A stretch of DNA of 59,647 bases, the filler included, from Dugesia japonica (lineage: Eukaryota), in NCBI GenBank assembly GCA_001938525.1. It is 6 parts of 6 records of this genome, joined end to end, with 100 filler letters (N's around TTAATTAATTAA, not from the genome) between each part and the next. Parts side by side here need not be neighbours in the genome. Positions count along the whole stretch, not along the records: positions 1 to 11,110 come from MQRL01609811.1; 5 more parts are not named here. The stretch is one strand, 5' to 3'. The stretch's first letter is position 1, and the number at the start of each line of letters is the position of its first letter. The notes under the pieces were generated by a model that did not search any database, was not told the origin of the DNA, and saw nothing but the letters and a program-made list of their open reading frames with translations. Positions 1-59,647 of this stretch are shown one piece after another. The position numbers and the translations under genes are program-made.

Positions 1-537
1 GATTTCATATTTGTTGGAAGAATAAGTAAATTTGCGTAAACGAATTTGTAAGTTTACTAATTTGATTTTATTTAAAAATAATTTCATTTCCAATCATATC
101 AAACACAGATCCATAAAAGATTTTAGAAAAAATTTTATATTTTTCTCTCTGGTAAAATGTGATGTCATTAAAAATAATTGTAAAACGGTTTTAAATGAAT
201 TAACGTTGAAAATGGGTTTTTTTTCAGACTAAAATGAAATTTAAATATTTAAGAACATTCAAAGAAACATTGTAGGGTTAAATTTAATTTGAAATTCGAG
301 AAATTATTTTTTTAATTAATGAAAAATGTTGAATTAAACCAATCAAGTATTCACCATTATAGAAAAATAATAAAGAAAATACTAATATAATATTTTTCTA
401 AAAACAATTAAACTGATAAAATATCTAGTGAAATTTTTAAACATAATAAATTCAATGAATTTTAACGTTTAAAATGAATCGTTTTTCAAAATCGTAAACT
501 TTTTATTTTTTATTTGTTATTTTAATTTATATTCATA

Positions 538-2574
538 TATTAGGGTCTCATCTGAGTTAGTGATAGAGAAAATGTGGCAGGGGGAAAAACAGTTCTCGGG
601 GATCCCTGGAAGAATTTACTTAATGTCCCCATTTAGGTTTTCAGTTTACATATGTTGACTCTCAACCCTTACTTGGAGTTTAGGCTCATACTTATTTCGC
701 TCGGGTTCAAAGTTTCCCAAATTAAACTGCTCAATATATCAACCATAAATTGGTAAGAAAATTTATTTTTTACAGACACGTTTAATTTACATAAAACCTA
801 GAGCCTTAGGATCAAGCCACTTGGCTGGCTCGTCATTCGAAAAGTCGAATGTGACCTCGTCATCATCACGGTTCCACCTGATTCATGCTTCTATCTCCAG
901 GCGGGTGGACAGGTTTGCGATGTGTCTCTTTATGAAATTGATTTTATAGTTAAGGATTTGTTTCAATCGATTCACGAGTTTGTTTTGCTTTTTATTTACG
1001 ATTTCTAATTTTTTAATGCCGGAGTAACGAACGTTCACATCATTTTGAGAAGTTTTGGATCAATTTATGGCAATGACGGAGACTGGTTGGTAAACGAATT
1101 CTCGGCACTTAAATAGAAATAAATAATTACTGATTAATCATAAACGCAAGTTAGGAGTAGTTAATTTGACAGTACAGATAAGATTTAAGAATGAAAACTT
1201 TGTTTTGACCAAACCTTTTCTTTACAACGCAGATATTATGTTGACAAATTTATGAGCGGGGAGTTTGTGTCACCTTATCAATGATCAGTAGTTTGATAGG
1301 GATCTGTCGCCGCAAGGTCATAATATCTGCCACCAGCTTGCTCTCTCTCTCGTGGAGTATATGGATCATTTCAGAGAAGGTTTCCAACTGGGCCTTCAAG
1401 GACCTCTCCTGAACATGGAAGGCTTCGGCAATGAATTTCTGATCTGGTTTTCCGCGGAGTTATTTAGTTTCTCGGTCATTTGCAGTGAGTTTCATTTCTT
1501 TAAAAGTTCGGAGAAAGAAACGGCGATTGTCTTATGGTCTCGATCTGAATTTATGGTGAGAGCAATGGTCAGGTAGGTACAATCAAATAATTTGGTTTAG
1601 TCATCACGAAACATCAAAACTAACACAAATCTTAATCAAACAATATTTATTAACCATCGTATACAACATTATTGGATAGATAATTGACAAATAAACTCAT
1701 ACTTACCCGTGATTAAGTTTCTTCAACGGGGTTTGAGAACAATGATTAATTCGGAATAAATGATTTTTTTCGTTTTGTGATAGTTAACAATTTATTTCAC
1801 ACTTCTATTCGAAAATCTGCTGATAAATAACAGAGCTATCCCAGTAATAAAGTAATTCAAAAATTGAAGGGTAATTTCAACTGAAATCAGGGGGGTTTAT
1901 ACACTTTTTTCCATACAACTCGACTTATCTCTTATTGGCGGGTATTTTTGAATTTGGTTTTCTGTTTTTCAATTGGTACCAACTTTAAAATTTTAGATTT
2001 TTCTAGGGAATTTTACCATTCCATTGGTGCCTATTTTTAGGACACTTTGTGATTTTGGTAAATTTGTTTTTGGTTTATTTGATGCCTCCATTAGCCCAAT
2101 TTTGATAGCTTTTTTCCGACTTTTTCAAAGGTATTACAATTTACTCCATTACAAATTTGGATTTCTCTTAACCGGAGCTTTCCAGTATTTTTTGTCCCAA
2201 TGATTATGGACAATCCGCTGAAAACGTATCCGTCTTCTACTGATTTTCGAAGTAATTAATTTCTTTTTTCCAGCCAAATTAATTCATTTCTTTTCGTTAT
2301 TTCCAATTATAATCTAATAATAGTTCTTCTTATTTTTGATTATAAATTATAACTTCCCTAATTATGGTTGCTTGTCATTATCTTTATTATGATCCTTTAT
2401 CATTTTCTTATTATTTCGGCATTTTTCTGATCTTCTATTAATTAATTATTTTCTTGAATAGAAATTATTATCAATTAACTGTTTGTTGGAGATTTATTTT
2501 ATTAGTTTCCTTGCTGGTCAATACTTGGACTCCTGGTTCTATTTTCTTCTATGATCGGGTGTTTCACCCCAACA
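538..2574 (-). mobile_element. Putative solo LTR (~2.0 kb) of an LTR retrotransposon
   Basis: Ends form an imperfect inverted repeat (TATTAGGGT... / ...ACCCCAACA, i.e. TG...CA with one end decayed) flanked by a 4-bp direct repeat CATA (534-537, 2575-2578). GC-richer than flanks. A related terminus TGTTGGGGTGAAA starts at 37853. Confidence 0.55.
787..1495 (-). pseudogene. Decayed two-exon coding sequence inside the putative LTR (exons ~1495-1274 and ~1107-787)
   Basis: Manual translation MKLTANDRETK*LRGKPDQKFIAEAFHVQERSLKAQLETFSEMIHILHERESKLVADIMTLRRQIPIKLLIIDK|CREFVYQPVSVIAIN*SKTSQ...LVNRLKQILNYKINFIKRHIANLSTRLEIEA*IRWNRDDDEVTFDFSNDEPAKWLDPKALGFM*. Joins in phase 0 across a GT..AG intron and has 3 in-frame stops. 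Confidence 0.4.
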
Positions 2575-2792
2575 CATATATTTTATCCTATTATTTTTTA
2601 TATTAAATTTATGATATTTTTATATTTTATTTAAGGTAGGTAAATGGTAGCAGTCAACATCAACACACAATCAGTACCCCTCAGGATTAGTGTGGTAATG
2701 AAACATAATCCTAATACATTTAGGTGGGAATTTAAAAATTGTATCAAATTAGGTAATTAAAAAGAAATAACGTCATTTAAAATAAAACTTTA

Positions 2793-2835
2793 TTTTTAAA
2801 TATTTCAACGGATCAACCCTCATCATCAGACAAAA
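2793..2835 (-). ncRNA. Minimal hammerhead ribozyme motif, family B (degenerate)
   Basis: Minus strand TTTTGT CTGATGA T GAGGG TTGAT CCGTT GAAA TATT TA: core boxes intact, stems partly mismatched. Confidence 0.5.
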
Positions 2836-3222
2836 ATGAGTTTATTCAGTTTATATTATTTAAACAAAGATTCAAGCAATTATACTGAATATAAGATGGC
2901 TGTAATTCTTAATTTTTAAAAATATTCTTTATGTTTAAGTTTTTTTNNNNNNNNNNNNNNNNNNNNNNNNNNNNNNNNNNNNNNNNNNNNNNNNNNNNNN
3001 NNTTACCTGTAAAATCAAAGAAGTTTTTCCAAAATATTTAAATTTTTTTAATTTTAGATTATATTGAAATTTATTTCAAAAAATAAAATACAAAATCTAT
3101 AAAAAAAAATATGAAAATAAATTAAGATTTCAAAAGAAATTTTAAAAATTTTATTTAATTTAGTTGACTGAGCTGCCTGAACATTAATGCTTGGATTATA
3201 AAATCTAATCATTTTTTCATTT

Positions 3223-3263
3223 TTGTCTGATGATGAGGGTTATTCCGTCGAAATATATAACAA
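3223..3263 (+). ncRNA. Minimal type I hammerhead ribozyme, family B
   Basis: Stem I TTGT/ACAA; CTGATGA (3227-3233); extra T; stem II GAGGG..CCGTC (one G-G mismatch); GAAA; palindromic TATA; TA with predicted cleavage after 3259. Confidence 0.65.
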
Positions 3264-3589
3264 TAAAGTTTTATTTCAAATGGCGTTATTTATTTTTCAT
3301 TAAATATTTTTGCCATCATTTTTTGCAAATTAGGTTATATTACTTAATTTGTTTGATTTTTTCCTTTAAATTTAGTTGGGAAAGATTTTGGACACAAATT
3401 ATGTCATTTGATTAATTTAATCGGTGAAATTTTATGTAATAGGATTATGTGGTGTTATTTTTTCTTGAGTATTTAGTTGGGGAAACTTTTAGGCATATTA
3501 AGCTGTATTATTCTTCAAGCTTTTTGGATGGAAATTTATTCGGTGAGGTCGAGTGAGCTCAATTTTTTGTTAATACAGGTGAATTTGGT

Positions 3590-3830
3590 GGAATATTTTC
3601 TAGGGAATGGAAAATTTGGTTAATGTTTGGTAGATTTGGTCAATTATTTACTCGGGATAGGTCAGTTTAAGTAATTTTTGGGTGATTCTGTTAAAATTTT
3701 ATTTTGGAATAGAAAATTTGGGTAATTTTTAGGTGATTCGATTGAATCTTTCCTCTGGATTGGTAATTTTTGGGTGACTTGGTCGAATTATTTCTCGGGA
3801 ATGGTCAATTTGGGTTGAATTTTAAGGAAA
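3590..3830. repeat. Degenerate ~50-bp minisatellite
   Basis: Recurring motif ...GGTC(A/G)AATTATTT..CTCGGGA.TGG.AATTTGGGTAATTTT.GGTGATT... Confidence 0.4.
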
Positions 3831-4149
3831 TTCATGGTAAAAGTAGAATTTGTTTAAATTTTCAAGTTTTTTAAAAAAAGTTTATGGGATCTTTTATGGA
3901 ATCAAAGTGAGCAGCCTATGTTGTCTAATAATATGAACATTTTAAAATTTTTTAATTATGGGAATCCGAAACCTTCCAAAGTTTTGAAAATTTTTCGAAA
4001 AATTTTTATCGAGATTTTTAAATCAATCGATGCAGAATTCGGTGGAGATTATTTATCCCAAATAAAAAAATTTTGAAAAAATTATTTCTCATCTTTTCAT
4101 GAAATAACCATGTCTATTAAATAGAGAATTTTCCGCTGATTGAACTGTT

Positions 4150-4260
4150 ATTAAAAACCAAAAAAACAAAATTTTGATCGAAGCTTTTATTTTAAATGAA
4201 TTCTGAAAAACGATCAATGGTTACGTCTATTAATTATTTTTGCAATAATTGCAATTGTGA
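4150..4260 (+). repeat. Penelope pLTR family A 3' fragment
   Basis: AAAAACCAAAAAAACAAAATTTTGATCGAAGCTTTTATTTTAAATGAATTCTGAAAAACGATCAATGGTTACGTC...GCAATAATTGCAATTGT, also seen at ~36860, ~45300, ~48966 and ~54945. Confidence 0.7.
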
Positions 4261-5728
4261 AACAATAGTCTTTATGTTTTAAAACTTCCTTTGATATTCG
4301 ATGTAATTATCAGATAATTTTATATACAGCAAAAAAAACATCAAATTTGAAATGAAATAATAATGTCAGTGTGATATACTATTATTGAATAGTTCGAGTT
4401 TTTCATAATTAATTAATTTTCATGATTATGATTTTAAATTAGTTTATTAGATGTTTATTAAAAATTCTGTTGTTTGAATATTAAACAATCTTTTGGGAGT
4501 TTTAAAAATCTATTTTTAGTAAGTTATCTTTTAAATTTATTAAAAATAATTATCATCGTAATTATTTGATTGGATTTATTTTCAGGAACATTTAATTCTA
4601 TTTATTTAAGAACCCTTCAGTTGAATTTATTTTTTGTATTTATTTGTAACTTAAGATGTTCTATTGTTAACTATAATATTGTTGGTAATATTATTATTTT
4701 TCGATTCGGTTGTAGCTTTTATTTAAATACATGTCATCAGAAAAACAAAGCGTTATTGATAATGGGAATGTAAGCCCGCTCCCTATCAATCAGTAAAAGA
4801 ATTTTCAGCTAAAATGGCACGTTTAGTCAAATACAACTGATTTTTGTAATTAAAATTTTTAAGCTGGAAGAATTAGATAAATATATAGAAAATTATAGCA
4901 TTCAATAGATAAAATAAGATTTCAACACCCAACATAATTAAACCGTCGCACAAAAGATAAATTAAAGCATGATACAAAAATAAGACTTGATAAAAGAAAC
5001 GATTGTATAACAAATACTTATTCAGAAAATCTAATATTTATCACAATTTTCTAATCGTATCTTACGAATTTTTTTGATATTTATTTCATATATAATTATT
5101 AATTTATTATGCTGATAATACTATTGATAACTATATTGATAATAATATCAAAACTAATAAATTATAAATAAAAATATTGATAATTTTAATTCCAACAAAA
5201 AAAGTCATTGTTTATATAATGTATCAATTTAAACAAATTTAAAAGATTATTAATATTTTATTTGAGTTTCTTGATTATTAATATGATATTAATCTGTTGT
5301 TAAATTTTAAAAAATTTATAATGACAAAATCTGTCATGATAATCTATATTCAAATATTGAAACGTAATTTAATAAATTATATATTAAGACAATTATTTTG
5401 TCTTAATTTTGTTAATTTCTTTCAAACAACTATGGAAAACCATGAAATAGTTAAATATTAAAATAGCACCCAATTAATGTTAAAAAAGAAGTAATGAAAA
5501 ATACGTAGTAGTAAATGATAAGATTAATGGATAAAATAATTATAGCTATTATTGAAAAAAATAAAACATAAAATAATTAAGTAGTGTTTATAATTATTAT
5601 ATAGAATGAATTAATATACGATATAATTACACCTGGTGAATAACAAATAATTTACGGAAATAATTATATTAATTAATAATAAATGAAATTATCTTACAAA
5701 TAAAATTGATTTTAGACATTAATTTTCA

Positions 5729-5729
<1 letters not shown>

Positions 5730-5794
<65 letters not shown>

Positions 5795-5844
5795 NNNNNN
5801 NNNNNNNNNNNNNNNNNNNNNNNNNNNNNNNNNNNNNNNNNNNN

Positions 5845-5909
<65 letters not shown>
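5730..5909. repeat. (ATT)n microsatellite spanning a gap
   Basis: Direct observation; it explains the poly-Ile ORFs. Confidence 0.95.
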
Positions 5910-6124
5910 GTATGATTTGAAATAGTTAAATTTTTTGATAGTTCGACCAAAGTTGTTAAAAATAAAGTTAAAAAATTTAAATATTTTAAATATTTGACCA
6001 TTAAATATTAATAATTCATTTTAAATTAATGACTTAATGAAGTAAAATAATTTTTGTGATTTAAAATGCAAAATTTGTAATAATTTTACAAAAATAAATT
6101 TTGGATTAATTTTAAAAGAAAATT

Positions 6125-6976
6125 TTAAAATTCATTTAAAATAAAATCTTCGATCAAAATTTTGTTTTTTGGTTTTTCATAACAATTCAATATTTCGACT
6201 TTTTCTTTGTCAGGAATTGACTTTTTTAAAAATTGTTTCTACTTCACATAAGATTGTTAATAACTTTGTTTATAAATCCCATACACCAATTGGTTTGTGT
6301 TCTAACCTTGTTTATCAATTTAAATGTAATGGATATTATGCCACGTATATTGGAGAAACTGCCTGTCAAGGGGTCAAGAGCATAATCGTTTTGGTGGTGG
6401 NNNNNNNNNNNNNNNNNNNNNNNATAAAAATAAAAGTAATTGCAATGCGAATGTTGAAATTTCAAATTTTAAAATTTTTTCTAAGCAATTTTAGAATTAC
6501 TGCGAGAAAGTATTGAATGAGACGTTAATGATTAGATCCAAGCAATCAAGTACAGGCAGCTCATTCTACTAAATTAATTAAAAAATTTTAGATAAAAAAA
6601 TGTTTTACTTTTTGAAAATTTTATATATTTTCATGTTTAGATAGGTTTTTAGAAGTTTTGTATTTTATTTTTCAAAATGATTTTCAATTTTATAATTTTA
6701 TAGATTTTGAAAATTTTTTATTCATTTTAAAATTAAAAATTTTAAATATTTTTGAAAAACGTTTTTTTTGTTTCTTTGATTTTTAGAGGTTTAAAATAGT
6801 AATTTTAATGAAATATTATTATAGAAAAAGTTTGTATTAGAATATAATTTATTGAAAATATTTTTTATATTAAAAAATATAAGAATTTTAAAAATTAAGA
6901 ATTATAGCCATATTATATTCAGTATAATTGCTTGAATCTTTGTTTAAATAATATAGACTGAATAAACTCATTTTTT
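6125..6976 (+). mobile_element. Penelope-like element remnant: inverted pLTR-A end, GIY-YIG fragment, family-B 3' region
   Basis: 6226-6375 encodes KIVSTSHKIVNNFVYKSHTPIGLCSNLVYQFKCNGYYATYIGETA (VY..C..YIGET GIY-YIG motif, close to ORF 42079-42771). It is preceded by an inverted hammerhead-bearing repeat. Confidence 0.75.
6183..6218 (-). ncRNA. Minimal hammerhead motif, family A (core mutated)
   Basis: Minus strand AATTC CTGACAA A GAAAAAGTC GAAA TA TT GAATT; G8>A change and broken stem II. Confidence 0.45.
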
Positions 6977-8218
6977 NNNNNNNNNNNNNNNNNNNNNNNN
7001 NNNNNNNNNNNNNNNNNNNNNNNNNNNNNNNNNNNNNNNNNNNNNNNNNNNNNNNNNNNNNNNNNNNNNNNNNNNNNNNNNNNNNNNNNNNNNNNNNNNN
7101 NNNNNNNNNNNNNNNNNNNNNNNNNNNNNNNNNNNNNNNNNNNNNNNNNNNNNNNNNNNNNNNNNNNNNNNNNNNNNNNNNNNNNNNGAAAAAAATATTT
7201 GAAGTAAAAAATTTCAAAACTTAAAAGTTTCTCTATTTTTGATTTTTTTTGACATTATTTTTTATTTTGAAATTAACATATAAAATTGTCGTTTTGAAGG
7301 TAGCATTTAAACTTATTTTTGGAAGCATTTCAATAGTAAATAAAATATTTGAAATACTAATATTATCATTTATATTTTTTCAGATCGACTCAATATTTTT
7401 NNGGTATTACATGATATTATATATTTTAATTATATGGATAGAAAATAATCAATTACTTAAAAAAGTGTATTTTTCAAATTTATACGAAATAAAATGTTAA
7501 TATTAATCAATTAAAATTAAATTAAATTTATTAAATCCACTTTTTTATGGTATGGAGTGAATTTATTTTTTCATATGTATCCTAATCATAGAAATTTATT
7601 CGAGATAAACATATTTCATAATTTAATCTTTCAACTGATTAAAGGAAATCAATAATATATTGTCGATATAATTTAAAAATTATTTTTCTCAAGAAGAAAA
7701 TAAAAGACTTCATATTTTAGAAAGAAAAATCAATATTTGAACATGTTATATTAAAAAAAGTAGAAAATCAATACAATAAAATTAAACCGAATTTTTAATT
7801 ATGTTTTTTATTTTCCCAATTAATTTCACAAAAATAAATAATAAATGAAATTAATGTTTTAATTAATAATATTAAAATAAATTATTAAATATTAAAATTA
7901 CCTTTGAATATTTTAGCAATTGAACTGGAATTTTTTTTATTGATTAAAAAAGCTTTTATTTAAAATTGAAATTATAAATTTCCAAATATTCCTTAAAAAT
8001 TTTTTTCTATGGTTTCTTAAAAAATTTAACAGTTCATGAAACTTTTACATTAAGTAGAATTATTATTAAAATCGTAGAAANNNNNNNNNNNNNNNNNTAT
8101 GGCATAAAATCAATTTTAAGAATTTAATTTGATATTCTGTCATTCATAAATTTCATGATATATTTATTATTCTTCATGTTGGAAAAAAATCAAATCTTTG
8201 GGAAATATATTCTTATTA

Positions 8219-8221
<3 letters not shown>

Positions 8222-8281
<60 letters not shown>

Positions 8282-8331
8282 NNNNNNNNNNNNNNNNNNN
8301 NNNNNNNNNNNNNNNNNNNNNNNNNNNNNNN

Positions 8332-8396
<65 letters not shown>
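8222..8396. repeat. (ATT)n microsatellite spanning a gap
   Basis: Direct observation; it explains the poly-I/Y/L/N ORFs. Confidence 0.95.
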
Positions 8397-10580
8397 TTAT
8401 TGTCACTATTATCTTCAATATTAATATTATGGTGATTAGGGTTATTACCATTGTTTATCATTACCATCTACTAAAACTATCATGACTATTAATACCATTC
8501 GTATTATCTGTCCTTGCTACAATCATTAAAAATTATTATTACAAATATTTACTAGGAATATCGTTATCACTATTGTCATAATTGTTATTATTATAAGTAT
8601 TAGTCATAAGTTTGTTATTATTTTCATTCTTCTATTACACGTTTAACCGCCATCGATAATTTTAACATATTACGACCCCTGTTTTATTACGATTATTTAT
8701 ATATCACTACTAGCATGATTATTATTATTATTATTATTATTGTCCTATATTATTACTATTGCAATATTCATTATTAGTAGTATTACTCCTTATTGTTATC
8801 ACAATTTATTTTTCTAATGCTATTATTAAAATGCAATACGAGTAATGCTAATTTGCGGTTATCGTAGTTATAATTAATGCATAATAGAACCGTCAGTGTA
8901 GTTATTGATCCTTAACAACATAATTGATCTCTTTGTGATGGAATTACTAACATCACAATTTATTTAGAATAAGATATTAAGTCGATTGCAATATTACCGC
9001 TCCCTTTTGCAATTTTCATCACAATTATCGTTACTATAGCTACGAGTTCCATCCGTACTACGATCGTAAATCCACATTAACCTTACAAGGAACTTCACGA
9101 AATTTATACTTGACGGTATCTCCGTTAAAATTTACTCTCATCACATTTCATTATAGATTAATGAAAATCAGATTAAGAGCTCATTAATCTGCTATATTTA
9201 GAGATGAATGAGAATGCGTTTCATGTCCTAAGAAACCAACAACTCTTCAACAGTCGACCCAATCGAATACTCGGCTCTGCAGTACAACTATCTGCTAGTA
9301 TGGATAACCAACTAGCAACAACCACAAATTGGACGCATACATGTCAGTCCTTACAGGAAGAGAAGTAGCACGATTTAAAAAACAAAATGTGGAATACACC
9401 CGGAGAGACGAATCTCAGGGTATGAAGATTTAAGAGTTAGAATCGGATGTTGAATGGCTTCGACAAGAAAATGCCAGTTTATGGAGGATGTTAGAAGAAA
9501 CCCCTCCACCAAAGAAGATTTGAAAGGCCCAGATTGATTTACGGGATGAAAATGATTAACCAAGCGAACAATATTTGTGTATTGAACGTGAGTTTTCTTC
9601 TTGATCTATTACCTTTATATTGGCTTCTATTGAGACATAAAAATAACCCGAATCACACGCAGATGGTGCGCTCAAGCACTCTTAACGTTGGGTAAGAGTC
9701 ACCGCGAACGACATCATAATTATAATAAAGAATTGTGGTAAATATAACGAAAAAAAATTTAACAAAAATAAAAACAATTTGAAACCAAATTGAAATCAAT
9801 TATCAACAAGTAAACTGTAAAATCAATTATTTTACCATTTGATACTAACATTAATCCAACTCAGTTTATTTATTTATTTTTTTAAAATATAGTGACAATA
9901 ATTATTCAATCAATGAATAAATTTTAATTTTAAATTATTTTTTTCTATCATTAATATTAATATAATAAAAAATAATTTTATTAAATTTGAAAAANATTGA
10001 TAATAATTATAAAATATTAATAATAATTATTTTTCTCTAAGAACATTTTCTAATAAAATTTTATAAATATTTTTATTATTTTCAATTATTATTGAAATTT
10101 AAAAATTGTTTTTCTTTTTTTGAAAATTTTTCAATTATTAATTGTTTAGTGTCTGAAATAAAATTTTAATTAGTATATAATGGAATTCAAACCATGAATA
10201 TTCTATTGCGTCAAAATATTTAATATTCATATTAATCTCACCTTATTTTTTAATTAAATAAAGTACTAAATTATATGATTATGTTTATTATATATGTTAG
10301 TTTAAATGCCAGATTTCCAAAAAAAATAAAATAATATAATAAATGTTATAAAGATACATTATGAGTAGATAGATNNNNNNNNNNNNNNNNNNNNNNNNNN
10401 NNNNNNNNNNNNNNNNNNNNNNNNNNNNNNNNNNNNNNNNNNNNNNNNNNNNNNNNNNNNNNNNNNNNNNNNNNNNNNNNNNNNNNNNNNNNNNNNNNNN
10501 NNNNNNNNNNNNNNNNNNNNNNNNNNNNNNNNNNNNNNNNNNNNNNNNNNNNNNNNNNNNNNNNTTTTCATTATTTCAAA

Positions 10581-10979
10581 ATGAAGATGATTGAAATTCC
10601 TACCAAGGAAAATGCATCTTCACTAGTATTCAAGCGTGAGAAACCAAGAAATTACTACAAATATGGGTTGCTTTTCTTTAGGAGAACAATTTATTATACT
10701 TTTCAAGTAATTTTTAATTTTTTAATTACTTTATTAATACTTTTTATTTAGGATTTAGTAACTGTGAAGAAATATCTTTACAACATATTGGTAACTGAAA
10801 TCAGTGAAAATGATCTAAAGACTCCTAATGAGCTATTCGTTAGAATCAATGAACGCATGGAAATTGAAGATAGTGTCTTTATTAAATGCACAGATGATAA
10901 CATTCAAGATAGTAAATCAATGATTAAAGTTGAAATTATTGGTTATAAGAAATTGGAAGATATGATCAAACCAATATGA
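10581..10979 (+). CDS. Hypothetical protein, two exons (10581-10706, 10752-10979), ~117 aa, possibly 5'-incomplete
   Basis: MKMIEIPTKENASSLVFKREKPRNYYKYGLLFFRRTIYYTFQ|DLVTVKKYLYNILVTEISENDL...EDMIKPI*. A 45-nt phase-0 intron (gtaatt...tttag) joins the two open frames. Confidence 0.6.
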
Positions 10980-11110
10980 AAAATTAAATCAATTCAAAAG
11001 ATTGAATTCAATTCAATTTCATGAATAAATATTAGTATAATTAAACGACTTATCTTAAATATTTTGTTGGGTTGCTAGGCTTTTTGATGTTGTTTTATTA
11101 TTATCGTCAT

Positions 11111-11210
11111 NNNNNNNNNNNNNNNNNNNNNNNNNNNNNNNNNNNNNNNNNNNNTTAATTAATTAANNNNNNNNNNNNNNNNNNNNNNNNNNNNNNNNNN
11201 NNNNNNNNNN
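11111..11210. other. Artificial scaffold-joining spacer
   Basis: 44 N + TTAATTAATTAA (stops in all frames) + 44 N. Confidence 0.95.
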
Positions 11211-13691
11211 ACTTACTGTGGTTCATAATAATTAAATAAAACATAAAGAAATTAAATTTATTGAAAAAAAATTTATAATTCTTTTTTTTAATAAAATTTT
11301 AAAAATTAATGTAATTTAAATTTATATTAATTATAACACACATAAAACATTATAAATTTTTAAAACAATAAATAAACCATAAAATAAAAGCATAAATAAA
11401 AAGTAATAAAAAATTTATGTTTTCATTTTATAATTGAATAAAATTAATGTAGTTTATAATGATTACTGTTAGTTGAGTTTGTTAAACTCGTCGTATCATC
11501 AATATCAAAATTCATTACAACACTTTATAAAAATCAAAACTATAACCAACATTATTTGTTAATAAAACAAATTAAAAACATGTGTTTTAATTGGTGATCT
11601 TTTTTCCAAAATTTAAAAATTGAAAATTTTATTTTTTTAAAATTAATTTTAACATTTTAATTATTACATTAATTTTCATTGAAAAATTTCTGACAAAATT
11701 TCAACTGCTTTTAAAATTTTATTCACTTTAAAACCTTTTATTATTTACTTAAATTTTTATTTAAAAATTTACGACAAAATCTCAGCTCACTTTCAAAATT
11801 TTATTTATTNNNNNNNNNNNNNNNNNNNNNNNNNNNNNNNNNNNNNNNNNNNNNNNNNNTTAAAAATTTACGACAAAATCTCAGCTCACTTTCAAAATTT
11901 TATTTATTAAAAAGTTAAACTTTATCATTCAATAATTTTAATTTATCCTTAAACCAATATTTGTTTATTTAAATTTTTCATGAATAATTTAAATCTCTCT
12001 TTTAAACAAAAGATTTGAAAAATAAGATCACCAATCACACAAAAATTTCAATTTGCTTTTCAAAACTGCTCACAATTATAATTAAAATAAAATTTTATAA
12101 ATTGAAAAACTTTAAGTAATTAAACATTTAATAATAAAACATTTAAAATTTTCAATTTAATTAGAATTTTAAAATTACATTTAAAATAAAATCTAAATTT
12201 GAATTTAATGTAAATTCGATTAAAATGATTCAATAAAATTTTAATAAAATACAAACAATTTTGTAAAAGTTTTTCTAATATCGATTTAATCTATCATAAA
12301 GTCATTTTTCTAAAGAAGACAATAGTTGAAAATTAGAATATCTATAAAACAACCATGTAATTTGATTGAAACCATTATTCTCCCAATTATTCTTGTAATT
12401 ATAAAATTTTTAATAACATCAAAATCAAATTATTTTACAATAAAAACTGAATTATTTAAACCAAGCAATTGCTTTTTCGAGTTTAGTTAGGAAACTAAAT
12501 TTACGTATTGGTTAGAGATAAATCATAAATACTTAAAACACGACTTATTGTCAATTGAAAAAAAAATAATTTTTTCTCAAAATATTTTCAGATCAAAACA
12601 ACTGAAGAGCATCTTCAAAATCCCAGAATTTTTTTAAAATCATTTCTCAAAGTAAGTTCGGAAATATAAAAGCAATTAAAAGTAATTTAACAGAGATGCT
12701 CAATAAACAATTAATGCTTGGACGTGAAAATTTTAGAAATTTTTAATTCAAAAATACTGAAAAACTNNNNNNAAAAAAATTTATCCTAAACAATAATGAT
12801 GTAATAAGATTCCTTTATTAATATCACAATTATTCTTTCAATAATCAATTGAGATTTTGCTTCATTTGAAGAAATGCAATATTTCTCAAATTTTTCTTGA
12901 CTTCTAAATAACTGTGTCAGGTTGATTGAAGTGCATAGGGGACTGTGATGGGATTACTTAACCGGTATATTTCGCCAATTACTTTTCTGTCCATTCGTAA
13001 ATCAGTAACCCCGAGATATTTCGTTTAACTGCGCACGATGGTTAAGCATCCATTCATTCGCTAGATAGTGCGTGTATTCACGTATAATTTATTTTATAGT
13101 AATTACTCTTGTTNTAATTTTTATTTTTTGTTAGATCACGAAGTTCAACGCTCTGGTCTAGTCGAAAAAAAGTGAGCGTATGTCTGGATTTCGCTAAAAA
13201 TACGGGATAAAAACCGGTGATTTCCAAATTTAATTTAGTTTATTTTGGTTGATTTCAATTGTATATTTTCAAAGGGTCTTCGAGTCATGAAAACATTTCT
13301 ATAAGAAATCCTAAAACTGTTTGAGAACCATTGATTTTAATAAATAAAAAAGAGCCTTTATGAAATTTGTTTGTCTTCATTTTAATCAGTACCAATAATT
13401 AATAGTAAAATTACTTACAGTTAAAAGTAAATTTTCTTCAGGTTGATTTGTTGAGATTGAAATAATAACCACTGAAAGATAAATAAATTCAATATTATTA
13501 ATAAAATATAAATTATATTAGTAATTCTATAATAATATCGTGTCAAAAAAAAGAAGATAGTTAAAACAATGAAATATAGTGCTGAGGATCTTTTGTTGTT
13601 GTCATGTTTTCAATAGAATAAAGATTTTAATTTTTGCTTTGATGTAAATTAATAACCAATAGAATGAATTATGGTCTAAAAGGGGAAACAC

Positions 13692-13705
13692 GTTACCATG
13701 ACAAC
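13692..13705. promoter_or_regulatory. Candidate RFX X-box
   Basis: GTTACCATGACAAC matches the X-box consensus GTHNYY-AT-RRNAAC at every position. Confidence 0.4.
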
Positions 13706-14767
13706 AGTGAAAATGGCAAGCTCTATAGAAAAAAAAAGTTAACAAGATTGTTTATTTGAGTTTACTTGTTCTAATTGCACGGAAATTTGATAAATATTTT
13801 ACATTTGATTACAAATTATTAATAAATTAAATGCGAATTGAATAATCGATGAAATTCAACAAGAATAACTAGAGAAACAAATTTGATTTACTATTTTAAC
13901 TATGATAGCATAACATTTATTATTAAATTTACATTTTCATTACTTCATTATACTTTATTTAATTGAATTTTTAATTAATTAAAATTTAATTGTTTTAGAA
14001 AATCTTCCTTTTCGAGTTGAATATGTGCACCGTATATTATATATTTATTGAAAAGTTTAATACAAAATCAATTATTATACTGGCAATTATGGAATCAGCT
14101 ACAAAATATGTGAGAGATATAAATACCTAATTTAATATTATTTTTCTAGGGATTTTTGTAGTATCTATTGAAACCAAATTAACTAGATAGAATAATAGTT
14201 ATTTAATAAAAATTGAAAGTATTTTAGAAGAAGTTAAATTGCGAAAAATTTTAACGAATAAAAATTAATGAAAAATAATTTCAATGGCGAGAATTATTCT
14301 ATTTGGTGTTATTTTTTTTATAAAATCATCTTTGAGTTTAGTTAAACAAAATGTCTCATATTTAATAATTTTGAATTTCCCAATATTTACAAATAATAAC
14401 TAATAGTAAAATAACAATTTATCAACGTAGAATTGAAGGAATAAAATAGTAAAACTATATAAAAAGTAATATAATATAAATAGTAAAATAATTTAATAAC
14501 TTGGATAATAATTATAACAGTAAAATAATAAATTAATAATAATATTGTTTGTAAAATCTTCCGAAGACAATTAATTTTTAATAAAAACACTAATATATTT
14601 TTACATTAGCCTATAACTACAAAACGAATAATTTTTCTAATTAAAATTATTTTAACCAACTTTCATTGGTTAATAATTTTAATTAATTTAATTTTAATTT
14701 CAAATAAAAATTTAAAATAAATTTAAAACATTTTCATTAAACTTTTGTTGTTCCCATAAATATAATA

Positions 14768-15412
14768 TAAGGTTGGAGCAAAAGTTTGTGGACAAATATA
14801 GAAATTAAATTTGTTATTTTTTACTTTTTATCAGCATGTTATTATACGATTTACCCATTTTTAGATTTCAATGGTTTATTGAGTAGTAAAATTTGCGGAT
14901 ATTGATTCGTTATTATTTTAAAATGTTCTAACTATTCGATATATCACCTATAAGAAGTATAAATGCTGTATACACATGGTTCAAGCGTTTCTATGTGGGT
15001 TATTTTAATCTTGGAGAAAATTTTTCCTCCGGTTTGCCATCAAAGTTGACAACAAAGACCTGTTAATAACGTTGGAAAATGAGTTTTCGTCGTGCAGTCA
15101 CGAAAGAACTTAGTCTTACCACATCCAGCCTACACTCCGGATTCTGCTCCGTCTGATTACAGTCTTTTTCACTCAGTGGAATATATTTTGTGCGGTCGTT
15201 TTTTTTGAATAGTTTCAAGAAGTTGACAAGGCTTGCCAACAGTTTTTCAGCTTCAACAAACCAGCGTGGCGCTTTAATTAGAATACGATTCTCGCAGATC
15301 ATTGTCAGAAAATAGTAAAGAATTGTGGTTTATATTTTGAAGAATAGTTGTGATAGTTTTCAAGTAAATTTTTATCAAAAATCTTGGTTTGTCAAAACTT
15401 ATATGAGAACTT
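14768..15412 (+). mobile_element. Internally deleted mariner element
   Basis: Fragments AVYTWFKRF and HPAYTPDSAPSDYSLF (mariner HPPYSPDLAPSD motif); decayed TIR-like ends TAAGGTTGGAGCAAAAGTTTGTGGACAAA / TTGTCAAAACTTATATGAGAACTT. Confidence 0.7.
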
Positions 15413-15919
15413 TTCATCAAAGTGTTATATTTATATATATTTCTAGGACAATAATATTGAGTTACATGCCTTTTTAATAGATTGTTTTTTATCAATATAT
15501 ACCCTATGTTATATAACCAATTGACAAGACCCTAGTAAAAAAGGTAACACTGAAAAATTCTATTTGTAAATGCTGTCATTATTTGCAAAATTGTCTTCAT
15601 TTTTTTTAGATTAAACTAAACTAAAATTCTAACCAGTTTGTAAAAACATTTATTGAAAACCACAACTTTAAAATCAAAGTGTCGGTCATTTAATTTGTGT
15701 GAATTTCACATTCTCAATAGCCTAGAAAATATTACACGTTCGTTACATAACAAATGCTTTTTTTCACCACTGCACAGAACAAAATATAAAGAAATATAAA
15801 TAAAAAATAATCAATTTTAAAATCATGGCAGTTCGCAATATTATTAATTAACTAAAAGTTTAATACTAATAAAAAGACAAATATGTAAAAAACGTGACAA
15901 ATGTTTGATAAAAAATTAA

Positions 15920-16080
15920 TAACTCCATTTAAAATAAAACTTTATTTTGATATATTTCGACGGATCAATCGTCTTCATCACACAAAATGCAAAATATGAG
16001 ATCATTCAGTCTGTATTATTCAAACAAAGATGTAATAAATTATTCTGAATATTAGATAGCTATAATACAAATTCATAATT
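15920..16080 (-). repeat. Penelope pLTR family B copy with degenerate hammerhead (15944-15987)
   Basis: Homologous to 2770-2920. Minus strand GTGATGA A GACGA TTGAT CCGTC GAAA TATA TC (C3>G mutated). Confidence 0.65.
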
Positions 16081-19000
16081 TTTAGAAATTTCTGCCAATA
16101 ATCTAATATAAAGATAATTAAATATTTTTATCTATGGTCTTAAGGTTTATTGAAAGTAGAAATAAAATCAATTAATAGCAACAGTAGATGAACACATCTG
16201 AGTTTATTTTTTATTCTGATTGTATTGAGTTATTTTTAAAGTTATGCGATTCATAATGCTTCGTAATCTTGTTTATTATAGAAAGTATCAGAAATTTTAA
16301 AATAAATTAAATCTTTTTTCAATCGATTTAAATAATACGGTGTTCAGCGGAGCGTATCTAACGTATAAAAAGAATCCCATATGTATATTCAATTTAAGAA
16401 AATTACCGCATTAATATTAAATATTTATTTTTCCATTTCAGGAATTCTCGTAATGATAAATAATCCTAATATTTCATGATATTAATATAATTAATTCACG
16501 TCATGCAATAAACAGCAGAATTTATTTTTTACATTAATACAAGGATCATAAAATTAATTAATTAATGATTATTTAAACAAGAAATAAATGAACTCATTAG
16601 ATACTAGCGTTCCTAATAAGGAACATAAAACACGTCGTAGTTTGATATTTACTAAATTTCGTTGAGATTTGAAATTCGCAGTACAACGAATATTGTTATC
16701 TTGCGTGAATATTTAGTGAAGTGTTGTAACAGTTTTATGTGTGTACGACTTTAATGATAATTTAAGTTTAAAAACATTACCTAATTCCAAATTTCTAGGA
16801 AACAATATTCAGTCCCTAATGGTTTAATAGCAATCTTTGATAAAGATAATTTTATAAAAACTCAACTGCTCAACTCATTGCAGATATTTGATAAAATACT
16901 ACTCCACTAATTTCATTTATTTGAAACAATTAATTGCTTATGTAATTTAATCACATAATCTGATCTTCACGAGTAATGCGGTTTATTAATTTATTTTACC
17001 GATTTAAATAATATTTTACATAAATAATCTGAATATTTATAGTTATATATCATTTATAAAATGATATTAAGATTTAAATTTGTTAATATTAAATGATATT
17101 ATTTGTTTAAATAATTCATTATTAATAAATAGTTTTTGTNNNNNNNNNNNNTTATGGAAAGTTCAGGTCTTTTAACTTTTATTATTGAATTTAGAATATT
17201 TTCAATTACGAGCATACAACGAATTTGTTTAATAATTCAATTTCATCTGGATAAACTAATTACATTAATAATTTGCGTATTAAAATTAAGATAATGAATT
17301 TTTAAGAATTATTATGAAAAAACCAAATATTAATTACATATATCATAATTGTTTTTTATTAATGTTGACAGCTCCTCTGATGAGATTATTTCACTCAAAT
17401 CTTCCAAATCAGTAATATATAGGAAACTTGTTCGTTTGATTGTAGACATCGCGCTGAATAAAGAAATCCATTAAAACTATTGATTTATAAAAACATAAAA
17501 ACTCATTTAAGCATTTTAAAATAACAAAAATTTACTATGTACCCATAAGCATGTAAACAAACAAGAAATTTAATTTATTATTGAAATTATAAGTTTTATT
17601 TAAAGACAAATTAATGATTTGTTGAAATGTGTTTGTGTTAAGCTAAGTATCAATTTATTTCCAGATGGTATTACCACAGGCTATATATCATATGTTCTTG
17701 TTTTTTAAATATTAATAAATATAGGTCTGAGAAAATACTTGACGCCGACATGATATACAAAATTATATTAGAGATATTATTAAAAATAAATTCTAAAATA
17801 AATTTAGCAATAAATATCAAGGGAATATTCATTAAATTTCTCAAAAAACCATATATTTAAACTTAAAAGTATAAAATTTTTAATGTATATTTATAAAAAG
17901 CACAATCAATAATAACATATTTAATTTAATTACGAAGATTTCTCCAGTTATTATAATGCTATTATCATTTTCTTTTTGTAGTAGACTTCTGCAAGTTTTA
18001 TCATATCTGGTTAAAACATAAACAATTGTTTTCCTGTTTCCATTTAAAAAATCTTCTGTATTGTTAAATAGATAAGACTTGGTAAACNNNNNNNNNNNNN
18101 NNNNNNNNNNNNNNNNNNNNNNNNNNNNNNNNNNNNNNNNNNNNNNNNNNNNNNNNNNNNNNAAAAATGTTTCTATTTTCTAATTTTTTTCGTAGCAAAA
18201 TTTGTTATTATCTCTCATTATGTAAATGTAAAATGAAATCGATTTCTAATTAAATATGTAATTCACGTATTTTTGTCTATGAAGTTAAAAAGACAATAAA
18301 AAGTAATAAAAGTTACGATCGTGTTAGTCCAGGTTTCTGTTGCGAGTGACTATGATATTGCAGACTATTGTTTAAATTCTGATAACATTTCATCTTCTTA
18401 TATATCTAGTAACTATTCATTCTGTTGCCACATTGTCATTTTATCGCTTCATAAGAACTCCAATTTTCATTAATCGAATTCTCAGAAACATCAGATTAAT
18501 TATTATGTATTTCAACGTTTCATTAAGTCTTTTGACTTGGCCCTGTACAAATATAAAATTTTCAATGAATTTGAGTATAGCTCTATCTCATTAGGTCATA
18601 ATTTATTTTCCGCAAGTGTAAAAATTTTTAATTAAGTCTATTTAGATTTCATAGGACATATTTGACCATCCCATATTTTAGTTATCAGGAAATTGAGATT
18701 TTCTTCCGAAAAAAAGTTAGTAATTTCTTTTCTTTTAATATCGGTAATTAAAAATGAATCTTAAATTATATATTATTCTTTTCCATTTTTTCTTGGATAT
18801 GCCATAATCCCATCACAATAAAAAAATGATGGTACAACAAACAAAATAAAAAAATTGATACAAGAATTATGAGTAGNNNNNNNNNNNNNNNNNNGAATTT
18901 ACTTATGTTTAATCAATGATCAAGAAAGAAATGTAAATTAAAAAATAATTTATGAATTATATTTTTAATTTTTAAGTAACTATTATTTTTCTTCATTTAT

Positions 19001-19798
19001 TTTGGATAAAAATAATTAAAATCTCCAAGTTTTATAAATTTTAATATTAAACCAATCACTGACAATTAATAATTTTAATGTATATATATATATAATATAT
19101 ATTGAAAAGAAAACCATTTAAATGAATGTAAATGTAAATTGATTGTTCTAGATAGAGACAAAAATATTTTAATTATTTTTTCAAATATTCTCAATAATAT
19201 AAATTGCAGATTCTGAGAATTTAAATTGAGTTTTCAATTTTGGCATGAGCATAAAATTTTAATATTTACCAGATGACGAATAAAATAAGTAATAAAAAAT
19301 TAATTTTTCAGCTTTGCCCTGCATTAAAATAGTAAGTAATTGATACACTAATTATAAATAAATTTAATGCTTTGAAGAATTAATAAAATTGAAAAGGATT
19401 TGTGTTTCATATTATTAAAATAATTAAATATTTGAAGCTTGAACCTCTATTTACTATTTTTATTTTTATAAAATAATAATCAATTAAATATATGGATTAT
19501 ATCGTACAACATAAAATATATTATTTATTACTTTAATTCATTTTACTATCAATTTTTCCTTTGCCAGTAGATATTATCCAGTAATAAACAAAAGTCATAT
19601 TTATTTATCTTCTATTACTATATCCAGGAAAACCACTGACTTCGATTATTATTTTCCCAAAACTAGTCTTATCGGCTACAGAAATCCTATTTGGATATTT
19701 AATATTAAAACATTTGATCTATAAATAACTCAAACATTTTAATCATTAGCTTTTTTGGTGACAATTTGTTCTTCATCACATATCCATCAATGTTTTTT

Positions 19799-19898
19799 NN
19801 NNNNNNNNNNNNNNNNNNNNNNNNNNNNNNNNNNNNNNNNNNTTAATTAATTAANNNNNNNNNNNNNNNNNNNNNNNNNNNNNNNNNNNNNNNNNNNN
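19799..19898. other. Artificial scaffold-joining spacer
   Basis: 44 N + TTAATTAATTAA + 44 N. Confidence 0.95.
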
Positions 19899-20068
19899 TT
19901 TTATTCAATTCTATCGATCCCTTGATTCAATTCTTTAAATTATTTTATTCAATTCTATTGATCCCTTGATTCGATTCTTTAAATTATTTTATTCAATTCT
20001 ATCGATCCCTTGATTCAATTCTATATATTCTTTTATTTAATTCTATCGATCCCTTGATTCAATTCTAT
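19899..20068. repeat. ~44-bp tandem repeat (~4 copies)
   Basis: Unit TTTTATTCAATTCTATCGATCCCTTGATTCAATTCTTTAAATTA repeated at the scaffold start. Confidence 0.9.
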
Positions 20069-20437
20069 AGATATAGATCGTTTATAAAAATTGTACTTAT
20101 AATTGAAAAATTAAAATTTTTTCAAAAATTTTATTCATTACAAATCAAATTCTTTTGAATTCCGTGGTGAACGTCTCTAACATTTTTAACCTAGACAACC
20201 AGTACTACTTGAAATATTTTCCCAATAATCCAACTGTTGAAATAACAACTAGACAATACTTAAAAAAAGATTATTTTTCTAATTAATGTTAAAATTACAA
20301 ATGTTTACTTTTTCCATTATTTGANNNNNNNNNNNNNNNNNNNNNNNNNNNNNNNNNNNNNNNNNNNNNNNNNNNNNNNNNNNNNNNNNNNNNNNNNNNN
20401 NNNNNNNNNNNNNNNNNNNNNNNNNNNNNNNNNNNNN

Positions 20438-21022
20438 AGGGAATATGTTTTCAAACGACGATCATGTGTCCTACAAAATAATTCCAGTGCATTCATCGTA
20501 TCAAAAGCTATTAAAGAAGAATCTATTCCTAACGGGAAAAGTTCTTCTGTAAGAATTGCTGATTACAAATCACTAATGTATATTCAATCACACAGTACCT
20601 TTGACAAAGTAGAAGATTAAATGTTTTAAAATATTTTTCATTTCTACTATTAGGTTGGTATGGATTATTTTCTAATATACTATGATGATCCTAAAACTAA
20701 TTTCCCAAGCGCTGCTGTTAGTTGGATGTCGACTGCGGGTATTATTTTGAAATGACTCTCGTTCATTTATGTTAAATATTTCATTTCGAATTTAAATTCA
20801 GGTATTCCATCATTTATGGAAAAAGTTCACAAAGCATCATTAGCATTAGAAGAAAATTTAAATGAAATACAAGCTCCTTCCGATTTTAGTACAAATTCTC
20901 ATCAGGAAAAACCCAGTGATAATTCGCAAGATGAACGTCATTATTCATTGTATACAGAAGCGTATGCATTCAATTTGCAACCGAACGGAGACAATTTCAC
21001 CAATGTCCAAACACCCCAATAG
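20438..21022 (+). CDS. STARD7: START-domain lipid transfer protein, STARD7/PCTP-like, 3' exons (20438-20608, 20654-20738, 20802-21022)
   Basis: REYVFKRR...FIVSKAI...VRIADYKSLMYIQSHSTFDK|VGMDYFLIYYDDPKTNFPSAAVSWMSTAG|IPSFMEKVHKASL matches the START C-terminus (RDYVY.RR, DY.L.Y.D.P...P...VSW...G.P.F.EK.H.A). Canonical GT-AG introns of 45 and 63 nt keep the frame. Confidence 0.85.
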
Positions 21023-21799
21023 TCTATTTATTAAAATAAGAAAATACAACTTTACAATTATCTCTTTATTCCTGATAGGTTAGGTTCAATTGGTTTGGAA
21101 ATTTCCGCGATATTATTCAATGGACACATTAAAAATGATTAACCTAAAATCGATGTGACTTATAATAATTAAAAGTCATCCAATTAAAATTCAATAAAAT
21201 AATTTATAAAGTAACATGCAGAATCGTCGGACCAAGAATTAAAGAACATCTTAAACATTAAGAAAATGATAAATAAAAAAGATAAACCTAAAATAACTAT
21301 AATTTTATTAGTCAAAATAAATTAACCAGTTAAAATAAAATAAATCCATAAAGTTGAGTGCTGCCGAAAATTCGGGTTGCTACGAAAGAATTTTAATAAA
21401 GATTTTGTCTAAGACTTTAATTTATAGAAGATGTCCCAACAAGAGCAGAGAATTTAAGTCCAGTTCTGTTTTTTTTTGACAATCAATATTATAACTAATC
21501 GATAGGAAACAATCCATTATAATTAAAAATGAACCGATATTTGACCCTTTGTTGTCTGACATTAAAATAAAAGACAAGTAAAAATTGAAAATTCCCGACT
21601 TTTAAATTTTTTTTACTTATTGTAACATGGTGACACTTCAAGTGTGGGCGGGACTGAATTTTCTCAATGTCCTATATTTGAATCAAAAGTAATCCAGTGA
21701 TTACCACGTTGAAAGTTACTTTTTCTAAGATTACCAACATAACGCCTTGATACAATTAGCCTAATCGTGACTGAGCAACGAAAATTAAGTCGTGTCAAT

Positions 21800-22100
21800 T
21801 CAAATAACTTACAATGTATATAATAAATGCATTTATAAAAGTGATATAAATTAGGCTCCAAAAATATTCTGGATCACAATAGCTTGTTCTTAGTTGGTTA
21901 GTATGAGCTACTCCACCCATATTATTATGGTCTTTAACAATTTCAGGATATGGAATAAGAGTTATACAATCTTTTTGTTTCCTCTTTACACCAGTAGTCT
22001 CGTTTCTATGAAAATTTGATGCTAAAGGCAATGGTTTACTATCTATCCATACAAAATATCCTAAATCTAGTTCATTTTTAGTAATGCCAAAGCTTTCAAA
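21800..22100 (-). mobile_element. piggyBac transposase remnant
   Basis: WIDSKP..LASNFH...VKRKQKD...IPYPEIVKDHNNMGGVAHTNQLRTSY...INAFIIY, the piggyBac YN..MGGVD..DQ region, degenerate. Confidence 0.8.
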
Positions 22101-22302
22101 TTAAGTTCGTGGAATTCTGTTATTTCAACATCTTTATCTCGATAGATTTCAAATTTGATAATATACCATCTTGGGTCTGCATTAAAATAAAACTTTTAAT
22201 TCCTTTTGATTGTCACGCGGAATATCTTCGCAATAAGTGTTCATTATAAATTTTTATGCTTATAGAAATTCTTAATCAGTTGGAGGCCTGGTATTTTCAT
22301 AA

Positions 22303-24460
22303 GGGGTCATCGATATATGATGAACGCAATAAACTACAGATTTTGAAATCCCTCATGTTATACATCGTATTTTTTAGACCCCCTCTCTCTATGCGTACAT
22401 ACACATTTCGAAATTTTTATTAGTTCAATAACAGTTATTAATTAAATATAATTTTTTATAGAAAAATAAAACCAAAAAATTAGTAATTCTGTCTATAAAT
22501 GAAACCCTAATAAAGCTGAAGAATTATGAATCATATCTGTTCATACCAGTGTTAACCCTAAAAGATAATCTAAATCTAAAATGGAAATTAATTTGATAAT
22601 TATGATAAAATAAACTAAAGATTCATGGCATTTCAGTTAATTTTGATTTAATTTCATTCGTTTTCGAATGCATTCTGTAGTCACTCGAAAAAGTTTCGAA
22701 TAACTGGCATCTCTTTGTCCTTCATATCATCAGCAGATGACATCAGAACCTTTTCATTAGTATTAGCTTCTGTTGTGGATGTAGCCATGACATTTGCATC
22801 TTCATGAATGTGTCGATGATGTTTCAAGCGTGCCTGTCATGCATTATATATCCTGAATTCTGGAAAAGTTTTTTTTGAAGTTCAGTACTGTTAATTGATG
22901 GACAGTACATGTCAAACGGAGAGTCATGTGAAACATTGGATGATGTGAATTTTACTCGTTGTGCAAGAGAACCAAAATGGGGCTTAACAATTTCAGACAC
23001 TGTTTGTTTCTGGAACGCCGTTGCTTTCATTTGAACACGATAGTACCACTGGCCCTTGTAGAAAACGTTGTGGAAAATAAGTTTTCCATGAAGTACGTCT
23101 GTCGCACTTTACAATTTGGATTGAATACTGACTCTGTCTAACATTAATTTCGATACATTTCTTAGATAGTTCATTAGGTGTTACTGCTGCATTATTTGGC
23201 GATGTTGAATCATTAAATACTTCCTAACCATACTTATGCTAGAGTTGTTACGGCCCTTCCTTTTTCTATGTTCCTTGTGTTTTTAGAACCATCAAGATGT
23301 GAACTGAATTGGTCATGAGGTAGAATCCAGCATGTTTTGTTGCTGACACTAAACCCAAAGGTATTTTTGGTTTTTCATCCATTCTTAGGAACAAACATGG
23401 TACATATTTCATTTAAGTATGCCGTAGATGTGAAAACAAAAGCAGCATCTTTATGACGATCATGGGTAGTGTTCTCTGCTCGGATCAATTTTTAACTGGC
23501 ACATTATTGATGTGTCAGTTGCCTTCAAGTGACGATGGTTTCCTATGCAAGAGCCAGGTATATGTTGCTGATCGTGACATACTGTATCCTTGTGCTACCT
23601 ATAATTTTTGCAAATCATTCAAAGTTTTGCATGATCTCAATTCTTCAGAACGAAGTCGATCGCTGGCTGCAGCTCCGATTAAAGCAATTCTGACAATTGC
23701 ATTCAATAGATCTGGTTGATCTACTGTAGTTGCTAGTTTACCAACCATATCGCGTGTGAACTTACGGAGCTTTGGCTCTAGATATAGCATTTCATCAGTT
23801 ATTTCTTGCTAAGTATACTTCATTTTTCTAAGTTGCTAGCTTTTCTTTTTATTCTTTTAAATATCTAATTCGATTGTTTACATTTTCAATTTTAGATCTT
23901 CACGCATTAATCTGACATACCGAATTCTAATCAAATTCATTAGTTTTTCATTCTGTAGTGAGATATTGGAAGTTAATATTTTTTGTTTTGGTGCTTCTGC
24001 TTCGGGCTTAATTATTTCTTCGGATTTTTCAGTGTTGATTTCAGTAAATTTATCAGCAACAACAGCAGTATTTTCTGTTGATCTTTGGCCAATTGTCTTT
24101 TGAACTATTTTTTATAATTGTAGTTTTAGCTTTGTTGCTGAAATCATCCAATATTGAAGGATTGAGAATACTGGAACTAATCCAAAATGACATTAGTTGA
24201 CTCTTCTGTTGCAACGAATTTCTCAGAATGTCATCCATTATTGAATCATAATTTTGTCATCACATTTAATTGCATCCCACAGACAATTTGCTTTCTTCTG
24301 TCGAACTGGTTTTTTGTTCTGATGCATAGATTTGCACACGGCAGTATACAATAAGTTGCATATATTTGTGTTATCCATTTTCTTAACTTTCTAGAATTTT
24401 TTTTATAAAAGTTTTTATAGAGCCGTGATTTCAAACCCTTTTTGACTAGGGACACCTTTT
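22303..24460 (-). mobile_element. Decayed Zator-like DNA transposon
   Basis: Minus-strand peptides DQPDLLNAIVRIALIGAAASDRLRSEELRSCKTLNDL..GYSMSRSATY..L.R..S.EG..H...VPVK, VRQSQYSIQIVKC and PFDMYCPS resemble Zator/TP36-type transposases. Terminus GGGGTCATC at 22303 follows TAA (TWA-type target). The other end is not identified. Confidence 0.6.
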
Positions 24461-37852: not shown

Positions 37853-38185
37853 TGTTGGGGTGAAATATCTGGTACGTAGAATAAAAATGGCGATAGATAA
37901 AGCCCAAAGTGAAAAGATAGTCACCAAATGAGGAAACAATGAATCCAGACAAAGGAAAGTCAAAGTTCATTGAAAGAAAGAAATAATTAAAGGAAAACCA
38001 GGAGTGGTAGTTAAAACCAAGGTAATAATCGGCAAAATCTAAATTTACAGCAAGAAACAACTCAGAAATAAGAAAGCCAAAAAGAAGAAAAGGAGTAATA
38101 GAAGTTATCAGACAGATAAAGAAAATAATGAATAACAATTAGTTCATTAGGCAAAACTAAGAAAATCATATTGAACTAATAATTG
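37853..38185 (+). mobile_element. 5' end of an LTR related to 538-2574, truncated by the scaffold end
   Basis: Starts TGTTGGGGTGAAA, identical to the reverse complement of 2562-2574; also shares AACCAGGAGT and CAGCAAG blocks. Confidence 0.45.
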
Positions 38186-38285
38186 NNNNNNNNNNNNNNN
38201 NNNNNNNNNNNNNNNNNNNNNNNNNNNNNTTAATTAATTAANNNNNNNNNNNNNNNNNNNNNNNNNNNNNNNNNNNNNNNNNNNN
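38186..38285. other. Artificial scaffold-joining spacer
   Basis: 44 N + TTAATTAATTAA + 44 N. Confidence 0.95.
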
Positions 38286-41200
38286 AAAATGACGTAAGCC
38301 AACAGGATTTAGGGAATTTGAATGATAAAAAGAGTGATGTGATATAATATTTAAATTAAAAATGAATTGTTTAAATATTCAGATTTTGAAGAATATAGTT
38401 TTAAACCTGTGTAATTTAATAAATATTATTTTAGTAATTTATCGTTAACAAGTTATAATTATATTTTCACTTAGCAATCTTTAATCAGATGTAAAACATT
38501 AAAAAGCTATTCATTTTAAACATATAATTTTGAATAACTGCATTGTAATTAGATTTTTTAATTCTTATACTGATACAAGGAATTGGCGTGAATGACTATG
38601 AAGTTAATGACAGTTTCCCGAGTAGAAAAATATTGAATCTAAGTTAGTAGCATCCAAACTTTGCAAATTATAAGTTGCCAAAAGCTTTCAAGTTTTAATG
38701 CAATGTAAAAATTTTGAAGTTAATAATTTTCTTTTAGAAAGCTGTTAATTTCTAAGTTTACGAATTTCAAACAAACACATGGCAATCGCATTTTCCTGAA
38801 AAAGTGAACTAAGTTAGATTTAAAGTAGCAACTAATAGGTCGATTTATAAATTAGTTGAGTGAGTTATAATTCCAATCATTGCTTAAGTATTACACTAAC
38901 GTCTTATTGTTTACTGAAATAAAATCTTCAAAACTAAAATGAAATAGATTCAGTATGATACATAATTAAATGTTCACTATCAAACGTTTTATTACTAAAA
39001 ATTGTTACTTTATTACTCTATTTCCTACAGAATAAAAATAAAATAAATAAACTTGATACATCAATATTTTGGAGACAAAAGTTGTTTGGGTGTTGCAATG
39101 AAGATCAACGTAAGATAGAAGTTCTCCTAATCGAAAAATAAAAGGACAATTGAAATGATCCAATATTAAATGAGTAAAAGAAATTAGTCAAAGAAAAGAT
39201 CAATCAAGTTTTAGATATAGACGCTAACTATTTAAATAAGATTTTGACTAAGAAAATAAGTAAATTAATGAAGAGATCCAATTTTATTGAAATTCCAGTT
39301 GAATGATTCCTATAACAAATGAGGATAAGAAATAAGAATTCGAGCAATTAAATGATTATTAACTATTTCGTGAATGTAGAGAAATTAAGTTCATAAAAGA
39401 CGAAACTAATAAATGAAAATTTTTTCAAATATTTTAAAATTTAGATCATGTTACATTTTTTATATTGAAATTATTTTTCTTAATCTCTTTATTTTATAAC
39501 TTTATCTATTATTCTAATGAATATTTTCTGTTGTAATGAGATCTTATTATAATTATAACCGATTATATAAATGGAATGAAATGTGAATTAACAGATTTTT
39601 AAAAATTGTTAATGATCTTATAAACACATGTAAATTTTTCGCATAAAATATTTATATAATCGCGTACAAGTGATTCACAACATAAATATTTCAATTTATA
39701 AATATAATAAAATGTATATTTTTATGTAACGGATAAGGAAGAGAACTTTTAATCTAAATTTTTGAGTCCAGAAATCTAATACTTCAAAATACATCAATTT
39801 AAATTTTACTAAGGCAATATTTAACTCGTTAAAAAACATTATGAAGGATTAGTATCTAAGGTAGAATTTTCTCTTACTATATTTTTTTCTGAAATTCAAT
39901 ATATTTGTTTGCAACGATCAAGTCAACCTGAAGAACATTGAAAATTAGAGTAGCCTAATCATTAAGCAATTTTTTTAGCTTGTGCAATTAGAATAGGTCC
40001 GCTAATGTAAATCATATTTGCTCTGGTATTCATAAACTAACTCCATAAAGCCTCTTCAACATTTGCAAAGGTGGAAATTATATTTCGCTTTTTGTTAGGA
40101 TTATTTTTGTTAGAGGTTTCTGTAATTTTTTCTCTGTTTTTAATTTATGTCGACAAGGTATTTATTGGATTTTCAATTTTTTTGTCCTTTATCCACATCT
40201 AAATTTCCATCCATTTGTTTATTAACTGATAAATATTTTGCAAGGGTTATAAAATTCTATTGACTTTAAATCGTTTTTTAATTATAAACCGTAGATTACA
40301 TGAAATTGCTATTAGCAATGACTTTCTAAAACAATTTCCATGTAAATAAATAAATTTATTTATAATTTTTTAAAATTTGTTCGATATAGCCGAAATTTAC
40401 AAGAATAAATTTTTTTTGTGGCTCTGGTATTTTTAATTTTTGATAATTTGGCTATTCACATATAAGAATGCCAACCCCTGGTCTTTGAAGAACAACGTTT
40501 CCTCAAATTTTCACTTTTATAATCTTTAAATTTTATTCGAAAGATTTTATCTCATTCATTTTAAAATTCAAATTATTTCAAATTAATTAATTTCTAAACT
40601 CTCCAAAAAAATTAAAGTCAAAATCTGAAAAAAATTGACAATCCAATTAATCTTTTCCTACAGTTATTATTATCAAATATTTATTATCATTATTATTTGT
40701 TTCAAGAAAATAAAAACTATGAAATATTTTATTGCTGCTGAAACATAATTTTGAACAACACTAATATATATCATTTGTAAATAATTTTTAATTTCAAAAA
40801 GTTACCATAATATTTTAAGGAAGTTAAACTTTTAATTACNNNNNNNNNNNNNNNNNNNNNNNNNNNNNNNNACACAGTACATAATGTCGAATATTATTCT
40901 GCTTGAATTAGTTGTTTTCACAAAGAAGTGTATATTATTAATTAATACTTAAAAAACGACTTTCCGATTACTTCTTTGAATGAAAAATTAAAATATTCAA
41001 AATTGCTTTGTTATTTTCTTCCAAATTAAAGTGAATATTTTTTCTAGATTTTTAAATTAATTTCTTAACATTACTAATTGCTTCATAATTATTCTAGACT
41101 TTGGTGAGAATATAAAAATACATATTTTTCAGAATAGAAAAAACATATTAAGATAAAGGATATCCAGATAAACATATATGCTTTTTATCATAAAAATAGT

Positions 41201-41508
41201 AACAACTAGGACTAGGCAAGGTTCACCCGTTGATTTATAGGCGCACTATTCGAAACATGAATTGAAAGCACAATTAAATCAATTAAATTAAAATCAAAAC
41301 TAATNTAAACTTCTATTTAAAATTAATTTAACATGCCATTTAATTAAGTTTCGATAGTATATCTGTCATCGATAGCATAATGTGGAATTTAAGTATATAT
41401 ACTCTATTCTTAGTTTTAAACAGTTTGCCTGTCTTCTTGCTCATTGTAACATGTTTTTTTCACTAGGATAAACAATCTGTTTTGTCTCATTTTTCAGAAA
41501 TATTTAAA

Positions 41509-41890
41509 ATGAGTGACGTTTGGCGAGCCTTTGATAATATTGTTAAAGATAATTATTATTGTAAAGACAGCAAAGCAAAATGAAGGAATGCGATGAATTC
41601 GCATTCAAAGTACCAACTTGTAGTGGTACTACTAATTAAAAAAAAACATCTTTCATGAGAACATTCTGCCATTCTTGCATTAAAAATTTGGTAAAAAATA
41701 TTTTATACGTTAAAAACTTAAAGATTTTATCAATTCGTTTTTAATTATTCAAACAGAAATATTAACTCTACGATGACTAAGCTTGGACAGAAATGGTCAC
41801 AGCGTAATTTATTAAATAAATTTGGAATTAGTCTATATTGATCAAGGTTCTATTCAGTAATTTTTTCCCCATTCCTTACAAATTTAAATT
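41509..41890 (+). mobile_element. hAT-type transposase remnant (BED zinc finger)
   Basis: MSDVWRAF...SKAK(frameshift)KECDEF...SGTTN.KKHLS*EH fits the BED finger pattern W..F...C..C...GT.NL..HL...H. Confidence 0.55.
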
Positions 41891-42078
41891 AAAAGATCGC
41901 TGAAAAATAATTTATTTCTAGTTCAAATAAAAGTTCAAAAAAATTAATTATATTTAAGTTATTTTATAAAATTTTTGTGCCAATTATTCCTTTTTAACAT
42001 TATAAAAGAATATTAAAACAAACTATTTACTAAGTTTAAATGATTATATAATTTAAATTATGCAATCTCAATAAATAA

Positions 42079-42810
42079 TCAATAAAATAATGTTAAGAGC
42101 AATATTGAATTCGTCAACTGAACATTAATTTTAGGATTTAATGTCCTTATCAGCAAAGCTTCACACATCAATCTCTCCAAATAATTATTAAATCCACTGC
42201 ACAAGTTTTTAAAATCAGAAAACCCCATTGAATTTATACATTTTCTTCCATGCTCAACAATGTTACTATTTCCACTATTTTGATTATGCTCTTGTATTCT
42301 GGTACAGAGATGAAGGGAAGTCTCTCCAAAGTATGTAGTGTTACACTCATTACATTTAAATTGATAGACTAGATCAGAGCACAAGCCTAAAAAGGTTCTA
42401 GATTTATTATTGAACATATTTATAACCTTATGAGATTGAGATACAACCTTAATATTTAAAATATTCTTAAGAGCATTTTCAATTGAAAGTTTGAATTTTT
42501 TAAAGCCTTCAGAATAGAGTAAAGATAAAATAATTTTATGATCTGTTTCTACAACCTCACATACATCAAAACGAGACAAGTCACTATTTAGTTTATTNAA
42601 AGTTTCATAAACTAATTTGTCCGGAAACAATGTAGAATACCCATTATTATGAAGTAAGTTAATTAATTTATTTAGACTCTTGTCTGCTTTGATAAAAGTA
42701 AAAGTCAGAGACCAAGAACGATGAATTAGTCCTTTAATTATATTACTTTTATATTTTATGTCACAAAACATGCAGGATTTGTAAACAAACTGGTATCAGT
42801 ATTTTAAAAA
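42079..42810 (-). mobile_element. Penelope-like element 3' part (RT thumb plus GIY-YIG endonuclease), 230-aa ORF
   Basis: KYKSNIIKGLIHR, NNGY, LVYQFKCNECNTTYFGETSLHLCTRIQEH, EALLIRTLNPKINVQ. Confidence 0.9.
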
Positions 42811-42819
42811 GCTGTGATG

Positions 42820-44430
42820 TCAAGAGATCATGACCTCATCAGATACGTATAACAATCGACAAAATACTTTGTTTATTCAAAGGAAGATGTCCATTCAAAG
42901 TTTTCATGAAAGATAACCTAGTAAATATGGTATTTTAATGCATGCGCTAGTCGATTCTTCGATAGAACCCTATGCTGGTAAAGGCGAAATATCAAATAAA
43001 GTATTAAATGCAGTAAGCAGATTAGTTGATCCGATTAAGAGTAGATGAAGAAATGTTACAATGGATAGGTATTATACATATACTAATGTTGCGAATAAGC
43101 TTTGTCATGAATGTATGCTAACAGTTGTTAGTACGATTCAAAAAGCGAAAAAATATTCTTGCTACACTAAAAGAAAAATCCTAGAACTTTATTCATCTTT
43201 ATCTGCCTTTTCTGCTACAACATTAACTACTGTCCTAATAACATTAGTTTTTTATTGCACTAAACCTAAGAAATAAGTGTTATTTCTATCAACTCAACAT
43301 CGAGCTATTGGTTTATTCGAAAGAGAAAAGAAGAAACCTGAAATAAATATCTTTTATAACGAAACAAAAATGGATTTTATACAATCGATCAAATGGTAAG
43401 AATTTATTCAGCAAGAAGTGGTACACATCAGTTGCCTTTATCTTTATTATATACTTTATTAGATATTGTACAGATAAATGCTTTTACATTATATATTGAA
43501 TGCTTTCATGATTGGAATAAAATCAAAAATCATCGATTATAACTTCTTATTCACGGACTTGTATTCAATCTTGTCAAAAAACAAGTGTCAAGAAGACATA
43601 CAATTGGTTTACAAAGTGACATTTTACTAAGTATCAAAGCTGTATCATCTAAAAGAAGTTTTCAACAACTTTTATGTCAACTCCACAATTAATTGCAACA
43701 TATATTAAGGCATTATAAATTAATTTACCGAAATGTGATATTTGAGTATCAACTAACTCAAATCTCACGCGAAAGATATAATATTTGTTTTGAAGCCGCT
43801 ATATGTAAAAAGGATAATCAGAAAGTCAGAGGAATAGATTCAAAATGCAACAATAGTAAAGAATTTATTAGTAGGGGGATAGTGGCGCACGGTCACAACA
43901 TGCATGGCACTGGGCGGAACCCCCCCCCCGCCTTAAGATTGTGACCGTTTTTTTGGTGACCGTTTTTTTTGGGTTGGTTTTTTTTTTCTAAGATTTTTGG
44001 GATCAANNNNNNNNNNNNNNNNNNNNNNNNNNNNNNNNNNNNNNNNNNNNNNNNNNTTATGTCAACTCCACAATTAATTGCAACATATATTAAGGCATTA
44101 TAAATTAATTTACCGAAATGTGATATTTGAATATCAACTAACTCAAATCTCACGCGAAAGATATAATATTTGTTTTGAAGCCGCTATATGTAAAAAGGAT
44201 AAACAGAAAGTCAGAGGAATAGATTCAAAATGCAACAATAGTAAAGAATTTATTTGTTCAATAAATAGCAAGAAAGAAATATTATACACAAATTGTATTG
44301 ATAAAAATATATCCTTTCAATGAAAATTATTTATTTGTTTTATATTAGTAAATATACCATGAAAATCAACTGTTACAATAGATATTGCTGCGAAGTGAAC
44401 TTTTTAAGTATTTTAGCAGCTAACGGCTAG
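42820..44430 (+). mobile_element. Decayed piggyBac element
   Basis: GRCPFKVFM..PSKYGI, EPYAGK, RNVTMDRYYT, VLFLSTQH, KPEINIFYNETK..DQM, INAF, and a decayed Cys-rich C-terminus (ORF 44078-44323). Confidence 0.85.
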
Positions 44431-44579
44431 ACAACCATCGTTTTCATCATTCTCATTATATATGGTTATCAAATAACAGCTACATATTTTTAATTAGAAA
44501 TAAAAAGAAAACGGTATAAGATATTATTATTATCATTATATAATAATACTATTTATTTTTACATTAAATACTAGTCCAT

Positions 44580-44950
44580 AACATTTTATTCAAAAATGAC
44601 TGCCTATGAACTTTTTTAGAAATCCGATTCCGAAACAACAATTTTTGGTCACGTTTTCACACAAGTCAGCACAAATTTCATCAATGCCAAGATTAATGTT
44701 GGTTTTCAGGTCATGGAGTGTTTGTAGATTTTTAGTGTAAACAAATGATTTTACGTAATCCCAAAGAAAGAAATCCAATGGAGTTATATCGCATGGTCTT
44801 GGTAGCCAGTTCAAATTGGCATATCTTTAGATTATTCGGCAAGGGAACCTTTTCTCAATAAATTGATTGTGGAATGTACGACATCTCGCACGATCTTGTT
44901 GAAATCACATTTTGTTCAGATCAAAATATTGTAATTCATGCCACAAAAAT
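44580..44950 (-). mobile_element. Tc1/mariner-superfamily (DD37D/DD41D-like) transposase remnant
   Basis: NWLPRPCDITPLDFFLWDYVKSFVY matches WPPRSPDLTPLDFFLWGY.K; FQQD-like motif upstream. Confidence 0.8.
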
Positions 44951-45239
44951 CGATATTATTTATTAAAAATTAGCATAAAACTGATTACAGAATTTCTTTT
45001 TTAAAACAACAATGTAAGCTGTGGACATTTTTGTCCATGCTTAGACATCCTAGGAAGAGTTTTTTCTTAATCATCGTAGGGTTAAAATAATTTCCTTTAG
45101 TATATTTGTTTATGGTACTTATCGTTTATTTAATGAGATCCTTATATTACAAGTGCAGTTTGCACTGGTGTGGAAATTTATGTTTTCAGCCAAGATCTAA
45201 TAACAACTAATTTTCTTTAAAAATTGATTAAACAAATTA

Positions 45240-45400
45240 CATTAAAATAAGATAAAGCTTCGATCAAAACAAAATTTATTTGAACTTTTTTACAAATAAA
45301 TTTTGTTTTGATCGAAGCTTTATCTTATTTTAATGAAATCTCAAATCCAATCAATGGTTAAGTCCAACAATTATTCTCACAATAATTGTAATTATAAAAC
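45240..45400. repeat. pLTR-A-derived fold-back repeat (perfect 43-bp inverted repeat, 10-nt loop)
   Basis: 45240-45282 is the exact reverse complement of 45293-45335 and is followed by the family A tail. Confidence 0.85.
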
Positions 45401-45660
45401 AAATTACGGTATTATTTAGACTAGCCAACATTGTAAATACTTTATTATACTCTCAGGAAACAACTGTATTAAATAAATATTTCAGAAATATAAAAAAAAT
45501 TTCTCAGTTAAGATTTTTTATAGGTTTACTTTCAATTCTAATCATTTTTCTATGCTTGAATTCGTTATGGAAAAAAATTCAGAAGAATTTATCAAAATAA
45601 TAAATTAGTTTCAACATGAATTGAAGTAATGTAATTATAGGAAATTAAATAAGATCTTAC

Positions 45661-46135
45661 TGTCATTGGAATTCTTTCCCAGACATAATGATATTTTGAA
45701 CGCTTGAAAAATAAGTGACATTTTCCGATTGGGTTAATTTGAATATATTTCCCTCTGAATTTATTACCCATTGAGAAGTCAAACCAGCAAACCCATTCAT
45801 TGCTTTCACAATGAACTGCGCAACTTGGAGGATGATGACTTACCTGTAAGATTTGTTTTTAAATCAATAAACTATGCCAGGCTTAAAACCTGTTCGGCAA
45901 ACAATCTCCATCCATAATCATCTGTGCGATCTAATTCATATGTTTCACCTAACAACGGATTAAAAGGTTTATTAATTCGATACGCCGTAGCAGCATATGA
46001 TGATACAGTGAAAGCTGCCACGTAAGCGATTTGTTGTATTGGACTTTGACAAGTAGCAGCTTTATCTAAAATTGCAGAGTACTCAAAATCTTCTGCTAAT
46101 CTTTGTAACATGGAAATTGGCTCACTAAAGTTAAC
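45661..46135 (-). CDS. OSBP: Oxysterol-binding protein (OSBP/ORP) family, two internal exons (46135-45890, 45843-45661)
   Basis: VNFSEPISMLQRLAEDFEY...KPFNPLLGETYE...FAEQ|VSHHPP...KFRGKY...HYVW; the EQVSHHPP signature spans a 46-nt GT-AG intron. Confidence 0.93.
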
Positions 46136-46176
46136 CTGAAAATTTATTTAATAAAATGGAAATATAAATATATTTA

Positions 46177-47502
46177 TTAGATGTCCAAATAAGTTTTCGC
46201 CGATTTTTCCAATTTACATTTCACTAAATAATTTATTAACTTTTCCTAAAGAAAACTATTTGTTTGAATATATTACTTTAAATCAATCATGTATTTTATA
46301 TTTAAAATATCATCTCATTTAAAATTTTTTATTAGTTAAAATAGCGGAGAGAGAATTAACCATTCGTTCTTGCTTATTATATGAATTTATGCTTGGGTTT
46401 AATGCCACAGAAACCTTTCAAAAGATTTGTTTCAATTTGGAGAAGATACAGTGGAGGAAATAACTACTCGTACTTGGATAAATAGTTAATTTCCCCTTAA
46501 ATTTAGTAACTTTTCTTCTATTAGGAGACAAGTTACTAGAATAGGGGAAAATACTAAAATATGATAATAGTTAATAAAATAGAGGAAATTAACTATTAAT
46601 CCCTCGTAATTAGTTCCAAAAGTTTATTTCAGGTTATGAAAATCTGGAGGATGCACCCAAATCTGGGAGACAAATTTCAACGAGAAATTGTGGATTGAGA
46701 AAGACAATTGAGTCAGATTCAGGAACTTGGTTTGACATTGGATGTCAACGAAGAAACAATAAGATTGCATATGCATCAGATTTGAAAGAGGTGAAAATTA
46801 TGCAAATGAGTTCCACATGACTTGACACCAAAGTATAGATTCCAACGACTGACAATAAACACTTTTTATGTTAGTCGGCTAAAAACGGAGCAATTTTTAA
46901 TAGAATCTTGACTTGCGACGAAGAGTGGATAATTTATATCAAATTCTAAGAGATCAGATCATTAGTTATTTCCCTTATCACAAGTTACAAAGGCTGGTCT
47001 ATTCTGGAAAAAACTTTTACTGTGATTTTTGCAGTAATCATTCATCACGAGTTTCTAAAGGTGAAATAAACAATAATCGCCGACATCTATTGTGCTCCAT
47101 TAGAAAGAGTTTAGGAAAAAATGCGGGGAAAGCAGCCTACATTAGTAAACAGAAAGAAGGTTTTATTTCTTCAAGACACTTCTTGAATGTATGTAACAAA
47201 AAAACTGTTGACAAAATAACGCAACTGGAAACTTATTATATTCTTCAGATCTTTTGCCAACAGATTTTCACTTGTTTTTTAATCTTGATATTAATCTGAA
47301 GAAAAAGACGTTTAAAAATGAAATGGAGCTAGAAACGGAAGTGTTCAATTTCTTCCTCAGTAAGACTACATAATTATAAAAAAACGGTCTGAACAAAGTT
47401 ATACAATGTAATGGATTCTATTTCGATGAATAAATATATCTAAAATTAAAAATTTCGACTTACTTTTTTGAAAAATCGACAAAAGCTTATTTAGACATCA
47501 GA
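46177..47502 (+). mobile_element. Full-length decayed mariner (1.3 kb) in an OSBP intron
   Basis: TA flanks; TIRs TTAGATGTCCAAATAAGTTTTCGCCGATTTTT / revcomp TCTGATGTCTAAATAAGCTTTTGTCGATTTTT; motifs IRSCLLYEF, LEDAPKSGR, VPHDLT, ILTCDEEWI. Confidence 0.88.
46476..46602. mobile_element. 127-bp MITE nested in the mariner
   Basis: TIRs GGATAAATAGTTAATTTCCCCT / AGAGGAAATTAACTATTAATCC; 9-bp TSD CTCGTACTT / CTCGTAATT. Removing it restores the mariner frame TTR..FQKF. Confidence 0.75.
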
Positions 47503-47777
47503 TAAATGAAATTGTCAAATTTAGATAAAATACCAAAAACAATGAAATTATAGGAAACTTAATATTAAATAACAAATTAAATTAAATTTAGCAAGATAAT
47601 TAAACTTTTAACGATTGGTTTATTAATTAAAAAGGTACATAATATTTTATGTGAAAATTAAAAAAACATTAAGGCAAGGAATTTAATAACCTAAAAAATT
47701 TTAAAAAATGACTTAAAAAAGTGAAAATTCTGTGTTTTTTAAAATTATATAATACTAAATTTTATTTATTCAATCAT

Positions 47778-48723
47778 ATCAGGTTCCACGGAAAGAAACC
47801 GCCGAGTACCATTTTAATTGCATTTNNNNNNNNNNNNNNNNNNNNNNNNNNNNNNNNNNNNNNNNNNNNNNNNNNNNNNNNNNNNNNNNNNATTATTTGT
47901 TTAAATAATATCGTTACTAGATACATTTTTAAATATCAAAATATGAATGCGGATAAGACACATATTATACACTGTCTATTATATGAATTTGACAAGGGCT
48001 CTAGTGCAAGACTTGCTCACCTGAGGATAAAAGAAATTTATTAGAAGAATGGATTGAGTGAGACCCAATGCAAGGTATGATTGAATCATTTCAGAAATGG
48101 TGATAGAAGCCTGGTAGAATTATCGAAAACTGGCCGAAAATCGACTCTGGATAATGAAACTGTACGAAACTTGGTCGAATCGACTCCTAGGCAATACGCT
48201 GAAGAAATGGCTGTTAATCTCCACTGTGATCAGCAGACCGTTAGCGATCATCTGCACTTTATTGGAAAGTCATACAGAGCTGGGACATGGATTTCACACA
48301 ATTTATCAAATGAGCAGAAATCGACGAGGGTTATGATTTCAAATGCAAATTTAATAAAAAATAGCAAAGATCCATTTTTGAAGCAAATTGTCACTTCCGA
48401 TGAAAAATGAATTCTATATGAGAACCCTGATCGTCGCCGTCAATGGCTTTCTGCAGAAGAGACTCCAATTCCAACTGCAAGGCGACCAATACATGATAAA
48501 AAAAAGTGTTTTTTGTGTGTATGGTGCGACTGGAAGGGAATTGTATATTGGGAGGTGCTTGATTATGGACAAATTGTGGGCTCAAATTGCTACTGTCAAT
48601 AATTGGACCGACTGGGTAATACACTCTTACAAATTCACTCAGATTTAGTCAATAGAAAGGGTGTTATCCTCCTTCACGATATCGCTAGACCGCACACCTC
48701 GAAAGTAACTCAATAAAAGATCC
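47778..48723 (+). mobile_element. Mariner element, truncated by the scaffold end
   Basis: MNADKTHIIHCLLYEF, WISHNLS, IVTSDEK*ILY, LCVWCDWKGIVY, ILLHDIARPH. Confidence 0.9.
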
Positions 48724-48823
48724 NNNNNNNNNNNNNNNNNNNNNNNNNNNNNNNNNNNNNNNNNNNNTTAATTAATTAANNNNNNNNNNNNNNNNNNNNN
48801 NNNNNNNNNNNNNNNNNNNNNNN
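48724..48823. other. Artificial scaffold-joining spacer
   Basis: 44 N + TTAATTAATTAA + 44 N. Confidence 0.95.
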
Positions 48824-48859
48824 TATTTAGAAAAAATTATCAACTATCAATTTCAAAAT

Positions 48860-49080
48860 TTATTAAGATGAAAGCTTCGATAAAAATTTGTTTTTTGGTT
48901 TATCAATATATTATTATCAATATATTATTATCAANNNNNNNNNNNNNNNNNNNNNNNNNNNNNNNATTATTATCAAAAACCAAAAAACAAATTTTGATGG
49001 AAGCTTTTATTGTAAATGAATTCTGAAAAACGATCAATGGTTACATCCAACAATTATTCTCGCAATAATTGCAATTGTAT
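48860..49080. repeat. pLTR-A head-to-head inverted module
   Basis: AAAGCTTCGATAAAAATTTGTTTTTTGG (inverted) followed by CCAAAAAACAAATTTTGATGGAAGCTTT...GCAATAATTGCAATTGT (direct). Confidence 0.7.
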
Positions 49081-49167
49081 ATCAATTTCAAATTCATCAA
49101 ATTTGTTATCATCTGCAAAATCATGAAAACTATTTCCATTCAAATTTTAGTGAAAAATATAGATTTG

Positions 49168-50084
49168 TTAACGGAAATATTTAAAAGGAAGAAGTTTCGT
49201 CAACCAACCAGGAATAATTGCTAAAGTAATACAGTGAAAACCACTTAATAATCGATCTAACCACATATTTAACCTAAATATATGAAAAACTTTTAACAAA
49301 ACCTATAACTCTCATAGGATTGTTATTATGCACATAAAGTATTATTTTTATTAATAAAATCAAACATCCTCAGATAATAATCCAGAAAATACGTTATTAT
49401 AATATATTTTATTAAGCAAATTACAAAATATATTGCAGTAATATATATTTATATTATATATCGATTTATATATTTATATTGATTAATATTTAATTTTTTC
49501 AGGTTAATGCCTGGAATTTTAATTTAATATATAAATTTATGATTTATAAAAAATTAATATGTAAAACATAGACGAAAGATTACAAATCGGTTATAAGAAA
49601 AATTTCTAAACAATTTCTACACGAAACGATATCAACTAAAACGTTATCCAACTTCTTGGAAATTTAATTTAAAATATTGATGTAAAATGAATTAATCAGT
49701 TCAGAATTTACTTTGTAATCTCAGGACGACTACTCCAATACCAAAGCCATTCAGATCCATTAATGATTCGTTCATTCGACTCAAGTTTTTCAGAAGAACT
49801 CGATGAAATGCTTTTCACTAATGGGCTAGATATCTGACTATACTCGTTACTTATAACATTTTCGTTGGAATTATATGCATCTTCGGACGATAATTCCAAA
49901 ATGTTTTCCATTAAATATTCCAAAGTGCTCTGATCTATAACTTTCAAATTTTCAGTATTAGGATTCGGAATTTTCAAAGCATCTCCTTCAGCAATATGTA
50001 ACCAATTATCTATCCATAAATAAACTCATAATTATAGTAATACTATAAATATAAACAACCATATTTTACATTTTTAGAAGCCAT
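49168..50084 (-). CDS. BNIP3: BNIP3/BNIP3L(NIX)-like mitophagy receptor (exons 50084-50060, 50009-49712, tentative last exon 49273-49168)
   Basis: MASKNVKYD|NWLHI... carries an N-terminal LIR-like WxxI; EWLWYWSSRPE matches the BNIP3 DWIWDWSSRPE motif. Phase-compatible GT-AG introns. The last exon is uncertain. Confidence 0.72.
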
Positions 50085-51859
50085 AGTAAAATTATTTAAT
50101 ACGTTATATCATATGTTTTCAAGGTCAAATAATTAAATTAAATAACTTAAATAAATTGAATTTTCAAATTTTAGTCTTGACATAATTTGGTGATTATTCT
50201 ATTGTAATATACAAAGAGTTAAATAATTAGTGAAATACCAAATAATTAATCAATTTTTAAAAATAAATTAAATTTCTTTTTAGTGAAAATATGTAAGATA
50301 TCAATTTAAAAAGAACTATATCAGTATACTAATGTTGGGACAGAGCCTAACCATATCTTCAAAATTCTCTCAAAGCCAAATTGGAAACAATTTAAAGTCT
50401 AACCAATAACTAAACTAATAAAATAGAAAATGTTTCATTACAAAAAAGAAGTAATAAGAATAATAATTTAGAAATGAAATGAGGAAAACAATAAAATAGC
50501 AATAATCAAAATTATTCCAGATTATTAATATAAATATTTTGCAAATTCATCCCATAATTTAAAACACATTAAATAATCGTTTTATCCANNNNNNNNNNNN
50601 NNNNNNNNNNNNNNNNNNNNNNNNNNNNNNNNNNNNNNNNNNNNNNNNNNNNNNNNNNNNNNNNNNNNNTTCTAGTTAGTTCTTTTATTAAGATCACTCC
50701 CAATTAAAACATTATTCATTAAAACAAATAGCTTTTTTGGACATAATGAGCAACTGAACTTATTATGGATTCGTCCAAAATGTTAAGATCCATATACATA
50801 ACATTTTTTTGTGATAATTTCTGTAAACGAGATTTATCGGATGACAGGTTCAACACAGAATTTCTCGAATTCATGTCATGATATGACGTCTTAAATTTTT
50901 ATAATCACTTCATACTTATACTTGTTCTGGTATTCTATGTACCACATTTTGTTTCATTTTGAACTATACGTAGATCCAGAAGCATAACTACAATTTTCGG
51001 TTCCCTATGCAAAGTGAAATATTTTCGCACCTTCTCACTCTTTCTTGAAATTTATTTATTTCAACTTTTAAAATCTATTTTACATAATGAAATTTAATTA
51101 AATAATAAAAAATCTGAAAGAAAATATCAATAATTTGTCAAAGTTGAAAATATTCAAGAANTAAAATGTATCAAATAATTAATTTGGCGCATCAATAGAA
51201 GGGGTTCCCAAGTAAATGCCCCGTTTTCAAATCCTAAATTCATCATCAGTTTTTACTTCTTCTTTTAGGCCCTCAAACTACTTATTGTTTGAAATATTTC
51301 TTTTACTTCATCTATATTTCCAGACTTTTAAACCTTATCATCTCGTCATTGCAGCTATTTATTATTTACTTCTTATTCAAATCATCCTGGTTAAATTTGT
51401 TTGAAAGGGATTTCTTTATCATTAGTTCAATGTTACGTATTGAATCCCCAACATTATATTTTGAATGGATTTCTATGTTTATGTAATATTAAGTTAGTTT
51501 GATAAAAAAAAATTTTCAAACGTAACCCCCAAAGTGATTTTGATGTTTAAATTGTGATTATAAAAATTTAAAGAAATTCTTACATATGTGTATATTTATG
51601 AAAGTTGTGTATATTTCTCACGTAAATATTATAAAATTTTTTTAAACATTTTCAAAATTACGAAAATAAACTAAGGCGTAGATCAAAAAANNNNNNNNNN
51701 NNNNNNNNNNNNNNNNNNNNNNNNNNNNNNNNNNNNNNNNTTTCAAAAAAATGTTTCTTTTTAAAATTTTTACTAAAGTAACAAAAACTTTTTCAAAAAA
51801 CGTTTTTTATTTTTTCCAAATTTTCGAATTTTTCTTCTTATATTATATGTTATAATGAA

Positions 51860-52800
51860 ATTAGTTCATAATTAATTGAAATTTGGTATATTTGTATGAA
51901 ATTATTGTATGTTTCTATTAAAATTGATTAATTACATACAATATTTTTGAAAATTTGTATATAGCTTAATGAAATCAGTACGTATTTTGTATGAAATTGT
52001 TGATTTAGTAAACATATTAGGATTCGTGTATAATTGTATGAAGTACATATAAATTCTGATTGAAATAATATATATTTTAATAAAAATGCTAAAATATTTC
52101 TACATAGTTTAATGAAATTTATATGTAAATTACTGAAATTTGTATGTAAAATAATGAAGTTACTGTTTAATTGTGAAATTGTACGTATTTTTGTATGAAG
52201 ATATTATCTATTTTAGTACACTAATTAAATTTTGTGTATAAAATTTTTAAGATGTATTTATTTTAAAATAGTTTGAACAATAGTCATCAAATATGTCTGT
52301 TTTTGTATATGATTTGGTTATATTTGCATATTACTTTTCTACATGTTTTAATGAAAATATTAAATTTGAGCATATTACTATGACGTTAGTATAACTCTTC
52401 ATAAGTGTCTGTGTATTTGCTATGTAAACTGAGTTAATATTTGNATGGAATTATGGATACATGTATGACTGCATACTTATNCAATTAGTGTATACATATG
52501 AAAATAGTACATATTTTGTTTGAAATTATATCCAAATTTTGTTAAAATATAAAATTATTATTGTTTATATGTATAGGGTATTGAAATTAACGTATTATAT
52601 GTTTCTGTATAAGAAATTCATCCATAATTTCGCAAAATTTGGTTATAATTGCAAAATATCTGTGAACACCTTTAAAAAAAGTATTTATTATGTATGAAAA
52701 ACTTATATTATAGGAAGCTTATTTAATGTAATGTATAATTCTCAATAAAATTGTGTAGGTCTTATCAAAATTTGGTGGTATTTATAGTAAATTACTGTTT
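51860..52800. repeat. Diverged strand-biased tandem repeat region
   Basis: Recurring (T)TTGTATGAAATT / TTAATGAAAT motifs. Confidence 0.4.
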
Positions 52801-54944
52801 ACTTATAAATGCTCCATTGCCATGAATCATATTCTTAAGGCTATTAAAGCATGTCTTATCTAATCTTTTTTACGATTGATGGTTTTTCTGTTCAAAAACT
52901 TGCATATGCTGATGATATAGAAGCAGTGGCATAATTAAGGGTGAAAATTTATTNNNNNNNNNNNNNNNNNNNNNNNNNNNNNNNNNNTTTGAGGAATTAT
53001 TGATCTTTTCTTCAAGGTTTTTCATTTTTTATTTAAATTTTATTATGTAAAATAAGATTGTAAAAGTTAAATAAAAATTGTAAAAAAGAGTGATCAGTTG
53101 CAAAAATATTATACTTTGTCACAAGTGTCGAAAGATTTTGTTACGCTAGTGAAGATATTAAAATTATTGATACTAAGATTGAAGTTACTAAGATTATTGA
53201 TAAGAATTTTCATAAATAAAATAAAATATAATATAATGTACTATAATAAAATGTGCTATTTTCAATATACAGCATTCTGCGCGTATTTGACAATTCTGTG
53301 TAACAAGAACATAACAGAAATTTAAAATTTTTTTTGAATATTTTAATACAATTTAATCATTTGTTGGGTACCGAGATTAAAATAATTACTCGATTTGTTT
53401 TTCTCTATTTCCTTCTGAGTTGCTGTAGGAACATGCTTCATAATTAGATGTAATTGCAAAAACCACTCTCACTCCCAGTTCAATGAGTGATTGCGGTTTT
53501 TTACATTGTTCCCATTATTTATATTTTAACATATTTCAAAAATTAAGTAGAGTAATAAGATCAAATAAAATGAAAAATTTATATATATTCATAGTAGAAT
53601 TTATTTAAGATAAGTACAAACGATAAAATATCTAAAATATAGTTAAAGAATTTTCTAATAATAAACTATACTGAATGATTAGTTGATAATAACAAATATG
53701 TTAAATTTTAAATATTTATAATTGTTTTTCACAAATTTCTTTTAATTAATCACTATAGTAAATTATAATAGTAACGCTGTTTCAATATATTCATTTTTAT
53801 GAAATATAATTTTAGTATTAGCAAATGAAATCTTTGAATGATACTGATTCTTCATTAAAATATGACAGTATCAAAATTGGGACTTTAAATGATTTCGAAC
53901 AAAAAAATAGACCTTCATTGTTATTTGATCATCTTCCTCCTTTAAGTTCGAATACTGTGAGATTTTCAATAATTTAAACTCAATTTTCATGAAAAAATTT
54001 AGATTGTTTACAGTGATAAGCCGAAACTCATTGGTAAAGGTCCATGGACTTTTGCTCAACCATTTCAAGTAAAAAAGGAATTTAAACAATTGAGTAATTC
54101 AATAGCAGAAAATTATTCACCTTATATTGCTGGAAATGATGACAATCAAAATTTTCTAATAAAATCAAGTGATATATTCTTTAAAGATCATTGAACTATT
54201 TTTCAAATTCGATTTTCAGATCGAAACGAGCCACTATCGATTAAATCAAGACACCAGAAAAAATTGAAAAAACAATTGATTAATTTNAAGGATTTGATTT
54301 TTGAAAATAAAGAATCTCTTAAGATTTTTGATGAAGAAAAATCAATAAATCATACTTTTAAAATTATTAAAAGTGAGTTCTATTTATTAAAATTAATAGA
54401 ACAAGAAATGTAAATAAATAAATAGTAATTTTCTTTAAAATGATAATAAAATCTTGATAATAAAGTGAAATGAAATCAATCATTTTTTTGCTAAATAAGT
54501 AATAATGNNNNNNNNNNNNNNNNNNNNNNNNNNNNNNNNNNNNNNNNNNNNNNNNNNAAATCAAGACACCAGAAAAAATTGAAAAAACAATTGATTAATT
54601 TAAAGGATTTGATTTTTGAAAATAAAGAATCGCTTAAGATTTTTGATGAAGAAAAATCAATAAATCATACTTTTAAAATTAGTAAAAGTGAGTTCTATTT
54701 ATTAAAATTAATAGAACAAGAAATGTAAATAAATAAATAGTAATTTTTTTTTAAAATGATAATAAAATCTTGATAATAAAGTGAAATGAAATCAATCATT
54801 TTTTTGCTAAATAAGTAATAATGAATTNNNNNNNNNNNNNNNNNNNNNNNNNNNNNNNNNNNNNNNNNNNNNNNNNNNNNNNNNNNNNNNNNNNNNNNNN
54901 NNNNNNNNNNNNNNNNNNNNNNNNNNNNNNNNNNNNNNNNNNNN

Positions 54945-55015
54945 TTTAATGAAATCTCAAATACGATCAATAGTTAAGTCCAACAATTATTCTCGTAATA
55001 ATTGTAATTGTAAAA
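54945..55015 (+). repeat. pLTR-A 3' fragment
   Basis: TTTAATGAAATCTCAAATACGATCAATAGTTAAGTCCAACAATTATTCTCGTAATAATTGTAATTGT. Confidence 0.7.
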
Positions 55016-55317
55016 CTAATAATTAAAGTTTAACTTCTTTTTTTCATCAAAATTTATCATATAATAAAAGATAAAATACTAGATTTACAGAATCACAAAT
55101 TTAACGTTTTTTCAAATTCCGTATTTACACGCACACAACGCGTAAAAAATAAAATATTTAAAAATGAAAAATTTCAAAATGGTATTTGTTTAACGCACAC
55201 ATGATTTATACTGCACAAAATTTATAAGCACTTTATTGAACAAATTTTTACATGCTGATATTTTAAAGAGCCAGTAGTTTCATATCCATTTTTAAATGAT
55301 GAATTATTAAACTCATT

Positions 55318-57990
55318 TGTAACGTTCTTAAATTTTGTATTAAGGGTGAAGATATACTCAAGCTTAAGAAAACGAATTCTTACCACTATTTTGCGGTCCA
55401 GACTCCCTCGGAAATGTTTGAAAAATCTTTTAAGGATCTTGAGAAAATAATCATCTCGGTTCTTTATCTCTAGATGAAGATTCACGCCTATATTATTCCT
55501 ACCCAATTCACATTTGCCTTTAGGAATTACAACATTATTCTAGGCAAATTTCGATGCTGCGGTCATTCAGAGAATGGAATCCGTACCTGTCTTATGCAGA
55601 TCCTTTGCGTTTTATATCTAGTTCCAGTAAACTTGGGGGTTCGGTATCATATCAGCGAGAGACAAATACTTTGTGCANNNNNNNNNNNNNNNNNNNNNNN
55701 NNNNNNNNNNNNNNNNNNNNNNNNNNNTCGGAAATGTTTGAAAAATCTTTTAAGGACCTTGAGAAAATAATCATCTCGGTTCTTTATCCCTAGATGAAGA
55801 TTCACGCCTATATTATTCCTACCCAATTCACATTTGCCTTTAGGAATTACAACATTGTTCTAGGCAAATTTCGATGCTGCGGTCATTCAGGGAATGGAAT
55901 CCGTACCTGTCTTATGCAGATCTTTTGCGTTTTATATCTAGTTCCAGTAAACTTGGGGGTTCGGTATCATATCAGCGAGAGACAAATACTTTGTGCAGTC
56001 TCTCGTGCAAGTATTCATGATCCTTATTAGCAAGAAAAACGCTATCCTCATCAAACATTTATTTAAGACATAGTTACTATGAATTGAAAAACTGAATTAG
56101 AAAAGTTTTAATATTCAAACAAATATGCGCAATATTTATTTTAGTTATTTTCTTGAAATATTTAAAATTTCCAAAATTTTATAAATATTTTAATTGCGCA
56201 TATAAATTTNAATTTAAGCAATTCAAATATCATTCTCACATCCCCCTTCTTTAAGAAATCTTCTGATCTTTTCAGCATTTCTTTCCATTGTCCTATCCAG
56301 ATAATTTCGAACCAGATATCTTCGGTCATGTATCATTTTTACTACTAAGAATGGATCTACAAAACGATCCTGATCCTTATTTTTTGTTTCCTCCTTGATA
56401 AGCATCTCCAATTCTGCATCTACAATAGCGAATGTTCTCCTGGTTGGGTATCTAACCTTCGGTATATTGTCTACCTTCTCGAACTCTAGTTTTCTATGTA
56501 GAAACCATCTTTCTCTGCTGATTTTTCTACCAAACACTGTTTCCGCCGGGCTTTTATCTGTTGTTTTCTGTACTGCCGCATTCATCACAAATNCAATCTC
56601 TGGAAGAATTTCTACCCAATTCTTTGCGTTTCTATCTGCTAATGATGCTCCAATCCAGTCTGTGATAGTTCGAAATTGCCTTTCTACCTGTCCATTCGTA
56701 TTATGATGATACAGACTTGAAAAACATAGCTTAATATTCATCTTCTGACTCCTCTTCTAGCTCTACTTGATAGTAAGCATTACCTAAATATAATGAGCTG
56801 ATGAATTTTGATCTGCCTAATCTATCCAGAATCTTCTCTGCATTTGGCATTGAAAATGCTTACCTTTCCGTAATAGCGTTCAGCTGTCGAAAATACAGAC
56901 AGAGACGAATGTATTTCTCTTCTTTTTTCCAGATACATAACAACGGTGTGTTCCATGTTGAATTGCACTTTCGTATAATTCTATTTTCAAAAAGATTACG
57001 TATCCCTTCGTTTATTTTATCCTCTAGGTGTTCTTTATGGCTTAATATTTATAGGTTCTCCTTTTGTTAATATTTTATGCTTCACCAGTTTTGTGCATTA
57101 TATGTCCCATTTAACTACCATAAAGATATTTGAATGTTTTCTTATCAACTCCTTGATCGTGCCATTTTCCAATCTCACTCAAAGCTTTTTGACANNNNNN
57201 NNNNNNNNNNNNNNNNNNNNNNNNNNNNNNNNNNNNNNNNNNNNNNNNNNNNNNNNNNNNNNNNNNNNNNNNNNNNNNNNNNNNNNNNNNNNNNNNNNNN
57301 NNNNNNNNNNNNNNNNNNNNNNNNNNNNNNNNNNNNNNNNNNNNNNNNNNNNNNNNNNNNNNNNNNNNNNNNNNNNNNNNNNNNNNNNNNNNNNNNNNNN
57401 NNNNNNNNNNNNNACATTAATTCTTGCTCCGGTATCCATTAAGCATTCCAACTCCATGTTTTGGATCTTTATCGCAATACCTGGTCTACCCTGCTTATAT
57501 CTTATTTCTCCATTCTTCTACTGTTGCGATAGTTGGTTCCACTGATGTTTCTACCTTGATTACTTATATCTCTTTCTTTAAAAAATTATAAACGCGTTCT
57601 TTGATATCATCCTCTATATTATTGATATGACTACTTTTACTATAACTATCAATATTTTTGGGATCACCCATTAGATTTTGAGTTCTACAACTCCTACCAT
57701 CTTCCCTTTTGGTGGAACTTTTCCGTTTGGGTTTCTCATTGATCCATATACGTTTGCGTCACATCTGTTGTTACCATATCTAACGTTACCATATCATATT
57801 CCTTGTTACTTGTTTAATCATCTTCCACTGCATTGATGTTAACATACCTAACCGAAAATGGGAGCTTTTTTACCTCATTTTTCTTATATTCTGAAGGATA
57901 TTCGTTCCATCTCTTGTGCTCCATCTTTGTAAAACAATNTTTGGCTATATGACCGTTCTTTTTGCATTTTTGTGTCTATATGGTGGTGTG
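55318..57990 (-). mobile_element. Internally deleted Ty3/Gypsy element with PPT and probable 3' LTR
   Basis: Minus strand: gag knuckle CKKNGHIAK.C (~57950), protease CLMDTGA (~57440), RT N-terminus STWNTPLLCIWKK..IRLCLYFRQLN..GNAYYQVEL, integrase YHHNTNGQVER..SPAETVFGR. PPT AAAGAAGGGGGA abuts TG at 56240. The LTR far end (~55318) is tentative. Confidence 0.85.
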
Positions 57991-59214
57991 ATACTTAAAT
58001 TCAATGGAAAATTTAAATAAAATTTAATAAACTTTTTAAATTTTACTTGTAAAATAAAGTTTAATTAGGTCTTAATTAGTGTTATGTAATTTAAATTTCA
58101 AAGAACTCTTGAATCAGGATAAAAATAATTAAAATTTCTTCCNNNNNNNNNNNNNNNNNNNNNNNNNNNNNNNNNNNNNNNNNNNNNNNNNNNNNNNNNN
58201 NNNNNNNNNNNNNNNNNNCCAACTGTTTTGATAAAATGAAAAAAATATATTAAAAAACAAATCGGTCATTTTGCGCGTCGGTTCAAAATAATCATATTAG
58301 CAATTTGTGATAACAATAACGCTGAAAAGTCATTTTCTTTGTTGTTTTTGTTATGAAAATCTATTAAAATGAAAATTTTGTTAAAACGTTAAAATATCGC
58401 TTTTTTTCTAAATATATAAATGTATCACAAACTCCCTGTAGATCTGAATTCAGAATATAATTGTTATTTTGACTCAGAACCACAAAAATTTATTTGTCTA
58501 GNAGCTGCAAATGATCTTTTCTTTACCATAGGTTAACCTAGGCTTTAAGGAAATTAATCTCAGTCACAATATTACTTTTTATGAAACATTTTTCAGTAAA
58601 TTTGTGTTAACATTCATCTTTGCATTTAAAAAATTAACACTTTTCATTCCAAGATTTATTCAAAACAAAACAAAAACACAAACTATAAATTTGGTTTTTT
58701 AAATAAATTTTAAAACAAGCTAAACACGTTTATTTAATTCTGGCCGAAGCTAATAAAATAATTATTTAATAATCAAAAACAATAAATTTTAGAAAATTTT
58801 TTATAATTAACCAAAAATTTTTTTAATTAAATTTACGAAAAATTTCATTCAAAAAGATTTTAATGCAAATTAAATTCCAATTAAACTTTTTTTAAAAATT
58901 ATTTATTGAAACATTTATTTGAAAATTATTCCAAAAATTATTTATTTAAGATTATTTCAAATTTTAAAATTAATGCAACAAAAATTATTTTATTGAACTT
59001 AGTCACTAATTTAAAATTAATTATCAATACTTAATTTTCAAATATTGAAATTTTAAATTTTCTAACTTCTTTTATGAAGTTAANNNNNNNNNNNNNNNNN
59101 NNNNNNNNNCGAACTATCAAAAAATTTAATTGTTTCCAACCATACTTACAATATGCATAAATTTAATATAAAATCTTCATTTGTTTATTATTTATTTAAT
59201 AACTAATTTAACAG

Positions 59215-59389
59215 AAAAACAACTAGATGCAATTCCTGTTAATTTAATGGATGTCGATGAAACTAAATGTGATCACACTGAACATGATGAAAATACCAAA
59301 TTAGCTTTGAGAATTCCATTTACTCCTTGGTATAGGTCAACTAAAGGTTTATCAAGATCTTCTAGTCCAGATCCTGAAAATCGAAACAG
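59215..59389 (+). CDS. Probable internal exon of an unidentified gene
   Basis: Flanked by ttaacag and gtaattt. Open frame KQLDAIPVNLMDVDETKCDHTEHDENTKLALRIPFTPWYRSTKGLSRSSSPDPENRN; GC-richer than flanks. Confidence 0.5.
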
Positions 59390-59647
59390 GTAATTTGTTT
59401 TATTGTTTAATTGAATTTTTCTTGTGTTGTTATTTATCATTTTACTATAATTTCTTTCAATTAAATTTCATTGATAATTTACACCAAACAATCTAAATCT
59501 TTAATCTAATCTGTAAATTAATTGACAGCAAATAATCCAAGCACATCGTCAATAATATATTAAATACTGATAAATGAATTTGATTTTGTTTTATCCATGT
59601 ATACACATATTCAAGAAATATTAAAACAAACCACTATGAAATGTCAA

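Follow-up and report, generated by a model that had tools for sequence, protein, structure and literature searches.

The element at positions 538–2574 of the window (the whole stretch of 59,647 nucleotides from Dugesia japonica analysed here) is best explained as an internally deleted and decayed solo LTR of a Burro-like Ty3/gypsy element, whose complete relatives would use four sense ORFs as alternative last exons on one non-coding leader, with the start codon split by the splice junction as A/UG (a slash marks a junction throughout). We put the probability of this reading as a whole at about three in four. LTRs are commonly taken as non-coding control elements, and sense introns in them are expected to be purged; in the family described below, introns appear to persist in the LTR, together with poly(A) signals and four ORFs under selection, across lineages with saturated synonymous sites.

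The copy in the window

Table 1. Features of the window copy and of a related terminus, in window positions.
Feature	Position	Strand	Remark
Target-site duplication, left (CATA)	534..537		Matched copy at 2575-2578
Target-site duplication, right (CATA)	2575..2578		Matched copy at 534-537
Solo LTR, internally deleted, 2037 bp	538..2574	- (= sense)	PPT at 2574-type end, PBS at 538-type end
U3-like promoter region (boundary predicted)	1875..2574	-	Alignable across lineages, ~61-67%
CCAAT box (1938-1934) and TATA box (1901-1896)	1896..1938	-	Both recurrent in 37 aligned promoter regions
Non-coding leader exon (start predicted)	1707..1875	-	Variant of family motif CCGTTGCAGA at 1730-1719
Family splice donor GTAAGT	1701..1706	-	Motif and donor pattern common to the family
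Subfamily-specific sequence 3' of donor	1430..1700	-	Ends at internal deletion, ~1430-1435
ORF C, 3' half, own stop 1252-1250	1250..1429	-	Resembles an open natural copy (its residues 60-118) at 68%
ORF D acceptor, conserved AG/TG	1108..1125	-	AGTG there in 75/86 distinct copies
ORF D remnant	787..1107	-	Frame changes between 1017 and 1001; stops in frame; natural stop 789-787
AATAAA 3' of ORF D, candidate end of R	762..767	-	D-copy poly(A) signal statistics
Related LTR 5' end	37853..38185	+	Sits in TAA repeat, cut by the end of its part of the stretch

An earlier note on this DNA had recognised the solo LTR and its CATA duplication correctly (Table 1). Read on the minus strand, the copy starts with TGTTGGGGT (2574) and finishes with ACCCTAATA (538); the TG..CA-type ends then proposed do lie at these two positions, with the reservation that the 538 end, which is the 3' end of the copy, is a decayed ...AACA and now reads TA. 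Three further signals read from the single copy, namely the TATAAA near 1900, the donor at 1706 and the acceptor at 1108 (TTTAAG/TG, 1108/1107), are all present and all recur in the family, and the window promoter region is 61% like the LTR that stands behind pol and a PPT in L252. At the last leader base (1707), the window copy deviates from the family.

Complete four-ORF relatives of this LTR measure 3105-4633 bp, as against 2037 bp for the window copy. The window copy aligns with its relative L142 up to ~1435, from where L142 goes on into ORFs A and B, whereas homology of the window to the family ORF C begins at 1429, in mid-C; the deletion has therefore taken out A and B together with the first half of C. 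The block 1544-1430 resembles L142 only. In the ORF D remnant, the family frame runs over 1105-1001 and then over 1017-790 in a different frame. Compared with 15 open copies, the 3' half of ORF C in the window copy gives pS of 0.69-0.95 and pN of 0.24-0.39. The copy is most likely dead, a relic.

The same comparison bears on the earlier proposal of a single gene of three exons, joined at 1707/1544 and 1274/1107 and coding for ~180 residues, which we now consider very improbable. The frames do join arithmetically in the window copy, into 74 + 105 residues broken by one TAA and two TGA, and a TTCAG does lie at 1549-1545 as claimed. However, the 1545 acceptor is absent in L142, the sole relative aligning there, and the frame is not that of the family: the first 22 residues of the supposed second exon have no homology to the family protein, and the first 30 of the supposed third exon are in the wrong frame; only one of the three stops falls in the conserved frame. 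The donor proposed at 1274 fails likewise, since, of 94 distinct copies, 10 have a GT next to the equivalent codon, whereas 91 reach a stop within 30 codons, most often after 7, and the D acceptor is of phase 1, not phase 0. The two TGA codons had been suggested to derive from CGA; the G+C content of the window is 22-30% and CpG observed/expected is 0.78-1.17 in six stretches, without depletion, which leaves that origin unsupported. The apparent gene of 180 codons thus results from the internal deletion and the frame break. What stands of the claim of an intron-containing gene in the LTR is the selected coding sequence, as remains of the separate ORFs C and D rather than of one gene.

The family and its internal region

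The genome searched comprises 854 Mb in 648,594 contigs. A DNA search with the element gave 46 matches among 40 scored candidates; with two peptides, all of the best 150 of ~8,000 candidates each matched; and the exact 3'-end pattern occurs 3,118 times in the genome. The terminus at 37853 is 87% alike over 333 nt to the PPT-linked L244 and 60% alike to the window element, in agreement with the earlier view that it is a related end within a large family. Seven complete solo copies, 1,853 to 4,633 bp in length, carry a 4-bp duplication that is perfect in five and has a single mismatch in two; L308 was left out of this count because it is a PBS-linked LTR with a mis-called end.

Of 96 rows compared, more than 80 (judged by eye) have a PPT-like purine-rich flank immediately 5' of the 2574-type end, and one row has it at the opposite, 538-type end. 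Conversely, a PBS-like 18-mer starting with TGG, possibly of tRNA-Pro type, follows the 538-type end in 7 of 100 among the flanks listed and forms 102 exact LTR-end junctions genome-wide. Because this PBS stands 7 nt behind the LTR end, a search for a shared TGG within 0-4 nt of either end, which found none in 30 + 30 flanks, missed it. The window contains no tRNA gene. The PPT was observed ~5 nt before the LTR start; spacers of 7 nt (LTR to PBS) and ~5 nt (PPT to LTR) are longer than in most gypsy elements. Among the 100 3' flanks listed, at least 20 show TAA-type microsatellites by eye, which suggests a target preference of the family for such repeats.

The internal region was met piecewise: among the 648,594 contigs, none was seen with both LTRs and the entire internal region. 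L317 holds, on one contig, ORF C, ORF D, the LTR end, the PBS, gag, RNase H and integrase; L311 and L312 hold C, D, the PBS, a gag with CCHC knuckles and a fusion glycoprotein domain; and L252 holds protease, dUTPase, RT, RNase H, integrase zinc finger, BIR, PPT and LTR start. The pol of L317 is 77% identical to that of L252 over 263 residues and 95% identical to that of L253, which also has a RING finger, and the Ty3/gypsy domain order (protease, RT, RNase H, integrase) is found in L252 and L317. Among the Pfam matches, zf-CCHC lies above the cut-off in L311 (two stretches); the env-like PF24664 has an E value of 2.5e-19 behind gag in L311, where the frames are broken and the protease lies off that contig, and BIR (PF00653) one of 9e-17 just before the PPT in L252; the dUTPase (PF00692) between protease and RT in L252 is at the cut-off (E 7e-5), and Retrotrans_gag falls under the curated cut-off (E 0.001-0.009).

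With PBS, gag, fusion domain and pol on one side and the PPT on the other, the genes of the LTR are in the sense orientation, as the earlier note had it, and it is virtually certain that the family of 538-2574 is an LTR. That the element is instead a complete DNA transposon, bounded by TG..CA and flanked by a 4-bp duplication, as the short inverted ends and the mostly unique flanks might suggest, is refuted by the PBS, the PPT and the gag-pol linkage at both ends, and we give it practically no weight. On its domain content, the LTR family belongs to a Burro-like and presumably large Ty3/gypsy element. Burro and GYPSM1 are giant gypsy-like LTR retrotransposons of Dugesiidae, above 30 kb in total length and with paired LTRs, and the section of PMC6431247 that describes them names a Gag that carries CCHC knuckles and is followed by a viral fusion-protein domain, a dUTPase placed between protease and RT, BIR and RING finger domains, LTR copies by the thousand and a decayed state, all shared with the present family. 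The MATH, BCL2-like, SUMO-like and ankyrin domains described there for Burro gave no Pfam match in 19 internal-region fragments, which cover the internal region in part, and the same section does not name LTR-internal ORFs, introns or split start codons.

Several arrangements were noted in passing. The commonest PPT-linked subfamily (L249, L250, L251, L255, L261, L262 and L266), of which the 37853 terminus is a member by its likeness to L244, has zinc-knuckle frames directly 5' of the PPT; L249 also has a protease before the PPT, no RT was seen in this subfamily, and it is possibly a non-autonomous derivative. In L259, two four-ORF cassettes, 60-81% alike, follow one another in the same orientation and are separated by a PPT-like tract, and ORF B is present twice in L260, L307 and L309.

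Four open reading frames in complete LTRs

Complete LTRs carry four ORFs in the order A, B, C and D, of ~61, ~90-117, ~118 and ~119-126 codons, respectively. Mean pS is 0.79-0.85 against a mean pN of 0.26-0.34 across the four, after exclusion of copies whose tails were frameshifted or chimeric (2 of 17 for A, 3 of 13 for B), and copies differ at 61-64% of third codon positions and at 21-31% of second positions. Median dN/dS is 0.23 for A (16 of 105 pairs unsaturated), 0.19 for B (9 of 45), 0.14 for C (13 of 105) and 0.10 for D (5 of 78). The ratio is below 1 in all 43 unsaturated, usable pairs (out of 333, the rest being saturated at synonymous sites), in values biased downward by the choice of open copies by protein similarity. 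It is thus very probable that these ORFs inside the LTR are coding, and the substitution pattern indicates that A-D are under purifying selection, bearing out the earlier expectation of a family with selected coding sequence (dN/dS below 1).

In most copies, a T-rich tract and an AG precede each ORF. ORF C begins with AG/TG in 47 of 61 copies, and ORF D does so at the frequency given in Table 1; in both, the conserved frame begins right after the TG. In ORF A, the AG is followed within a few bases by an ATG belonging to the ORF itself, and among 39 copies of ORF B, 11 have AGTG and 15 their own ATG (AATG or TATG). A, C and D each have a stop of their own, and a poly(A) signal stands no more than 60 nt behind it in 21 of 29, 69 of 91 and 82 of 108 copies, respectively, as compared with 17%, 14% and 27% in the shuffle control; for B, whose copy ends are ragged, the signal is present in 3 of 13 open copies. 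No fifth conserved ORF was detected between the donor and A, the 18 donor regions having no common translation.

The leader and the split start codon

The TATA box and the leader donor lie ~190-340 nt apart, in sequence that is unalignable between lineages, and 18 family leaders together contain 10 ATG triplets against 78.6 expected. The motif CCGTTGCAGA combined with the donor pattern gave 835 matches versus 6 in the control. Among the matches listed, the base before the donor GT is A in 99 of 100 (counted by eye), whereas G is the usual last exon base before GT. We further observed that CCGTTGCAGA is invariant, 6-28 nt before the donor, in leaders that are otherwise unalignable. CCGTTGCAG was tried as the acceptor of a second leader intron and rejected: upstream donors occur in 4 of 18 leaders, with 4.5 expected.

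As the leader ends in A and ORFs C and D begin behind AG with TG, splicing of the one to the other would build A/UG, and the alternation of ORF B between AGTG and its own ATG is what a split codon predicts. We therefore consider it probable, from these sequence patterns, that the ORFs serve as alternative last exons and that the start codon is split by the junction.

Two other partners for the acceptors have to be weighed. The ORFs may mainly be last exons of full-length subgenomic RNAs, in which a donor in the internal region is joined to acceptors in the 3' LTR to yield fusion proteins, so that solo LTRs would give little product. An internal acceptor and donor are indeed conserved in PBS-linked contigs. 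That donor, however, ends in G (CTG/GTAAGT), and no long frame was seen upstream of it; the LTR leader itself has a TATA box, an A-ending donor and a shortage of ATG, and ORF A and many B copies have an ATG of their own, all of which make this arrangement unlikely. Regarding the internal sites themselves, the acceptor was observed ~270-370 nt and the donor ~540-700 nt behind the LTR end in PBS-linked contigs, flanking an exon of short tandem repeats in L291, L292, L296, L297, L311 and L315, where the two sites stand at about +300 and about +560, and the internal leader behind the PBS also seems to be spliced. A gag start behind an AG/TG acceptor was not found in three contigs, in all of which gag has its own ATG.

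Alternatively, the acceptors may receive the flatworm spliced leader in trans rather than the LTR donor. The layout is operon-like, with an acceptor for each ORF and a poly(A) signal for most, and in a tapeworm an LTR donor and the spliced leader share an acceptor, according to the portion of PMC4558846 concerned. A strong cis donor with its near-invariant last base nevertheless lies upstream of the ORFs in the present family. A spliced leader ending in a whole AUG, moreover, would shift C and D out of frame, their conserved frame being preceded by TG. We regard trans-splicing at these acceptors as distinctly improbable and retain the leader of the LTR as their partner.

Four raw RNA runs (~47 million reads) were compared with positions 1025-2000 at 80% likeness and yielded one partial read, which fell in the promoter region at less than 90% likeness, and no read across a joint; three of these runs amount to no test. 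Since the relatives are mostly 70-88% alike, expressed lineages could escape such mapping.

The encoded proteins

Protein searches with alignments of A, C and D gave no match at E <= 0.001. ORF B has one unnamed homologue of 94 residues, encoded by an ENA contig of 512 nt and beginning with Met where the start was predicted; two further matches of B were repeat proteins and were dropped as artefacts. In Pfam, nothing exceeded the cut-off for A-D and only coiled-coil-type matches lay below it, and no profile similarity was found between C and D or between A and D. Predicted folds comprise a single long helix at 18-101 for C (pTM 0.44) and a long helix at 27-92 for D (pTM 0.38), both uninformative at these scores; D gave no viral fold match at E <= 0.001. 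The first halves of C and D are rich in Arg and Lys, which would fit nuclear or RNA-binding regulators. That these small basic or coiled-coil proteins are trans-acting regulators of the element's own RNA is the likeliest role, but a tentative suggestion that we hold to be somewhat doubtful; no relative of A-D with known function was found, so their role is a guess.

Proposed mechanism and comparison with known systems

In the predicted course of expression, the LTR promoter would fire and transcription would start ~25-30 nt behind the TATA box, which would place the whole cassette in R/U5. The leader would then be spliced to the acceptor of A, B, C or D, the chosen ORF becoming the last exon and the message ending at that ORF's own poly(A) signal. 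Translation would start at the ATG present in A and in about a third of the B copies, and at the ATG formed by the junction in C, D and the other B copies. Unspliced RNA would run on to the PBS and serve as genome RNA with its introns kept; if it ends at the signal of D, R would be ~3 kb and U5 ~200 nt. In complex retroviruses, the packaged genome RNA is the unspliced form, and introns would outlast reverse transcription here if the packaged RNA is likewise unspliced. The split AUG would block production of C and D from unspliced RNA, and the A-D proteins may help the unspliced genome to evade splicing or host silencing.

Complex retroviruses also have LTR-overlapping accessory genes, such as MMTV sag, HIV nef and foamy virus bel; these are located in U3, on the upstream side of the promoter, and it is the 3' LTR from which they are expressed. 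The resemblance consists in small accessory proteins, spliced RNAs and coding sequence partly or wholly in the LTR; unlike those genes, the four ORFs of the present family lie downstream of the TATA box and have their own poly(A) signals, so that a solo LTR would hold the entire unit. It is plausible that a complete solo LTR would leave behind a working transcription unit. We see nearly an even chance that a flatworm Ty3/gypsy element with an envelope-like gene has independently evolved the layout of complex retroviruses, its promoter, single A-ending leader and four alternative coding last exons all lying in an LTR of 3-4.6 kb, in which case thousands of solo LTRs would be self-contained regulator cassettes with C and D silent on genomic RNA.

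A precedent for the start codon is the env gene of errantiviruses of the springer subclade, completed by splicing as AU/G, as given in the part of bioRxiv 10.1101/2023.08.03.551782 concerned; these too are Ty3/gypsy elements with an envelope gene, but there the split codon (AU/G) serves one internal gene, whereas in the present family it would be A/UG and serve several alternative ORFs in the LTR. The ta-TRIM solo LTRs of taeniid cestodes, also from flatworms, are flanked by 4-bp duplications and act as starting points of spliced transcripts; the pertinent part of PMC4558846 describes non-coding RNAs or host-gene fusions as their products, and no conserved LTR-coded proteins. No report of several spliced genes arrayed within the LTR of a retrotransposon was found in the literature surveyed, to which the Burro paper of 2018 with its supplements and the Repbase entry, which may bear on novelty, are external, and such an array goes unmentioned in the relevant parts of PMC13524379, PMC11410931 and PMC13238120.

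If confirmed by RNA, the family would represent a retroelement that keeps a multi-gene spliced unit in R/U5 and, by splitting the start codon, makes translation depend on splicing; if true, solo-LTR formation would disperse protein-coding units besides promoters. The four new small proteins would also be candidates for the way in which Burro-like elements handle PIWI silencing, which is described for planarians in the part of PMC8532177 concerned.

Other sequences in the window and the genome

A dispersed repeat of 90-120 bp, some copies of which fold back, occurs at 4139-4266, 6123-6226, 36850-37107, 37714-37814, 45236-45404, 48966-49088 and 54945-55024. Decayed frames with a YIGET-like motif, a motif known from Penelope-like endonucleases, lie at 6145-6513, 37300-37560 and 42082-42795, and an integrase-like fragment of a different retroelement was recognised by eye at 56226-56756 on the minus strand. 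Direct duplications of 200-270 bp (98%) flank N gaps at 43672/44057, 54243/54558 and 55408/55728 and are probably scaffolding artefacts. Elsewhere in the genome, in L313, a truncated element end stands ~1.3 kb before two long host-like frames, presumably of an importin.
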